A stretch of DNA of 64,000 nucleotides, taken from assembly GCA_963555825.3 (NCBI GenBank), contig CAUVXB020000002.1, positions 2,080,001 through 2,144,000 of the forward strand, in the 5' to 3' direction. Shown one piece after another: positions 1 through 64,000 of this stretch; position 1 is the first letter of the stretch, and each line of letters begins with the position of its first letter. Source of the stretch: Alphaproteobacteria bacterium. GTDB lineage: Bacteria > Pseudomonadota > Alphaproteobacteria > JAAXGF01. Made by a program: the position numbers and the translations under genes. The notes below the pieces were generated by a model that had not been told where the DNA came from, ran no database searches, and saw only the letters and a list, made by a program, of their open reading frames with translations.

Positions 1-182
1 ACCAGTCGATCGAGAACATCGGCGCGCGGCGATTGCACACGGTGATGGAACGGCTGCTCGAAGAGATCAGCTTCACCGCGCCCGACAAGGGCGGCACCGA
101 GATCACCATCGACCGCGCCTTCGTCCGCGAAACCGTCGGCGAACTGGCCAAGGACTCGGACCTGACGAAGTTCATTCTGTAG
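1..182 (+). CDS. hslU: ATP-dependent protease ATPase subunit HslU, 3' end (partial)
   Basis: Frame from base 3 reads [24 protein letters not shown]...DLTKFIL*; [10 protein letters not shown] is the HslU C-terminal signature. Confidence 0.95.
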
Positions 183-244
183 CGGTATGGTGCTTAGGGC
201 CACAATCATTGCGACGCGCAGCGGCAACCTAAACAACTTAACAA

Positions 245-776
245 ATGGATAAGATACCACTCACATTCTATGACTGGTTTGGATATTTGGCGTCGGGCGG
301 TGTCCTTTGCTTAGGCTCCGCTTTTGCTCTCGGAATAGAAAGCCCATTAACGACATCCAATTCAGCAGGAATTTGGTCTAGCGCCGTCTGGTTAGTGGTT
401 ATTTATGTGGTCGGCCATCTCAACTCCCATATAGCTTTCTCGGTTCTCGAACACGGTTTCGTAAAGCGCTTGCTAGGAATGCCGGAGGAACGTCTTCTCA
501 GCCAAGATGGTCCGCCATGGTGGGGACTCTTGCTTCGAGATTATTCACGTCCCTTGGATCCTGCGGAACTTCGCGGGCTTCGACTGAAGGACGAAGACGG
601 AAATATAGACAATCCAAAAAGTTTGTTCCGGTTGGCATTTGCAAGGGTCAAGTCCTTCCCCTCGACTAAGTCGCGCCTGGATATTTTTAACGTCTTGTAC
701 GGATTTCACCGAAACATGTGCTTCGCAGTGTTTTTGGTATGGCTTGAAATGATGATTTGGAGTCACCTAGTTTTTT
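245..776 (+). pseudogene. Hypothetical membrane protein, truncated at 3' end by IS1595
   Basis: Low-GC ORF with hydrophobic helices; the frame runs into the IS left IR at 777, so the tail to 838 is IS-derived. Confidence 0.6.
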
Positions 777-1882
777 CCTTGCCTATCCGGTTTACACCCA
801 CACCCACTAGGGCTAGAATGGGCGCAAACCGGATATAGGGGAGCGCGCCATGGATGTTCTCGACCGCGCCGATCTCCCATTCCCGCATTCGCTACCCGAG
901 TTCCAGCGACTTTTCCCCGATGATGCGGCCTGCGCCGCCTACCTGGAGAAAGCCCGCTGGGGAGACGGCTTTGCCTGCCCGCACTGCGGCACGGCGGGAG
1001 AGCCGTTCCACTTTGAAACCCGCCCTGGCGTCCTGCGCTGCCGCAAGTGCCGCCAGAACACCGGGCTGACGGTGGGAACAGTGATGGAGCGTAGCCACAC
1101 TCCGCTGAACGTCTGGTTCTGGGCCGCTTATCTGGTCGCCAGTCAGACGCCCGGCATGTCCGCCGTGCAGTTTCAGCGGCAACTTGGTCTTTCGCGCTAC
1201 GAGACGGCCTTTCAAATTCTCCACAAGCTCCGCTCGGGCATGGTGCGGCCCAACCAAGACAGGATCGGTGGACAGCCAAGAACCATGTTGAGGTGGACGA
1301 AACCTGGGTTGGCGGGCGAACGCGTGGGGAAGGCCGTGGTGTTCACCACAAGGTTCTCGTCTCCTGTGCCATCGAGGTGCGTCATCGAAAGCCGGGCACC
1401 AAGCTCGACAACCGGAAAGACGGACGCTATGCCGGACGCGTTCGGCTCGCCGTCGTGCTCGACCGTAGCGCCGAGTCGCTCTGTGGGTTCGTCGAGAGCA
1501 CCGTCGCGCCGGGATCGCTGATCGTTACTGACGATTGGAGCGGCTATGCTGGCCTCGGTAAGCGCGGCTATGAGCACTTCGCTGTTGCCGAGTGTGGTGA
1601 TCCAGAGGTTGCCGAGCAATACCTGCCGATCATCCATCTGGTTTTCGCCAACCTGAAGACGTGGCTGATCGGTATCCACCACGGCGTTAGCCACCAGCAC
1701 CTACAAGCCTACCTCAACGAGTTCACCTTCCGCTTCAACAGGCGGTTCTACCCGTTCAACGCCTTCCGCTCATTGCTCGGCATCGCGGGCGACACCTCTG
1801 CTCCAACCTATGCCGAGCTTTACTCGGGAGAGTGGCGGCACCCTACATGTAGCGGTCATGGGCGTTAACCGGATAGGCAAGG
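777..1882 (+). mobile_element. IS1595-family insertion sequence
   Basis: Terminal IRs CCTTGCCTATCCGGTT (777) and AACCGGATAGGCAAGG (ends 1882); no matching target duplication in the flanks. Confidence 0.9.
850..1868 (+). pseudogene. IS1595 transposase with frameshift near 1278
   Basis: Zn ribbon CPHCG..CRKC and HTH in ORF 850-1521; VEVDET..TDDW..YLNEFTFRFNRR DDE domain in ORF 1293-1868; one base appears missing at cagccaagaaccat. Confidence 0.85.
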
Positions 1883-2518
1883 TTTCTTCACAATTATGAT
1901 CAAGATCATTTGTCTGGAATCTTGAACATTCCACCACCTTTGATATTGTTCAGAAATTCGTCGATCAACACCAAAGACGTCATCGAGATAAAAAGGCAAT
2001 CAGACGTTCATGCGCCGACAGACGAACTTGCCCGCGCACTGGAACTTCACGACCTGTACAAGGGACCAGTTAAACCTGAGCAGGCATTTGAAACCATGTT
2101 TCCTGGCGCTAGCGTTTACGCTTACAACAATCTATGGACAAAGAAATTAGGCACGAATAATGCGTCGTTGATCGTATTTCTCGACATTGGCGGTTACAAG
2201 ATTTGTTTGCCCGGCGACCTAGAAGCAGATGGGTGGGAGATGTTGTTGAAAGAAGAAGGTTTCGTCGAACATCTCGAAAGTTCATCGATCCTAATTGCAC
2301 CACATCACGGCCGCTCCAACGGATACTGTGAAAGAGTCATGAAAAATTGTCGGTTTCATTTAGTTATTGTTTCGGACAGCGAGGTAAAATACGCAACTCA
2401 GGAGGACCTAGGAAAATACAGAAAGCATGTTCCAGTTGGTGTTGACCAAGGAGACGGGTCATTTCGATTCATCTATACCACGCGCAATGATGGACACATT
2501 CGACTATCACATGATTAG
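1883..2518 (+). pseudogene. ComEC/Rec2-like metallo-beta-lactamase-fold hydrolase, 5'-truncated by IS1595
   Basis: In frame from the IS end: FLHNYDQDHLSG, later GDLE and APHHG motifs; the N-terminus is missing. Confidence 0.7.
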
Positions 2519-2593
2519 AATCAACATTGGCAACTTGCTACTAATCAAGAAATTGCCAATCTGTAATAGGTCCATTGCGCGCACCGCCATTTC

Positions 2594-3154
2594 TCACCGC
2601 TTCCGCCGCAACAGCACGTAGAGCGCACCCGCGCCGCCGTCCTTGGGTTGGGCGGGCGCGATGGCGAGGACGCGGGCGCGGTTGGCCGGCGCATTCAGCC
2701 AGCGCGGCGCCATGACGCGCAAGACGCCGCCGTTTTCACTCACCCGGCCCTTGCCGGTGATCACCAGGATGCAGCGCCGCGTGACGCCTTGCGCGCGCTC
2801 GAGATAGGCGGTCAGCGCGCCGTGCGCCTCGGCCTGCGTCATGCCGTGCAGGTCGAGGCGGCCGTCGATGGTGAGCTGGCCGCGCTTGAGCCGTTGCGCG
2901 GTGCGCTTGTCGAGTCCGGCGGGGGCGCCCGGCGCGAGCGGCGGCAGTTCGGCCCGCTTGGCTGGCGGCGGCGGCGCGGCCGGTTGCGGCTTCGCGATGG
3001 GCTTCTTCTCGGCCGGCTTCGCGGCCTTCTTCGGCGCGGGCGGCGGCGGCTTGGCCGGCGGCTGCCGCCGGCCCTGGAGCGGCGCGACGTCGCGCGTGAC
3101 GTGGTCCCACAGACCGGCGTCGTCGCCGCCGGACGGCGCCTTAGGGCGCGCCAT
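2594..3154 (-). CDS. Smr/MutS2 domain protein
   Basis: RLDLHGMTQ..A, LVITGKG, GGAGALYVLLR motifs. Confidence 0.92.
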   Translation of the reverse strand: MARPKAPSGGDDAGLWDHVTRDVAPLQGRRQPPAKPPPPAPKKAAKPAEKKPIAKPQPAAPPPPAKRAELPPLAPGAPAGLDKRTAQRLKRGQLTIDGRLDLHGMTQAEAHGALTAYLERAQGVTRRCILVITGKGRVSENGGVLRVMAPRWLNAPANRARVLAIAPAQPKDGGAGALYVLLRRKR

Positions 3155-3815
3155 CTTCGTCGATCAGCACGATATGCAGGCGCCGCGGCCCGTGGGCGCC
3201 GAGCTGCATGGTCTGTTCGATGTCGCCGGTGCGCGACGGGCCGGTGATGAACACGACGGTGCGCGGCGTGCCGCGGCCGGCGGCACGCAGCCGCGCCCAG
3301 CCGTCCTCGTAGCTGCCGACCACCTGGTCGCGGCGCAGCACCACGACATGGGTCTCGGGCAGACAATCGAGCGTCGTCGGGTGGTCGGGGCCCGAGGCGA
3401 TCATCAGCGTGCCGGTCTCGGCCACCGCGGCGAACGTCCCGGTGACCGCCACCGCGTCGCTTCCGCCGGTCGCGCCGCAGCGCAGCTCGAGCACGGTGTC
3501 GTGCCAGGGCAGGGCGTCGAGCGCCGGGTCGGGCGCCATCACCGCGCGCGCCGGCAGGTTGTGCGACGCGAGATACGCGGCGACCGCGGCCGGCGCGTCG
3601 GCGGCGCTCGCGACGCGGGTGACGGTGGCGGCCGCCGCCTCGGCCTGCTTGATGAACAGTTTGATCTGCTTGCCGTGGCGCAGCTGGGCGCGCGCCGGGA
3701 TCAGGTTCGGCCGAGGATCGGCGAGGCGCGCCTGCGCCGCCGCGACGTCGCGCTCGGCGCCGCCCTCGATCGCGGCGCGGATCGCGCCCAGCACCTGTTC
3801 GCGCGCGGCGCTCAT
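3141..3815 (-). CDS. lutC: Lactate utilization protein C (LUD domain)
   Basis: MSAAREQVLGAIR start overlaps the lutB stop (ATGA); AETGT and FITGPSRTGDIEQ motifs. Confidence 0.88.
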   Translation of the reverse strand: MSAAREQVLGAIRAAIEGGAERDVAAAQARLADPRPNLIPARAQLRHGKQIKLFIKQAEAAAATVTRVASAADAPAAVAAYLASHNLPARAVMAPDPALDALPWHDTVLELRCGATGGSDAVAVTGTFAAVAETGTLMIASGPDHPTTLDCLPETHVVVLRRDQVVGSYEDGWARLRAAGRGTPRTVVFITGPSRTGDIEQTMQLGAHGPRRLHIVLIDEDGAP

Positions 3816-5236
3816 CGCCCGGTCCCGCGGCGCGCCGCCCAGAGCGCGTGGAAGGTCGGCCCCTCGGGCGCCGGGAAGTCGCGCCCGGCGGTCCAGCCGG
3901 CGGCGCCGGGCAGCGAGCGGAAGCGGCCCGAACGCCGGCCGAGCGCACCGAGCATCAGCATCGCCCCGCGCGTCGCCGCGCGATACAGCGCCGGACGCCG
4001 CGCGACCCAGGCCCACAGCGCGAGGCCGGCGCGCCAGCGCGGCGGCGACAGCCGGGCCTCGAACTCGCGCTCGCGCCAGTGGCGCATCATGCGCGGCAGC
4101 GGGATGCGCATCGGACAGACTTCCTCGCATTTGCCGCAAAACGTCGAGGCGTTGGGCAGGTGGCCGGCCGCCTCGATGCCGATCAGCTTGGGCGTCAGGA
4201 CCGCGCCCATCGGGCCCGAATAGACCCAGCCATAGGCGTGGCCGCCGATCGAGGCGTAGACCGGGCAGTGATTCAGGCAGGCGCCGCAGCGGATGCAGCG
4301 CAGCATGTCCTGGAACTCGGTGCCGAGCATGCCCGAGCGGCCGTTGTCGAGCAGCACGACGTGATAGGCCTCGGGCCCGTCGAGGTCGTCCGGCCGCCGC
4401 GGCCCATTGGCGAAGGTGGTGTAGGCCGAGAATTCTTGGCCGGTCGCCGAGCGCGCCAGCACGCGCAGGATCGTCGTCGCGTCCTCGAGCGTCGGCACGA
4501 CCTTCTCGATGCTGGCGATGACGATGTGGGTCTTGGGCAGGATCTGGGTCAGCTCGGCGTTGCCCTCGTTGGTCACGGTGACCGACGAGCCGGTCTCGGC
4601 GATCAGGAAGTTGGCGCCGGTGATGCCGACGTCGGCGTCGAGGTACTTCTGGCGCAGCACCTGACGCGCCTCGTCGACCAGCGCGCGCGGCTCGTCGTGG
4701 CGCTTGTCGAAGCCGAGCGCGGCATGATGTTCGGCGAACAGGTCGGCGATCTGGTCCTTGGTCTTGTGCACCGCCGGCGCGATGATGTGGCTCGGCGGCT
4801 CGCCGGCGAGCTGGATGATGTACTCGCCCAGGTCGGTCTCGACCGGCTCGATGCCGTTGGCCTCGAGATGCGCGTTGAGCGCGATCTCCTCGGCGATCAT
4901 CGACTTCGACTTGGTGACGCTGCTGGCGCCGGCGTCGCGGCACAGCTCGAGGATGACGTCGCGCGCATCGGCGGCATCGGCGCACCAATGCACCGTGCCG
5001 CCGCTCTCGACGACCTTGGCCTCGTAGCGCTCGAGATAGACGTCGAGATGGGCCAGCGTGTGGTTCTTGATGTCGACGGCGGCGTCGCGCAGCGCCTCGA
5101 ACTCGGGCAGGCGAAGCGCCGCCTCGGTGCGCCGCTCGATGAAGCCCGAGCGCATGCGCTTCAGCGCTTGCTGCAGATCGGCGTCGGCCAGCGCACGCTT
5201 GGCGTTGGCTGTGAAATCCGCGCTGGTCGACTCCAT
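3812..5236 (-). CDS. lutB: Lactate utilization protein B (LUD plus 4Fe-4S)
   Basis: ETDLGEYIIQL, CIRCGACLNHCP, STFCGKCEEVCP. Confidence 0.95.
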   Translation of the reverse strand: MESTSADFTANAKRALADADLQQALKRMRSGFIERRTEAALRLPEFEALRDAAVDIKNHTLAHLDVYLERYEAKVVESGGTVHWCADAADARDVILELCRDAGASSVTKSKSMIAEEIALNAHLEANGIEPVETDLGEYIIQLAGEPPSHIIAPAVHKTKDQIADLFAEHHAALGFDKRHDEPRALVDEARQVLRQKYLDADVGITGANFLIAETGSSVTVTNEGNAELTQILPKTHIVIASIEKVVPTLEDATTILRVLARSATGQEFSAYTTFANGPRRPDDLDGPEAYHVVLLDNGRSGMLGTEFQDMLRCIRCGACLNHCPVYASIGGHAYGWVYSGPMGAVLTPKLIGIEAAGHLPNASTFCGKCEEVCPMRIPLPRMMRHWREREFEARLSPPRWRAGLALWAWVARRPALYRAATRGAMLMLGALGRRSGRFRSLPGAAGWTAGRDFPAPEGPTFHALWAARRGTGR

Positions 5237-5239
5237 CGC

Positions 5240-6013
5240 CTAGTCGTCCGGCCCGTCGCCGATCGCCGGCGCGCCGGTCATGCCGGCGAGCACCTCGGCG
5301 ACGTGGCGCACGCGCACATCGCTGCCCTCGCGCTTGAGCCGGCCGGCCATGTTCATCAGGCAGCCCATGTCGCCGGCGAGCAGCGTATCGGCGCCCGAGG
5401 CGGCGATATCGGCGGTCTTCTCGGAGACCATCCGGACCGAGATGTCGGCGTATTTTATGCAGAAGGTGCCGCCGAAGCCGCAGCACACCTCGGGCCGTGC
5501 CAGCTCGACGACCGAGAGCCCCGCGACGCGGCCGAGCAACGCGCGCGGTTGGCGTTTTATGCCGAGCTCGCGCAGCCCCGAGCAGGCGTCGTGATAGGCG
5601 GCGACGCCGTCGTAGCGCGTGCCGGGATCGCGCACCCGCGCGACGTCGTAGAGGAACGCGACCAGTTCGTGGACCTTCTCGGCGAAGGCCTTGGCCCTCG
5701 GCGCCATCTCGGCGTCGCCCTCGAACAGCGCCGGGTAGTGATGGCTGAGCATGCCGGCGCAGGAGCCCGACGGCGCGACCACGTAATCGTAGCCGTCGAA
5801 GACGTCGATCACCTGGCGCGCGATGGCGCGCGCGCTGCCCCGGTCGCCCGCGTTGTAGGCCGGCTGGCCGCAGCAGGTCTGCAACGCCGGCGCCTCGACG
5901 GCATAGCCGGCGTCCTCGATCAGCTTGACCGCGGCGAAACCGACCGATGGCCGGAACAGATCGACCAGGCAGGTGACGAACAGCGCGACGCGCTTTTGAT
6001 CGGGTGATGTCAT
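5240..6013 (-). CDS. lutA: Lactate utilization protein A (CCG domains)
   Basis: ALFVTCLVD, QTCCGQPAYN, CCGFGGTF; start placed at ATG 6013. Confidence 0.93.
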   Translation of the reverse strand: MTSPDQKRVALFVTCLVDLFRPSVGFAAVKLIEDAGYAVEAPALQTCCGQPAYNAGDRGSARAIARQVIDVFDGYDYVVAPSGSCAGMLSHHYPALFEGDAEMAPRAKAFAEKVHELVAFLYDVARVRDPGTRYDGVAAYHDACSGLRELGIKRQPRALLGRVAGLSVVELARPEVCCGFGGTFCIKYADISVRMVSEKTADIAASGADTLLAGDMGCLMNMAGRLKREGSDVRVRHVAEVLAGMTGAPAIGDGPDD

Positions 6014-6187
6014 GGCGGCGTAAGAATGGGAGAGCCGGCCCGCCAAGGCAAGCGCGGGATGGCCGCGGGCGAGCTTGCCGAGGAATATGGCGGCGTGCCC
6101 GGCACAAGCGAGATCAAAACAGCACTGATGACGGAACACGAAGGGCCGATTATCTTGACGACGCCGACAAACTGAGTCGATCGGCTG

Positions 6188-6358
6188 AATGTCTCGTTAC
6201 GGCTACTCCCGGACATTGGGCGGTTGACGCTGCGAGGTCTGCTACCCGCTCGAAATCCGACGTGCATGTCGTGAATTGTGCACGCTGCTCACTTTAGGTC
6301 CGGTTACCGCTCCGAAGCGGACGCTGTGCGCCCAAGTCGCCGACGTCTGCTCCCGACC
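6188..6358. repeat. Cluster of ~30-bp imperfect palindromes (GTCYG..N..CGGAC type)
   Basis: Units at 6188-6217, 6235-6263, 6296-6324 and 6343-6358 (last one split by IS1182); related units at ~16588, 19697-19725 and 21035-21064. Confidence 0.6.
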
Positions 6359-8042
6359 CAGACTGTGTAAAAACGTCGATGGTGTTATGATTCTCTCGTG
6401 CTTTGGCGGGAGGGTCTGATGAAGCGTTTTGTCGAGGGTGTCGATCGCAGCCAGGGCACGTTGTTTCCGGAGCGCCTGGAAGACTGGATCGGCGACGACA
6501 ACCCGGTTCGGGCGATCGACGTCTTCGTCGATGAGCTCGATCTTGGCGGCCTCGGGTTCGACCGGGTCGAGCCGCTGGCGACCGGCAGGCCGGCCTATCA
6601 TCCTTGCGATTTGTTGAAGCTCTACATCTACGGCTATCTCAACCGGGTTCAGTCGAGCCGTCGGCTCGAGAGGGAGGCCGGGCGCAATGTGGAAGTGATG
6701 TGGCTGGTCGGCCGGCTGGCGCCGGATCACAAGACGATCGCCGACTTCCGCAAGGACAACGGCCGTGCGATCCGCAAGGTCTGCGCCCGGTTCGTCGCGC
6801 TGTGCCGGCAACTCGGGCTGTTCGCCGAGGCGAGCGTGGCGATCGATGGCTCGAAGTTCAAGGCGGTCAACAGCCGGGACAGGAACTTCACGCGGGCCAA
6901 GATGGCGCGGCGGGTGGCGCAGATCGAGGAGAGCGTTGCGCGCTATCTGGACCAGTTGGACAGCGCCGACCGGCAAGAGCCGTCGCTGGCGCGCACGACC
7001 AAGACGACTCGTCTGGCCGACAAGATCGCGATCCTCAAGGAGGAGATGCGGCGCCTGAAGGCGCTTGAAGTCGAGCGGCGTGCGAGCCCGGACCAGCAGA
7101 TCTCTCTGAGCGATCCCGATGCCCGCTCGATGGCGACGAGCGGCCGGAGTTCCGGCGTGGTCGGCTACAACGTTCAGGCCGCCGTCGACACCAAGCACCA
7201 CCTGATCGTCGCCCACGAGGTGACCAATCAGGGCACCGACCGCGCCCAGCTCTCAGCCATGGCGAAGCGGACCAAGGCGGCTCTGGAGACCGACGAGTTG
7301 GATGTCGTTGCCGATCGCGGCTACTACAACGGCAAGGAGATTCTGGCCTGCGATGAGGCCGGCATCACCGTCACATTGCCTAAGCCGCTGACCTCTGGAG
7401 CCAAGGCCAAGGGCCGCTTCGGCAAACAGGACTTCGTCTATCTGGCCGCCGACGATGTCTATCGCTGCCCGGCCGGCGAGCGTTTGGTCTACCGCTTCAC
7501 CAGCCAGGAGAGGGGGCTGAGCATGCGGCGCTACTGGACCAACGCCTGTCAGGGATGCGCCATCAAGCATCGCTGCACCACGGCCAAGCAGCGCCGCATC
7601 ACCCGCTGGCAGCACGAGCATGTTCTCGAGGCCGTCGAGAGGCGGCTCGACGAGCACCCGGAGGCGATGCGTCGGCGGCGCGAGACGGCCGAGCATCCCT
7701 TCGGCACCATCAAGTCCTGGATGGGCGCGACGCATTTCCAGACGAAGACGCTGAAACGGGTGAGGACCGAGATGGCCCTGCACGTGCTGGCCTACAATCT
7801 CAAGCGCGTCATGAACATCACGGGCATCGACCCGCTGATCGCGGCGATGAGGACCGCATAGGCCTCTCTGCGCCGCAAATTGCGCCCATATCCGGCCAAA
7901 TCGCAGCTCACACCGGCGCCAGCCGGCCGACAGGTCCGCACGAGTGGCGAAAATCCTTAATCCCGGAATACCCGCCGCGACGGATCATCGAAGCCAAAGA
8001 CGCGCCGTACAGATCACGCAGCAAACGTTCTTACACAGTCTG
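6359..8042 (+). mobile_element. IS1182-family insertion sequence
   Basis: IRs CAGACTGTGTAAAAACGT and ACGTTCTTACACAGTCTG; 4-bp duplication GACC at 6355-6358 and 8043-8046. Confidence 0.92.
6419..7861 (+). CDS. IS1182 transposase
   Basis: GRPAYHP..LLKLYIYGY..SSRRLERE, PDHKTIADFR, AIDGSK, ADRGY, AEHPFGTIK. Confidence 0.95.
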   Translation: MKRFVEGVDRSQGTLFPERLEDWIGDDNPVRAIDVFVDELDLGGLGFDRVEPLATGRPAYHPCDLLKLYIYGYLNRVQSSRRLEREAGRNVEVMWLVGRLAPDHKTIADFRKDNGRAIRKVCARFVALCRQLGLFAEASVAIDGSKFKAVNSRDRNFTRAKMARRVAQIEESVARYLDQLDSADRQEPSLARTTKTTRLADKIAILKEEMRRLKALEVERRASPDQQISLSDPDARSMATSGRSSGVVGYNVQAAVDTKHHLIVAHEVTNQGTDRAQLSAMAKRTKAALETDELDVVADRGYYNGKEILACDEAGITVTLPKPLTSGAKAKGRFGKQDFVYLAADDVYRCPAGERLVYRFTSQERGLSMRRYWTNACQGCAIKHRCTTAKQRRITRWQHEHVLEAVERRLDEHPEAMRRRRETAEHPFGTIKSWMGATHFQTKTLKRVRTEMALHVLAYNLKRVMNITGIDPLIAAMRTA

Positions 8043-8290
8043 GACCCGAAGCTCGATTCACTGGCACCACAAGCCATCCCGCTCAGACGGGCAGAGTCGG
8101 CCTGCGCTATGGATAGACAGTATGCGATTCGCCTTCCCAACAACGGGGCGCCTCAGTTGAAAATCGCACATCCGCTTTTGCGACCCGTTGGTCGTCCAAT
8201 GCCGACATCGAAAACGGTCTCGGCCCGTGATACTCTTCGGGACAATCAGAGGCGTTATCGGGGAATCTCGAAGCAAGTGCCTGAGCAGGG

Positions 8291-11200
8291 GTGGGCCAAA
8301 TATTGACAGATATTGTTCTCGAAGTTATCCGCGCCAGCATCGTACTTGGCATTTTCATGTTTGTCTTGGTCGTCGGACGGGGCCGTTTCAAATTGGCCCA
8401 TCATGGCTGGCGATTGATTGTTGGTGGATTCGGGCTCCTGCTATTTGGCAGCGTTCTCGATATCACGGACAATTTCGACAGTCTCAATCGATTCGTCGTC
8501 ATCGGCGATACCGAAGTGCAAGCATTCCTTGAGAAGTTCGTCGGCTACCTGGGAGGGTATGCCTTATTGGCAATCGGATTGCTGCGATGGATTCCGACCA
8601 TCGAGGACCTTTCCGAGCGCAAACGGGTCGAGGAGGCGTTGCGGGGGAGAGAAGCGCAAATGCGCCTCGTGACGGACGCGTTGCCCGCGCTCATCGCGTA
8701 TTTTGATACAGAGCAGCGTCTGCAGTTCGTCAACAAGACTTTCGAGAGTTGGTATGAGGCCCCGCGCGACGAGATCGTCGGTAGAAAAATCAGGGACGTC
8801 ATGGCGGAATACATCGCCGAGGCCGACTACGAAAGATTCAGGCCCCACGTGGAAACGGCGCTGACAGGCGAAGACGTTAGCTTCGAGGAATTTGTGACGT
8901 ATCCGGACGGCAAGACTCGCTACGTCTGGGTTACCTACGTTCCCGAATTCGGATCAGGCGGCTCGATCGAAGGCGCATTCGCTTTCATCCAGGACATCAC
9001 CGAGCGCAAGCGCATGGAGGATGCTGTGCGCGAGTCCGAGGCAAGGCTCGGCGCAATCATCGACAACGCACCCAATGCAATTTCGCTCAAGGACAGGCGC
9101 GGGCACTATCTCCTGATCAACCGCGTGTTCGAGGACATGCTCGACACGACCAGCGAAGCGGTCAGAGGGAAGACGTCCAGCGATATATTCCCGAGGGAAT
9201 TCGCGGAATCCGGAGTGGTGCATGATCGGGGTGTCGTCGAAAAGGGGCGCGCCATCGAACGCGAGGAAGAGCTCGTTCTCGGCGACCATGTTTACACGTA
9301 CCTGACGACCAAGTTTCCGATCCGGGACGCGTCAGGCGACATCGTGTCGATCGGCGCAATCCATACCGACATCACCGAACGCAAGCGCTCGGAGGATGCG
9401 TTACGAGAGAGCGAGGCGAGGCTAAGGGATGCCACGCATCTCGCCAATTTGGGGCAGTTCGTGTGGGATGACGTGGCGGAGAAATGCATCTACTGCGACG
9501 AGGAGTACGCCCGTATCTATGGCGTTTCGGTGGCCGAATATCTCTCGACGTACGCCACTTACGAGTCAGATCTCGATTGGGTGCATGCCGAAGATCGCGA
9601 GCGATACCGCGACGTCGTCTTTACCGAAGCGAGCAAACACCGTGGCGCCATCGACATCGAATACCGCATCATTAGACGAGACGGAGAAACGCGTTATATC
9701 CACGAGCGGGGAACGCCTGTTTTGGATGGAGACGGGGCGCTGATCCGTACCATCGGAACAATCCAGGACATCACCGAACGCAAGCGGACTGAGGAGAGGA
9801 TGCGGGAAATTGAGGCGCGGTACCGGACCTTGGCCAATTTGTCGCCCGTGGGGATATTCCACACCGATGCACAGGGACTCGTCACCTACGTTAATGAAAG
9901 ATGGTGCGAAATCGGGGGCATGACCACCGAGCAAGCCATGGGCGCCGGCTGGATCGCGTCGGTTCATCCGGCAGATCGCGAACGGATCGACGCGGAATGG
10001 GATGAGGCGGTAAAGAACGAGCGCATGTACAGTCTGGAGTACCGCTATATGCACCGGGAGGGGTTGGTTACCTGGTGTTACGTTCAGGCGGTGGCGGAGA
10101 CTGACGCGGATGGGAAGCTAGCCGGACACGTCGGCTGCGTCACCGACATCACCGAGCGCAAGCGCGCCGAGGAGGCGCTGCGTCAGGCTCACGACGAGTT
10201 GGAGCTGCGGGTCGAAGAAAGAACCAGCGAACTCAGGGCTGTCAACGCGCAATTGCTGGAAGAGGTCACAGAGCGCAAGCAGGCCGAGGCGACGCTCAAG
10301 GAAAGTGAGAAAAAACTCCGCGAAATCCTCGAGAACAGCCCAGTTGGCGTTGCTGTGGTCTCCCATGCCAAGGATGACGCCCGGGTAACCGGCAAGCGGT
10401 TGTTTATCAACAGCGCGCTTGTCCAGATGTTCGGCGGCGCGTCCGGAGAGGACCTAATCGAAGCAGAAATTTCGGATAGTTGGGTCTATCTCGATCAGCT
10501 CCAAGCGATCGAGGAGATCATGACGAGCCGTGACGAACTGGTCGACTTCGAGGCCGAGCGGCGTCGCCTGGACGGGACCGAGTGGTGGGTTTCAATGAAC
10601 TCGCGCCCAATCCAGTTCGAGGGCCAGGACTGCACCATGGTCTGGCATTTCGACATCACAGAGCGCAAGCGGGCCGAGGAGGCGCTGCGCCGGGCTCGTG
10701 ACGATCTGGAACTGCGGGTCGAGGAAAGAACCGCAGATCTGCGAACGACCAACCGGGTCCTGCTGGACGAAATCGCCGAGCGCAAGCGGGCGGAACAGGC
10801 GCTTCAGGAAAGCGAGGCGCGGTACCGAGCGATATTCGAACAATCACCCATCGGCATCTGGGTCGACGACTGGTCGATGGTGAAGAAAATGATCGACGGG
10901 CTTGCCCGACGCGGGGTCAAGGACTGGCGCGGTTATTTCCACCGGCGCCCGGAGCAGTTGGCGAAAGCCTACGATCTGGGCCACCCGACTGAGATTAGCC
11001 AGGCAATTCTTGAAATCTACCGCGCACCGACGAAACAAGCTGTCATCGATGCCACTGTAAGCGAGACGGCGACGCCTGAAATGCTTGAAGGATTTCTTGC
11101 CGGTCTGATCGCATTCATTGAGGGAAAGACGAGCCACACGCACGAAGCGACGGACATCGCGAACGACGGTTCCAAGATCTTGGTGCGCAACTCGGCTGTG

Positions 11201-12400
11201 ATTTCCCCGGAACATCGCGACAGCTGGTCACGAGTGCTCTATTCGATCGAGGACATCACCGAGGAGCGTCTCGCACAGCAGGAACGGCAAACGGCCGAGG
11301 CCCGGCTTCGAGACGCCATCGGCATCATGAACGATGGCCTCGCTGTTTACGATTCGGAGGGACGTCTCGTGCATTGTAACGACAGGTTCCGCGACATCCA
11401 CGACTACAGCGAGGCCGACACGGAACCGGGTGTCGCCACCTATGACAGCCTAGGCCAGGTGGACGCAGCGCATGGCACCCTCGGACGCCAACCATTGAGC
11501 TTCGCTCAACGTCTTGCGAAGCTTCGCCGAGCCGGCAGCACCGAGACCATTGAAAATATTGGTGACCGAATCCTCGAGCGTCGACAGTCGGCGACCCCCG
11601 AGGGCGGCATCATCAGCGTCAACACCGACGTCACCGAGCGTCGGCAGACAGAGGACAGGGTGCGGCGACGCGAGGCCGAACTCGCGCAGGTGCTGCGCGC
11701 GAGCACCCTCGGAGAAATGGGCGCTACGTTGGCTCATGAAGTCAACCAGCCACTGACCACAGTCATCAGCATTTCGGATGTCTGCCTGCGCAAACTGCGC
11801 TCTCAAACCTGTCGGCCCGAAGAGCTCGAGAGCATGTTGGAGCACGTCTGCGAGCAAGGCGAACGGGCAGCCAAAATCATACGCAGGATCGGACGGTTCG
11901 TTCGAAGGTCGACGCCTGACATTTCTCCGACGCATGTCGACGACATGGTGTCTGAAGCCGTTGAGCTCCTAAAATCCGAGCTGCGGCGCAACAACGTCGA
12001 GCTCCGCCTCGAATTGAAGCGCGGCCTTCCCGCCGTGTCGGTCGACAGAATAGAGATCGAGCAGGTCCTCTTGAACCTGTTGAAGAATGGCAGCGACGCT
12101 TTGAGCGAGGTATTGACCGGGAAGCGCGAGTTGGCCATCCAGACATCAATGTCCGGCGAGGACATGGTCGAGGTCAGCGTGAGTGATACCGGGTCCGGCC
12201 TCGCCGACGACGCAGTGCAAAACGCGTTCGAGCCGTTCTTTACTACCAAGCCGAATGGCACGGGAATGGGTCTGTCGATCAGCCGTACGATCATCGAGGC
12301 GCACGGCGGTCGTTTGTGGTGGAGCAATCGTGACGGTTGCGGCACAATCTTCAGTTTCACCCTGCCGATCGACAGGAGAGCACCACGCCATGGCGTCTGA
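8291..12400 (+). CDS. Membrane-anchored multi-PAS sensor histidine kinase (FixL-like kinase core)
   Basis: N-terminal TM helices, ~7 PAS/PAC modules ending DITERK, LAHEVNQPL H-box, NLLKN, DTGSG, FFTTK, GTGMGLSI. Confidence 0.93.
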   Translation: MGQILTDIVLEVIRASIVLGIFMFVLVVGRGRFKLAHHGWRLIVGGFGLLLFGSVLDITDNFDSLNRFVVIGDTEVQAFLEKFVGYLGGYALLAIGLLRWIPTIEDLSERKRVEEALRGREAQMRLVTDALPALIAYFDTEQRLQFVNKTFESWYEAPRDEIVGRKIRDVMAEYIAEADYERFRPHVETALTGEDVSFEEFVTYPDGKTRYVWVTYVPEFGSGGSIEGAFAFIQDITERKRMEDAVRESEARLGAIIDNAPNAISLKDRRGHYLLINRVFEDMLDTTSEAVRGKTSSDIFPREFAESGVVHDRGVVEKGRAIEREEELVLGDHVYTYLTTKFPIRDASGDIVSIGAIHTDITERKRSEDALRESEARLRDATHLANLGQFVWDDVAEKCIYCDEEYARIYGVSVAEYLSTYATYESDLDWVHAEDRERYRDVVFTEASKHRGAIDIEYRIIRRDGETRYIHERGTPVLDGDGALIRTIGTIQDITERKRTEERMREIEARYRTLANLSPVGIFHTDAQGLVTYVNERWCEIGGMTTEQAMGAGWIASVHPADRERIDAEWDEAVKNERMYSLEYRYMHREGLVTWCYVQAVAETDADGKLAGHVGCVTDITERKRAEEALRQAHDELELRVEERTSELRAVNAQLLEEVTERKQAEATLKESEKKLREILENSPVGVAVVSHAKDDARVTGKRLFINSALVQMFGGASGEDLIEAEISDSWVYLDQLQAIEEIMTSRDELVDFEAERRRLDGTEWWVSMNSRPIQFEGQDCTMVWHFDITERKRAEEALRRARDDLELRVEERTADLRTTNRVLLDEIAERKRAEQALQESEARYRAIFEQSPIGIWVDDWSMVKKMIDGLARRGVKDWRGYFHRRPEQLAKAYDLGHPTEISQAILEIYRAPTKQAVIDATVSETATPEMLEGFLAGLIAFIEGKTSHTHEATDIANDGSKILVRNSAVISPEHRDSWSRVLYSIEDITEERLAQQERQTAEARLRDAIGIMNDGLAVYDSEGRLVHCNDRFRDIHDYSEADTEPGVATYDSLGQVDAAHGTLGRQPLSFAQRLAKLRRAGSTETIENIGDRILERRQSATPEGGIISVNTDVTERRQTEDRVRRREAELAQVLRASTLGEMGATLAHEVNQPLTTVISISDVCLRKLRSQTCRPEELESMLEHVCEQGERAAKIIRRIGRFVRRSTPDISPTHVDDMVSEAVELLKSELRRNNVELRLELKRGLPAVSVDRIEIEQVLLNLLKNGSDALSEVLTGKRELAIQTSMSGEDMVEVSVSDTGSGLADDAVQNAFEPFFTTKPNGTGMGLSISRTIIEAHGGRLWWSNRDGCGTIFSFTLPIDRRAPRHGV

Positions 12401-13019
12401 GCCCAAGGTTTACGTCGTTGATGATGAAGAGGGCATACGCGAATCAGTTCGGCTGCTCGTAGAAACGGTCGACCTGGACGTGGAGACGTTCGCCTCCTTC
12501 CAGGAATTCCACGGTGCCTATGATCCTGATCGACCGGCTTGCTTGGTGCTCGATATTCGGATGCTCGGGATAGGTGGAATCGAGGCCCTGGAGATTCTTA
12601 AGGCAGATGCTGTGACCATTCCAGTGATCGTCATCACGGGATACGCCGACGTCCCGACGGCGATCCGCGCCATGAAGGGAGGAGCGGTCGACTTTCTCGA
12701 AAAGCCATTCAATAACCAGGTCCTGCTGGATTGTATTCAGCAATGCCTCGCGCAGGATGCCGAGAAAAAGCGGGAGCAGGTGGAGCGATACGCAATCCTT
12801 GCGCGGTTGGCGCTCCTCACGTTGCGCGAGCGCCAGGTGTTTGATTTGCTGGCCACGGGGAAGACCAATTCGGTCGTCAGCCGGCACATGGGAATCGGCC
12901 GCCGGACCGTCGATAGTCACCGGGCCACGCTGATGCGCAAATTGGGCGTCAGTTCGGCGGCAGAAATCGGCAGAATCGCCACACTCAGCGAGCTGCATCA
13001 AGGTCGGCCTCTGCGGTGA
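12390..13019 (+). CDS. FixJ-type response regulator (REC plus LuxR HTH)
   Basis: VYVVDD, LDIRM, DFLEKPF, LTLRERQV; overlaps the kinase stop. Confidence 0.92.
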   Translation: MASEPKVYVVDDEEGIRESVRLLVETVDLDVETFASFQEFHGAYDPDRPACLVLDIRMLGIGGIEALEILKADAVTIPVIVITGYADVPTAIRAMKGGAVDFLEKPFNNQVLLDCIQQCLAQDAEKKREQVERYAILARLALLTLRERQVFDLLATGKTNSVVSRHMGIGRRTVDSHRATLMRKLGVSSAAEIGRIATLSELHQGRPLR

Positions 13020-13420
13020 ACTCGCTATCGTTGTCCGATCGGATGTGGGCCAGTGGACTTCGGTCTACGAACAACTCGGCCAGGCAATGCAGCACATCGT
13101 CGGATCGCAGGTGTCCGGCGACGTCGATCGCCGGGCACTCTCTGGTGTACTCGTCGTTGATCGTCAGCATGCGGAACGCCCTGCCATCGTGTGCGCGGGC
13201 CATGATGAAGTCATAGGCCCAGACATGGTTCGGCCAGCTCGGCCGAAGACGGATGCAGGATCCGTCGATTGCCGTAGTGGCCATACTTCGCTGGTCAGCC
13301 GTACGATCGCCTCGGTGAGTGCCGCGTCATCGTCAGCCCCGACACCCCGATAACGTTCCATCGAGAATGGTTGTTCGATGACCCGGCACACACCCGATGC
13401 TCGGGCGCCACATATCGTGT
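13016..13420 (-). pseudogene. Degenerate IS3-family transposase fragment
   Basis: PNHVWAYDF..DGRAFRMLTINDEYTREC..IRSDNDSEF integrase-core remnant; broken frames. Confidence 0.8.
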
Positions 13421-13603
13421 GCAGGATTGCTCATCACGGCGTTGGCGCTGCTCGGGGCTGAGAGCAAAAACCACTGACATTAGCGCCAAGGTGGAAATCG
13501 TTGCATTGGTATAGGGGAAAATTTAATTGTTCCATCTGCGCGAAATACGGAGTATAATGGAGATAATAACGGATATTAATATGATAATTGCGGAGTGCGA
13601 GAT

Positions 13604-13955
13604 ATGGCCCTCGGTGGCAAGTTGTTTAATGCGTCCAAAGTGAATCTCGAATGCGCCCCGGACGCGCCTGGAATTTATAGCCTCTATTTGGACGGCAGAT
13701 TTATCTACATCGGGCGAGCGGACGGTGGCAGCAACACGATTAAGAGCCGCCTAGCCGATCACAAGCAGGGCCATGACGGCCCGTGCACTCAACTCTTCAC
13801 TCATTACACGCGCGAAGTCACCATGAAGGTGACTGCCCGCTATAACGAGCTTCTTGAACATTACAGCCGGAAGTTCGGCACCCTTCCGGAATGCAACCTG
13901 TGTATCAACGGGCAGAGCGTGTCGGTGTGGGACAGCGTTCGGAGGGAACAACCGG
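13604..13955 (+). CDS. Small GIY-YIG-like nuclease domain protein, C-terminus interrupted by an IS
   Basis: PGIYSLY..IYIGRA..SRL..LPECN; the frame continues into the IS to 14038. Confidence 0.65.
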
Positions 13956-14021
13956 TGAGTCGGACCCGATTTCCTTGGACACAGAATTGGCTTAATCGAA
14001 GTGTCCAAGGAGGACCGGAAC

Positions 14022-14432
14022 ATGACCGACAATTTTGAGAACAAAGTTGCTGTTGATGGGCCTGTGGTAAACGAGGGCGAGCTTGGCTCGTCCACGTTTT
14101 CCCCGGGCCAGGTTTCGCCGGCAGGCCCGCTGGGACTTGGCCAGCGGTGGACGGTGACGCGCAAGCGTGAGGTTGCCCTGCGGCTTTTGCGTGGCGAGCC
14201 GGTGGAACTTTTGTCGCGGCAGTTGGGCGTGGAGATTTTCCGGCTCGAGCAGTGGCGTGAGAAGGCGATCGCCGGGATCGATGCCTCGCTCAAGGAACGC
14301 AAGGGCGATCCGGTGAAGGCGGAACTGGACATCGCCATGAAGCGGATCGGGGAGTTGATCATGCAGGTGGAACTGCTGGAGGCCAAGACGGAGACGTCCG
14401 GCCCTTTGGGGCGGCGGAGGTCGCGGCGATGA
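14022..14432 (+). CDS. Transposase OrfA (HTH)
   Basis: RWTVTRKREVALRLLRGE..LSRQLGV HTH; GGAGG precedes ATG 14022; stop overlaps the OrfB ATG. Confidence 0.8.
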   Translation: MTDNFENKVAVDGPVVNEGELGSSTFSPGQVSPAGPLGLGQRWTVTRKREVALRLLRGEPVELLSRQLGVEIFRLEQWREKAIAGIDASLKERKGDPVKAELDIAMKRIGELIMQVELLEAKTETSGPLGRRRSRR

Positions 14433-15340
14433 GTGCCGCCACCTCTCCCGGCACGGGTTTGGCCTACGGCCTCCAGCGGGTCTGTGCGGCCTGGGGTTTT
14501 GCCCGTTCCTCGTTCTACGCCATGAAATCCCGGCAGCAGGCCACCGCTGAGCGCCCACCAGCAAAGCGCCGGGGACCGAAGCCCTCGATCTCGGACGAGG
14601 CTCTGCTGGTGGCCATCGAGGCCGACCTGGAGGCATCCCCCTGGGAGGGCGAGGGACACCGCAAGGTCTGGGCTCGGCTTCGGGTCTGTCGTGGCATCCG
14701 TGTTTCCCGCAAGCGGGGGCTCCGGGTGATGCGCGAGAACAACCTGCTCTCGCCCCATCGCTGCCGCCGCCGTGGCGGAAATCCCCATGTCGGTGAGATC
14801 ATCACCCATGCCCCCAACCTCATGTGGGGCACGGACGGCGTTCGGGTGTTCACGGTGGACGACGGCTGGGGCTGGATATTCACCGCCATCGAGCATTGGA
14901 ACGCCGAGTGCGTCGGCTGGCATGTGTGCAAGCGAGGCGACCGCTTCGCCGCCCTTCAGCCGATCTCCATGGGGCTTGCGAGGCTGTATGCCTCGACCTC
15001 CGCCGGTGCGGCGCGGGGGCTGGCCTTGCGGATGGATCACGGCTCCCAGTATCTGTCGGACCACTTCACCAACCAGATCAAGTTCTGGGGCATCCAGCCG
15101 TCCTACGCCTTCGTCGAACAGCCCCAGACCAACGGCGTCGCCGAGAGGTTCAATCGCACGCTCAAGGAACAGATCATCCATGGCCGCATCTACCGCAACA
15201 TCGCGGAGCTGCGGAACGCCGTCCGCGGGTTCGTCGAACAGTACAATGCCCAGTGGATCGTGGAGAAGAACGGCTACCTGAGCCCCGCTCAAGCTCGTCA
15301 GGCGTGGCACACCGCGATGTCACTCAGGCCCGCCGCATGA
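14429..15340 (+). CDS. Transposase OrfB (rve integrase core)
   Basis: WGTDG, RMDHGSQY, PQTNGVAERFNRTLKE DDE motif. Confidence 0.9.
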   Translation: MSAATSPGTGLAYGLQRVCAAWGFARSSFYAMKSRQQATAERPPAKRRGPKPSISDEALLVAIEADLEASPWEGEGHRKVWARLRVCRGIRVSRKRGLRVMRENNLLSPHRCRRRGGNPHVGEIITHAPNLMWGTDGVRVFTVDDGWGWIFTAIEHWNAECVGWHVCKRGDRFAALQPISMGLARLYASTSAGAARGLALRMDHGSQYLSDHFTNQIKFWGIQPSYAFVEQPQTNGVAERFNRTLKEQIIHGRIYRNIAELRNAVRGFVEQYNAQWIVEKNGYLSPAQARQAWHTAMSLRPAA

Positions 15341-15572
15341 GACAAACTTGTGTCCAAGGAACCGGGTGCGATACAGAGGGAACAACCGGGAGAGCCACGA
15401 CATCGACGGCCACAGTGCTGACGACCATGCGACCAGCGTGTACACCGAGGCGCCAAGCTGCAACGCGCTTGTCGATAATCCTGGGGGATCACGATCGATG
15501 AGAAACGTGCCTCGTCGCGATTGATCAAGAATTGAGTGATCCCTCACTTCACATTGGGGACGTGAGCACGAC

Positions 15573-16433
15573 ATGGCAGATGCGGGACCGGCACACCTCG
15601 AATGGAAGGACGCCGTTGAACAGCTCGAACGGGCGAACCGGACGATCGAGGAGCAGGCCGAGCATCTCCAGATGGTCATGGACAGCGCGACGATCTCGAT
15701 CTTCTCGCTGAACATCGAGGGCAAGATCACCAGCGCGAACCAGATGACCGCCGAGATGACGGGCCGGCCGGTCGCCGATCTGATCGGTGCGTCCTTCGCC
15801 GGCTTGATCGATAGCGACGACCCGGCCGAGGCCGAGGCGCTGGTCGCCAAGGTGATCGAGGACGGTTATTTCGTGTCCAATCACGAGGCGACAGTCCGCC
15901 GTCCCGACGCCAGCGTACGGATCATCATCCTCAGCTTGCGCGCCCTGACCCGTGACGGTGACATCACCGGCGTCGCGGGCATCGCGAACGACGTGACCGA
16001 ACTGCGCCAGCAGCGCAAGGCGCTGTCGGCCTATCTGCGCATGCTCGAAACGCCCGACCCGACCCTGCTGTCGCTCATGGTGCGCGAATCGCCTGGCTTA
16101 CCCGCCGAGAGCGCGGCCCAGACCGCGGTCGCCGAGGCCGCCGACGACGCCGCGAACCTCGTCCAGATGGACAAGCAGGAACATCGGTCGCATCCGCGCT
16201 TCAAGGTCTACAAGGGCAGCAAGATCTCATTCAACAACGAAACGTCGATCGTCGATTGCGTCGTGCGCAATCTATCGGAGGGCGGCGCGCGGTTGCAGTT
16301 CCCGTCGCACTTCGACTGCCCGCGCTTCGTCGTCCTGCGCATCTCGGGCGGCAATGCCTACAACTGCGAGGTACGCCAGTTCGCCAACAACATCATGGGC
16401 GTCAAATTCCTCGGCGAGCATATTTCGCTTTAA
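15573..16433 (+). CDS. PAS plus PilZ domain protein (putative c-di-GMP receptor)
   Basis: PAS/PAC ending DVTE; C-terminal RSHPR (RxxxR) and NLSEGG ((D/N)xSxxG) PilZ motifs. Confidence 0.82.
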   Translation: MADAGPAHLEWKDAVEQLERANRTIEEQAEHLQMVMDSATISIFSLNIEGKITSANQMTAEMTGRPVADLIGASFAGLIDSDDPAEAEALVAKVIEDGYFVSNHEATVRRPDASVRIIILSLRALTRDGDITGVAGIANDVTELRQQRKALSAYLRMLETPDPTLLSLMVRESPGLPAESAAQTAVAEAADDAANLVQMDKQEHRSHPRFKVYKGSKISFNNETSIVDCVVRNLSEGGARLQFPSHFDCPRFVVLRISGGNAYNCEVRQFANNIMGVKFLGEHISL

Positions 16434-16681
16434 ACTTGGTGGTTCAGTTCCCAGGGGAACGCCCTTGGTGATGCTGGCGACATAGGCGCGATGCCAACAA
16501 AAGCCATGAAGAGTACTTGAGCCCGTTTCATCGTCGGGTTCTTGGCGTCGAGTGTGTAAAGTTTATGTTTGGCGAAATTTCTCGAGTTGTCCGCTTATGA
16601 TGCGGTGGACGGCTCCCACCCGCAGGCATCTAGGTGCCAAAATGGTGGTTTCGATGAACCACAGGGAAATAGGAGCCGTCC

Positions 16682-17704
16682 ATGAACGAAGTTATCACGA
16701 TCGGTGTTGATCTTGCGAAGAACGTATTTCAGGTGCATGGCGTTGACGCCGAGGGAACCGTGGTCGTCCGCCGTCAGTTGAGGCGGCGTCAGGTGCTGGC
16801 CTTCTTCGAGAAACAGCCGCCCTGCCTGGTTGGTATGGAGGCATGTGCGACCGCGCATTACTGGGCGCGGGAGATCGCGGCGCTTGGGCATGAGGTCAAG
16901 CTGATGCCGCCGCGCTATGTGAAGCCCTACGTGAAGCGGAACAAGAATGACGCTGCCGATGCGGAGGCTATTTGCGAGGCCGTCACGCGCCCGACGATGC
17001 GCTTTGTCGCGGTGAAGAGCGTCGAGCAGCAGAGCGTTCTGATGCTGCACCGAACGCGCGAGCTTCTGGTCCGCCAGAGAACCATGCTGGTCAACGCTAC
17101 GCGGGCGCACATGGCGGAGTTCGGGGTGGTGGCGCGAACCGGGTTGCCGCAGGTCAAGGAGCTGCTCGCGGTGATCAGCGATGAGGCGGATGAGCGCATT
17201 CCGCCCCTGGCGCGGACTTGCCTGGAAGGGCTGGCGCGGCAGTTGCTGTCGCTGGAGCGGGAGATCGTCGGCGCTGAGAGGCGTATCCACGCCTGGCACC
17301 GGACGAACGAAGAGAGCCTGCGTCTCGAAACCACACCCGGCATCGGACCGATCACGGCGAGCGCGCTGGCATCTTCGATTGCCAATCCGTCGATCTTCAA
17401 ATCGGGCCGCTCAATGGCCGCTTGGATCGGGCTGGTGCCAAGACAGAACTCGACCGGTGGCAAGGAGCGCATGGGGCGGATCTCCAAGCAGGGCGATCAA
17501 TACCTGCGCTGGCTGCTGGTCGCCGGCGCCATGACGGTCATCCGCCACGCCAAGCGACGCGGCACGACCGATCCATGGCTTGCCAACATCATCGCCGACA
17601 AGCCGACCAAGGTCGCGGCCGTGGCGCTGGCCAACAAGAACGCCCGCATTGCCTGGGCGCTTCTGAGACATGGCGGAACCTATCGCAGGCCCGCGACGGC
17701 CTAG
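16682..17704 (+). CDS. IS110 DEDD recombinase/transposase
   Basis: IGVDLAK, GMEAC, KNDAADAEAI (DEDD), PGIG, GLVPRQNSTGG (catalytic Ser); intact 340 aa. Confidence 0.96.
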   Translation: MNEVITIGVDLAKNVFQVHGVDAEGTVVVRRQLRRRQVLAFFEKQPPCLVGMEACATAHYWAREIAALGHEVKLMPPRYVKPYVKRNKNDAADAEAICEAVTRPTMRFVAVKSVEQQSVLMLHRTRELLVRQRTMLVNATRAHMAEFGVVARTGLPQVKELLAVISDEADERIPPLARTCLEGLARQLLSLEREIVGAERRIHAWHRTNEESLRLETTPGIGPITASALASSIANPSIFKSGRSMAAWIGLVPRQNSTGGKERMGRISKQGDQYLRWLLVAGAMTVIRHAKRRGTTDPWLANIIADKPTKVAAVALANKNARIAWALLRHGGTYRRPATA

Positions 17705-17719
17705 GCCGACGAAAACAAG

Positions 17720-17940
17720 GCGTTCACGAGTTTGGCGGAGTGTAAGTGACGTAATGCAAAATCGGTCGAACCGAGGATCGGGAAAACCCGCTATAGCCAC
17801 GGCGCCTCGAGCGCGTGCTTATGACTGGGACCCGACCCCGCGGATCGCATTAGGGCCAGCGGCCATGTACGCCGCACCAAAAGGCCGGACACATGGCAGC
17901 ACCCGACCAGCTTGCATCAACGTCACAAAATCTCTTGCCA
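17720..17940 (+). ncRNA. Predicted bridge RNA / seekRNA locus (ends approximate)
   Basis: Guide-like matches to the target (AGCCA 17795, GCTTATG 17817) and donor junction (CGCATTA 17846, ACACATG 17889), each pair flanking a hairpin. Confidence 0.8.
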
Positions 17941-17959
17941 ACAGGGAGCCGTCCACACA

Positions 17960-19654
17960 TGAGACATGGCGGAACCTATCGCAGGCCCGCGACGGCCTAG
18001 GCCGACGAAAACAAGGCGTTCACGAGTTTGGCGGAGTGTAAGTGACGTAATGCAAAATCGGTCGAACCGAGGATCGGGAAAACCCGCTATAGCCACGGCG
18101 CCTCGAGCGCGTGCTTATGACTGGGACCCGACCCCGCGGATCGCATTAGGGCCAGCGGCCATGTACGCCGCACCAAAAGGCCGGACACATGGCAGCACCC
18201 GACCAGCTTGCATCAACGTCACAAAATCTCTTGCCAACAGGGGGCCGTCCACACATGAGACATGGCGGAACCTATCGCAGGCCCGCGTCGGCCTAGGCCG
18301 ACGAAAACAAGGCGTTCACGAGTTTGGCGGAGTGTAAGTGACGTAATGCAAAATCGGTCGAACCGAGGATCGGGAAAACCCGCTATAGCCACGGCGCCTC
18401 GAGCGCGTGCTTATGACTGGGACCCGACCCCGCGGATCGCATTAGGGCCAGCGGCCATGTACGCCGCACCAAAAGGCCGGACACATGGCAGCACCCGACC
18501 AGCTTGCATCAACGTCACAAAATCTCTTGCCAACAGGGAGCCGTCCACACATGAGACATGGACCCGACCTATCGCAGGCCCGCGACGGCCTAGGCCGACG
18601 AAAACAAGGCGATCACGAGTTTGGCGGAGTGCATTAGGGCCAGCGGCCATGTACGCCGCACCAATCAAGGCCGGAACATGGCAGCACCCGACCATGTACG
18701 CTTGCATCAAGGCGTCACGAGCTTGGCGGAATCTCTTGCCAACAGGGAGCCGTCCACACATGACTGGGACCCGACCCCGCGGATCGCATTAGGGCCAGCG
18801 GCCATGTACGCCGCACCAAAAGGCCGGACACATGGCAGCACCCGACCAGCTTGCATCAACGTCACAAAATCTCTTGCCAACAGGGAGCCGTCCACACATG
18901 ACTGGGACCCGACCCCGCGGATCGCATTAGGGCCAGCGGCCATGTACGCCGCACCAAAAGGCCGGACACATGGCAGCACCCGACCAGCTTGCATCAACGT
19001 CACAAAATCTCTTGCCAACAGGGAGCCGTCCACACATGGGCCAACAGGGAGCCGTCCACACATGACTGGGACCCGACCCCGCGATCGCATTAGGGCCAGC
19101 GGCCATGTACGCCGCACCAAAAGGCCGGACACATGTACGCCGCACCAAAAGGCCGGACACATGGCAGCACCCGACCAGCTTGCATCAACGTCACAAAATC
19201 TCTTGCCAACAGGGAGCCGTCCACACATGCCAACAGGGAGCCGTCCACACATGACTGGGACCCGACCCCGCGGATCGCATTAGGGCCAGCGGCCATGTAC
19301 GCCGCACCAAAAGGCCGGACACATGGCAGCACCCGACCAGCTTGCATCAACGTCACAAAATCTCTTGCCAACAGGGAGCCGTCCACACATGCCAACAGGG
19401 AGCCGTGCCAACAGGGAGCCGTCCACACATGCCAACAGGGAGCCGTCCACACATGTACAGGGAGCCGTCCACACATGCCAAAGGGAGCCGGACACATGCC
19501 AACAGGGACCCGTCCGCATGCAACAGGGACGTCCACCATGCCAAAGGGATCCACACATGCCAACAGGGAGCCGTCCACACATGCCACACATGGGAGCCCC
19601 GACCAGCTTGCATCAACGTCACATCACTTGCCAACAGGGAGCCGTCCACACATG
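17960..19654 (+). repeat. Tandem array of IS110 right-end copies (296, 138 and 24 bp units plus mosaic copies)
   Basis: Right-end TG cores at 17960, 18256, 18552, 18761, 18899, 19037, 19063, 19228, 19252, 19390, 19430, 19454 and 19653. Confidence 0.95.
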
Positions 19655-19792
19655 GCTGAGGCGGCTGGGAACGGACATTGGGCGACCGACGCCGCCAGGT
19701 CCGCTTTCCGCTCGTAAGCCGATTCGATTCCCTTGGGAGTCCGGGCGTGAGCCACGGGTCGGCTCGGGTCGGCAAGCCGGGTTGACTTGAAC

Positions 19793-20911
19793 CTAATTCT
19801 CAAGGGTTTGGAGCACGAGGTTCTTGAAGTGGGAGAGCGCGTGCTCGCTCCACGCGCCGCGCTCGGGGTCGAGCATGATGTAGCTTCGCTCGAAGCTTCG
19901 AGACCGCTGGCCGCGCTGAATGCCTTCCGCGACCCCTACATCCTCGGCATTGACGACTTCGGCGGCAAAATTGATCTGTCGCCACTGCTCGTCGGTCGGC
20001 TCGGTATAGGGCAGATAGAAGTCGTACGTCTCGCGGCTGCGCTCGGGGCCGTCCGGCATGATGTGCAGCACCCTGAAGCCGCCGCCCGGCATCGACATCG
20101 GGCACAGGTTCGGCCACAGCCACCAGTTGCGATGCTGCGGGTAGCTTGCGCGGTCGATTTCGAAGCCGCCCGCCAAGCCAGGCCGGGCGTCGCTCGAGTG
20201 GCTCAGGTACTTGCCATGGGCAACGACCCGGTAGCTTTCATCGAGGTTGCTCGCCAGCACGGGGTGAATGACCGGCGTGTGATAATTCTCGTTGTAGTTG
20301 TCGACCAGATTCTTCCAGTTGGATTCGATGACAAACGCCTTGCGGTGAACCAATGTCAGTTCGTCAATCGCCGGCTCGTAGTCGCACATTTCTTGTTCCA
20401 GCCCGGGCATTTGTTCCGAAAGCGCGGCGGCATCGGGATCGAGATTTACGAAGACGAAACCGCAGAAAATCTCGACGCGTACCGGGTTCAGGCAGAACTT
20501 CCCGCTGTCGAATCCCGGCACGTCCGTACTCTTGCGCGCGAACCGCAATGTCCCGTCGGTGTTGTACGTCCACGCATGGTAAGGACAGGTGATGACATCG
20601 ACATGACCACTGCCTTCCAGCAGCCAATGGCCGCGGTGACGGCAGACGTTGTAGAAGGCCTTAAGCCGGCCGTCCTGGTCGCGAATGATGATGATGCTCT
20701 CATCGCCGACCGTGCAGGTTACGAAAGCGCCGGGTTTGCGAAACTGCGAGCGATGGCCAGCGAAATTCCAACACCGATAGAAGATGCGTTCATGCTCGCG
20801 CGCCAGGATTTCAGGGTCCGTGTAGTAGTGTGCGGGAAGCGAGTAACTGTCGTCACGTAGCCGGGCGTCGCCGTCATCGGACATGCTTCGAATTTTCGAG
20901 GTGTCTTTCAT
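19793..20911 (-). CDS. Rieske non-heme iron oxygenase alpha subunit (choline/carnitine monooxygenase-like)
   Basis: NVCRHRG..CPYHAW Rieske motif; NWK..DNYNENYH..IH and ED iron site. Confidence 0.9.
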   Translation of the reverse strand: MKDTSKIRSMSDDGDARLRDDSYSLPAHYYTDPEILAREHERIFYRCWNFAGHRSQFRKPGAFVTCTVGDESIIIIRDQDGRLKAFYNVCRHRGHWLLEGSGHVDVITCPYHAWTYNTDGTLRFARKSTDVPGFDSGKFCLNPVRVEIFCGFVFVNLDPDAAALSEQMPGLEQEMCDYEPAIDELTLVHRKAFVIESNWKNLVDNYNENYHTPVIHPVLASNLDESYRVVAHGKYLSHSSDARPGLAGGFEIDRASYPQHRNWWLWPNLCPMSMPGGGFRVLHIMPDGPERSRETYDFYLPYTEPTDEQWRQINFAAEVVNAEDVGVAEGIQRGQRSRSFERSYIMLDPERGAWSEHALSHFKNLVLQTLEN

Positions 20912-21168
20912 TGGCGATGCTCCCCGGTTAACACCCTTGCCAAGGGCGCCTAACTGTTGAGGGGCCGAGCATCTTTGTGCGCCGAAGCCGTCGGAATGTC
21001 GAGTCTTGGCCACCGGGCGACCCCCAAGGCGTCGAAGGTCCGGTCGTGACTTCAAGCGGACCTTGGCTGACGCGCGAAATTCTTCCAGTCACTCGGCGAT
21101 TTCGGGGCGGCTTCTTGGTGTGGAAACCCAAACCACACCGATCAACGCATCGAAGGGCTGCGAACCGT

Positions 21169-22032
21169 TTACTCTCGAAGCGTTGAACCGGCACCGCAAA
21201 TTCGGGTTTGCCGCATGCGTCGGCGATAGCGGTCCGCGTCGAAGGACCGGCCCCGGTGCAGCAGACAGCGATTGTCCCAAATCACCAGATCGCCGCGCCG
21301 CCATCGGTGCGAATAAATGTTCTCCGGGCCGGTCGCGCCGGCCAGCAAGTCATCCAGCAGGGCTCGGCTGTCGCCATCGTTCCAGCCGACGACGGCCTTG
21401 GCGTGGGATCCGACAAAGTAGTTCCGCGCCCCCGTGGCCGGGTTGGTCCTGACCAGTTTTTGTTCGACCGGCGGCAGGGAGTCCGCGTGGGATTGTTTGA
21501 CCGTCGCCACCTGGCTGCGGGAATAGACGTAGTCATGGATCACGATCAGCGGGTCGATTTCGTGGCGCCGGGCCACAGGCAGACGATCATAGGCCGCGCG
21601 TGAGCTGACGAATTCGGTCTCACCGTCTTGGTCCGGCACTTCGTGGGCGTGGGTTATGGTCACGTATGTGGGCACTTCGCGGAACGACGAATCCGAGTGC
21701 CACATGTTGTTGCCGGTGAAATATTTGGTCATTTCATGGTCGTTGCCGCGCTGGCTCCCGTCGTCCTCGATATTGCCGATGGTGCTTAAGTATTGCACCA
21801 CGCCGTCCCGGCCGAACCTGACATGCTCGACTTCCGGCTCGCCGAGCTGCCTGGTGAAGCCAAGCTGGCTGTCGTCATTCAGCGCCTGATCGGGGAAACA
21901 CAGAAACGAATAGTCATCGATTGCCCGGCGCACCGCGCTCAAGGCGCGATCGTCGAGCGGCGCCGCGAGATCAATGCCCGTAATCCGCGCGCCGAAATCA
22001 GGGTGTAATTTTTCAATCCCCAATTCACTCAC
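21169..22032 (-). CDS. TauD/TfdA family 2-oxoglutarate-dependent dioxygenase
   Basis: WHSDSS, GETEF, WDNRCLLHR motifs. Confidence 0.92.
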   Translation of the reverse strand: MSELGIEKLHPDFGARITGIDLAAPLDDRALSAVRRAIDDYSFLCFPDQALNDDSQLGFTRQLGEPEVEHVRFGRDGVVQYLSTIGNIEDDGSQRGNDHEMTKYFTGNNMWHSDSSFREVPTYVTITHAHEVPDQDGETEFVSSRAAYDRLPVARRHEIDPLIVIHDYVYSRSQVATVKQSHADSLPPVEQKLVRTNPATGARNYFVGSHAKAVVGWNDGDSRALLDDLLAGATGPENIYSHRWRRGDLVIWDNRCLLHRGRSFDADRYRRRMRQTRICGAGSTLRE

Positions 22033-22130
22033 TATGGCTCTCCAATGCGGTTTTTTCGAATTCTACACCACCGCTCGACACTGTAGGCAAGGGTTCGTCA
22101 CGGCGGCAGCGGCTAATCTGCGGTGGCCGT

Positions 22131-23315
22131 TCAGTCGGCCGCGGCGAGGCGGGTGGCGGCGACGCCGCGCGGTAGCAGGAGATAGAGCCGGCCGCGGTGC
22201 TTCATGCGCCCGGCGATCGCCTCGGCGTCGGCGCCGAAACCCCAGAAGACGTCGCCGCGCAGCGGGCCCTTGATCGCGCCGCCGGTGTCCTGGGCGACGA
22301 GCAGGCGGCGCAGCGGCCGGTCGGGCCGGGCCGGGTCGGCGTCGGGCACGGTGATGTCGAGCCAGACCGGCGCGCCGAGCGGCAGGAATTTGCGGTCGAC
22401 CGCGAGGCTGCGCTCAGGCGTCAGCGCAACGCCCTGGGCGCCGATCGGCCCGTCGCCTCCGAGTTCGCGGAAGAACACGAAGGAGGGGTTCTGGTCCAAG
22501 AGTTCCTGCGCCTCGCCGGGATGCGTCGCGAGCCAGGCGCGGATGGTCTGCAGCGAGACCGCCTCGCGCGTCAGCTCGCCGCGCACGATCAGCACGCGGC
22601 CGATGCTGACGTAGTCGCGCCCATTGGCCGCGGCGTAGCCGACGCGCAGCGTACCGCCGCCGTCGAGCGCGATGCGCCCGGAGCCCTGGACGTGCAGGAA
22701 GAAGGCGTCGACCGGGTCGTCGACCCAGGCGATCGGCCGCGCCCGGCCGTCGAGCGCGCCGGCGTCGATCGCGGCGCGCGCCTCGTAGAGCCTGAGCTTG
22801 CCGTCCACCACCCGCCCCGCGATACGCTTGCCCTTGAGCGCGTCGTCGAAGGCGCCCAGATCAACGGTGACGAGATCGTCGGGCCGGCCGTAGAGCGGCG
22901 TCGTGTAGCGCGCGCTTTCGGCCAGCGCGCCATGGAGCAGGGGCTCGTAGTAACCGGTGAACAGGCCCGCGTCACGCCCCCGGTCGGTCGCCTTGAAGGG
23001 CGCGAACCAGGCCTCGAAGAAGGCGCGGGGCGCGCTGTGGGCGCCCGCCGCCACCGCGCAGAGTTCGCGCCAGTCGGCGACGGTGCCGGCGAGGCCGTCG
23101 GGCCCGACGGCCCGGTCGTCGGGCAGCGCGGCGAAGCGCGCGCAAGAGTGTTCGAGCGCGGTCAGCGCGGCGCCATGGTCGTCATCGCGCCAGCCCGCGA
23201 GGTCGCCGTAGCCGACCGGCGACAGCGCCAGCGACGGTTCCTCGGACGGCGGTTCGGCGCAGGCGGAGAACAGGAGAAGGGCGCCGCCCAGCGCGGCGCG
23301 CCACGCGGTCGGCAT
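22131..23315 (-). CDS. mltA: Membrane-bound lytic murein transglycosylase A
   Basis: Lipobox FSAC, FTGYYEP, VQGSG, AQDTGGAIKG..D.FWG. Confidence 0.95.
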   Translation of the reverse strand: MPTAWRAALGGALLLFSACAEPPSEEPSLALSPVGYGDLAGWRDDDHGAALTALEHSCARFAALPDDRAVGPDGLAGTVADWRELCAVAAGAHSAPRAFFEAWFAPFKATDRGRDAGLFTGYYEPLLHGALAESARYTTPLYGRPDDLVTVDLGAFDDALKGKRIAGRVVDGKLRLYEARAAIDAGALDGRARPIAWVDDPVDAFFLHVQGSGRIALDGGGTLRVGYAAANGRDYVSIGRVLIVRGELTREAVSLQTIRAWLATHPGEAQELLDQNPSFVFFRELGGDGPIGAQGVALTPERSLAVDRKFLPLGAPVWLDITVPDADPARPDRPLRRLLVAQDTGGAIKGPLRGDVFWGFGADAEAIAGRMKHRGRLYLLLPRGVAATRLAAAD

Positions 23316-23998
23316 CAGTGCGGGCTGCGCGTCGCGACCAGCGTCCAGTTGGGATCGCGCGCGCGGGTGTGGCGCTCGAAGGTCCAGATGTCGACCACCT
23401 CGATCGCTTCGTGCGGGTCGCCGTCGACGATCTTGCCTTCGGCGTCGCGCGTGATGTTGATCTGGTGCGTGACGAAGCGCACCGTAACGCTGGCCGCGCG
23501 CCGCTCCACACCGGCCTCGATGATCTCGCTCGCGTCGATCGAGACGAGCACGGTTTCAAGCGTATGCTCCTCGGCCTCGCGTTCGCGCGCAGCCCGCTCG
23601 AGCGGGTCGTATACGTCGCCGGCAAGCAGCGGTCGCAGGGTCTCGGTATCGCCGGCGGCATAGGCGCTGATGATCATCTCGAATGCGGCGCGCGCACCCT
23701 CGAGGAAGCTCGTGCGCGTAAACGACGGATCGGCCAGCTTGATCTCGGTCAGGCCGGCCTGAAGCCGGCTGTCGTCGACGTCGGAAAAGTCATCCCCGGC
23801 GTCGGCCTGTTCGAGTCCGGCGTCGGGCAGACGAATGACGGTCTCGCCGTTGTCCTCCGCCGCGCGCCGCGCCAACTGGTCGGGCGGCCGGCGCTCGTGC
23901 CCGGTGCGCTGCCCGAGCTTGTTGCGCAGCCGCAGTAAGATGAATGCGGCGATCGCGGCGAAAATAATGATGTCGAAAAAAGGAAAACCTTCGTTCAT
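23315..23998 (-). CDS. Tim44/TimA family adaptor protein
   Basis: N-terminal TM plus LGQRTG, FLEGA..A..MI, DIWTFER..DPNW. Confidence 0.92.
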   Translation of the reverse strand: MNEGFPFFDIIIFAAIAAFILLRLRNKLGQRTGHERRPPDQLARRAAEDNGETVIRLPDAGLEQADAGDDFSDVDDSRLQAGLTEIKLADPSFTRTSFLEGARAAFEMIISAYAAGDTETLRPLLAGDVYDPLERAAREREAEEHTLETVLVSIDASEIIEAGVERRAASVTVRFVTHQINITRDAEGKIVDGDPHEAIEVVDIWTFERHTRARDPNWTLVATRSPH

Positions 23999-24175
23999 CT
24001 ATCGTTGTCCAGCCGTCGGGCGTGCGCTATCGAACGGGTCGGCCTCTATCACGGCGTGCGGATGATTGAACACTGCCTTAGAGTAGAGGTTGATCGGTCT
24101 CTGGTCGAGTCTCCGAATCGACGGCGGAGACGATTACGAAACTGTACATAGTTCGGGGGTAGGCATACCGCAAGC

Positions 24176-24700
24176 ATGGTCTTGGTGATTCTTCTCGCGC
24201 TCATCGCGACGCCCTTGGTCGAAATCGCTGTGTTTATCGAGGTCGGCGAGCGCATCGGCCTGTGGTCGACGCTGGGTCTGGTCGTCCTGACGGCGGTGAT
24301 CGGCACGGCATTGCTGCGCCAGCAGGGCCTGGCGACACTGGCCAGCGCGCGCACCACGGTCGAGCGCGGCGGCATGCCCGTGCAGGAGGTGCTCGACGGC
24401 GTTTGCCTGCTGATCGCCGGCGCGTTCTTGCTGACGCCCGGCTTCATCACCGACGGCTTCGGCGCGGCACTCTTGTTGCCGCCGCTGCGCCGCGTCATAC
24501 AGCGCTGGGCGATGAAGCGGCTGATGGCGCGCGGGACGATCGACGTCACGATGCACGGTAGCCACCGGCGGCGCGGCGGCGAGGACGGTGTCATCGACGG
24601 CGAATTCGTCGAAATCGACGAAGACGACGATGGCGACGATGGCGACGCGCGCGACAGGCTGCCGCCACCGCGCGGCGGCTGGGACAACGACCGCCGTTAA
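24176..24700 (+). CDS. fxsA: FxsA family membrane protein
   Basis: PLVEIAVFI.VG, LLTPGFITD..G, VIDGEF. Confidence 0.92.
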   Translation: MVLVILLALIATPLVEIAVFIEVGERIGLWSTLGLVVLTAVIGTALLRQQGLATLASARTTVERGGMPVQEVLDGVCLLIAGAFLLTPGFITDGFGAALLLPPLRRVIQRWAMKRLMARGTIDVTMHGSHRRRGGEDGVIDGEFVEIDEDDDGDDGDARDRLPPPRGGWDNDRR

Positions 24701-24774
24701 TCGCGGCGGGGGCTTGTACCGCCCAGCGGTCCGTGATAGCCACTACCGCACCACGTGACGAGGAGTACCGAGCC

Positions 24775-25284
24775 ATGGCCGACGATGCGCCGGGCGCCGA
24801 TCAGACCGCAGCGGGCGCCGGCGCCGCCGGGACCGATCAGACGCCGCAGCTTTCGCTGCGCACGCAGTACACCAAGGATCTCTCGTTCGAGAATCCGCGC
24901 GCGCCGCACAGTATCTCGCCCAGCCAGGAAGCGCCCAACGGCGACGTCCAGATCAAGGTCTCGAGCCAGGATCTCGGCGACGACCTGCACGAGGTCATGC
25001 TCGAGTTCCAGATCACGGCGTCGCGCGGGGATGACGTCGTGTTCATCGTCGAGCTGGCCTACGGCGGCGTCTTCACGGTGCGCGGCTTCGACGCCCAGAC
25101 GCAGCCGCTGGCGCTCTGGGTCGAATGTCCACGGCTGTTGTTCCCGTTCGCCCGTCGGGTCATCGCCGACGTCGTGCGCGACGGCGGCTTCGCGCCACTC
25201 ATGCTCGGGCCGATCGACTTTCACCGCATGTACCAGCAGCGTCTCGCCGAGGCCGCGGCGGCAACCGAAGCCGCGCAAGCCTGA
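24775..25284 (+). CDS. secB: Protein-export chaperone SecB
   Basis: QYTKDLSFENP, LLFPFAR, PIDF; GAGGAG upstream. Confidence 0.95.
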   Translation: MADDAPGADQTAAGAGAAGTDQTPQLSLRTQYTKDLSFENPRAPHSISPSQEAPNGDVQIKVSSQDLGDDLHEVMLEFQITASRGDDVVFIVELAYGGVFTVRGFDAQTQPLALWVECPRLLFPFARRVIADVVRDGGFAPLMLGPIDFHRMYQQRLAEAAAATEAAQA

Positions 25285-25299
25285 ACTGGTTAGCTTATT

Positions 25300-25460
25300 T
25301 GTTCGGTCACCTTTGGTGACCTGCGCTCAATCGCCGCGCAAGCCAATCTTATGGGGTCAAGGGTGGCCGAACGGTCGGCGGCCCCCCTCTTGTCCCAATT
25401 AGATTGGCGCAGGCTGGTGGGAGCTAACCAATTCCGATCGATCGAATTATGCGCTAACGG
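25300..25460 (+). repeat. Dispersed intergenic repeat, copy A
   Basis: Blocks GACCTGCGCTCAATCGCCGCGCA (25318) and TGGCCGAACGGTCGGCGGCC (25364) shared with copies at 33.7 and 46.3 kb. Confidence 0.85.
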
Positions 25461-25462
25461 CC

Positions 25463-26140
25463 TCACGACCGCCAAATCGGTTTCTCGACGCTGTCGATGA
25501 ATGTCTCGTGGGCGGCGCGTTCGGCGTCGCTCGGCGCGTGCGGCCGGGGCGCGCGGGGCGCCATTGCCGTCGAGCCCGCGGCGGCCGTAACGGCCTCGGT
25601 CACCGTCTCGGCGAGCACCAGGCCGGGCTGGCGGCCACCCTTGAGCGCCAGGTAGACCTCGGACAGCAGCTGCGCGTCGAGCAGCGCACCGTGGCGCTTG
25701 CGCGCCGCCGCGTCGACGCCGAAGCGTCGGCACAGCGCATCGAGGTTGGTGGGCGCGCCCGGATGCTTGCGGCGCGCCATGCGCACCGTATCGACGGCGC
25801 GCTCGGACGGCACCGCCGCGCGCTTGCAGCGCGCCAGCTCGGCGTTGATGAAACCGAGGTCGAAGGCGGCGTTGTGGATCACCAGGGCCGCGTCGCCGAT
25901 GAATTCGAGAAACCCGCCGGCGATGTCGGCGAAGACCGGATGCTCGGCGAGGAACGCGCTCGACAGCCCGTGGATCTCGAAGGCCTCGGGCGGCATCTCG
26001 CGTTCCGGATTGACGTAGACTTGGAACTCACGGCCCGTCGGCACGTGGTTTTCGAGCTCGATGCAGCCGATCTCGACGATACGGTGGCCGGCGGTCGGAT
26101 CGAGGCCGGTGGTTTCGGTATCGAGGACGACCTCGCGCAA
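25463..26140 (-). CDS. dnaQ: DNA polymerase III epsilon subunit
   Basis: [21 protein letters not shown]. Confidence 0.96.
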
Positions 26141-26143
26141 ATG

Positions 26144-26776
26144 CTAACTCCCTTCGATCGGCTTGGTTCCACCGGGACGTCTATCGAGCATTGTCACGAT
26201 CCGGCGCACGCGGCGCAAGGTGAATGCGCGCCCCAAGCCGGTCGGTACCTCGAATTCGGCGCGCCGGCGCTTCTCGTGATCGGGCATTTGCTGGGCGCGG
26301 ATCGCGGCGAGGCGGTCGAGCGTCATGCCCGGCCGGCCGAGCACGCGCCGCGCCTGCACGAAGCGCGGCGCCCAGACCACGGCCACGGCGTCGCAGCGCC
26401 GTTCACCGCCGGTCTCGAACAGGAGCGGGATATCGAGCACGACCAGCCGCGCGCGGCGCCGGGTGGCGCGCCGTAGAAAGCGGGTCCGGGCCGCGCCGAC
26501 CAGCGGATGCAGGATCGCCTCGAGACGGCGCGTCGCGGCGCTGTCGCCGAACACCCGCTCGCCGAGTGCCGCGCGGTCGACTTCCGCACCGCCGGGCGCG
26601 GCGCGTGTCGCGCCGGGGAAGGCGGCCTCGACCGCAGCGACCGCCCGACCGCCCGGGCCAATCAGCCGGTGAATCTCGGCGTCGGCATCGAACACCAGCG
26701 CGCCGGCGCGTGCGAACATGCCGGCGGCGACCGATTTGCCCATGCCGATCGAACCGGTCAGGCCGAGGATCACCAT
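26144..26776 (-). CDS. coaE: Dephospho-CoA kinase
   Basis: GLTGSIGMGKS, LEAILHP, DIPLLFE. Confidence 0.95.
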   Translation of the reverse strand: MVILGLTGSIGMGKSVAAGMFARAGALVFDADAEIHRLIGPGGRAVAAVEAAFPGATRAAPGGAEVDRAALGERVFGDSAATRRLEAILHPLVGAARTRFLRRATRRRARLVVLDIPLLFETGGERRCDAVAVVWAPRFVQARRVLGRPGMTLDRLAAIRAQQMPDHEKRRRAEFEVPTGLGRAFTLRRVRRIVTMLDRRPGGTKPIEGS

Positions 26777-26783
26777 CGCCGGA

Positions 26784-27650
26784 TCACCCGCCGGTCTCGT
26801 CGAGCGCGCCAGTCTCGTCGAGCACGAAGGCACGCAGCGCGTCGGTCACCTCGGGGTCGACGCCGAACCAGGCGGCGAAACCGGGACGCGCCTGGTGCAG
26901 CAGCATGCCGAGGCCGTCGACCGCCAAATGCCCGGCGCGGCGCGCCGCGGCCAGCAGCGGTGTTTCGAGCGGCACGTAGACGATGTCGTTGACCACGGCG
27001 CCGGCGCCGAGGACGCCGAGATCAAGCTCGAGCGGCGGCGCGCCCGTCATGCCGAGCGTGGTAGCGTTGACCAGCAGCGTGGCGCCGTCCAGCGCGCCAT
27101 GCCGATCGGCCCAGTCGACCGCCGCGAGCGGCCCGTTCAGCTCGGCGGCGAGCGTCTCGGCGCGGGCGCGCGTGCGATTGACGACACGGATCTCAGGTAC
27201 GCCGGCGTCGATTAGGGCGACGGCGATGGCGCGCGCGGCGCCGCCTGCGCCGATCAACATCACGGGCCCCGCGCCGGCCGACCAGGCGGGTGCGCCGGCG
27301 CGCAGGTTCTCGATGAAGCCGAAGGCGTCAGTGTTGTCGCCGGCGAGCGTTTCGTCGGCGCCGACCGTCACCGTGTTGACGGCGCCGATGCGCCGCGCGG
27401 TTTCACTCAGCGTGTCGAGACTGCCGAGCGCCGCCTCCTTGTGCGGCACCGTCAGATTGACGCCGGCGAAGCCCCGCTCGGGCAGCGCGCCGAGCGCGTC
27501 GGCGAGATCGTCAGGCGCGACCGCGAGTGGCAGATAAGCGCCGTCGATGCCGTGCAGTGCGAGCCAATAGCCGTGCAGCCGGGGCGAGCGCGAATGCGCC
27601 ACCGGCCAGCCCATTACGCCGGCGCGCTTGGCGTCACCGGTCACCGTCAT
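26784..27650 (-). CDS. aroE: Shikimate dehydrogenase
   Basis: HSRSP, NLTVPHKE, GAVNT, NTD, GAGGAAR. Confidence 0.95.
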   Translation of the reverse strand: MTVTGDAKRAGVMGWPVAHSRSPRLHGYWLALHGIDGAYLPLAVAPDDLADALGALPERGFAGVNLTVPHKEAALGSLDTLSETARRIGAVNTVTVGADETLAGDNTDAFGFIENLRAGAPAWSAGAGPVMLIGAGGAARAIAVALIDAGVPEIRVVNRTRARAETLAAELNGPLAAVDWADRHGALDGATLLVNATTLGMTGAPPLELDLGVLGAGAVVNDIVYVPLETPLLAAARRAGHLAVDGLGMLLHQARPGFAAWFGVDPEVTDALRAFVLDETGALDETGG

Positions 27651-28273
27651 GGCGCGATCACCCGATGGCCGCGCAGGAAGTCGAGCAGCGGCAGCAGCGG
27701 CAGGCCGAGGATGGCGAAATAGTCACCTTCGACGCGGCTGAACAACTGCACCCCGATGCCTTCGAGCTGATAGCCGCCGGCGCAGCCCAGGATGCCGTCG
27801 CCGCCGGCGTCGAGGTAGCGGTCGAGGAAGTCATCCGAGAAATCGCGCATCTTCAGCCGCCCGCGCTGTGTCGCATGCCAGATCCGGATGCCGTCGCGCG
27901 CGACGCAGGCCGCGGTGATCTGTTGGTGATCGCGGCCGCGCAGGGTGGCCAGATCGCGCCGCGCCGCCGCCCGATCGGCGGGTTTGTCGAACCAGGCGCC
28001 GCCACAGTCGAGGATCTGATCGGCGCCGATGACCAGAGCGCCGCGGCGGCGCGCCGATACGCGCAGCGCCTTGAGCTCGGCAAGCGCCTCGGCGGCGCGC
28101 CCGGCATCGGCGCCATCGGCGCGCAGCGCGCGCTTGACCTCGTCCTCGTCGATCGCCGCCGCCTCGATCGTGAAGTCGAGACCGGCCTGGCGCAACATCG
28201 CGGCGCGCGTCACGCTGCCCGAGGCGAGCACCACGGCGGGCGCGTCGTCCTGGGCGATGCTGGCTGGCGACAT
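27647..28273 (-). CDS. maf: Maf-like nucleotide pyrophosphatase
   Basis: VLASGS..R, IDE, GADQ, ILGLPL. Confidence 0.93.
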   Translation of the reverse strand: MSPASIAQDDAPAVVLASGSVTRAAMLRQAGLDFTIEAAAIDEDEVKRALRADGADAGRAAEALAELKALRVSARRRGALVIGADQILDCGGAWFDKPADRAAARRDLATLRGRDHQQITAACVARDGIRIWHATQRGRLKMRDFSDDFLDRYLDAGGDGILGCAGGYQLEGIGVQLFSRVEGDYFAILGLPLLPLLDFLRGHRVIAP

Positions 28274-28293
28274 GGCGGCGGCTCGCGCGGGCT

Positions 28294-29157
28294 TCAGCCG
28301 CGCGACGGGTTGTCGTTCGGACCGGTGCGCGTCGAATAGACGACCTCGCCGCCCAGGCGTTGTGTCAGCTGTTGGAGAATTTCGGCGGCCACCTCCTCGA
28401 TCGAGCGCCGTGTCACGTCAATCACCGGCCAGTCGTGCTTCGAGAACAGCCGGCGTGCGGCCAACACCTCGTTGCTGACCTGTTCAAGGTCGACGTAGTC
28501 GGTTTCCTCGCCCTGATTGAGCATGCGCAGCCGGTTGCGCCGCACCTCGACGAGCCGGTCGGTGTTGACGGTCAGGCCGATCACCAAGGGGGTGGTCAAC
28601 GTCTCGAGTTCCGGCGGCGACGGCGCGCCCAGCACCACCGGCACGTTGGCCGCCTTGATGCCGCGGTTGGCGAGGTAGAAGCAGGTCGGCGTCTTCGACG
28701 TGCGCGAGACGCCGACGAGCACGACATCGGCGCTGTTCAGGTCGTGCAGCATCTGCCCGTCGTCGTGGTTGAGCACGAAGTGGATGGCGTCGATACGCGA
28801 GAAGTATTCGGCGTCGAGGGCATGCTGGCCGCCCGGCTTGTTGCGCGCCTCGATGCCAAGATAGTTACTGAGCATGGCGACGACCGGCTCGAGCAGCGCG
28901 ACCGCCGGGACCTGGAGTTTACGGCAACCATCGGCGAGCCGCGCGCGCAGCGTCTCGTTGACCAGCGTGTAGAGCACTGCGCCGGTGTTGGCCTCGATAC
29001 CGGCCAGAACCTGATCGACCTGGCGCTCGTTACGAACCAGAGACCAGAAATGCTCGACCGCCTCGACGTCGGCGAACTGGGCAATCGCAGCGCGCGCCAA
29101 GCCGTTGACCGTCTCACCAGTAGCGTCCGAAATCAGATGTATGTGGAACCGTTTCAT
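28294..29157 (-). CDS. Pyruvate,water/phosphate dikinase regulatory kinase/pyrophosphorylase (DUF299)
   Basis: ISDATGET, HDDG, GVSRTSKTP, DVTRRSIEE. Confidence 0.94.
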   Translation of the reverse strand: MKRFHIHLISDATGETVNGLARAAIAQFADVEAVEHFWSLVRNERQVDQVLAGIEANTGAVLYTLVNETLRARLADGCRKLQVPAVALLEPVVAMLSNYLGIEARNKPGGQHALDAEYFSRIDAIHFVLNHDDGQMLHDLNSADVVLVGVSRTSKTPTCFYLANRGIKAANVPVVLGAPSPPELETLTTPLVIGLTVNTDRLVEVRRNRLRMLNQGEETDYVDLEQVSNEVLAARRLFSKHDWPVIDVTRRSIEEVAAEILQQLTQRLGGEVVYSTRTGPNDNPSRG

Positions 29158-29179
29158 GCTCTTCCTAACCGAGACAAAC

Positions 29180-29545
29180 TCATGAATTGCGGGGATAACC
29201 CGGGGTTTTCGCAGAACCCGTGAAATCGACTCCCGGAGGCATCGAATCGATCATCGCGCTTTTCCCCCGGCCGCAACGCCACCCATCGATAGGGGGATGA
29301 TGTGAACAACCCATCGAACGCGTCAATTCATCCCCGCTATACCACCAATTCAACATGTCCTGGCGACGGCCTGTCAGACCAATCACGACGCCCACGCCGA
29401 CAGTTGTCCGCAGCCACCGGTGTTCGATCGAACAACCATCGTCGATGCGGGATGGAACGCGGGATAAAACGTTATCCCCACGATTGGCCCCACCTACATA
29501 CTTCAACTACCTAGTAATACTATAAGTATAATAGTAATTGAAACG
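29180..29545. other. Putative chromosomal replication origin oriC
   Basis: Intergenic region upstream of hemE (known alphaproteobacterial origin position); degenerate DnaA boxes, a trio-like tract at 29493-29510 and an AT-rich tract at 29512-29543; gene orientation diverges here; parAB/parS nearby. Confidence 0.85.
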
Positions 29546-29575
29546 CTGCTTCCCGATGCCGTACAGCGAGTCCCC

Positions 29576-30637
29576 GTGTCATCCGATTCCGTAACCACTA
29601 AGCCGATTCTCCGCGCTCTCGCCGGCGAGACGTTGACACCGCCGCCGATCTGGCTGATGCGTCAGGCGGGACGCTACCTGCCCGAGTACCGTCGTGTGCG
29701 CGAGCGGGCCGGCGGGTTCCTCGATCTATGTTACAACCCGGCGCTGGCCGCCGAGGTGACGCTACAGCCCATCACGCGCTTCGGCTTCGACGCCGCGATT
29801 CTGTTCTCCGATATCCTGATCGTGCCTCATGCGCTGGGCTGCGACGTGCGTTTCGACGAAGGCCATGGTCCCTGTCTCGAGCCTGTGCGCGGGACCGCCG
29901 ACATCGAGCGTTTGAGCGATGGTATTGGTGACCGCGCGGCGCCGATCTTCGAGACCGTGGCGCGGGTTGCCGATGTGCTGCCGGGCGGCACCGCGCTGAT
30001 CGGCTTCGCCGGTGCGCCCTGGACGGTGGCGACCTACATGGTCGAGGGCGGCACCAGCCGCGACTTCGCCGCGACCAAGCTGTGGGCATTCAGCGACCCG
30101 GACGGGTTTCAGCGGCTGATCGACAAGCTGGTCGCGGCGACGGCCGATTATCTGATTGCCCAGGTCGCGGCCGGCGCCGAGGTGCTGCAGTTATTCGACA
30201 GCTGGGCCGGCGCGTTGCCCGAGAGTGGCTTCGAGCGCTGGTGCATCGTGCCGACACGGGACCTCGTGACACGCCTCAAGGCGGCCTGCCCCGAGGTTCC
30301 GGTCATCGGGTTCCCACGCGGTGCCGGGCCAATGACGGCGCGTTATGCCGAGGCCACCGGGGTCGACGCCGTCAGCCTCGACAGCGCGGTGCCGGCGGCC
30401 TGGGCGGTCGACGCGCTGCAAGCGCGCTGGACGCTGCAGGGCAACCTGGATCCGCTCTACCTGGTCGCCGGCGGTCGCGCGATGACTGAGGCCGCCGCCA
30501 CGGTCCTCGATGCGCTGGGCCACGGGCCCATGATCTTCAACCTGGGCCACGGCGTGGTGCCGCAGACGCCGCCCGCCCATGTCGCGGCGCTGGTCGAGGC
30601 GGTGCGCGCCTGGCGGCCGGACGGGGCGACGCGCTGA
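29576..30637 (+). CDS. hemE: Uroporphyrinogen decarboxylase
   Basis: [26 protein letters not shown]. Confidence 0.97.
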
Positions 30638-31707
30638 TGGCCGGCGAGCGCATCGCCGTCGTGCTGTTCAACTTGGGCGGCCCCGACTGCACCGAGGCAA
30701 TCCAGCCGTTCCTCTGCAACCTGTTCAACGACCCGGCGATCATCGGCGTGCCGCAGCCGTTGCGTTGGCTGCTGGCGACGCTGATCTCACACCGCCGCGC
30801 GCCGGTCGCCCAGGCGATTTACAGCCGGATCGGCGGCGCCTCGCCGCTGCTCGAAAACACCCGGGCGCAGGCCGCGGCGCTCACCGCGGCGCTCGACAAC
30901 GGCGACACCGGTTGGGCCGCACTGCGCGTCTTTACCGCGATGCGCTATTGGCATCCGATGAGCCCCGAGGCGGCCGCCGAGGTCAAGCTGTTCGAGCCCG
31001 ACGAAATCGTACTTCTGCCGCTCTACCCGCAGTTTTCGACGACCACGACGGCGTCCTCGATCGGCGCTTGGCGCGCCGCGGCGGCAGCCGAGGGCATCGA
31101 CGCGCCGACCCGCGTCCTGTGCTGCTACCCGACCGAGCCCGACTTCATCGCGGCCCACGCCGGACTGATCCGCCCGGCGCTCGACGAAGCGGCCGCGGAC
31201 GGCCGTCCGCGACTGCTGTTTTCGGCGCATGGCCTGCCCAAGAAAATTGTCGATCGCGGTGATCCCTACGTCTGGCAGGTCGGGCAGGGCGCCGCCGCGG
31301 TCGCAGCAGCGCTCGCCGACAGCCATGCCGATCTCGACTGGCGGGTCTGCTACCAGAGCCGTGTCGGTCCGCTCGAATGGATCGGCCCGTCGATCGAACA
31401 GGAATTGGCGCGCGCCGGGCGCGAGCGCGTGCCGGTCGTCGTGACGCCGATCGCCTTCGTCTCCGAACACTCCGAGACACTGGTCGAGCTCGACGTCGAG
31501 TATCGCGAGTTCGCCGAGCACAATAAGGTGCCGGGGTATCTGCGCGTCGCCGCGCTGGGCACCAACGCGGCCTTTATCGCCGCACTGGCGGCGCTCGTCC
31601 GGCGCGTCCTCGCGGGTGGCGCGGCGCTGTGCTCGCAGGACGGCGGCCGGTTGTGCCCGGCCGAAGCGGCGCGCTGCGCCTTCGCGATGGGGGAGGGCGG
31701 CCGATGA
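30637..31707 (+). CDS. hemH: Ferrochelatase
   Basis: NLGGP, LPLYPQFS, FSAHGLP, FVSEHSETL.ELD. Confidence 0.96.
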   Translation: MAGERIAVVLFNLGGPDCTEAIQPFLCNLFNDPAIIGVPQPLRWLLATLISHRRAPVAQAIYSRIGGASPLLENTRAQAAALTAALDNGDTGWAALRVFTAMRYWHPMSPEAAAEVKLFEPDEIVLLPLYPQFSTTTTASSIGAWRAAAAAEGIDAPTRVLCCYPTEPDFIAAHAGLIRPALDEAAADGRPRLLFSAHGLPKKIVDRGDPYVWQVGQGAAAVAAALADSHADLDWRVCYQSRVGPLEWIGPSIEQELARAGRERVPVVVTPIAFVSEHSETLVELDVEYREFAEHNKVPGYLRVAALGTNAAFIAALAALVRRVLAGGAALCSQDGGRLCPAEAARCAFAMGEGGR

Positions 31708-32141
31708 GCCAAGACATCTATCTGTGGCTCAAGGCGTTCCACATCATTGCGGTGATCGCGTGGCTGGCCGGGCTGCTCTACCTGCCCCGGCTGTTCGTCT
31801 ACCACTGCGATGCCGAGCCCGGTTCGAAGCGCTCGGAGATGCTCAAGGTGATGGAGCGTCGGCTGTTGCGCGCGATCATGACGCCGGCGATGATCGGCGC
31901 CTTCGTGTTCGGCGCCACGATGTTGATCGAGCCGCGTTTCGAGACGGCGGCGGGCTGGTTCCACGTCAAGCTCGCGTCGGTGCTCGTGCTCGCCGTACTG
32001 CACGGCCTGATGGCCCGCTGGCGCAAGGACTTCGCCGCCGACAAGAACACGCGGAGTCAGCGGTTCTACCGCATCGCCAATGAGGCGCCGGCGGTACTGA
32101 TGGTCGCGATCGTCATCCTGGTTGTTGTAAAACCGTTCTGA
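31704..32141 (+). CDS. hemJ: Protoporphyrinogen oxidase HemJ
   Basis: WLKAFHII..W.AGLLYLPRLFVYH, ANE.P, VVVKPF. Confidence 0.95.
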   Translation: MSQDIYLWLKAFHIIAVIAWLAGLLYLPRLFVYHCDAEPGSKRSEMLKVMERRLLRAIMTPAMIGAFVFGATMLIEPRFETAAGWFHVKLASVLVLAVLHGLMARWRKDFAADKNTRSQRFYRIANEAPAVLMVAIVILVVVKPF

Positions 32142-32371
32142 AGCCCCATTTATGTTTCGCAGACCCGGTGAATATTCCCGTTTGACTCCGCCGTGCGGTT
32201 GCCGCTAGTCTCGCGCAACATTTCTTGAAAACGGCGCAACCGTCTCTGCGTTGCGCACAATCCGAACAAAGTTCACATACGCCGCGAAGCTTCGCGGCGC
32301 CCCGCCCTGGCGAAGAAATCTTCGCAGCGCCGATCGAATCCTCATCCCGCCACATTTGCGACGAAAATCTC

Positions 32372-33628
32372 ATGAACCTTCAAGAGCTCAAGCTCAAATC
32401 CCCCGAGGACCTCCTGGCCTTTGCCGAGGGTCTCGACGTCGAGAACGCCAGCTCGCTGCGCAAGCAGGACCTGATGTTCACGATCCTGAAACGCCTGGCC
32501 GACAATGACACGGCGATCTTCGGTGACGGCGTACTCGAGATCCTGCAAGACGGCTTCGGCTTCCTACGCGCCCCCGAGGCCAACTACCTGGCGGGGCCCG
32601 ACGACATCTACGTCTCGCCGAGCCAGATCCGGCGCTTTTCGCTGCGCACCGGCGATACCGTCGAGGGCGAGATCCGGTCGCCGCGGGACGGCGAGCGCTA
32701 CTTCGCGTTGCTCAAGGTCAATACGGTCAATTTCGAGGACCCGGAAGCCGCGCGGCACCGCGTCAACTTCGATAACCTGACGCCGCTCTACCCCGAGGAG
32801 AAGCTCAACCTCGAAGTCATAGACCCGTCGTACAAGGACCTCTCGACCCGGGTCATCGAGTTGATCGCGCCGCTCGGCAAGGGCCAGCGCGCGCTGCTGG
32901 TGTCGCCGCCGCGCGCCGGCAAGACCATGCTGATGCAGGCCATCGCGCACGCCGTCGCGGCCAACCACCCCAACGTCTTTTTGATCGTGCTCTTGATCGA
33001 CGAGCGGCCCGAGGAAGTCACCGACATGCAGCGCTCGGTCAAGGGCGAGGTGGTCTCCTCGACCTTCGACGAGCCGGCGACGCGCCACGTCCAGGTCGCC
33101 GACATGGTGATCCAGAAGGCCAAGCGTCTGGTCGAGCACAAACGCGACGTGCTGATCCTGCTCGATTCGATCACCCGGCTCGCGCGCGCCTACAACACCG
33201 TCGTGCCGTCGTCGGGCAAGGTGCTGACCGGCGGCGTCGACGCCAACGCGCTGCAAAAGCCGAAGCGCTTCTTCGGCGCGGCGCGCAACATCGAGAACGG
33301 CGGCTCGCTGACGATCATCTCGACGGCGCTGATCGACACCGGTTCGCGCATGGACGAAGTCATCTTCGAGGAGTTCAAGGGCACCGGCAACTCCGAGATC
33401 ATCATGGACCGCAAGCTCGCCGACAAGCGCACCTTCCCGGCGCTCGACATCGTCAAGTCGGGCACGCGCAAGGAGGAGCTCTTGGTCGACAAGGGCACGC
33501 TCGCCAAGATGTGGGTGCTGCGCCGCATCCTCATGCCGATGGGTCCGGCCGACGCCATGGAGTTCCTGCTCGAAAAGCTCAAGGCGACCAAGAGCAACGA
33601 AGAGTTCTTCGAATCGATGAATACCTGA
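32372..33628 (+). CDS. rho: Transcription termination factor Rho
   Basis: [37 protein letters not shown]. Confidence 0.98.
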
Positions 33629-33635
33629 TTCAATG

Positions 33636-33752
33636 TGCGGTCCCCTTTACGCGTCGCGTAAAAAGGACCTGCGCTCAATGGCCGCGCATGTCACTCTTTA
33701 TCCCACAAGGCCGTTCTTTATCCCACAAGAATTGGCCGAACGGTCGGCGGCC
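33636..33752 (+). repeat. Dispersed intergenic repeat, copy B
   Basis: Same two blocks at 33666-33688 and 33733-33752, with CTTTATCCCACAAG duplicated between them. Confidence 0.8.
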
Positions 33753-33770
33753 TGCGGTCGCAGGTTGAAA

Positions 33771-33894
33771 TTTAATATAAGCAGTATATGTTTTCAAGAC
33801 CGATGCCGCTGACTACCTTAAACGTAAGCAGTATACATTAATGATCGGTGCCGCAGACCCGCGGACAATGAAAAATATATACTGCTTACGTTAA
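33771..33894. repeat. Three AT-rich TAAGCAGTATA motifs (two direct, one inverted)
   Basis: 33778-33788, 33825-33835 and inverted 33878-33888. Confidence 0.8.
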
Positions 33895-33915
33895 TTGTTC
33901 GGCTGCGTCGCGAGC

Positions 33916-34887
33916 TTAGGGCAGCAGGACGGTGGCGCCCTTGGTCTTGCGGCCTTCGAGGTCGCAGTGGGCTTGGGCGGTCTCGGCCAGCGGGTAGCGC
34001 TGGCCGATGTGGACCTTGACCGTACCGGCGCGGATCATCTCGAAGACACACGCCGAGCCGGCCAGCAGCGCATCGCGCGTCACGGTGTAGTCGCCAAGCG
34101 TCGGCCGTGTCAGGTAGAGCGAGCCGTGCTGCGCGAGCAGGCCCGGCCTGAACGGTTCGACCTCGCCAGACGACTGGCCGAAGCTGACCAGCATGCCGCG
34201 CCGGCGCAAGGACGCCAGGCTGGCCCGAAAACTATCGCGGCCGACCGAATCGAAGACCACCGGAACGCCTTCGCCGCCGGTCTCGGCGCGCACCCGCGCG
34301 GCGACGTCGTCGCGCGGCACGACCAGGGCGATGTCGCAGCCGTGGGCGCGCGCCAGTGCCGCTTTCGCGTCGCTGCTTACCGTGCCGATGACACGGGCGC
34401 CGAGCGCCTTGGCCCATTGGCAGGCGATCAGCCCGACGCCGCCGGCCGCGGCATGGAACAAGATGGTGTCGCCGGCGGCGACCGGATAGCAGGCCTCGAG
34501 CAGCGCCTGGACGGTCAGCGCCTTGCTCAGCACCGCGGCGGCGGTTTGTGCCTCGATGTCGTCGGGCAGGGGCACCAGGCGGTCGGCCGCTACGACGACC
34601 GCCTCGGCATAGGCGCCGGGCGCCTCGGGACAGGCGACCCGGTCGCCGGTCGCGACCTGGTCGACGCCGTCGCCGACCGCCTCGACGGTGCCGGCCGATT
34701 CATAGCCCAGCGTCGCCGGCAGATCGATCGGATAGAGCCCGGTGCGCTGATAGGTGTCGAAGAAGTTGAGGCCGACCGCCTCGTTGCGCACCAGGACCTC
34801 GCCCGGCCCCGGCGCGGCGAGCGGCATGTCCTCGACCGCGAGCACCTCTGGGCCGCCGTGGGCGTGGACGCGGATGGTCGTAACCAT
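33916..34887 (-). CDS. qor: NADPH:quinone oxidoreductase (zeta-crystallin-like)
   Basis: AVGLNF.D, HAAAGGVG, GSLYLTRP. Confidence 0.9.
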   Translation of the reverse strand: MVTTIRVHAHGGPEVLAVEDMPLAAPGPGEVLVRNEAVGLNFFDTYQRTGLYPIDLPATLGYESAGTVEAVGDGVDQVATGDRVACPEAPGAYAEAVVVAADRLVPLPDDIEAQTAAAVLSKALTVQALLEACYPVAAGDTILFHAAAGGVGLIACQWAKALGARVIGTVSSDAKAALARAHGCDIALVVPRDDVAARVRAETGGEGVPVVFDSVGRDSFRASLASLRRRGMLVSFGQSSGEVEPFRPGLLAQHGSLYLTRPTLGDYTVTRDALLAGSACVFEMIRAGTVKVHIGQRYPLAETAQAHCDLEGRKTKGATVLLP

Positions 34888-34901
34888 GACCGGGCGCTCG
34901 C

Positions 34902-35879
34902 TTAGGGCAGCAGGACCGTCGAGCCGGTCGTCTTGCGCGCCTCGAGGTCGCGGTGCGCCTGGGCCGCCTCGGCGAGCGGGTAGGTCTGGTTGATCTCGAT
35001 CTTGACCGCGCCCGAGCCGACGACGTCAAACAACGCCCGGGCGCTGGCCACCAATTCGTCGCGCGTGGCGTTGTAAACCATCAACGACGGCCGCGTGACG
35101 TAGAGGCAACCCTTGGCCGCCAGCACCTGCAAATCGAGCGGCGGCACCGGCCCCGACGCGGCGCCGAACAACGCCATCAGCCCGCGCGGCGCCAGACACT
35201 CGAGCGAGCGGTCGAAGGTGTCCGCACCGATCGAATCGTAGACCACGGGCACGCCGGCGCCGCCGGTGATCTCCTTGACGCGGGCGACGAAGTCCTCGTC
35301 GCGCGTGACGATCGGGTGGTCGCAGCCGTGCGCGGCGGCGAGCGCCGCCTTCTCGGGCGTGCCGACGGTGCCGATCACCGTGGCGCCGAGCGCCTTGGCC
35401 CATTGGCAGGCGATCGTCCCGACGCCGCCCGCCGCGGCGTGGAACAGGATGGTGTCGCCGGGCTTGACCGCATAGGTGCGGCGCAGCAGGTACTCGGCGG
35501 TCATGCCCTTGAGCATCATCGCTGCGGCGCTGCGGTCTTCGATGCCGTCGGGCAGCTTGACCACCTTATCGGCCGCGATGACGCGCTCCTCGGCATAGGC
35601 GCCGAGCGGCGGCGTCGCATAGGCGACCCGGTCGCCCTCGGCGATATCGTCGACGTCCGGGCCGATCGCCTCGACGACGCCCGCGGCCTCGAGCCCAAGT
35701 GTGACCGGCAGGTCGGGCAGGGGGTAGAGGCCGGAACGATGGTAGACGTCGATGAAGTTGAGACCGACGGCGGCGTGGCGGACGCGGATCTCGCAATCGC
35801 CCGGCGCGCCGAGTGCGACGTCCTCCCAGACCATCTCGTCCGCGCCGCCCTGGCGGTGGATGCGAATCGCCTTGACCAT
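34902..35879 (-). CDS. qor: NADPH:quinone oxidoreductase, second paralog
   Basis: GLNFIDVYHRSG, HAAAGGVG, AHRDLEARKTTGS. Confidence 0.92.
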   Translation of the reverse strand: MVKAIRIHRQGGADEMVWEDVALGAPGDCEIRVRHAAVGLNFIDVYHRSGLYPLPDLPVTLGLEAAGVVEAIGPDVDDIAEGDRVAYATPPLGAYAEERVIAADKVVKLPDGIEDRSAAAMMLKGMTAEYLLRRTYAVKPGDTILFHAAAGGVGTIACQWAKALGATVIGTVGTPEKAALAAAHGCDHPIVTRDEDFVARVKEITGGAGVPVVYDSIGADTFDRSLECLAPRGLMALFGAASGPVPPLDLQVLAAKGCLYVTRPSLMVYNATRDELVASARALFDVVGSGAVKIEINQTYPLAEAAQAHRDLEARKTTGSTVLLP

Positions 35880-35893
35880 GATCGTGTGTCTCC

Positions 35894-36595
35894 TCAGCCG
35901 ATATGCTCTTCGAAGAAATCCGAGGTGCGCTGGTTGGCCATATCGGCCGCCGCCTCGTCGTAGTGCTCGCCGCCGATGCGCGCGAAGGCGTGGTCGCAAC
36001 CCGGGTAGCTGTGCAGCGTGACCAGCGCGTTGCCGCCCAGCGCGTCCGCGATCGCGGCCTGCGCCTCCTTGGGCACGAAGCCGTCCTCTTCGGCGATGTG
36101 CAGCATCAGCGGCTTCGCGATGTAGTCGGCCTCGTCGGTCTCACCCTCGATGCCGACGCCGTAGTAGCCGACCGAGGCGTCGACGCCGGAGCGCGCCGCC
36201 ATCAAATAGGCGAGCTTGCCGCCCAGGCAGTAGCCGACGCAGCCGACTTGACCCGAGCAGCCCTCGGCGGTGCGCAGATGGTCGAGCGCGACCTTGGCGT
36301 CCTCGATGCCCTGGTCGACGTCGAAGCCCTGGAACAGCTCGAAGGCGCGCGCCCATTCCTCCTCGGTCCGGTCGGTGATCTGGATGCCTGGTTCCTGGCG
36401 CCAGAAGAGGTCGGGCACGATGGCGAAATAACCCTTGAGCGCCAGGATGTCGGCGATGTCGCGCATGACGTGGTTGACGCCGAAGATCTCCTGCAGGACG
36501 ACGATGCCGGGGCCGCTCCCTGAGTCGGGCTTGGAGAGATAGGCCGTGAAGCTGCCGCCGTCGGCGGCGGTCAGGCCGATGTCGGTTCCGCTCAT
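35894..36595 (-). CDS. Dienelactone hydrolase family protein
   Basis: QEIFGVN, GYCLGG, HAF. Confidence 0.93.
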   Translation of the reverse strand: MSGTDIGLTAADGGSFTAYLSKPDSGSGPGIVVLQEIFGVNHVMRDIADILALKGYFAIVPDLFWRQEPGIQITDRTEEEWARAFELFQGFDVDQGIEDAKVALDHLRTAEGCSGQVGCVGYCLGGKLAYLMAARSGVDASVGYYGVGIEGETDEADYIAKPLMLHIAEEDGFVPKEAQAAIADALGGNALVTLHSYPGCDHAFARIGGEHYDEAAADMANQRTSDFFEEHIG

Positions 36596-36661
36596 GATGT
36601 CGTCCTCCCTTGGGTCGTTTCGGGCACTCTAGCCCGTTGCCAGGGCCGAGTCACGACGGCC

Positions 36662-38686
<2,025 letters not shown>

Positions 38687-39108
38687 GGCGCGGCGATCCG
38701 GTGTTTGGCGTTGCGGTCGGGCGTTGCGGTCGGGCGTTGTCGTCGGACCGCGCTTGACCGAGCCCGGAATTCTCGCCATGGACAGGTGCGGCACGGCGGA
38801 TATCGGATGACAGGCTAGGAAAAGCGCGCGGGCCACGATGCTGTCGCATCGGGCAAGCGCTTTGACGCCGCCTGTCGTCCGATATCCGCCGCCCTCCGGG
38901 TCGCGCCGGGCGGGCCGCCCGCGGCGTCGAAGGCCTTGCGCGTAGCCCAGGCTACGCTCGGCGGCCTTCTCCTGGCGGATCGGACCCCGCCCGGCACGAT
39001 GACGCGCCTGTCCATGGCGAGAAATCCGGGCTAGGTTCGTCAAGTAATGTATGCGGCCCAGCCCGGCAAGGGTGTCGGCGTCAGGCGGCGGCGAGGGAAG
39101 GGATCGAA

Positions 39109-39345
39109 ATGAAAGTCAATATCAAGATCGACTGCTCACCCGAGGAGGCGCGCAGCTTTTTCGGGCTGCCCGACGTCGGCCCGTTGCAGGCGCGGTTCGT
39201 CGAGGAGATGCACGCGCGCATGGGCGAGGCGATGGCGGGCATGGACCCGGAGGCGCTGGTCAAGAACTGGATGGAACAGGGCATGACGGGCTTCGAGCAA
39301 TGGCAGAAGGCATGGCTCGACGCCGGCGGCAAGGGCAAGACATGA
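39109..39345 (+). CDS. Small conserved alphaproteobacterial protein (DUF6489-like)
   Basis: [24 protein letters not shown]-terminus. Confidence 0.8.
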
Positions 39346-39698
39346 GCGGTCATCCGGCCGACCCGGCGCCGTTCTACTCGACCCATGTCTTCTGCTGCAT
39401 CAACGAGCGGCCCGACATCCATCCGCGCGGCTGCTGCAGCGCCAAGGGTTCGGTCAAGCTGCGCGACTACATGAAGCGCCGGGCGCGCGACCTCGGCATC
39501 GAGGGCGTCCGCATCAACAACTCGGGCTGCCTCGATCGCTGCGAGCTCGGCCCGTCGATGGTGATCTACCCGGAGGGCGTCTGGTATTGCTACGCCAACC
39601 AGGACGATGTCGACGAGATCCTGCAGACCCACCTGATCGACGGCGGCCGCGTCGAGCGCCTGATGATGCAGCCCGACGATACCGAGCCGCGCCGCTGA
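39342..39698 (+). CDS. Thioredoxin-like (2Fe-2S) ferredoxin
   Basis: HVFCC.N.R, GCC, SGCLDRCELGP..VIYPEGVWY. Confidence 0.9.
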   Translation: MSGHPADPAPFYSTHVFCCINERPDIHPRGCCSAKGSVKLRDYMKRRARDLGIEGVRINNSGCLDRCELGPSMVIYPEGVWYCYANQDDVDEILQTHLIDGGRVERLMMQPDDTEPRR

Positions 39699-39708
39699 CG
39701 CAGAGCCG

Positions 39709-41031
39709 ATGACGATCTTCGCCACGGCGACGGCGGCCGGCCGCGCCGGTCTCGCCGTGGTCCGGGTGTCCGGGCCCGGGGCGGCGGACGCGCTCGCCGC
39801 GCTGGCCGGCGAGACGCCGCCGCCGCGCCGCGCCGTGCGCCGCCGGCTCCGCCATCCGGTGAGCGGCGACGCACTCGACGACGCGTTGGTGCTGTGGTTC
39901 CGAGGCCCGGCGAGCTTCACCGGCGAGGACGTCGCCGAATTTCACCTGCATGGCGGCCGGGCGGTGGCCGCCGCGGTGCTCGATGCGCTCGCCACACTGC
40001 CCGGCTTGCGCCCGGCCGAGGCCGGTGAGTTCACCCGACGCGCCTTCGACAACGGCAAGCTGGATCTGACGGCCGTCGAGGGCCTCGCCGACCTGGTCGC
40101 CGCCGAGACCGAGGCGCAGCGGCGCCAGGCGCTGCGTCAGCTCGACGGCGAACTGGGCCGGCTCTACGACGGCTGGCGCGCCCGGCTGCTCGGCGCGCTG
40201 GCCCATGTCGAGGCCGCTATCGACTTCCCCGACGAAGACTTGCCGCCATCGATCGCCGACGAAGTAAAACACAATATGTTGTGTATTTTGGACAGTCTAA
40301 CACAACACCTAGATGACACACGTCGAGGCGAACGCCTCCGCGACGGCGTCTTCGTCGCCATCCTCGGCGCTCCCAACGTCGGCAAGTCGAGCCTCCTGAA
40401 CCGTCTCGCGCGGCGCGACGCGGCGATCGTCGCGCACGAGAGCGGCACGACGCGCGACGTCATCGAGGTCCAGATGGACCTCGGCGGTTATCCGGCGACG
40501 CTGGCCGACACGGCCGGCCTGCGCGACACCGCCGACGCGGTCGAGAGCGAGGGCGTGCGCCGGGCGCTGGCGCGCGCGGCCGACGCCGACCTCAAGCTCG
40601 CCGTGATCGACGCCGCCGCCTGGCCCGCCATCGACGCGCGCACCCGCGCGCTGATCGACGACGACACGTTGGTCGTCGTCAACAAGACCGACCTCGTCGC
40701 CGTGGGCGCCGACGCGACGCTCGACGGCCGGCCGCCGTGGCCGATCTCGTGCCTCACCGGCGACGGCGTCGAGGCGCTGATGGCCGGCCTCGCGGCGGCG
40801 ATCGAGGCGCGCTATGCGCCCGGCGCGGCGCCCGCGCTGACCCGGGTGCGCCACCGCGCCGCGCTCGAGGACTGCGCCGCCGCGCTGGCGCGCTGCCGCG
40901 CCGCGCCGGCGCCCGAGCTCGCCGCCGAGGACCTGCGCCTCGCGGTGCGCGCGCTCGGCCGCATCACCGGCCGCGTCGACGTCGAAGACCTCCTCGACGT
41001 GATCTTCGCCGAGTTCTGCATCGGCAAGTGA
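39709..41031 (+). CDS. mnmE: tRNA modification GTPase MnmE (TrmE)
   Basis: SFTGED, GAPNVGKSS, GTTRD, DTAG, FCIGK*. Confidence 0.97.
   Translation: MTIFATATAAGRAGLAVVRVSGPGAADALAALAGETPPPRRAVRRRLRHPVSGDALDDALVLWFRGPASFTGEDVAEFHLHGGRAVAAAVLDALATLPGLRPAEAGEFTRRAFDNGKLDLTAVEGLADLVAAETEAQRRQALRQLDGELGRLYDGWRARLLGALAHVEAAIDFPDEDLPPSIADEVKHNMLCILDSLTQHLDDTRRGERLRDGVFVAILGAPNVGKSSLLNRLARRDAAIVAHESGTTRDVIEVQMDLGGYPATLADTAGLRDTADAVESEGVRRALARAADADLKLAVIDAAAWPAIDARTRALIDDDTLVVVNKTDLVAVGADATLDGRPPWPISCLTGDGVEALMAGLAAAIEARYAPGAAPALTRVRHRAALEDCAAALARCRAAPAPELAAEDLRLAVRALGRITGRVDVEDLLDVIFAEFCIGK
40269..40315. promoter_or_regulatory. Tandem NrdR-box-like sites inside mnmE
   Basis: ACACAATATGTTGTGT (40269-40284) and a weaker ACACAACACCTAGATG 31 bp later, in an AT-rich patch of a very GC-rich gene. 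Confidence 0.6.
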
Positions 41032-41047
41032 CGTTTCACGTGAATCT
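41032..41047. promoter_or_regulatory. parS site (imperfect)
   Basis: cGTTTCACGTGAAtct. Confidence 0.7.
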
Positions 41048-41132
41048 TGGCCTCTGGCGGCGGCGCTGAAAGATACCGGCGGGAATGTGTGAACGGGAGA
41101 GTCAGCCGGTCTGTGCGGCCGGGAAGGACACT

Positions 41133-41735
41133 TCAGGCCGGTATGGCGCGCATTGCCTCGGCATGACGGCGTTGCTTGGTCAGTTCGCGGTCGATCCAGT
41201 TGAAAAGGCGCGGCAGGAAGATGGTCTCGGTAATCACGTCGGAGATGAGGTCGTGCGGGTTGTAGGATTTCTCGGCACCCGCCTGCATGAGCGACACCGC
41301 CTCCTTGCGGACGTAGTAGGCCGTCTTCTCCTGCCTGTCGGCGCGATAGACGATGACGGCGCGGCCGTTGCTGTTGGTGTAGACTTCGCTGTCGGAAACC
41401 CGGACTTCCACGAGGGAGTCCAAGGCGTGGGCATCGATGAAGAGTGCCTGGATCGCCTGCCCGAAGCTGTCAGCGCTTGCGAAGGAAGCGCCAGTGCCGC
41501 CGACCGGGCGAAGCCCTTTGAGGAATTTGGCGGTCAGGCCGGCGTAGCCCGGCCGAGCCGCGACGATCGACAGGATGCCGGAGACGATCTCGTCCGGCGA
41601 GAGGTCATCGGCATTCTTGCCCCGGCTCTTCGGCAGAAGGCCGAAATCCCGGAGCTTCTGAAACCGTTGTACCATCTCGGCCTCGCTGCGCTTCGCGGCG
41701 CCGCCAACTAGTCCCTCTAAACGCTTTGCAATCAT
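41133..41735 (-). CDS. Hypothetical protein on the islet (possible N-terminal HTH)
   Basis: 200-aa ORF from ATG 41735 (MIAKRLEGLV..RFQKLRDFGLLPKSRG); family not recognised. Confidence 0.65.
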   Translation of the reverse strand: MIAKRLEGLVGGAAKRSEAEMVQRFQKLRDFGLLPKSRGKNADDLSPDEIVSGILSIVAARPGYAGLTAKFLKGLRPVGGTGASFASADSFGQAIQALFIDAHALDSLVEVRVSDSEVYTNSNGRAVIVYRADRQEKTAYYVRKEAVSLMQAGAEKSYNPHDLISDVITETIFLPRLFNWIDRELTKQRRHAEAMRAIPA

Positions 41736-41903
41736 CGGGTGTTCCACTGATCGATTGGGCTGACAATACCAATATAGTTTTTGAATTGGAAAGTTCAAGT
41801 GGAAAAATGAATTCGTGGTGTGCATCGCCTCGGCGCACTTTTTCAAGGCGGAGTCGAGGACCTCTTGGACGTCATCTTCGCCGAGTTCTGCATCGGCAAG
41901 TAA

Positions 41904-41919
41904 CGTTTCACGTGAAACG
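41904..41919. promoter_or_regulatory. parS site
   Basis: Perfect palindrome CGTTTCACGTGAAACG upstream of mnmG. Confidence 0.93.
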
Positions 41920-41969
41920 CCCTATGGGCGGCTTTGACAGCGGCGGAACCCGTCACTAGATTGCGCGCC

Positions 41970-43835
41970 ATGAAGCGTTACGACGTCATCGTCATCGGCG
42001 GTGGGCACGCCGGCTGCGAGGCCGCGGCGGCCGCGGCGCGCCTCGGCGCGCGCACGGCGCTGGTCACCCACAAGCGGGCGACGATCGGCGAGATGTCGTG
42101 CAACCCGGCAATCGGCGGCCTCGCCAAGGGCACTCTGGTGCGCGAGATCGATGCGCTCGACGGGCTGATGGGCCGGGTCATCGACCAGGCCGGCATCCAG
42201 TACCGCATGCTCAACCTGTCGAAGGGTCCGGCGGTGCGCGGGCCGCGCGCCCAGGCCGACCGCAAACTTTACCGCGAGGCCATGCAGGCGGCGCTTGCCG
42301 AGGTCGCCGGCCTCGACATCCACGCCGCGGCGGTCGAGGACCTGGCCGTGGACCGCGCCGGGCGCGTCGCCGGCGTGATCACCGCCGGCGATACGACCAT
42401 CGCCGGCGCATCCGTCGTGCTGACCACCGGCACCTTCCTCGGCGGGCTGATCCACATCGGCGACGAGACGTTCGCCGCCGGACGCGTCGGCGACGCGCCG
42501 GCGATCGGCTTGGCCCGGACGCTGCGCCGCGCGGGTTTCGCCATGGGCCGGCTCAAGACCGGCACGCCGCCGCGCCTCGCCCGCGACAGCATCGACTGGG
42601 CCAGCCTACAAGTGCAGCCGGGCGACGACCCGCCGGTGCCGTTCTCCTACCTCACCGAGCGCATCACGCTGCGCCAGGTTCCCTGTCACATCACGGCGAC
42701 AACGCCGGCCGGTCACGCGATCATCCGCGCCAACCTGCACCGCGCGCCGATCTATTCGGGCCAGATCGACGGTACCGGGCCGCGCTACTGCCCGTCGATC
42801 GAGGACAAGGTGGTGCGCTTCGCGGCGCGCGACCGCCACCAGATCTTCCTCGAGCCCGAGGGGCTCGACGACGACACGATCTACCCGAACGGCCTCTCGA
42901 CCTCGCTGCCGCGCAGCGTTCAGGCCGAATTGCTGGCGACCATCCCGGGCCTCGAGCACGCCGAGATGACGCGCCCCGGCTATGCCATCGAATACGATTT
43001 CGTCGATCCGCGCGAGCTGCGCCCGACGCTCGAGACGCGCCGCGTGCCGGGCCTCTACCTGGCCGGTCAGATCAACGGCACCACGGGTTACGAGGAAGCC
43101 GCGGGCCAAGGCTTGATCGCCGGGCTCAACGCGGCGCTCGCCGTGGCCGGCACGGCGCCCTTCACGCTCGACCGCGCCGAGGCCTTCATCGGCGTCATGA
43201 TCGACGACCTGGTGACCCGCGGCACGGTCGAGCCTTACCGTATGTTCACCTCGCGCGCCGAGTACCGGCTCAGCTTACGCGCCGACAACGCCGATTTGCG
43301 GCTGACCGGGCGCGGCGTCGCACTCGGCTGCGTGTCGGACCGGCGCCGTGCGGCGGTCGCGCGCAAGGCGGCGGCGCTCGAGGCGGCGCGACGGACCGTC
43401 CGGGCACGGACCATCACGCCGAGCGCGGCGCGCCGCGCCGGCCTCACCGTCAATCTCGACGGCGTCGCGCGCAGCGCCCACGACCTGCTCGCCTATCCGG
43501 GTGTCGACGTCGCGCGACTCACGGCGATTTGGCCCGAGCTCGGCGCCCTGCCCGCCGCGGTCGCCGAGCAGCTCGAAATCGAGGCGCGCTACGCCGCTTA
43601 TCTCGGGCGCCAGGAGGCCGATATCCGCGCTTTTCGCCGCGACGAGACCCTGGCGCTGCCCGAGGCGCTCGATTACCGCGCGGTCGGCAGCCTGTCGAAC
43701 GAGGTCTACGAGAAGCTCGCCGCCGCGCGCCCCGCGACGCTGGGCGCCGCGTCGCGCATCCCGGGCGTCACGCCGGCGGCGCTGACCGCGCTGTTGCGCT
43801 ACGTGCAGCGCGGCGAGAGCCGCCGCTCCGCTTGA
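41970..43835 (+). CDS. mnmG: tRNA uridine-5-carboxymethylaminomethyl modification enzyme MnmG (GidA)
   Basis: [42 protein letters not shown]. Confidence 0.98.
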
Positions 43836-44464
43836 GCCCCGCCGCGCCCTTCGGCCGCGAGGACTTCCACCACGCGACCGGTGTTTCACGTGAAACACTC
43901 GACCGCCTCGACGCCTACGTCGCCCTGCTGACCAAGTGGCAGCGGCGCATCAACCTGATCGCGCCGGCCAGCCTCGGCGACGTCTGGCGGCGCCACCTAC
44001 TCGATTCGGCGCAGCTCGCCGAATATCTGCCCGCCGCGCCGGCACGCCTAGTCGATCTGGGCAGCGGCGCGGGGTTTCCCGGCCTCGTGCTGGCGATCAT
44101 CACGGGCCACGACGTCGAACTGATCGAGAGTGACGGCCGTAAATGCGCTTTTCTCACGGCGGCGGCCGCGGAAACCGGCGCAGAGGTCACGATTCACGAG
44201 GCGCGTATCGAATCGATGCCGCAGGGCCCGGCCGACGTCATCACCGCGCGCGCTTGCGCGCCGCTGAGCCGCTTGCTCGGCTATGCCGAACGCTTCAAAG
44301 GGCCCGATACGGTCTGCCTGTTCCAGAAAGGCGCGCGCGTCGATGAGGAATTGACCGAAGCGGCGAAAAGCTGGATGATGGATTTCCGGCGTTATCCCAG
44401 CCAAACCGACCCTCAGGGAACGCTTTTGTCAGTCCGTGACTTCGCCCGTGCCGCCCGCCGCTAG
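43832..44464 (+). CDS. rsmG: 16S rRNA m7G527 methyltransferase RsmG (GidB)
   Basis: [25 protein letters not shown]; TTG start overlaps the mnmG stop. Confidence 0.94.
43882..43897. promoter_or_regulatory. parS site within rsmG
   Basis: Perfect TGTTTCACGTGAAACA encoding VSRET. Confidence 0.93.
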
Positions 44465-45284
44465 CCCCGCGTTTGATGGCGATCGGCAGCCTGAAGCGCG
44501 CCGACGCCCACGAATCGTGGCGATCGCCAACCAAAAGGGCGGTGTCGGCAAGACGACGACCGCGATCAACCTGGGTACCGCGCTGGCGGCCGCGCATAAA
44601 CGCGTGCTGATCCTCGATATCGACCCCCAGGGCAATGCCAGCACGGGCTTCGGCATCGACGTCGCCGACCGCGTGCCGGGCGCCTACGAAATGATCATGG
44701 GCGAGGCGACGCTCGGCGACGCGACGCGGCCCACCATGGTGCCCGGGCTCTCGATCGTGCCGTCGGTCGTCGATCTGTCGGGCGCCGAAGTCGAATTGGC
44801 CGCGATAACGCGCCGCGAATACCAGCTGCGCGCCGCGCTGGCCGAGCGCGTCGGCGACTACGACTACCTGCTGATCGACTGCCCGCCGGCGCTCGGCCTG
44901 TTGACCGTCAACGCGCTGGTCGCCGCCGACGCCCTGATGATACCGCTGCAGTGCGAATTCTTCGCGCTCGAGGGATTGAGCCTTCTGTTGCGCACCGTGC
45001 AGCGCGTGCACCGCCATCTCAACCCGACGCTCGAGATGCTCGGCGTCGTCCTCACCATGTATGACAAGCGGAACAATTTGTCGGCCCAGGTGGCCCAGGA
45101 CGTGCGCGCCTTCCTGGGCGATAAGGTCTATGAAACCGTGATACCGCGCAATGTCCGGGTGTCCGAGGCGCCGTCCCACGGGCGCCCCGTCCTTTTGTAT
45201 GACATGACGTGCGCCGGCGCGCAGGCGTACATCCATTTGGCCAGCGAGGTGCTGCGCCGCGAAGGCGCCGCGCCCGCGACGTGA
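44436..45284 (+). CDS. parA: Chromosome partitioning ATPase ParA
   Basis: NQKGGVGKTTT, DPQGNAS, DCPP, IPRNVR.SEAPS; start uncertain. Confidence 0.96.
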   Translation: MTSPVPPAASPAFDGDRQPEARRRPRIVAIANQKGGVGKTTTAINLGTALAAAHKRVLILDIDPQGNASTGFGIDVADRVPGAYEMIMGEATLGDATRPTMVPGLSIVPSVVDLSGAEVELAAITRREYQLRAALAERVGDYDYLLIDCPPALGLLTVNALVAADALMIPLQCEFFALEGLSLLLRTVQRVHRHLNPTLEMLGVVLTMYDKRNNLSAQVAQDVRAFLGDKVYETVIPRNVRVSEAPSHGRPVLLYDMTCAGAQAYIHLASEVLRREGAAPAT

Positions 45285-45295
45285 AGGAGGCTTCG

Positions 45296-46186
45296 ATGAG
45301 CGATATCTCGGACGACGGCGGCAAGCGCCGCGGTCTCGCCAAGGGTCTCTCGGCGCTGCTCGGCGACGTCGGCACGGCGGTGCTCGACGCGCCCGACGAT
45401 CGCGCGCCGCAATCGGTGCCGGTCGAATATCTGCGTCCGGGGCGCTATCAACCGCGGCGTCGCTTCGACGACGACGATCTCGCGGAACTCGCCGCCTCGA
45501 TACGCGCGGTCGGCGTGTTGCAACCGCTCGTCGTGCGGCGCGACGCCGCCGCGCCGGGGAATTACGAAATCGTCACCGGCGAGCGGCGCTGGCGCGCCGC
45601 ACAGCGCGCGAAACTCCACGACGTGCCGGTCATCGTGCGCGATTTCTCGGATCGCGAGGCGCTCGAGGCGGCGATGATCGAGAACGTCCAGCGCGAGAAT
45701 TTGACCGCGCTCGAGGAGGCCGAGGGTTACCAGCGCCTGGCCGAGGAGTTTTCGCACACTCAGGACGCCCTGGCGCGCGCCGTCGGCAAGAGCCGCAGTC
45801 ACGTCGCCAACACGGTGCGGCTCTTGGGCCTGCCCGACGCGGTCAAGGCGATGCTCGACGACGGCCGGCTCAGCGCCGGCCACGGCCGCGCGCTGCTCGG
45901 TGCACCCGACCCGGCGGCTTTGGCGGTGGAAGTCGCGTCCAAGGGGCTCAACGTGCGCCAGACCGAACGCCTGGTGCGCCGCGCCGCAAAGGGACCGCGC
46001 CAACGCCGGGCGTCGGTCGATGCCGACGACCCCAACACCCGTGCGCTCGAGCGCAGCCTGTCGGACCGCCTGGGCCTCGCGGTCACCATCAAGCACCGCG
46101 ACCCGGGCGGCAGCGTCGAAATCCGGTACAAATCCCTGGAACAGCTCGACGACGTCATCCGCCGCCTCGGCGGCGCGTCAATCTGA
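45296..46186 (+). CDS. parB: Chromosome partitioning protein ParB
   Basis: GLAKGLSALL, GERRWRAA, ENVQRENL, GKSRSHVAN. Confidence 0.96.
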   Translation: MSDISDDGGKRRGLAKGLSALLGDVGTAVLDAPDDRAPQSVPVEYLRPGRYQPRRRFDDDDLAELAASIRAVGVLQPLVVRRDAAAPGNYEIVTGERRWRAAQRAKLHDVPVIVRDFSDREALEAAMIENVQRENLTALEEAEGYQRLAEEFSHTQDALARAVGKSRSHVANTVRLLGLPDAVKAMLDDGRLSAGHGRALLGAPDPAALAVEVASKGLNVRQTERLVRRAAKGPRQRRASVDADDPNTRALERSLSDRLGLAVTIKHRDPGGSVEIRYKSLEQLDDVIRRLGGASI

Positions 46187-46189
46187 ATT

Positions 46190-46392
46190 GAGGCCGGTCT
46201 ATCGCCATTGCATGAGTCGATCGACCCGAATCGATCGGATTATGCCAGCCTGCGCCAATCTAATTGGGACAAGAGGGAGGCCGCCGACCGTTCGGCCAGT
46301 CTTGAATCCATAGCCAGTCTTGATTCCACAAGGGTGTCATGCGCGGCGATTGAGCGCAGGTCGGCTTTGCGAGGCAAAGGTGACCGAAAAAA
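46190..46392 (-). repeat. Dispersed intergenic repeat, copy C
   Basis: Reverse-complement blocks at 46340-46362 and 46279-46298, plus CCCTCTTGTCCCAATTAGATTGGCGCAGGCTGG shared with copy A. Confidence 0.85.
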
Positions 46393-46393
46393 A

Positions 46394-47413
46394 CTATCTT
46401 GCGGCGGCGCGCGCGACCCGCATCAGGGCGCGGGAACAGACCGCTTCGGCCGGATTTCCCGTCGTCTTGCACTCGATTTCGGCTTCCAGCGTAATCGCCA
46501 TCGCCGTTGCGAGCCGCCGTGCCGGCCAGCGGCCGATCTGGCGGCGCATGGCTTCGGCGACGCGGAAATGGACCGGCGGCCGGATCGATTTGATCGCCGC
46601 GTCGGCGCCCTGCCCGCCGGCGACCCGCCCGGCGACCCGGTGCAGGCGCTGCAGATGCCGCGCCATGGCGCGCAGCACGGCGATTGGCGCGGCGCCGTCG
46701 AGGTAGGCACGTGCCAAATCGCGTTCGAGGCGCGCCAGGTCGCCGCCCGCCGCGGCCAGCGCGACGCCATCGAGGGTAACCTGGCCGCTGTCGCCGACGG
46801 CGGCCTCGACATGCGCTTCCGTGATGTGCCGCTCGTCGCCCATATAGGTCACCAGCTTGTCGAGTTCGGCGCGGGTCGCCGCCCGGTCGTTGCCCAGGCT
46901 GGCGCCGAGGTAGTCGCGCGCGCCGGGTGCGATGGTGAAGCCGCCGGCGGCCAGTGCCTCCTCGACGACGCGCTCCAGGTCGCGCCCCTCGTCGGCATAG
47001 CAGGGCAGCGCTGCGGCGTTGTCGGCGTCCTCGAAAAGGCGCCTGAGGCGCGAGCGCGGGCGCAGCTCGCCGGCCTCGACGACGACCAAAGCCTCACCCA
47101 TGGGTGTGTCTAAAAATCGTTTAAAAACATCGGTTTCCGGGTCACCAGCCGCGCGCAGGCGGACCACCCGGCGGCCGCCGGTGAAGGACAACTCGGCGGC
47201 CTCATCGACAAGCCGCGCCGGATCCTCCTTTAGCATTGCCGGCTCGAGCTCGGTGACACGGAACGGGTCGTCGAGCTGTTCGACGACATGGCGCGCCAGC
47301 GCGTCGGCGCGCTCGCGCACGAGGCCCGCGTTCGGGCCGTAGAGCAGGATCGCGCGCGCCGCCGGGTCGGGCTGGCGGATGAAACCGTCGATCCGTGCGC
47401 CAGACAGCTTCAC
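46394..47413 (-). CDS. holA: DNA polymerase III delta subunit
   Basis: ILLYGPNAGLV, SFTGGRRVV, ELDKL..Y, PPVHF; synteny leuS-lptE-holA. Confidence 0.92.
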   Translation of the reverse strand: MKLSGARIDGFIRQPDPAARAILLYGPNAGLVRERADALARHVVEQLDDPFRVTELEPAMLKEDPARLVDEAAELSFTGGRRVVRLRAAGDPETDVFKRFLDTPMGEALVVVEAGELRPRSRLRRLFEDADNAAALPCYADEGRDLERVVEEALAAGGFTIAPGARDYLGASLGNDRAATRAELDKLVTYMGDERHITEAHVEAAVGDSGQVTLDGVALAAAGGDLARLERDLARAYLDGAAPIAVLRAMARHLQRLHRVAGRVAGGQGADAAIKSIRPPVHFRVAEAMRRQIGRWPARRLATAMAITLEAEIECKTTGNPAEAVCSRALMRVARAAAR

Positions 47414-47426
47414 GCCCGTCGCCGCC

Positions 47427-47942
47427 TCAACTCGCCGTGCGTCTGCGCGTGAAAAAGACGCCGAGCAACGTGACGATCTCCTGGGCGGTGGCGCGCGCGA
47501 CGCGGTCGGTCGTGCCGTCGCGCGCCGCAAGCGTCGCGAATTCCGAGTTGACCGCGTTGTAGCCGCCGACCGCGCGCGTCTTGTCGCGGTAGATCACCTT
47601 GCCGCTGGCGATTTCGAGGAGCCAAACCTCGACGGTCAGGCGGAGGCTGAAACGCGTGATCGAATCGTCGTCCTGGATCGCCAGCTGGACCTCGGTGAGC
47701 CGTGTCGTGTAGCTCAGCCTGTAGCGCACAACACTGGGCTCGCCGCGCGGCGACATGCGTTCGATGATTTCGTTGCGCACCAGCTGGCCGAGGCGATCGC
47801 GCGGCGGATCGACGCGGATGGTGCCCATCTCGGCCCGGGTAGCGCGGCCCGGGCCGCCGTACATCGGTTGAAAACCGCAGCCGGCGAGCGTCGTGGCGGG
47901 CAACAGCGCCAAGCCCAGCGCCTGTCGCCTAGACCACGACAT
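47427..47942 (-). CDS. lptE: LPS assembly lipoprotein LptE
   Basis: Lipobox LAGC followed by GFQPMYG; position between leuS and holA. Confidence 0.88.
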
Positions 47943-50493
47943 TGACGATGCGGTTGGCTACGACGATGACGCGGCGCACCGGTTTATCGCCGATGGCACG
48001 GGCCACGCCTGAATCGGCGAGTGCGGCCGCCTCGGCCGCCGTGTCGTCGATATCGCGGTCGAGTTCGAGCGTCGCGCGCAGCTTGCCGTTGACCTGGACC
48101 GCGACGGTCACCGTGTCTTCGACCAGCAACGCCGGCTCGGCGACCGGCCAGGGCGTGTCGGCGAGCAGCGTCTCGTGGCCCAGCGCGCGCCACATCTGCT
48201 CGGCGATATGTGGCGTCATCGGGCCGATCAGGCGAACCACCGATTCGATCCCCTCGCGCAGCACCCAGGCGACGTCGGCGCCCGCTTCCTCGATCGCCGC
48301 CAGCGTGTTGGTCAACTCGCGCACGCGCGCGACGGCCCGGTTGAAGCGGAACTTGTCGAGGTCGTCGGTCGTCGCGGCGATCGTCTTGTGGATCGCGCGC
48401 CGCGTGCGCTCGGCGGTCGCGCCGAGCCGATGGGGCAGCGCGGCGCCCGGCGCGGCAATCTCCTGCGCCGGTTCGTCGACCATGCGCCATAGGCGGTTGA
48501 GATAGCGCCAGGCGCCCTCGGCGCCGGCGTCGGTCCATTCGAGGTCGCGCTCGGGCGGGCTGTCAGACAGCATGAACAGACGCGCCGTGTCGGCGCCGTA
48601 GGCATCCACGATCGCATCGAGTCCGATCACGTTCTTGCGCGATTTGCTCATCTTCTCCGAGCGGCCGACGGTGACCGGCGCGCCGCTTTCTACGGTCACG
48701 AACGACGATTCGTCGATGCGCCGCACTTCTGCCGGGAAGAGCCAGTTGCCGGCCGTGTCACGGTAGGTCTCGTGGCACACCATGCCCTGGGTCATAAGGC
48801 CCGCGAAGGGCTCGTCGAAATCGAGGTAACCGCAGCGGCGAAGCGCGCGTGTGAAGAAACGTGAGTACAGGAGATGCAGGATGGCGTGCTCGATGCCGCC
48901 GATGTACTGGTCGACCGGCAGCCAATAGGCGACCGCGGCCGCATCGAGCGGATCGTCCGAGTTGGCGCAGGCGAAGCGGGCGAAATACCACGACGATTCG
49001 AAGAAGGTGTCGAAGGTGTCGGTGTCGCGCTGGGCCGTGCCGCCGCAGTTTGGGCAGTCGACGTGGCGCCACGTCGGGTGGCGGTCGAGCGGATTGCCCG
49101 GCGTCTCGAGGTCGACGTCCTCGGGCAGCGTCACCGGCAGCTGGTCCGCGGGCACCGGCACAATGCCGCAGGTATTGCAGTGGATCACTGGGATCGGGCA
49201 GCCCCAGTAGCGCTGGCGCGAGACGCCCCAGTCACGCAGCCGGTAGGTGATCGTGCGTGCGCCATTGCCGGCCGCTGCCATGCGCCGGGCAATTTCTTCC
49301 TTGGCGTCGGCGACGGTCAGGCCGTCGATAAACCCTGAGTTGATCATCTTGCCGTCGCCCGTATAGGCTTGGTCGCGCGCCACCATCGCCGCGGTGTCGA
49401 TGTCGGCACCCGCGACCACTGGGAACACCGGCAGGCCGTACTTGCGCGAGAAGTCGAGATCGCGCTGGTCGTGGCCCGGGCAGCCGAAGATCGCGCCGGT
49501 GCCGTATTCCATGAGCACGAAGTTGGCGACGAAGACCGGCAGCGTGGCGCCCTCGATGAACGGGTGGCGCACCGCGAGGCCGGTGTCGTGACCCCGCTTC
49601 TCGGCGCGCTCGATCGCCTCCTCGCTGGTGCCCATGCTGTTGCACTCGACGATGAACGCGGCCAGCGCCGGGTCATCGCCCGCGAGTTCCTCGGCCAGCG
49701 GGTGGTTCGGCGAAACCGCGCAGAACGTGGCGCCGAAAATCGTATCGTGGCGCGTCGTGAAGACTTCGAGCCGGGCGTCGCGGCCGACCATCTCGAAGAA
49801 CATGCGCAGGCCTTCCGAGCGGCCGATCCAGCGCTCCTGCATCAGACGCACGCGATCGGGCCAGCGCGTCAAACCGTCGAGCGCCTCCAGGAGTTCGTCG
49901 GCGAAATCCGTGATGCGCAGCATCCACTGGGCGCGTTTGCGCTTTTCGACGACCGCGCCCGAGCGCCAACCGCGGCCGTCGATGACTTGCTCGTTGGCCA
50001 GCACGGTTCGGTCGACCGGATCCCAGTTGACCCAGGATTCCTTGCGATAGGCGAGCCCCTCGGCGAGGAAGTCGAGGAACATCTTCTGCTCGTGTCGGTA
50101 GTAAGATACATCACACGTGGTCAGCTCGCGCGACCAGTCGTAGCTCAGCCCCATCGACTGCATCTCGTGCTTCATCACGCCGACGTTCTGCCGCGTCCAC
50201 GCCGCCGGGTGCACCTTGTTCTCGATCGCCGCGTTCTCGGCCGGCAAGCCGAAGGCGTCCCAGCCCATCGGGTGCAGCACGTTGAAGCCCCGCGCGCGCA
50301 TGTAACGGGCGACCACGTCGCCGAGCGTATAATTGCGCACGTGGCCGACGTGGATGCGGCCCGACGGATAGGGGAACATTTCAAGAACATAATAGGGTTC
50401 GCGGTCGGCGTCCTCGGTGACGCGGAAGGTGCCGCGCTCCTCCCAGGTGCGCTGCCATTCGACTTCGACCTGTTTCGCGTTGTAGCGCGCCAT
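47929..50493 (-). CDS. leuS: Leucine--tRNA ligase
   Basis: [26 protein letters not shown]. Confidence 0.98.
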
Positions 50494-50546
50494 TCTCTAC
50501 GCCGTGCTCGTCCGGAGCTGTTGAAAGCTGCCCGGCGACGCCTGAA

Positions 50547-50809
50547 ATACCAAGGAGCAGTGATAAAGACCCATAGAGACGGCTTGCCGTGGTTTTCGGC
50601 TAGGCGCGCCCGTCGCGGCGATGCAGCGCATCGCAAGGCGGGCGCAACGACGTCCGAGAGCCTCGGCAAGCCGCCCTTCGGGTCGCGGCCGCTTATCGCC
50701 GGAGGGCGCCAGGTTGCCTAGCCGATGCGCTGCATCGCCTGCGGCTCCCTTCCTACCCGGCGAAAAGCGGACGCGATCTCTATGGGCCTTTATCACTGTT
50801 CCTTGGTAT
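50547..50809. mobile_element. MITE-like element with 33-bp terminal inverted repeats
   Basis: ATACCAAGGAGCAGTGATAAAGACCCATAGAGA vs inverted copy at 50777-50809 (31/33 identical); inner IR GCGATGCAGCGCATCG; no transposase. Confidence 0.8.
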
Positions 50810-50888
50810 ATGGCGTGACCGGGCGGGACGTGAATCCTAGCATGGCTCGCACCGCCTTTCCAGCGGTCACGCGGCCCGGCGACCATGC

Positions 50889-53000
50889 TCATGACGCTTC
50901 GGCGAGCGCGTCCTTGAGCGGGCCCAGATGGTGCTCGTAATGACGCCAGCGCCCGACCGAGCGATTGTAGATCGGCTGGCGCACCTGATCGTAGCTCGCC
51001 GTGTTGACGACCCGCCCCGATTCGTGAAAGCGCAAGCATTGCGGGTCCCACTCGAGGCCGATGAAATCGATCAACTCGCGGCTCTTGCCTTCCAGGTCGG
51101 CGACCAAATCCTCGTAGACGATATCCATGATCGGCAGACCCAGCACCACGCGCCAGTGGTCCATCAAGCGCCGATAATCGTTGAAATAGGCGCCCAGGTG
51201 GCCGAGATCGTTGGACTGCAGGTTGCCGCGCGTGAAGTTCTGCATATAGTTGGACAGGCAGGTGTCGAGCGGGTCACGCACGCAATGGACGATCCGCGCG
51301 CCGGCGAAAAGCTGATTGATGAAGCCGAGACGCAGGAAGTTGTTCGGCATCTTGTCGGTCACGCGCGCCGCGTCACCGCCCAGCGCGTTGAGCCTGACGA
51401 GTTGGTTGCCCGCGATCCTATCGAGATCGGCCTCGCCGAGCTCGCCGAGGCATTCGGGAAGCCGGTCATTCTTGCCCAGGCCGCCGGCGTGGTGACGCGC
51501 CGCGGCGCCGATATGCTCGAGCTCACCGCCGCCGAACACCTGTCCATGACTGGCGATGATCTGTTCGGTCAGCGTCGTGCCCGAGCGCGGCATGCCGATG
51601 ATGAACACGGGCAGCGCCGCGCGATTCGAGGCGCGCGGCATGCCGGCGATTCGCTCGGCGTCGTAGAACGCGATCGTGCGGTCGACGAGGTCGGTGAATT
51701 TTACTGGCTGGTAGCCGGGCCTGTTCAGTGCGTTGCCCTCGGCGAAATGGCTAAACGCCTCGTCGAAGGCGTCGTCCGCGTCATAGAGCTTGCCGAGCGT
51801 GAAGTGCAGCAGCTGGCGCTGCGCGCTGGTCAGATTGCCGTCCGTGAGCATACGTTCGATCAATTCGGCGGCCTCGTCCCGTCTGTCGAAGCGTCGTGCC
51901 ATGCGGCCGAACAGCGCCGCGATCGCGGCATTCGGCTGTCCCGCGTCGATCAGCGGTCGGACGATCTCGTAGCAGCCGTCGATGTCGCCCTTGAGCTCGA
52001 GAATCCAAGCCTTGCCGGCATGCGCCGTTGGCGAGTCCGGATCGCGCCGCATCATGTCGTCGTAATGCGCCAGCGCGCCATCGGTGTCGCCGCGATCGAT
52101 CAGCACCTCGCCGAGGCCGACCAGCGCGTTCGTATGATCTGGCGTGCAGCGCAGCGCCTCGCGGTATTCGCGCTCGGCGTCGGCCGAGTAACCGACCCTG
52201 CGATAGATATTCGCCAAGCCATTGTGCGCCGCGGCGTAATCCGCGTTGGCCTCGATCGCGGCATCGAAGCTCGCAATCGCGTCGTCGAGCCGACCCAGCC
52301 CCAAGAGGGTGATGCCCAGGTTGTTGTGCGCCTCGGCGTGGCCCGGCGCCAGGCGCAGCGCCTTGCGGAACGAACCCTCGGCCTCGGCGTAGGCCTCGCG
52401 CACGAGATGGCTGTTGCCCAGGTTGTTGTGCGCGTCGGCGAAGTTGGGCATCAGGCTCAGCGCCCGGCGGGCGCTGGCCTCGCCCTCCTCGACCCGCTCG
52501 AGGCCCAGCAACACGGTGGCGAGGTTGTTGTGCACGCGCGGACCCCCGGGCGCCCTCCCGACCGCACGACGGCAGTACCGCTCCGCCTCGTCGAGCCGGC
52601 CGAGCGCGAGCAAAGCGCCACCCATGCCCTTGAGCGCCTCGATGTGGGTCGGCTCGAGCTCAAGCGTGCGCTTGAAGCTGTTGCCGGCCTCGTCCGGCTT
52701 CTTGGCCGCCTGATAGGCGAGGCCCAGATTGTAGTGATAGACCGGATTGCGGCGGTTGACGGCAATCGCGCGTGTCAGATAATCGATCGCGGCGTCCGGG
52801 GTGCCGCGCTGGCCGGCCAGCACGCCGAGAAATTGGAGCGCGTCCGGTTGCTCCGGATGTGTGGCGAGAATTTCGTTGTAAAGCCTCTCGGCGTCGTCGA
52901 AGCGGCCGGCGCGATGATGGTCGATCGCCGCCTGGAGATTGCGCGCGAGCGGGCTCTTGATGGCCGGCCCGGCGCCGCCCGTCGGTTGCCCGTTCGTCAT
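50889..53000 (-). CDS. TPR repeat-containing sulfotransferase
   Basis: Many AHNNLG-type TPRs; IGMPRSGTTL PAPS-binding motif, DKMP, RDPLD, YEDLV, TASYDQVRQP. Confidence 0.93.
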   Translation of the reverse strand: MTNGQPTGGAGPAIKSPLARNLQAAIDHHRAGRFDDAERLYNEILATHPEQPDALQFLGVLAGQRGTPDAAIDYLTRAIAVNRRNPVYHYNLGLAYQAAKKPDEAGNSFKRTLELEPTHIEALKGMGGALLALGRLDEAERYCRRAVGRAPGGPRVHNNLATVLLGLERVEEGEASARRALSLMPNFADAHNNLGNSHLVREAYAEAEGSFRKALRLAPGHAEAHNNLGITLLGLGRLDDAIASFDAAIEANADYAAAHNGLANIYRRVGYSADAEREYREALRCTPDHTNALVGLGEVLIDRGDTDGALAHYDDMMRRDPDSPTAHAGKAWILELKGDIDGCYEIVRPLIDAGQPNAAIAALFGRMARRFDRRDEAAELIERMLTDGNLTSAQRQLLHFTLGKLYDADDAFDEAFSHFAEGNALNRPGYQPVKFTDLVDRTIAFYDAERIAGMPRASNRAALPVFIIGMPRSGTTLTEQIIASHGQVFGGGELEHIGAAARHHAGGLGKNDRLPECLGELGEADLDRIAGNQLVRLNALGGDAARVTDKMPNNFLRLGFINQLFAGARIVHCVRDPLDTCLSNYMQNFTRGNLQSNDLGHLGAYFNDYRRLMDHWRVVLGLPIMDIVYEDLVADLEGKSRELIDFIGLEWDPQCLRFHESGRVVNTASYDQVRQPIYNRSVGRWRHYEHHLGPLKDALAEAS

Positions 53001-53064
53001 CGCCGGGCGCCCGGCGCGGCGCGGCGGCTTGCGTCTTCGTGGTCGAGGATCAACGGGCGGGTGT

Positions 53065-53601
53065 CTACTGGGCGATACCGGCGATGCGCATCTGGCGCGC
53101 GCGGGTGAGGATCGCATTCTCGAGTTGGCTTGCCGTCGAGGCGCTGACCGGGCCGTCGACCCAGTTGCCGGTGGTGTCGCGCAGCTGGCGGAACACGGCG
53201 ACCTTCAGCCCGTCGGCGCGCAATTCGCGGCTCAGGATATAAACCGTCATCTTGAACCGTTCGCCGCTGCTTTCGGGCGGCATGAACCAGTCCGTGATGA
53301 CGACGCCGCCGAAGGGATCTGCTGACGACAGCGGCATGAACGAAACGGTGTCCAGCGTGGCGCGCCAAAGATAGACATTCACAGGTATGGGTACCGCCAG
53401 GCCTTGCTGCTGCTTATTCTTGCCGCCAAACAGCGGTAATCCGCCCGGGCCGAATATACTTCCCTGTTCATCGCGTTCATCGCCATACTGAGGGTGTTTC
53501 CCAAATGTTTCCGGGTAGTCGTATTCCATTCGGTCGTCGGAGCATCCAATAATTCCGATCGCGAGCGCCGACACCGCGACGGTGGTGCGGATCCGAGCCA
53601 T
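53065..53601 (-). CDS. DUF3576 domain lipoprotein
   Basis: VN.YLWRATLDT.SFMPL.SADPFGGVVITDW; lipobox IIGC; start uncertain. Confidence 0.88.
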   Translation of the reverse strand: MARIRTTVAVSALAIGIIGCSDDRMEYDYPETFGKHPQYGDERDEQGSIFGPGGLPLFGGKNKQQQGLAVPIPVNVYLWRATLDTVSFMPLSSADPFGGVVITDWFMPPESSGERFKMTVYILSRELRADGLKVAVFRQLRDTTGNWVDGPVSASTASQLENAILTRARQMRIAGIAQ

Positions 53602-53952
53602 TGTGCGATTGACCATCATCGTCATTTTCTTGACACTAACCCCGTTGTCGAACACCACAATGAGACAATCTTGTGATCGGTGCCCCGATTGTGCAATAGC
53701 TTATGTCGAGCAATCCCTATATATTCCTGAAATTCCTCAGCGATTCTTTCGTCGATCACATCGATGTTGTTGTAATAATGCAACAGATCGACACAAATTA
53801 CACAGAGTGGAGTTCGGCGACATTGACTCCACCACCATGGTGTGTCCTTGTTCGGCATGACTTTGTGCAACTCAGCTTACCGCTTCCCCGTGGGGACCTT
53901 TAGGACAGACAGGGAGCGTGTGGGGGCTGGCTTTGTTGAAGGGACTTGAGGA

Positions 53953-55059
53953 ATGAGAAAACGATTACTAGGTACGACAACGCTGGCGACCCTGGGCATT
54001 CTCGCCTATGGGGTCACGGGCGGGGAGGCCAACGCCGCAGAGCCCATTTCGATTGAGGTGGGCGGATTTTTCGGGTCGGTGATGACTGCGAGGGATCAAA
54101 GCGACCACGCTGGTCTTCGCGAGTTTGACGTCGACACCAGCGGAGAGATTCAGTTCAAGGGATCGACGACTCTCGACAACGGTCTGACCGTTGGTGTGCG
54201 GATCGAGTATGAGGCGCACAACCAGGGCGGTGGCGGGTCGATCGTCGACGAGCGCTACCTGACTCTCGACGGCGGCTTCGGACAACTTAAGTTGGGCTCG
54301 GACGACAACGCCGCGTATTCGATGCATTACCAGGCGCCGGTGGCCGCTTGGCAGGTGGGCCTCAACAGCCCGAGCTACGCCGGTTTGTCGGGTGCTGGCA
54401 ACGGCGCGACGTCGTACCTTTCGACGTATCCGGGGGCCGGAAGTGACGGCAACAAGATCATTTACTTCTCGCCACGGGTTGGCGGCATCCAGCTTGGCGC
54501 GTCATATCAGCCCGACGCTTCCTCTACTGAAGGGCCGTCCTTCCACGGCACGTCCAATGCCGAGGCAGGCCAACAGTCCGACATCTGGACTATCGGTGGC
54601 AACTACAAAGGATCGTTCGATGACGTCGGCGTATCCGCGAGCTTGGGCTACACGCACAGTGAGCCGGAGGCAGCTATGGCCATGGTTGACGATAGAGAAG
54701 CCTGGGCCGCTGGCTTGAAGTTCGCATGGGATGATTTCGCCATCGGCGCTGCTTACAAAATCGACAATAAGGGCGTTGGTGGTGACGGCATGTCCAAGGA
54801 CGCAACCGTCCTTGACCTCGGGTTCACTTATACAACGGGACCATGGGTGCTCGGTTTTAACTACGGACACTCAGAGCAAGAGGTACCTGCGAATACCGGT
54901 GACGATGAACTCGACGGTTTTGCCTTGACCGCGAATTATTCCATGGGTCAGGGGATTAACCTGATCGCTGCGCTCAAGTATTACGATTACGACAGCAGCG
55001 TCCGAACCGCTACGCCAGAAGGCGGCGTAATCGCACTTGGTATGGTGGTCGGTTTCTAA
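53953..55059 (+). CDS. Outer membrane porin
   Basis: Signal peptide, FKGSTTLDNGL, KIIYFSPR, C-terminal Phe. Confidence 0.9.
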   Translation: MRKRLLGTTTLATLGILAYGVTGGEANAAEPISIEVGGFFGSVMTARDQSDHAGLREFDVDTSGEIQFKGSTTLDNGLTVGVRIEYEAHNQGGGGSIVDERYLTLDGGFGQLKLGSDDNAAYSMHYQAPVAAWQVGLNSPSYAGLSGAGNGATSYLSTYPGAGSDGNKIIYFSPRVGGIQLGASYQPDASSTEGPSFHGTSNAEAGQQSDIWTIGGNYKGSFDDVGVSASLGYTHSEPEAAMAMVDDREAWAAGLKFAWDDFAIGAAYKIDNKGVGGDGMSKDATVLDLGFTYTTGPWVLGFNYGHSEQEVPANTGDDELDGFALTANYSMGQGINLIAALKYYDYDSSVRTATPEGGVIALGMVVGF

Positions 55060-55091
55060 ACTAATAAACTAATAAGCGAATACTAAATTTG

Positions 55092-55125
55092 GTAGAGCGG
55101 GCTCCAGGGCCTGCTCTACTATTTT
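55092..55125 (+). terminator. Probable intrinsic terminator after the porin
   Basis: GTAGAGCGGGC-loop-GCCTGCTCTAC followed by TATTTT. Confidence 0.65.
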
Positions 55126-55362
55126 GTGTTGAAATTTGACTATGCGGTGAAAAGTCTCGATAACCGTCAATGGTGTATTCTGGCCGTGCGAAGGGTTTCG
55201 GTCTAGTAGATCGCTCTCGCCGATCGATTTGGAAATGCGCGAAGCGGAACCAGAAAACGGGGAACACTTTTCCGAGTAGGCTATCAAGTCGGCCGGCGGC
55301 TGAGCTGGTCCCACATTGTTGGACAGCTTGGCAGCGCAGTTAAGGTGTATTCCGGTTCCTGA

Positions 55363-56292
55363 TCATGCTGCCAAAATCGTGTTTATCACATCCTGCTGCT
55401 GTTGTTGAGCCTGTGGGGATGTGGGTAAGCCGTCAGGCTTATCCATCATATCCACGGGCTGCCCGGCGCCGTAGGCTTCCGCCGGCGTTTGACCGCCGAG
55501 GGACGAATGGGGCCGCTCGGTGTTGTAGAAGTCGATCCACTCGCCGATGACCCGTTCGGCCGCGAAGCCGTCGGTCAGCTCGTGCAGGTAGACCGCCTCG
55601 TATTTCAGCGACCGCCACAGCCGCTCGATGAAGATGTTGTCCATGCAGCGGCCGCGACCGTCCATGGAGATGCGCACGCCGGCGTTTTTGAGGACGCCGG
55701 TGAAGTCGAAGCCGGTGAACTGGCTGCCCTGGTCCGTGTTGGAGATTTCTGGGTTTCCGTAGTCGGCCAGCGCCGCATTCAAAGCGTCAATACAGAACCT
55801 GGCGTCCATGGTGTTCGACAGCCGCCACGACAGGACATGGCGCGTCGCCCAGTCCATGATGGCGATCAGGTACAGGAAGCCACGCTGAACCGGGATGTAG
55901 GTGATATCGGCGCACCAGACCTGATTGGGTCGATCGATCTCAATCCCCTTGAGCAGATAAGGGTAAATCCGATGCGTCGGGTGCGGCGTGCTGGTTCGCG
56001 GCGCCTGATAGATGGCTTCCAGGCCCATGAGACGCATCAGGCGCCGCACACGATGACGGCCGACGCAAACGCCGTCCCGCCGCAACTGGCGGACCATCTG
56101 GCGGCTGCCATAGAACGGATACTTCAGGAACAACTCATCGATGCGGCGCATCAGGGCCAAGTTCTCCGGGCTCTCCCCCTTGGGCGCGTAGTAGAAAGAC
56201 GACCGGCTGATCGACAGAACCTTGCATTGCCGGCTCAAGCTCAGAGCGGGATGATCGCGCCGCATCATGGCCTTGCGTTCCCCCCGGCTCAT
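55363..56292 (-). CDS. IS3 transposase OrfB
   Basis: WCADITY, NTDQGSQF, DNIFIERLWRSLKYE. Confidence 0.93.
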   Translation of the reverse strand: MSRGERKAMMRRDHPALSLSRQCKVLSISRSSFYYAPKGESPENLALMRRIDELFLKYPFYGSRQMVRQLRRDGVCVGRHRVRRLMRLMGLEAIYQAPRTSTPHPTHRIYPYLLKGIEIDRPNQVWCADITYIPVQRGFLYLIAIMDWATRHVLSWRLSNTMDARFCIDALNAALADYGNPEISNTDQGSQFTGFDFTGVLKNAGVRISMDGRGRCMDNIFIERLWRSLKYEAVYLHELTDGFAAERVIGEWIDFYNTERPHSSLGGQTPAEAYGAGQPVDMMDKPDGLPTSPQAQQQQQDVINTILAA

Positions 56293-56570
56293 CGCTTGAG
56301 CCCTCTGGCCAAAAAATCGTTGACCACGGTCAGCTCCCCTATCTTGGCGTGCAACTCCTTGATCTCGGACCCGTGATCCGAACGCGCCCGATCTGCGCCA
56401 CCCGAGAACACATCGCCAAGGCCATCAATCGCCTGACGCTTCCATGTGCTCACTTGGTTCGGATGAACCTTGTGCTTCGTCGCAATCTCCTGGATCGTCT
56501 TGTCGCCCCGCAGCGCTTCCAGCGCCACCCGCGCCTTGAAATCTGCCGTGAACCGGCGTCGTGTTACCAT
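56289..56570 (-). CDS. IS3 transposase OrfA
   Basis: RRRFTADFKARVALEA HTH, LHAKIGEL. Confidence 0.9.
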   Translation of the reverse strand: MVTRRRFTADFKARVALEALRGDKTIQEIATKHKVHPNQVSTWKRQAIDGLGDVFSGGADRARSDHGSEIKELHAKIGELTVVNDFLARGLKR

Positions 56571-56747
56571 CGTCGTACTCCTCCATTATCTGGCGGAATA
56601 CACCTTAGCAACCTGTCCGATTTTCCAGGACCAGCTCAGGCCAAGCCAACGGTGCCATTTAAACCATCTTGAAGGCTGTATAACCTACTCAACCAGCGAC
56701 GTGTCAACGGCGGAGCAAAATTAGTCCACCCGGGCGGAGCAAAACTA

Positions 56748-57593
56748 AGGTCCGGACCCATTAAGGGGATTCCCAAAGCGGGGCTGGCATGATTCATTGT
56801 TTCCAGCGAGGAGGCGATGGAAATGTCGGATTTCTTTTGGTTTTCGGATGCGCAATGGGCTCGGATTGGGCCGCTTTTGCCGACGGATACGCGCGGCATG
56901 GCGCGCGTTGACGATCGCCGGGTGCTGAGCGGGATCGTCCATGCTCTGAGGAATGGCGGGCGCTGGGCCGACTGTCCGCGTGAGGTCTACGGACCGAAGA
57001 AGACGCTCTACAACCGCTTTGTACGCTGGGCGGAGCGCGGCATCTGGGAACGGATATTCAGCGCGCTGGCGGGCGGCGAAGACGCCCCCGACCGGCTGTT
57101 CATCGATTCAACCTGCATCAAGGTTCATCGCTGCGCCGGCGGCGGAAAAGGGGGGCCTTGGCCCATGGCATCGGCCGCACCAAGGGGGGCCGCAACACCA
57201 AGCTCCACGCTGTCTGCGATGCGAAAGGCAGGCCCCTCGTCCTGCTCCTGACACCAGGAAACGTCCATGATTGCAAGGTCGCCCAGCGCTGTATCGAAGC
57301 CATGCCGCCCGCCGCCGAACTCGTCGCCGACAAGGGCTATGACAGCAAAGCCCTGCGCGACTGGCTGGCAGAACGCGGAACCACGGCCGTCATCCCACCG
57401 CGCAAGAACCGCAAGGTCCAATACCATTATGACAAGACCGTCTACAGGCAGCGCAACATCATCGAGCGCATGTTTTGCCACCTCAAGGACTGGCGCCGTA
57501 TAGCCACCCGCTTCGACCGCAACATCAAAAACTTCATCGCCGCAATCGCCCTTGCCGCCGCCGTCATCTGGTGGCTGTAATGAGTCCGGACCC
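56748..57593 (+). mobile_element. IS5-family (IS427-like) element
   Basis: IRs AGGTCCGGACCCATTA and TAATGAGTCCGGACCC; TA duplication. Confidence 0.9.
56817..57580 (+). CDS. IS5 transposase, two ORFs joined by a probable programmed -1 frameshift
   Basis: SDAQW..DDRRVL.G, IDST; AAAAGGGGGG slippery site near 57146; ADKGYD, RNIIERMF..K. Confidence 0.88.
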
Positions 57594-57749
57594 TAGTCCA
57601 CTTAACGTTATGCGGTACGCGGTGTTGGGGGGTTGTCCCGGTAGTCCATAGGAGGGACCCGCGCTGCTTCGTGTAGCGCTTGCGTTACGCGGAGCGAAGC
57701 AGCGTGGGAGGTTCCTGTGGACCCACCGGGTCAACCATTGCACCGGCGG

Positions 57750-58520
57750 TTAAGCAGGTATTTTTGGGGATTTCCGCCGTTTTTGGCTTTGGTTGAGACG
57801 ATAGCTCTCGCCGTTCATTTCCAGGATATGGACATGGTGGGTGAGGCGGTCCAGCAAAGCCCCGGTCAGGCGTTCCGAGCCGAATATCTCCGTCCACTCA
57901 TCGAACGGCAAGTTGGAGGTCACCAGGATCGAGCCCCGCTCGTAGCGCTGGCTGAAGACTTCGAACAGCAGCTCGGCGCCGGTCTTCGAGAGCGGCACGA
58001 AGCCGAGTTCGTCGATGATCAGAAGGTGATACTTTGCCAGTTGCTTCTGCAGGCGCAACAGGCGTTTTTCATCCCTGGCCTCCATCAGTTCATGAACCAG
58101 GGCAGCGGCCGTGAGGAAGCCGACGGAGAGCCCCTTTTGGCAGGCCGCCAGACCGAGACCGAGGGCGATATGGGTCTTGCCGGTTCCGCTGTTGCCGAGC
58201 GCGATGATATTCTCACGACGCTCGACGTATTCGCATCGCGCCAACTCCAGAACCAGCATCTTGTTGAGCGATGCGATGGCCTTGAAGTCGAAGCTGTCGA
58301 GGCTTTTGACGGCGGGGAACCTGGCCTGTCTGATCCGCCGCTCGACCATGCGGCGCTCACGGTCGATCAGTTCCAACTCGGTCAGACGGACAAGATACCG
58401 CACATGGTCGGCGCCCTCGGTGGCGCATTGGCGGGCCAGCTTGTCGTATTCGCGCAGGAACGTCGGCAGTTTCAGGGTCTTGAGGTGATGGGCCAGCAAC
58501 ACTTGCGGCGTATCGGTCAT
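57750..58520 (-). CDS. istB: IS21 helper ATPase IstB
   Basis: GNSGTGKTH, LLIIDELG, LLDRLTHH. Confidence 0.95.
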   Translation of the reverse strand: MTDTPQVLLAHHLKTLKLPTFLREYDKLARQCATEGADHVRYLVRLTELELIDRERRMVERRIRQARFPAVKSLDSFDFKAIASLNKMLVLELARCEYVERRENIIALGNSGTGKTHIALGLGLAACQKGLSVGFLTAAALVHELMEARDEKRLLRLQKQLAKYHLLIIDELGFVPLSKTGAELLFEVFSQRYERGSILVTSNLPFDEWTEIFGSERLTGALLDRLTHHVHILEMNGESYRLNQSQKRRKSPKIPA

Positions 58521-60021
58521 GACGCGCCTCCACCCAACAAGCTCATATAACTGGCGGCGGCCGTGGTCGCCACGTTGGCCCGAGGCAGGTAGGGATAGAT
58601 ATCCAGGTCGAGTTTGGGCGGGCGTCGCTCGATACGGCACAGCACAGCACAAGGTGTTTGACGGCGTCGTAGCCGATCGCACCCAGGCGCAGGGCGTCCT
58701 TCACCGCGCCGTGAAGCACCTCGAGATCGAAGGTCTCCAGAAGCCGAAGGACCTGGACGTATTCCCGCTTGCCGGCCTTGCCCATGCGCGCCTCCAGGAG
58801 ACGGCGCAGGGTTGGGAAGGCATCAGGCAGTTCCCATCCGGCTAGCGGCGCGGCCTGATCCAGGGCACCGATCTTGTGCTCCAGCAAAGGCAGGTAGTGG
58901 ATCGGATCGAAGACCATATCTTCCCGGTCGTAGGAACGGGGGTGTCGGGCAATGATCCCGGCGCCGCAACCGATAACCACCTCGTGGACATAGCCACGGA
59001 TCCAGACTTCCTGATGGCCGTAGGCGACGGGCACGGAATAGTCATTCGTCCGGTAGCGCACCAGGGACAGCGAGTTGACCCGCGTGCCCTGCTTGTCGCA
59101 CGCGTCGAACGGTGCCGGCAGTGGCCTCTTCAACGCTTCGCGGTCACGCACAAACCGTTCGCCGATGCTCTCGCGGTGGCCGCGCAGGACGTTGCCTTGC
59201 CGGTTGCGGCATTGCTCTTCCAGGTGGCCATTGAAGGCGTCCCAGCTCGCGAACCGGGGAAGCGGCGTCATGAAGTTCCGCCGGGCATAGCCGACCACCC
59301 CCTCCACATTGCCTTTGTCGTTACCCTTGCCGGGACGGCCGTAGCGGTCCTCGAAGAGGTAATGGGACTGCAGCCCGCTGAACGCCCGCGTTCGTTGCCG
59401 CGTGCCATCTGACAAGATGCGCGACACCAGACACTTGTCGTTGTCGTAAAGAATCGATTGGGGAACGCCGCCGAAAAAAACAAAGGCTCTGTTGTGCCCG
59501 TCCAGCCAGGCCTCCGTCGTCGCCGCCGGGTAGGCCGCAACGAAGCAGGCATCGCTGTGGGGAAGTGTCATGACGAAAAAATGCGCCCGATACTTGACGC
59601 CGGCGATGATCGCATCCGCCTCGCCAAAGTCCGCTTGAGCATGGCCCGGAGGATGTGACAACGGCACAAACATCTCACGCCGACGAAGGCGCCGTTCCCG
59701 AACGTAATCCTTCACGATGGTCTCTTTGCCCGTGAAGCCATGTTCGTCGCGAAGGCGCTCGAATATACGCTTCGCCGTGTGGTGCTGCTTACGGTGAACC
59801 GGTCGGTCCTCCTCCAGAATACGGTCGATGATATCCGTGAAGGGGGCCAGTTTCGGGCGTTTCGGTGGCTGGCGTCGCCGATATCCCGGCGGTTCCGAAT
59901 GCCGCAGCATCTTCCTCACCGTCTCGCGCGCAATGCCAAACCGACTTGCCGCCTCTCGCTGGCTCAGACCATCAACATGGCAGGCCAGCCGAACGCGCAG
60001 ATATAGGTCCACGGTGTACAT
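58517..60021 (-). pseudogene. istA: IS21 transposase IstA, frameshifted near the C-terminus
   Basis: AQADFG, YDND, KGNVE DDE motifs; an extra 5-bp unit (GCACA x3 at 58637-58651) shifts off the RIERRPPKLD tail. Confidence 0.85.
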
Positions 60022-60115
60022 CCTCCCGCCTTCCATCTCAAAAAAGATCGAAGGCTACAGGTGGCAGAGTTTTACTCCGCCCGCGGCTGGGAAATCCCGC
60101 CGCTTCCGTGGACTA

Positions 60116-61292
60116 ATACCAGTGAGCCTATGAAATCACCTTCATGATCCATGGATAGGCGCAGAGGGTTCGCATACGATCCGGTTCTGCGATGAGGTCG
60201 ATCCATGCTTGGCAACAGGCGTCGATGATGGCCTCGGTGTCGTCGAGGACGCGGAGCGATAGGAAGCGTTCGCGTAGGTAGAGCCAAACCCGCTCGACGG
60301 GGTTGAGTTCGGGACTGTAAGGCGGCAACAGCGCCAAGGTGACGTTGTCGGGGACGGTGAGGGCGCGCTCGTCGTGCCAACCGGCGCCGTCGCACATCAT
60401 GACGGCGTGCGCATCCTGGTCCAGGGTATCGGCGAAGTGTGCGAGAAACAGGTCCATGACCTTGGCGTTGACGCTCGGCATCACCAGGGTGACGTCGTCG
60501 CCGGTGTCCGGGCGCACGGCGGAGAAGATGTAGGCCCACTGGTAGCCGATTTGACGCGTCCCGGGGGCACGCTCGCCCCTGCGCCACCACCGGTGACACA
60601 CCCGGCCCTTGTTGCCGACGCGCGCTTCATCCTGAAACCACAGCTGTAGGCGCTTGTCGGGATGCGCCGCGGCGGTCGCCTTCAGGATGTCGCGAAGCCC
60701 CCTTTTTTGAAGCGCTCCTGCGCTTCGGCGTCCCTTCGCGGGTGGCTCGGGCGCGCCTTCTGGCGGGAAAATCCCATCCGCCGTAGAACCCGGGTCATGC
60801 TCGAGGGGTGGTAGGTCTTGGCGAAGCGCTCCTCCAGCCAGCGGCACAGATCGGCCCGGGTCCAGGCGCAAACCCCGTCGCGCTCAGGCTCCGGCCCGGC
60901 GATGATGACCGCCGCCAGCGCCGCTTCCTCGTCTGCCGTCAGCCGCCGCGGCGAGTAGCCCTTTGGACGGTCGTGAAGCCCCTCCAATCCCTTTGCATTG
61001 TAACGAACAACCGCGTCGCGAAGCGTTTGGCGATCCATCCCCGCAAGCCGCGCGGCATCAGCCCGGGGCATCTCCTCCAAAGCATTCGCGATCCCATAGG
61101 CCCGCGCCGCCGCTCGACCGTACGATTCCACGCGAGCCCAGCGCCGAAGCTCCAAAGGCGTCAAATCATCCCGTATCTTGAGTGCTGATCCCATGACATC
61201 CCCCACATCTGGTGGGAGACCATAGAATCACAATCCGCCATCATCCGCCATCAATGAATATCCCGAGAGTCAATTCAGGCGCTCACTGGTAT
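60116..61292 (-). mobile_element. IS630-family element 1 (transposase 61194-60128, -1 frameshift near 60700)
   Basis: IR ATACCAGTGAGC, TA flanks, FQDEAR, DGAGWH, YSPELNPVE. Confidence 0.92.
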
Positions 61293-61294
61293 TA

Positions 61295-62455
61295 TACCAA
61301 CGGCGCAAAATTCTGACTCGCAAGGGATTCCCTTTTTGGGCTGGATGTGATTCAAGGCTGGCGAAGGAGATTCGCCATGTCAGTATGCATTGCTCTTCGG
61401 GACGACTACGACAGCATTGAGCTCCGGTGTTTGGCCAAGCACAGTCGCGATCCCCGCCAAGTTCGCCGGCTTTTGGCCTTGGCGGCGGTTTACGACGGCA
61501 TGAGCCGAGCGGAAGCCGCTAAGGTCGGCGGCATGGATCGCCAGACGCTGAGAGACTGGGCGCACCGCTTCAACGATGAAGGGGCAGACGGCTTGAAGAA
61601 CCGTCCCGGTGCGGGCCGCCCCCGGCTCTTGACCGACGAGCAGATGGGCGAACTGTCGGTGATCGTCGAAACGGGCCCCGATCCAGAGATTGACGGTGTG
61701 GTTCGCTGGCGGCGGGTTGACCTGAAACGGGTGATCGAAGAACGCTTTGGCGTGATCTATAGCGAGCGGGCGATCTCCGACCTTCTCGTCGCGCTGTCCT
61801 TCTCCCACATCAGCGCCCGGCCGCAGCACCCCAAGCAGGACCAGCGGGTGATCGAGGCGTTCAAAAAAACTTCCCCCGCACGCTCGCTGCCCACCTAGCC
61901 GGTCTGCCCAAGACCAAGCGGGTCGAGATCTGGTTCCAAGACGAGGCCAGGCTGGGACAGAAGAACGGGCGTGTGCGCATTTGGGCGAAGAAGGGAACAA
62001 GGCCACGCCTGCCCGCCGATCAGCGCTACACGAACGCCTACCTCTTTGGCGCAATCTGTCCCATGGGAGCCAAGGGTGCCGCTCTCATGCTCCCCTTCGC
62101 CAACACAGCCGCCATGCAGATGCATCTCGACGAGATCAGCTGCAACGTCGCCGCCAAGGCCCATGGCGTCGTCCTGATGGACCGCGCCGGGTGGCACAGC
62201 ACCGACCAGCTCAAGGTCCCCAAGAACCTCACCATCATCCTGCTGCCATCGCGCTCGCCCGAGCTGAACCCGGTCGAGAACATCTGGCAATACCTCCGCC
62301 AGAATTGGCTCTCTAACCGCGTCTTCGAAGATTACGACGCCATCATCGAGGCCGGTTGCCAAGCCTGGAACAAACTAATCGACCAGCCCGAGACGATCAT
62401 GTCCATCGGAATGAGAGATTGGGCGATTTCAGGTCAATAATTAGTGCCGTTGGTA
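61295..62455 (+). mobile_element. IS630-family element 2 (transposase 61377-62440, -1 frameshift at AAAAAAAC near 61864)
   Basis: IR TACCAACGGC, TA flanks, FQDEAR, DRAGWH, SPELNPVE. Confidence 0.92.
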
Positions 62456-62625
62456 TAATTTGTCACCGCCGTTCTCAGCGATGCTTGCCGCGCCTTTATC
62501 ATTAGAAAAAGGGAGATCGCGGGATGGAATTTCGCAATCGGGGTTGTCACTTTGCCATGATTGCGGCACAATCTGACGTACAGCCCGCTTCCGAGACCTT
62601 ACACGACGGCAGCTCGACACAGACA

Positions 62626-64000
62626 ATGGTGACAAACCTGCCAGACCTGCTTGCCACCACAATTCAGCACTATCAGAGTGGTAGATTCAAGCAGGCGCGG
62701 TCCATTTGCCTTCGCATTCTCCGACACCAACCGCACCACCCGGAAGCGAATCACATTTTCGGGTTGCTCGCCCACCAAGATGGAGACAATCGTACCGCGG
62801 TTAAAACCATTCAAAAGGCCGTTTCGGCTCGCCCAACCAATGCCCTCTATCATTTCAACTTGGGCGTGGTTCTGGAGTCTAATGGCGACGCCGATGCAGC
62901 CATTGAGTTCTACAGAAAGGCGATCGCCAATAACCCCAAATTTGGTGACGCGCACAACAATCTTGGCGTCCTACTCTTGATGCGAGGAAACGTCGAAGCC
63001 GCCCAGCTGCAATTCGAACGGGCAACTCGCTTTAATGCCAAAAATGCTGAAGCCTGGGTCAATCTCGGTAAGACGATGCTCGACAAGCATAGTCCGGCCG
63101 AGGCACTCGCTCACTTTGAGTGCGCCGTCGGTTTGAATTCCAGCCTCGCCGAGGCGCACTTCGGAGTGGGCAAATGCCATGAAGAGCAGCACGACTGGAA
63201 AAATGCCGAGATATCATATCGGCACGCACTGCGTCTAAATCCAAACTTCATCGAAGCGCAGAACAATTTGGGGACGGCGCTCCTCGCGCAGGGCAATTAT
63301 CATGAGGCACAAGCCGTCTTTCGACGTTTGTTGGAATTGAAGCATGGCACTATACGGGCTACGTCCGTCGCATTGGAAAGCCAATGTTTATCGCGAGAGG
63401 CCACTTTACCGGTTGCCGAGCGGCGTATTCTCCGGCACAAGCTCGTCGACCGAGTCGAGCAAATCCAATACTTACTTGAGAGAGGATTACTGGACTCGTC
63501 GTTCGAACGATTGGTGGAACGATGTCAGCTAATACTCGGGGAGCGAAATGGCGCGATGGGCGACTACGTCATGTTGCCAAACGAAGCAGCTTCCTGGGTC
63601 GAAGTTGTTTGCGACAGCGTAATACACTTCAAGAATGCTCCTGCACTCGGAGCCGGTGCCGTGAACCCAACGCTCAACTTTCGCAAACTGGAGGACGAGT
63701 ACTTATCTACGCCCACCTCGGTCGTTTGCATTGACAATTTTCTCCGCCCTGAAGCTTTGCTGGGATTGCGCAATTTCAGCTTGGAATCGACAATATTCTT
63801 TGGCGCCGATCCCGCTGGGTATGTGACGTCATATGTTGGTGACGGGTTCAACTGCAGCCTCTTGTACCAGATCGCCGAAGATCTTAAACGCTGTTTTCCA
63901 ACGGTCGTTGGCGAGCAGTTCCTATCAAACATGTGGATTTACCGCCATCACGAGCCTGGTAAGGGCGTAGACATTCATACCGATTATGGTGCGGTTACAT
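62626..64000 (+). CDS. TPR repeat protein with probable C-terminal 2OG-Fe(II) oxygenase domain (runs off the window)
   Basis: My translation from ATG 62626: YHFNLG, AHNNLG, AQNNLG TPRs, then IDNFL..MWIYR..GVDIHTD (HxD); absent from the ORF track because there is no stop. Confidence 0.8.
   Translation, partial: MVTNLPDLLATTIQHYQSGRFKQARSICLRILRHQPHHPEANHIFGLLAHQDGDNRTAVKTIQKAVSARPTNALYHFNLGVVLESNGDADAAIEFYRKAIANNPKFGDAHNNLGVLLLMRGNVEAAQLQFERATRFNAKNAEAWVNLGKTMLDKHSPAEALAHFECAVGLNSSLAEAHFGVGKCHEEQHDWKNAEISYRHALRLNPNFIEAQNNLGTALLAQGNYHEAQAVFRRLLELKHGTIRATSVALESQCLSREATLPVAERRILRHKLVDRVEQIQYLLERGLLDSSFERLVERCQLILGERNGAMGDYVMLPNEAASWVEVVCDSVIHFKNAPALGAGAVNPTLNFRKLEDEYLSTPTSVVCIDNFLRPEALLGLRNFSLESTIFFGADPAGYVTSYVGDGFNCSLLYQIAEDLKRCFPTVVGEQFLSNMWIYRHHEPGKGVDIHTDYGAVT

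Follow-up and report, generated by a model that had tools for sequence, protein, structure and literature searches.

A predicted RNA-guided IS1111-type element with a TG core and an array of partial right-end copies in an alphaproteobacterial genome

Within the window (the whole stretch of DNA analysed, 64,000 nucleotides), an insertion element starts at 16600 with ATGCGGTGGAC and reaches its first right end, ..GTCCACACATG, at 17961, both boundaries being read from the sequence. Its transposase gene is preceded by 82 nt of non-coding DNA and followed by 257 nt, and the locus is laid out as follows.

16589 to 16599, plus strand: left target half with the left TG core (GTCCGCTTA-TG), from the sequence and the flanks of five copies
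16600 to 16681, plus strand: left end of 82 nt, without coding sequence and including the sub-terminal inverted repeat GTGGACGGCTCCC (16605-16617), from five copies
16682 to 17704, plus strand: transposase/recombinase gene, 340 aa, DEDD_Tnp_IS110 and Transposase_20 domains, motif GLVPRQNSTG, from profile matches
17944 to 17961, plus strand: right sub-terminal inverted repeat GGGAGCCGTCCAC (17944-17956), terminal ACA and TG core, from the sequence
17962 to 19654, plus strand: array of incomplete right-end copies with TG at the joints, each unit ending in ..CCACACATG
19655 to 19668, plus strand: right target half (GCTGAGGCGGCTGG), from the sequence

The encoded protein matched PF01548 (the N-terminal, RuvC-like DEDD domain; E 1.7e-16, 60.8 bits against a cut-off of 29) and PF02371 (the C-terminal Transposase_20 domain; E 7.9e-26, 90.7 bits, cut-off 21.3). 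Its 340-aa length and its GLVPRQNSTG, the TG of which aligned with SG in the ISCro4 transposase, agree with the 330-350 aa and the GL-P----S(t)G motif given for IS1111 proteins by Siddiquee et al. 2024 (PMC11187229). The repeats at 16605-16617 and 17944-17956 are reverse complements of each other, 13 bp long and 5 nt inward of each end, within the 7-17 bp reported for the sub-terminal inverted repeats of the IS1111 group (Durrant et al. 2024, PMC11208160), and of the two non-coding regions the longer one follows the gene, as described for IS1111 elements (PMC11187229, PMC11208160). Five 100% identical copies, with identical proteins, were found in the genome. All five have the same left start, left flanks ending in TG and a TG on either side with no longer direct repeat; target duplication thus did not extend beyond the shared core dinucleotide, as expected for the IS1111 group. 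The IS1111-type assignment in the preliminary description is upheld by the DEDD/Transposase_20 protein, the sub-terminal repeats and the long right non-coding end alike. We conclude that 16600-17961 is very probably an intact IS1111-group IS110 element, predicted from its sequence to be guided by an RNA whose loop strands match its own target and ends. The earlier claim of a complete, apparently intact element with a TG core therefore stood for 16600-17961, but not for the right side: 1693 bases of right-end-derived array (17962-19654) precede the right flank, and the window copy is thus no clean 1362-bp insertion. A clean copy lies in the same genome at G000:C2:524031-525392. The exact protein was present on 42 contigs in a cluster look-up, where the sole name given was 'transposase', and a search of a plasmid collection returned short matches of 79-84% and no named element.

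The left target and core, GTCCGCTTATG, occupy 16589-16599, and GCTGAGG begins at 19655. The empty target that had been proposed by joining these flanks was correct in its strings, but an orthologous uninterrupted site was not found in 40 relatives, none of the same genus: the left flank (16150-16599) matched its own genome, plus one 35-nt match at chance level. The 'empty target' would accordingly be a reconstruction from both flanks, and the uninterrupted repeats of the same family in this genome were paralogous ones. Natural targets are the ends of a short inverted-repeat element scattered in this genome. Other insertion sites had been expected to match GCTTA-TG-GCT; those of the other four identical copies did so only partly. 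Over all five sites, the TG core was present at five, the right GCT at three and the left GCT at four, and at the site of one identical copy, TG-TTGGCTC, the right guide was matched at the core only. A 97% copy (G000:C2:1505025-1506305, site CATCTTG-TG-ACCCAGG) was considered as a counter-example to the guides and set aside, because it departs from type A over the initial ~85 nt and is flanked by sequence that fits the sibling guides at C2:2409488-2410504 (TTTGGGTCA / CCTTGTG); by its sequence, this copy looks like a recombinant. Sibling elements with TA and AG/GG cores also occur in this genome, and the TG and TA types are directed at two variants of one repeat. Siblings with different cores in one genome offer material for studying the divergence of guides and cores.

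Four segments in the right non-coding end had been put forward as target and donor guides, and on re-reading the sequence all quoted strings and coordinates were correct. AGCCA (17795-17799) and GCTTATG (17817-17823) flank the hairpin CACGGCGC-ctcga-GCGCGTG (17798-17817), while CGCATTA (17846-17852) and ACACATG (17889-17895) flank the hairpin GCGGC-catgtac-GCCGC (17859-17875). The features of this region, all on the plus strand, are as follows.

17762 to 17775, plus strand: small 5' hairpin TCGGT-CGA-ACCGA before the bridge RNA core, from the alignment and outside the counted structure
17776 to 17838, plus strand: target-binding module, with helices GATCGG/CCGACCC and CCC/GGG and the hairpin GCGC-ctcga-GCGC round an internal loop
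17790 to 17801, plus strand: target loop 5' strand (GCTATAGCCACG), its TAGCCA facing TG-GCTG, top strand, in the right target
17815 to 17826, plus strand: target loop 3' strand (GTGCTTATGACT), with GCTTATG equal to the left target plus core
17840 to 17900, plus strand: donor-binding module, with a 2-bp closing helix GC/GC, a helix GGCC/GGCC and the hairpin GCGGC-catgtac-GCCGC round an internal loop
17842 to 17853, plus strand: donor loop 5' strand (GGATCGCATTAG), complementary to the left-end TG-ATGCGGT
17887 to 17898, plus strand: donor loop 3' strand (GGACACATGGCA), with ACACATG equal to the right end plus core
17935 to 17940, plus strand: candidate -35 TTGCCA, proposed from the sequence, of a promoter complete only in the circle junction

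TAGCCA can form five Watson-Crick pairs and one G-U pair with TG-GCTG of the right target. GCTTATG, being identical to the left target plus core, pairs with the bottom strand. The donor 5' strand forms nine pairs with TG-ATGCGGT of the left end, two of them G-U; the G-U at the donor core is common to most TG-core relatives and is thus no defect. The proposed layout of two internal loops was recovered, with 5' strands that complement the core and right half and 3' strands that copy the left half and core. The match complementary to the top strand lies 5' of that complementary to the bottom strand, the order reported for IS1111-family seekRNAs (Siddiquee et al., PMC11187229). When the 244-nt non-coding end was shuffled 20,000 times by dinucleotides, the four segments never appeared in the observed order (0/20,000). 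Taken singly, GCTTATG occurred in 95 shuffles, ACACATG in 397, CGCAT[T/C]A in 923 and AGCCA in 6211, making the last weak when taken alone.

An alignment of 47 related right ends gave a consensus fold of six helices and 24 pairs, in which 96.8% of cells were paired, versus 27-37% when the partners were slid. Compensatory changes, i.e., changes on both sides, were seen for 15 of the 24 pairs, and 0 of 500 shuffles equalled the alignment on any pairing measure. All four guide segments were unpaired and lay within two internal loops, as the preliminary description had required, and a conserved secondary structure with two internal loops, as expected of a bridge RNA or seekRNA, was thus found. The minimum-energy fold of the single sequence paired parts of both target strands together (UAUAG with CUUAU), and single-sequence z-scores were -2.5 for 257 nt and -0.14 for 156 nt. 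No Rfam family matched 16000-20200 at permissive thresholds; since Rfam has no family for the right-end RNA, the 47-right-end alignment could seed a covariance model. The RNA runs found contained at most 0.12 of the query words.

Guides and flanks were then compared among relatives by the mean contiguous pairing, anchored at the core, of each element with its own partners and with those of the others (46 of 52 elements, 2000 permutations). Own pairing exceeded that with others for the target 5' strand (6.50 vs 2.90), the target 3' strand (4.70 vs 2.56), the donor 3' strand (6.37 vs 4.60) and, with G-U allowed, the donor 5' strand (6.39 vs 5.54), with 0/2000 permutations for each across the 46 elements, the permutations ignoring relatedness of the elements. 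With Watson-Crick pairs alone, the donor 5' strand gave no own-versus-other signal (608/2000 permutations). The loop strands were thus complementary to, and co-varied with, target and ends, as bridge RNA or seekRNA strands should, the donor 5' strand only when G-U pairs were counted. At least six Watson-Crick pairs on the right target were formed in 37 of the 46 elements. An exact 6-mer complement was present in the loop of an own element for 12 of 19 right-flank classes; the class of the window element, TGGCTG, had no exact 6-mer match. The core letters also co-varied (TG, TA, CG): sibling type B, from the same genome and with a TA core, has ..GGCTA, ..GTTTA and ..ACACATA, and relatives L040, L041 and L044, with CG as right-end core, have ..GGCCG. 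The donor ends show little variation, ACACATG being the right end in 31 of 46 relatives, and the donor co-variation test consequently has less power. The donor 3' strand nonetheless fitted each right-end variant seen save CG, GG and one TG case, with own matches for ACAAATG (1/1), ACAGATG (1/1), ACGCATG (1/1), ACATATG (1/2), ACACATA (3/3) and ACACAAG (2/2).

By analogy with studied family members, the right non-coding end would give rise to a bridge (seek) RNA of ~125-175 nt. In its target loop, the 5' strand would pair on the right side of the insertion point, with the TG-GCT.. top strand, and the 3' strand, GCUUAUG, on the left side, with the bottom strand of GCTTA-TG. In the donor loop, the 5' strand would pair with the left-end TG-ATGCGGU, G-U included, and the 3' strand, ACACAUG, with the bottom strand of the right-end ACACA-TG. 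An excised copy with its ends joined would then recombine with the target, the recombinase exchanging strands at the TG core common to both. The predicted circle junction reads ..GTCCACACA-TG-ATGCGGTGGAC.., and joining the ends would create a promoter, TTGCCA-17 nt-CATGAT, with CATGAT spanning the joint. CTTGCCAA is conserved in relatives, and the linear element yielded no sigma-70-like site.

The same segments could be read as repeats at the DNA level rather than as RNA guides, for instance as additional sites bound by protein or as remnants of former duplications of the ends. Both 3' strands are literal copies of the left target plus core and of the right end plus core, and the element does copy its own right end at the DNA level, in the array. 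Both 5' strands, however, are reverse complements of their partners and not copies, and the fit of the donor 5' strand depends on G-U, which is valid in RNA-DNA pairing and meaningless for a DNA repeat. The segments moreover lie in the loops of a fold in which 15 of 24 pairs show compensatory changes, and the literature on homologous elements includes experimental evidence that they use such an RNA, leaving the DNA-repeat explanation very unlikely. An improbable alternative, to which we give slightly more weight, is that the target module alone (a seekRNA of ~80-95 nt) guides, with the protein reading the ends through the 13-bp sub-terminal repeats and the donor-loop matches being secondary. 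Siddiquee et al. (PMC11187229) found that a short RNA of 82-96 nt carrying both target matches predominates, and they emphasise the sub-terminal repeats of IS1111 elements; the small variation of the donor ends, which lowers the power of the co-variation test, also counts in its favour. Against this, the donor 3' strand tracks the right-end variants with the exceptions given above, the helices of the donor module are conserved with compensatory changes, and full bridge RNAs were predicted in 93.0% of IS1111 elements by Durrant et al. (PMC11208160).

A bridge RNA with both target and donor loops remains our preferred reading, and it agrees with systems already described. ISEc11, ISPa11, ISKpn4 and ISPst6 (Siddiquee et al. 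2024, PMC11187229) have, like the window element, a transposase of the DEDD type, 330-350 aa long and bearing the GL-P----S/TG motif, and the IS1111 seekRNA elements in that paper share with it the sub-terminal inverted repeats, the long non-coding region downstream of the gene, the same strand order and targets in repeated palindromic elements. The window element differs from these four in its TG core and its own ideal target, GCTTA-TG-GCTAT, and is likened to them by features, not by sequence. As described for IS621 (Durrant et al. 2024, PMC11208160; structures 8wt6 and others), there are two internal loops of two strands each, which read both halves of target and donor round a shared 2-nt core. 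Both proteins have RuvC-like and Tnp domains, the C-terminal domain aligning weakly (E 4.1e-07). The core of IS621 is CT, whereas that of the window element is TG; its predicted RNA also lies in the right end and not the left, its strand order is reversed and its sub-terminal repeats are long. The window element is a well supported, ordinary new member of the IS110/IS1111 family, of a kind already known, and leaves the current picture of the family unchanged. It adds one natural IS1111-type predicted bridge recombinase with a TG core, with four guides and a scaffold defined by comparison.

The array at 17962-19654 contains two 296-bp units, each with a complete bridge RNA gene, a single scrambled unit, 138-bp units with the donor module alone and 24-26-bp units, some of them degenerate; arrays of tandem units were also found at three other copies. 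Logan contigs of four runs from four studies (X1, X5, X6 and X13) were compared with 18520-18850. No cover of 18640-18723, inside the scrambled unit, was found in any of the four, and an X13 contig links 18631 to 18760 via 78 other letters, the native arrangement; the scrambled unit is thus not confirmed by reads, and it may either occur in the assembled sample alone or reflect an error in the consensus. The sequence right end|AGACATGG was carried by two X5 contigs of 46 and 45 nt, whose loose ends read CGGAACCT, as at 17961 and 18257; having ~30 and 16 letters per side, they fall short of the 31+31 bridging rule and give only a hint. In four of four runs, contig depth rose from the 5' part of the non-coding region to the right-end part; such depth cannot rank gene parts and was given no weight.

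Tandem non-coding repeat units beside the transposase have been described for expanded IS110 loci (bioRxiv 10.64898/2026.08.14.744561), and all four arrays resemble these; their units each end in the left-donor arm plus core, the 'LD-only' pattern of that preprint, the text of which contains 0 occurrences of IS1111. The unmatched boundary is described there as being without similarity, whereas here three of seven junction classes start at sites like the left-target or left-donor arm, the other four sharing TG only. Replication slippage as the origin of the arrays was judged unlikely, since each unit stops exactly at the element terminus and four of the seven classes share only TG. A more specific origin can be proposed tentatively. 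The 3' loop strands must equal the left target and the right end, each together with the core, and their DNA therefore forms perfect half-sites inside the element; these lie at element positions 1225 and 1297, and both serve as array junctions, a third junction being a 4/5 left-target look-alike at element position 1067. The recombinase may thus have a recombination hot spot in its own bridge RNA gene, half-match recombination (bioRxiv 10.64898/2026.08.31.748434) between the right end and the guide DNA of the element itself seeding the arrays, although we consider this somewhat less probable than its opposite. Such self-targeting would multiply bridge RNA genes and donor modules and, if true, would be a cost built into this arrangement of guides and would offer a natural record of off-target rules. 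The right-end arrays can be viewed as natural off-target junctions consistent with the half-match model of the 2026 preprints.

Recombination of alternative end-like boxes at a shared dinucleotide has also been reported for the transposase of ISPpu9, as have minicircles with partial modules that carry the downstream small-RNA gene alone (Pares-Guillen et al. 2025, PMC12288879). ISPpu9 differs in its AG dinucleotide, its repeated A/B boxes and an Ssr9 RNA described as dispensable for transposition, and the partial units in the window, unlike the ISPpu9 minicircles (PMC12288879), remain in tandem at the right end. In the run records, the host of the window element carries sponge-associated labels.

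The element at 16600-17961 carries an ORF (16682-17704) for a 340-aa protein with the domains DEDD_Tnp_IS110 (PF01548) and Transposase_20 (PF02371). Its GLVPRQNSTG corresponds to the GL-P----S(t)G motif given by Siddiquee et al. 2024 (PMC11187229) for IS1111-family transposases of 330-350 aa; in alignment its TG falls on the SG of the ISCro4 transposase, whose structure is solved, and the other weak match was IS621. The non-coding ends are 82 nt (left) and 257 nt (right), the short-left, long-right layout described for IS1111-group elements, and the 13-bp sub-terminal inverted repeat GTGGACGGCTCCC (16605-16617 and 17944-17956) has a length inside the range of 7-17 bp that Durrant et al. 2024 (PMC11208160) give. 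The genome (two contigs, C1 and C2; 6.04 Mb) has five copies that are 100% identical, here called type A, and one at 97%. We conclude that this is a new, well-defined IS1111-group member with a predicted bridge RNA and a TG core, ordinary for its family except for arrays of partial right ends and a hint that its own guide DNA has served as a half-site.

The preliminary description had read the target and donor guides of a bridge RNA directly from the right end. All the strings that it quoted are in place, with two hairpins between the guide segments:
16589-16599, GTCCGCTTATG, left target side
from 19655, GCTGAGG, right target side
17795-17799, AGCCA, target loop 5' segment
17817-17823, GCTTATG, target loop 3' segment
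17846-17852, CGCATTA, donor loop 5' segment
17889-17895, ACACATG, donor loop 3' segment

When the 244-nt non-coding end was shuffled 20,000 times with its dinucleotides preserved, 6211 shuffles contained AGCCA, 95 GCTTATG, 923 CGCAT[T/C]A and 397 ACACATG, and none held the four segments in the observed order. The 5-mer AGCCA is weak by itself; the set of four is not due to chance.

Single-sequence folding was ambiguous as to the predicted loop placement, with z-scores of -2.5 for the 257-nt end and -0.14 for the 156-nt core, and the minimum-energy fold of the core paired UAUAG with CUUAU, partly closing the target loop. The comparative structure was built on 80 related loci (55-84% protein identity) and sibling elements of the same genome; both ends were located by regex in 52 elements, and 47 distinct right ends were aligned. 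The RNAalifold consensus had six helices. Over the 24 pairs of the named structure, 96.8% of cells were paired, and shifting the partners by 1-3 columns lowered this to 27-37%. Both sides had changed in 15 pairs; 0 of 500 shuffles reached any of these measures. On this structure the four segments lay unpaired in two internal loops, as had been proposed, with the following unpaired strands in the window:
17790-17801 and 17815-17826, target loop
17842-17853 and 17887-17898, donor loop

Guides were compared with flanks in 46 of the 52 elements, scored by the longest contiguous pairing that is anchored at the core, for own versus other elements' flanks or ends. Left out were L036 (nested), L068 (donor module lost), L071, L089 and L098 (flank cut by a contig end) and L080 (duplicated right end). 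With Watson-Crick pairs only, the means were 6.50 (own) versus 2.90 (others) for the target 5' strand, 4.70 versus 2.56 for the target 3' strand and 6.37 versus 4.60 for the donor 3' strand, each reached in 0 of 2000 permutations; these ignore relatedness, yet the matches recurred over many unrelated targets (TGACCC, TGGCAC, TGGCGC, TGAAAC, TGGACC, TGACAG and others). The donor 5' strand had no own-versus-other signal in the 46 elements with Watson-Crick pairs only (2.93 versus 2.85; 608 of 2000 permutations), and gave 6.39 versus 5.54 (0 of 2000) with G-U allowed. At least six Watson-Crick pairs on the right target were present in 37 of the 46 elements, and when right targets were classed by the core and the next four flank letters, 12 of the 19 classes had an own element with the exact 6-mer complement; the window's class, TGGCTG, lies outside these 12, with five pairs and one G-U. 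Both the observation and the interpretation of the preliminary description stand.

Core and ends co-vary with the loop strands. In the sibling type B of this genome (core TA) the loop strands end in ..GGCTA, ..GTTTA and ..ACACATA, and in type C (core AG/GG) we found ..ACACAAG and a 10-nt match with its own right target. Right ends finishing in CG (L040, L041, L044) go with ..GGCCG, and the right-end variants ACAAATG, ACAGATG, ACGCATG and ACATATG are mirrored by the donor 3' strand. Most TG-core relatives share the U that faces the core G in the donor 5' strand (GCAUUA), which is therefore a family trait. The strand order, top-strand complement first, is that of IS1111 seekRNAs (PMC11187229). 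The sibling IS1111-type elements of this genome (C2:1013042-1018393, C2:2558326-2559710 and others; L008-L020) are type B, with 79% protein identity, and type C, with 57% and five copies whose right-end core varies. Three type B copies (C2:526839-527855, 2451892-2452908 and 1067093-1068109) are interrupted by another mobile element a few bases past the transposase stop (..GACGCCT|TATACCAGTGAGC..), cutting the gene off from its bridge RNA region.

The five identical copies lie at these sites:
C1:2235902, GTCCGCTAG-TG-GCTGAGG
C1:171413, GCCCATGTA-TG-GCAATAG
C2:524031, TACCGCTAG-TG-GCTATGT
window, GTCCGCTTA-TG-GCTGAGG
C2:1405234, GTCTGCTCA-TG-TTGGCTC

The expected agreement of other insertion sites with the guides stood in full for the core TG (5/5) and in part beyond it, with right-side GCT in 3/5 and GCT at -7 to -5 in 4/5, a partial fit that tolerance of mismatches would predict. 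The clean copy C2:524031 came closest to the right side that would be ideal for the guide, TGGCTATAG. Contigs of other samples gave two further right flanks, GCTAATTTCG (run X6) and GCTATGTGTGGAC (run X13), the latter being that of the C2:524031 copy. A search of 40 relatives gave no orthologous empty site. Within three mismatches, GAGGCTGTTGAAAAAGTC has at least 28 copies in the genome, often as inverted pairs ~160 bp apart, after ..GTCnGnTnn-T[G/A]-GC[T/C]. These are uninterrupted paralogous targets, and one and the same place is targeted in two variants, TG-GCT by type A and TA-GCC by type B. A repeat family of ~160-200 bp with inverted ends ..GC[T/C]GAGGCTGTTGAAAAAGTC.. (e.g., C2:272839/272999, 2407732/2407891 and 3447644/3447803) offers its outer edges as preferred targets of types A, B and C. 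The 97% copy (C2:1505025-1506305) differs in its first ~85 nt and lies at CATCTTG-TG-ACCCAGG; the guides of the sibling at C2:2409488-2410504 match this target, and the copy is therefore probably a recombinant of two element types. Left of the window element, the 3' part of a gene (16150-16423) recurs at 99% identity on the other replicon (C1:1490233-1490506).

No sigma-70-like site was found in the linear element. Joined ends would form a candidate promoter at the circle junction (TTGCCA, 17 nt, CATGAT; 9 of 12 matches by promoter-scan criteria, read from sequence), and CTTGCCAA is kept in relatives. In ISEc11, too, the only promoter that Siddiquee et al. saw was at the junction (PMC11187229).

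Arrays of tandem partial right ends are present at four of the five identical copies:
17962-19654, window, 17 right-end motifs
C1:169596-170053
C1:2233729-2234568
C2:1402803-1403874

In the window array, Tandem Repeats Finder gave units of 296, 138 and 24-28 bp; two additional bridge RNA genes, both complete, lie within it. All array units finish at the exact element terminus and are joined at a TG. Among 31 right-end motifs, 5 adjoin the flank, 16 run on into sequence mapping uniquely inside the element (six classes) and 10 are unmapped, 3 of which form a seventh class (CCAACAG). The joined sequence is natively preceded by TG in all seven classes, TG making up 6.8% of positions. For three of the seven, the site agrees with the left-target or left-donor arm at 4 or 5 of 5 positions, a level reached by 7 of the 93 internal TG sites (hypergeometric P 0.008). 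The two sites with full agreement are the stretches of DNA that correspond to the two 3' loop strands. This gives a hint that the element's own guide DNA may be used as a half-site in array formation. Parts of the window array are scrambled or degenerate (18554-18762 and 19391-19600), and other samples gave no confirmation of them. One unit is pieced together from right-end fragments, an arrangement not found in the contigs from four other runs, and small deletions occur in the last of the 24-nt units; both could reflect population heterogeneity or an assembly consensus error.

The arrays are an instance of a described kind, because tandem non-coding repeat units adjoining IS110 transposases (n = 468), with boundaries retaining left-donor matches (bioRxiv 10.64898/2026.08.14.744561), half-match recombination (proposed in bioRxiv 10.64898/2026.08.31.748434), partial circles of ISPpu9 formed at a shared AG (PMC12288879) and direct transfer of the right-end junction (a 2025 preprint) have already been reported. 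The text of the repeat-unit preprint makes no mention of IS1111. In L080, from an unrelated metagenome-assembled alphaproteobacterium, a 98-bp right-end duplication (2810-2908) is joined at CATG of the donor hairpin loop, a junction of the same kind.

Follow-up and report, generated by a model that had tools for sequence, protein, structure and literature searches.

The window analysed here is a stretch of DNA of 64,000 nucleotides in which an insertion sequence of the IS110 family is followed, directly on its 3′ side, by a 1.7-kb array (17962-19654) built from copies of its own right end. How did this array arise, and what sets the point at which each unit begins? A first-pass annotation proposed that the recombinase had joined the right end to the DNA encoding its own guides.

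Judged by its sequence, the element belongs to the IS1111 type within the IS110 family and has an intact recombinase gene and a 3′ guide-RNA region, in agreement with that annotation. The translated gene matches PF01548 (E 1.7e-16) and PF02371 (E 7.9e-26), and both the DEDD (RuvC-like) N-terminal domain and the PF02371 C-terminal domain of the IS110 family are present. In the accessible part of the description of the IS1111 group (PMC11187229), its recombinases are 330-350 aa long and carry a GL-P----S/TG motif; the product of 16682-17704 contains GLVPRQNSTG. Two further traits of the group were found, namely a long downstream non-coding region (257 nt from the stop at 17704 to the right end at 17961, with 82 nt upstream of the gene) and subterminal inverted repeats. 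The source genome, a two-contig assembly, holds six copies of the element, whose left flanks share a ..GTCCGCT.. TG pattern that also occurs in relatives. The chromosomal target had been reconstructed correctly as CGCTTA-TG-GCT. Positions counted within the element 16600-17961 are given below as ref n (ref 1225 = 17824; ref 1297 = 17896).

Four guides in the 3′ non-coding region are confirmed by covariation across 31 relatives. The alignment comprised those 31 of 81 sequences (80 loci and the window) that passed the end-finding filters; the other 50 loci belong mainly to a group of 60-63% identity with a longer non-coding region. A bridge RNA is reportedly a two-loop guide RNA with separate target- and donor-binding loops, in each of which the core is flanked by a left guide and a right one. 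The same layout is predicted here: the RNAalifold consensus contains the target loop, in which ref 1176-1183 pairs with 1232-1239 below a capping hairpin, and both cap hairpins, with the closing stem of the donor loop doubtful. The right-target guide lies 5′ of the left-target guide, so the top-strand match precedes the bottom-strand match, as is typical of IS1111. Covariation also bears out two assignments made at first sight, that of the 17822 site to the DNA of the left-target guide and that of ACACA-TG (17889-17895) to the DNA of the left-donor guide.

Rfam 15, which may contain no IS1111-type model, has no match at E <= 1 in 16000-20400. A promoter scan of 16400-18300 was negative, and terminator-like matches in the same interval lie on the minus strand only. 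In the IS1111 group the guide RNA is reported to copurify with the recombinase and to be required for transposition. Contigs from an RNA library cover the region here; DNA carry-over is possible, and a discrete RNA is not thereby demonstrated.

Table 1. Features of the element and its array in the window, and the other arrayed copies of the element in the genome.
Feature	Coordinates	Strand	Details	Basis
Left target flank (LT)	16590..16599	+	TG core at 16598-16599 closes the flank	Read from sequence
Basic IS1111-type element (IS110 family)	16600..17961	+	1362 bp; last bases TG at 17960-17961	Ends set by five other copies, 97-99.9% identity
Left subterminal inverted repeat	16605..16617	+	13 bp, 5 nt inside left end	Perfect reverse complement of 17944-17956
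Recombinase gene, DEDD/IS110 family	16682..17704	+	340 aa	Pfam matches
Predicted target-binding stem-loop of seekRNA/bridge RNA	17775..17838	+		Guide covariation; RNAalifold stem
Right-target guide	17791-17799	+		Covaries with flanks, 31 loci
Left-target guide	17817-17823	+	TG core at 17822-17823	Covaries with flanks, 31 loci
Predicted donor-binding part	17846..17895	+		Covariation of left-donor guide; RNAalifold hairpin
Right-donor guide	17846-17850	+		
Predicted donor cap hairpin	17859-17875	+	Loop contains TG at 17866-17867	
Left-donor guide	17888-17895	+		Covaries with right-end variants in L022, L036, L037
Right subterminal inverted repeat	17944..17956	+	13 bp, 5 nt inside right end; within the right-end 13-mer counted 15 times	
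Two clean 296-bp units (ref 1067-1362)	17962-18257, 18258-18553	+		TRF, greedy parse
Scrambled mosaic of 296-bp and 138-bp registers	18554..18762	+		Alignment to 296-bp unit
Two clean 138-bp units (ref 1225-1362)	18763-18900, 18901-19038	+	Donor-binding part only	100% matches
Mixed short units	19039..19455	+	In order: 25/26 bp, 138 bp with duplication, 24, 138, 15-bp partial, 25, 24	Greedy parse
Clean 24/25-bp units	19230-19253, 19407-19431, 19432-19455	+		Greedy parse
Further clean 138-bp unit	19254-19391	+		Greedy parse
Scrambled, deletion-rich 24-bp units and degraded partial longer unit	19456..19626	+		
Last right end	19627..19654	+	Joined to chromosomal right flank from 19655	
Arrayed copy	C2:1.40 Mb		Units of 872 bp and 66 bp x3	
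Arrayed copy	C1:0.17 Mb		Units of 134 bp x2 and 94 bp x2	
Arrayed copy	C1:2.23 Mb		Units of 134 and 94 bp	

Between 17961 and 19654 the right-end 13-mer is present 15 times without mismatch, where at least 13 recurrences had been noticed. The coordinates and the unit sizes of 296, 138 and 24 bp hold in TRF and in a greedy parse of the array against the element 16600-17961, from which the unit boundaries were taken. TRF returned period 296 x3.3 (17664-18631, 98% matches), period 138 x2.2 (100% matches) and period 24 x2.1 (100% matches), with a degenerate 24-bp run at 19366-19598. Each unit begins right after an internal TG and ends at the exact right end; every joint falls on the TG core, and the restart TGs had been placed correctly at 17664, 17822 and 17936.

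Each clean 296-bp unit repeats the whole 3′ non-coding region, its four guides included, with one differing base (18243 and 18288, respectively), and the locus holds three complete guide-RNA copies. The guides are identical in every clean copy, and many units (66 and 24 bp) carry none at all. A 138-bp unit contains the 28-bp internal duplication that had been annotated as ending near 19134; its joint, 19135|19136, brings the TG of the left-donor guide onto ref 1269.

Two stretches of the array are scrambled. Compared with the 296-bp unit, 18554-18762 lacks 108 letters and has 20 extra ones, in snippets copied from elsewhere in the unit. In 19455-19583 there are five imperfect 24-bp units with 15 deletions, 0 insertions and 5 substitutions. 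Such stretches look like consensus errors over a tandem repeat, a caveat already raised at first reading, and the mosaic at 18554-18762 is most likely one. We treat both as consensus errors; the order and number of units here are therefore unreliable, and the exact copy number is uncertain.

The element is arrayed at four of its six copies in the genome, which answers the call to look for the same junctions in the other copies: three further ones carry arrays, with unit sizes that differ from copy to copy (Table 1). At all four, every unit stops at the exact right end. The element's relatives in this genome, which have a different terminal base, show a single right end each, and arrays in this genome are limited to this element.

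Across the four arrayed copies there are seven distinct restart sites, all of which follow a TG. For unrelated joins the chance of this is about (1/16)^7 = 4e-9, so the pattern is not random. At four of the seven, identity with the right end is limited to these 2 nt. Two sites coincide exactly with guide cores, ref 1225 with that of the left-target guide and ref 1297 with that of the left-donor guide. A third, ref 1067, is the look-alike of the target within the recombinase gene that had been pointed out at 17664, and matches 5/6 target letters. Ref 1229 lies 4 nt off a guide core, and ref 491, 1269 and 1339 have no likeness to target or donor. Three of the seven used sites are among the best 5 of the 92 internal TG sites when these are ranked as half-site look-alikes (hypergeometric p = 0.0026). 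A rank test of half-site likeness over all seven was not significant (one-sided p = 0.065; p = 0.07 for sites in the final 300 bp). What follows the TG is never the left end, so the boundaries keep the left-donor (LD) match only. The constant feature of the joints is the right end (LD) plus TG, a half-match pattern that two preprints of 2026 already describe.

The same architecture was found in two other genomes, at the loci L038, L071 and L074, and in the metagenome contigs described below. In L038 the restart is the homologue of ref 1269. L071 and L074 are one expanded element at two different sites, and restart after TG inside right-target-guide DNA, away from its core position. The restarts of L038, L112, L114 and L123 are not at a guide core. 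L021 was dropped as an example, its 62-bp duplication being internal and not involving the right end. The last 200 bp of the element matched 10 of 13 genomes of the order, with no array outside this genome; the other genomes are fragmented (80-520 contigs), so the absence of arrays there carries no weight.

A metagenome scan, limited to units of 64-94 bp, yielded 27 contigs with two right ends 64-93 bp apart; given this range, and since some contigs are one insertion seen twice, the counts are biased and partly non-independent. A full-length recombinase homologue lies upstream in the right orientation in 7 of the 27, and a half-length one in L121. Setting aside 7 contigs without upstream context and 3 that are not tandem leaves 17, whose units are 98-100% identical and all of which restart after TG. 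The restart is a left-donor look-alike in 14 of these 17. Once 3 contigs with less than 110 nt upstream were removed and distinct elements were counted, the left-donor guide core was the restart in 11 of 14, where 7.6 were expected (p = 0.035).

The reading that fits these observations best, and that we consider probable, is recombinase-driven recombination of the right end at TG pseudo-sites, with a match on the LD side only. The recombinase would repeatedly join the right end, that is, the left-donor arm and the TG core, to upstream TGs inside the element, and each event would duplicate in place the stretch from the internal TG to the right end. For such half-match, or LD-only, recombination the right-end half-site together with the TG core would suffice. 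Mimics of the half-site inside the element would be preferred but not exclusive partners, the top two being the DNA of the left-target guide and that of the left-donor guide. Further rounds, together with homologous exchange among units, would produce arrays whose units tend to be shorter farther from the gene, and the expanded element could then move as a whole by way of its last right end. The path may have been sister exchange, copy-out resolved in place, or self-insertion followed by collapse.

A stricter version, in which the guides direct the process, is rather unlikely but survives best among the alternatives. Here the right end or an excised circle inserts into the element's own guide DNA, in its target or donor copy, homologous recombination collapses the nested copy, and guide DNA sets the restarts. 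The exact hits on guide cores at ref 1225 and 1297 speak for it, as do the five matching letters at ref 1067 and the left-donor preference of the metagenome elements. However, the guide sites match one half of a full site only, and an internal site joined to the left end, the signature of an uncollapsed self-insertion, was found nowhere in the genome. Restarts away from guide cores (ref 491, 1229, 1269, 1339; L038, L112, L114, L123) and the off-core position in L071/L074 also argue against it. Since four of the seven sites have no half-site likeness, self-targeting explains a part only: of the first-pass proposal, the two guide-core restarts stand, and a general rule does not.

No recombinase would be needed if the units arose by replication slippage, or by template switching, between short direct repeats close to the right end. 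Identity at the joints is never below 2 nt, with 4 nt at the 28-bp duplication and 7 nt between left-donor guide and right end; at these left-donor-guide restarts, the commonest type, slippage would give an identical product, which limits the recombinase-driven reading. Slippage nevertheless gives no reason for all units stopping precisely at the element's terminus. At four restart sites the TG is all that is shared, and ref 1074, with 5 nt of identity to the right end and only 7 nt from ref 1067, is unused, whereas ref 1067, with 2 nt, is used. The 872-bp unit is long for such a process, and the related elements in the genome have no arrays. We regard slippage as improbable.

Selection for the arrays is still less likely. 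Along the lines suggested in the first-pass annotation, they might raise guide-RNA dosage, act as decoys that damp transposition or form a reservoir of modules for new specificities. The three full guide-RNA copies and the RNA-library contigs over the region, where DNA carry-over is possible, would be in keeping with such roles. Yet none of these functions finds support here, since the clean copies all carry identical guides; moreover, the 66- and 24-bp units are guide-free, the interval scanned is devoid of promoter-like sites, and the arrays vary between copies, as by-products would. We infer that they are by-products without a selected function.

As to the assembly itself, four runs, all of them in contig form, were compared with the window. 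X15, an independent Illumina RNA library, has a 326-bp contig that spans the joint 18257|18258, right end to 17664-type site, with 175 and 151 letters on its two sides. The joint of the last right end and the chromosome is crossed by contigs of X1, X4 and X12, which extend over 19628/19633-19900. Contigs from the DNA runs leave 18038-18271 uncovered, and the scrambled zones at about 18560-18730 and 19456-19558 have no contig cover; neither absence carries weight. A 54-bp contig of X12 on 19406-19455 contains two 24-bp units and was not counted as bridging, having fewer than 31 letters on each side of the joint. A joint of 17859 to 18735 in X1 was rejected, its side of 22 being too short for trust. 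Contig depth over the right-end segment is 2-3x that of the body in X1 and X4 (exact assembly copies 12:7 and 6:7), and such depth is no copy number. That the whole array is a long-read assembly artefact over a repeat, or stems from reads of excised mini-circles, is hardly credible: scrambled, deletion-rich sequence in two of the four arrays and the two-contig assembly would suit it, but the other two arrays are short and perfectly clean, the Illumina contig crosses a 296-bp joint, and the architecture recurs in other assemblies, metagenome contigs of many samples among them, and in a survey already in print.

That survey, a preprint of August 2026, reports tandem non-coding repeat units beside IS110 recombinases (n=468) with LD-only boundaries (bioRxiv 10.64898/2026.08.14.744561). 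Its accessible part defines expansions by at least 2 adjacent same-strand copies of a unit of at least 50 bp, at least 95% identical, beside a recombinase; here we found 296 bp x3.3 at 98% and 138 bp x2.2 at 100%. In both cases the units adjoin the recombinase gene and the boundaries keep the left-donor (right-end) match only, which its authors read as half-match recombination resolved in place. In contrast, the partner sites are left undefined in that part of the preprint, where IS1111 is mentioned 0 times, whereas the partner here is always TG, and three of seven are half-site look-alikes, two of them guide-encoding DNA. The array is therefore not a new kind of structure, but a clear example of a by-product first described in bulk in that preprint.

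According to the accessible text of a study of IS621, one matching arm plus the core suffices for strand exchange, and this half-match recombination accounts for off-target joints (bioRxiv 10.64898/2026.08.31.748434). That work differs in that it was done in vitro and that its IS110-type element has a CT core and a 5′ bridge RNA; no test of an IS1111-type element appears in this text. ISEc11, ISPa11 and ISKpn4 (PMC11187229, Nat Commun 2024) share with our element a 340-aa DEDD recombinase, the GL-P----TG motif, subterminal inverted repeats, a downstream non-coding region and the top-strand match 5′ of the bottom-strand match; arrays are undescribed in the accessible part of that paper, and donor guides are also evident here. 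ISPpu9 (PMC12288879, NAR 2025) likewise has sub-element modules between end-like boxes with a common core dinucleotide, and small-RNA-only modules alone in the genome. As far as the accessible text goes, its modules, which were detected as circles, have diverged copies of the two end boxes at their borders, while the units here are exact copies, head to tail at internal TG sites. In our literature search no paper came up that treats guide DNA as a partner in recombination; preprint supplements and figures, outside its scope, may bear on the point.

The locus thus offers a natural example of the half-match activity of a bridge recombinase, with four differently built arrays in one genome, and it does so in the IS1111 branch, on which less work exists than on IS621. 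For annotation, it warns that right-end arrays beside such genes are real, but that their exact length in long-read assemblies is unreliable. Joints on the core dinucleotide, with the element's own guide DNA among the preferred partners, bear on the prediction of off-targets of bridge editors and on how these elements grow. The DNA of the left-donor and left-target guides necessarily copies a half-site and the core, so the right end may recombine there preferentially. It is conceivable, though somewhat short of an even chance, that guide-RNA genes are intrinsically self-reactive in this way. If so, arrays of donor-loop-only and shorter modules would be a predictable and recurrent by-product across the IS1111 group, and the partner sites of the published tandem expansions would be named.

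The window lies on contig C2 (C2:2080001-2144000) of a 6.04 Mb genome assembled in two contigs, C1 and C2. Past 17961, where the 1362-bp basic element should end, the sequence re-enters the element repeatedly up to 19654, and the chromosomal flank begins only at 19655. This confirmed the tandem array of right ends described in the first-pass annotation; an exact right-end 13-mer occurs there 15 times. The element has a perfect 13-bp subterminal inverted repeat, 5 nt inside both ends. Its long non-coding region downstream of the recombinase gene, the size of the protein and the protein's GL-P----TG motif place it in the IS1111 group as defined in the relevant passages of PMC11187229. Upstream, at 14001-15340, lies an IS3-family element with overlapping ORFs (14001-14432 and 14429-15340), the second of which carries rve integrase domains.

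Features of the element, its guide RNA and the arrays (ref N, position in the basic element; restart site, where a unit begins after a joint)
Feature	Position	Strand	Description
Recombinase gene, intact, 340 aa	16682-17704	+	Pfam PF01548 and PF02371 (IS110 family domains)
Basic element, 1362 bp	16600-17961		ends set by five further genomic copies, 97-99.9% identity
TG core, left	16598-99		directly before left end
TG core, right	17960-61		final two bases of element
Right-target guide	17791-17799		covaries with reverse complement of right flank
Left-target guide	17817-17823		covaries with left flank plus core
Right-donor guide	17846-17850		covaries with left end, short match
Left-donor guide	17888-17895		covaries with right-end variants in L022, L036, L037 (relatives)
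296-bp units, clean, two			restart after TG 17664-65
138-bp units, clean, three			restart after TG 17822-23
24/25-bp units, several			restart after TG 17936-37
Unit with 28-bp internal duplication, one	inside array
Scrambled stretch 1	18554-18762		296-bp and 138-bp registers interleaved, snippets copied from elsewhere in unit
Scrambled stretch 2	19456-19626		deletion-rich 24-bp units
Other copy	C2:1.40 Mb		872 bp, then 66 bp x3
Other copy	C1:0.17 Mb		134 bp x2, then 94 bp x2
Other copy	C1:2.23 Mb		scrambled stretch, then 134 and 94 bp
Relative	L038		98 bp x2, restart at homologue of ref 1269
Relative	L071 and L074		~193 bp x2, restart after TG

The two scrambled stretches read as consensus error over a repeat rather than decay, since the pattern is bimodal: adjacent units match at 100%, and the six genomic copies hardly differ. 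The number and order of units are therefore uncertain. Five imperfect 24-bp units in the second stretch contain 15 deletions, no insertions and 5 substitutions. The 296-bp units differ from each other only by single bases at 18243 and 18288.

Public runs were compared solely as assembled contigs. In one of them (X15, an Illumina RNA library from another study), a 326-bp contig crosses the joint of the right end with ref 1067 at 18257|18258, with 175 and 151 letters on either side. The contig establishes the joint in that sample but is no evidence of transcription. The G at 18243 is common to this contig and the copy at C2:524 kb, while the T at 18288 is absent from the contig and may thus reflect either strain variation or an error in the consensus.

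Three of the five other copies of the element have right-end arrays as well, built from different units; two of these arrays are short and perfectly clean. The four arrayed loci share a simple rule: TG precedes all seven distinct restart sites (ref 491, 1067, 1225, 1229, 1269, 1297 and 1339), out of 92 TG sites inside the element, 13 of them within its last 300 bp. At four of the seven, identity with the right end is limited to the TG itself, and no unit restarts at a 5-base match to the right end that lies 7 nt from ref 1067. The genome's related elements with a different terminal base have a single right end each. Units become shorter with distance from the gene in both clean arrays, and also at the 3′ end of the partly scrambled C1:2.23 Mb array, where it can be read; this fits growth at the distal end.

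Other traces of the family were seen in the genome. This element and a relative ending in A instead of G have right ends that lie head-to-head, 2-3 nt apart (C2:525392/525395 and C2:1017028/1017031), so the two seem to use overlapping target sites. At C1:1638212-1638261, a solo right-end fragment (~66 bp) of a diverged relative has a target-like flank on its left, with TG as the last two bases, and another flank after it; such a footprint would be expected if the first right end had served for the excision of an element carrying one additional unit. C2:1617109-1617255 and C2:594718-594872 hold solo left-end fragments (133-166 bp) belonging to this element or to a relative, each preceded by target-like flank.

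Beyond this genome, the architecture was matched in 3 of 80 loci encoding recombinase relatives. At L071 and L074, different insertion sites in a single genome, the expanded element is the same, and the expanded form therefore appears to move as a whole. A scan of metagenome contigs for pairs of right ends spaced 64-94 bp returned 27 contigs; among the 17 with visible upstream context and units 98-100% identical, the restart follows TG in 17/17, although the counts carry a bias and are in part non-independent, as the spacing range is narrow and some insertions are represented twice. A recombinase homologue (48-68% identity) lies just upstream in the right orientation, full-length in seven contigs and half-length in L121. 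In the relative L021, a perfect 62-bp tandem duplication at the recombinase stop codon (5928-6051) was rejected as a right-end unit, being a different kind of event in which the right end takes no part. Many relatives (L001-L080 flanks) are inserted at a palindromic target, TCCGCTT..TG|GC....AAGCGGA, which suggests that their common target is a repeated hairpin element.

When the final 200 nt of 31 relatives were aligned, four short segments proved to covary with each element's flanks or ends, and the guide assignments proposed earlier were correct. In the same alignment, the 2-3 bases after the left-donor guide track the right flank. RNAalifold places the target guides on opposite sides of an internal loop, with a hairpin cap and a closing stem showing visible compensatory changes, and a second capped hairpin between the donor guides; the donor part's predicted outer stem is doubtful. 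The guide RNA is copied in full in the 296-bp unit. The units of 138/134 bp carry just its donor part and the 94-bp unit just the left-donor guide, and those of 66 and 24 bp carry no guide.

The proposal that the element targeted its own guide DNA holds in part. Ref 1225 and 1297 coincide exactly with the left-target and the left-donor guide core, respectively, and ref 1067 resembles the target (5/6 letters), but ref 491, 1229, 1269 and 1339 resemble nothing. As half-site look-alikes, the former three rank in the top five of the 92 TG sites (hypergeometric p = 0.0026). A rank test of resemblance over all sites was not significant (p = 0.065). For the last 300 bp, all three best look-alikes would fall among the used sites by chance with a probability of 0.07. 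The left-donor guide core is the restart site in 11 of 14 distinct metagenome elements, where the TG sites in range would predict 7.6 (p = 0.035); slippage would yield an identical product there, because both sites share 7 bases. Restarts recur at a second place too, the loop of the donor cap hairpin: three loci of the genome use ref 1269, and L038 and L112 use its homologue.

Judging from sequence, we interpret the arrays as side products of the recombinase that the element encodes, since the exact right end and TG core are constant while the partner varies, as in half-match or LD-only recombination (LD, left donor, here the right end), and since published parallels exist. The recombinase would join its exact right end at the TG core to a variable internal partner, possibly through sister exchange, through in-place resolution of copy-out or through a self-insertion that later collapsed, paths that would look alike in sequence; no uncollapsed self-insertion was found in the genome. 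Half-match recombination in vitro is described for IS621 (text passages of bioRxiv 10.64898/2026.08.31.748434), LD-initiated reactions resolved in place are proposed in passages of a preprint on tandem non-coding expansions (n=468) beside IS110 recombinases, whose unit boundaries match LD only (bioRxiv 10.64898/2026.08.14.744561), and the sub-element modules and circles of ISPpu9 end, according to passages of PMC12288879, at a common core dinucleotide. The suggested roles in RNA dosage, as a decoy or in retargeting gained no support, because guides are identical in all clean units, many units are guide-free and a scan of 16400-18300 found no promoter-like site.

Right-end tandem expansions are already in print at preprint level, in the passages cited. 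The name IS1111 does not occur in the text of the tandem-expansion preprint, and no statement of guide DNA as a recombination partner was found in the main text of the literature searched. The present case is a striking example in the IS1111 branch. The preprint's passages leave partner sites undefined, whereas here they are core dinucleotides, and it is this identity of the partners, guide-encoding DNA among them, that may be new.
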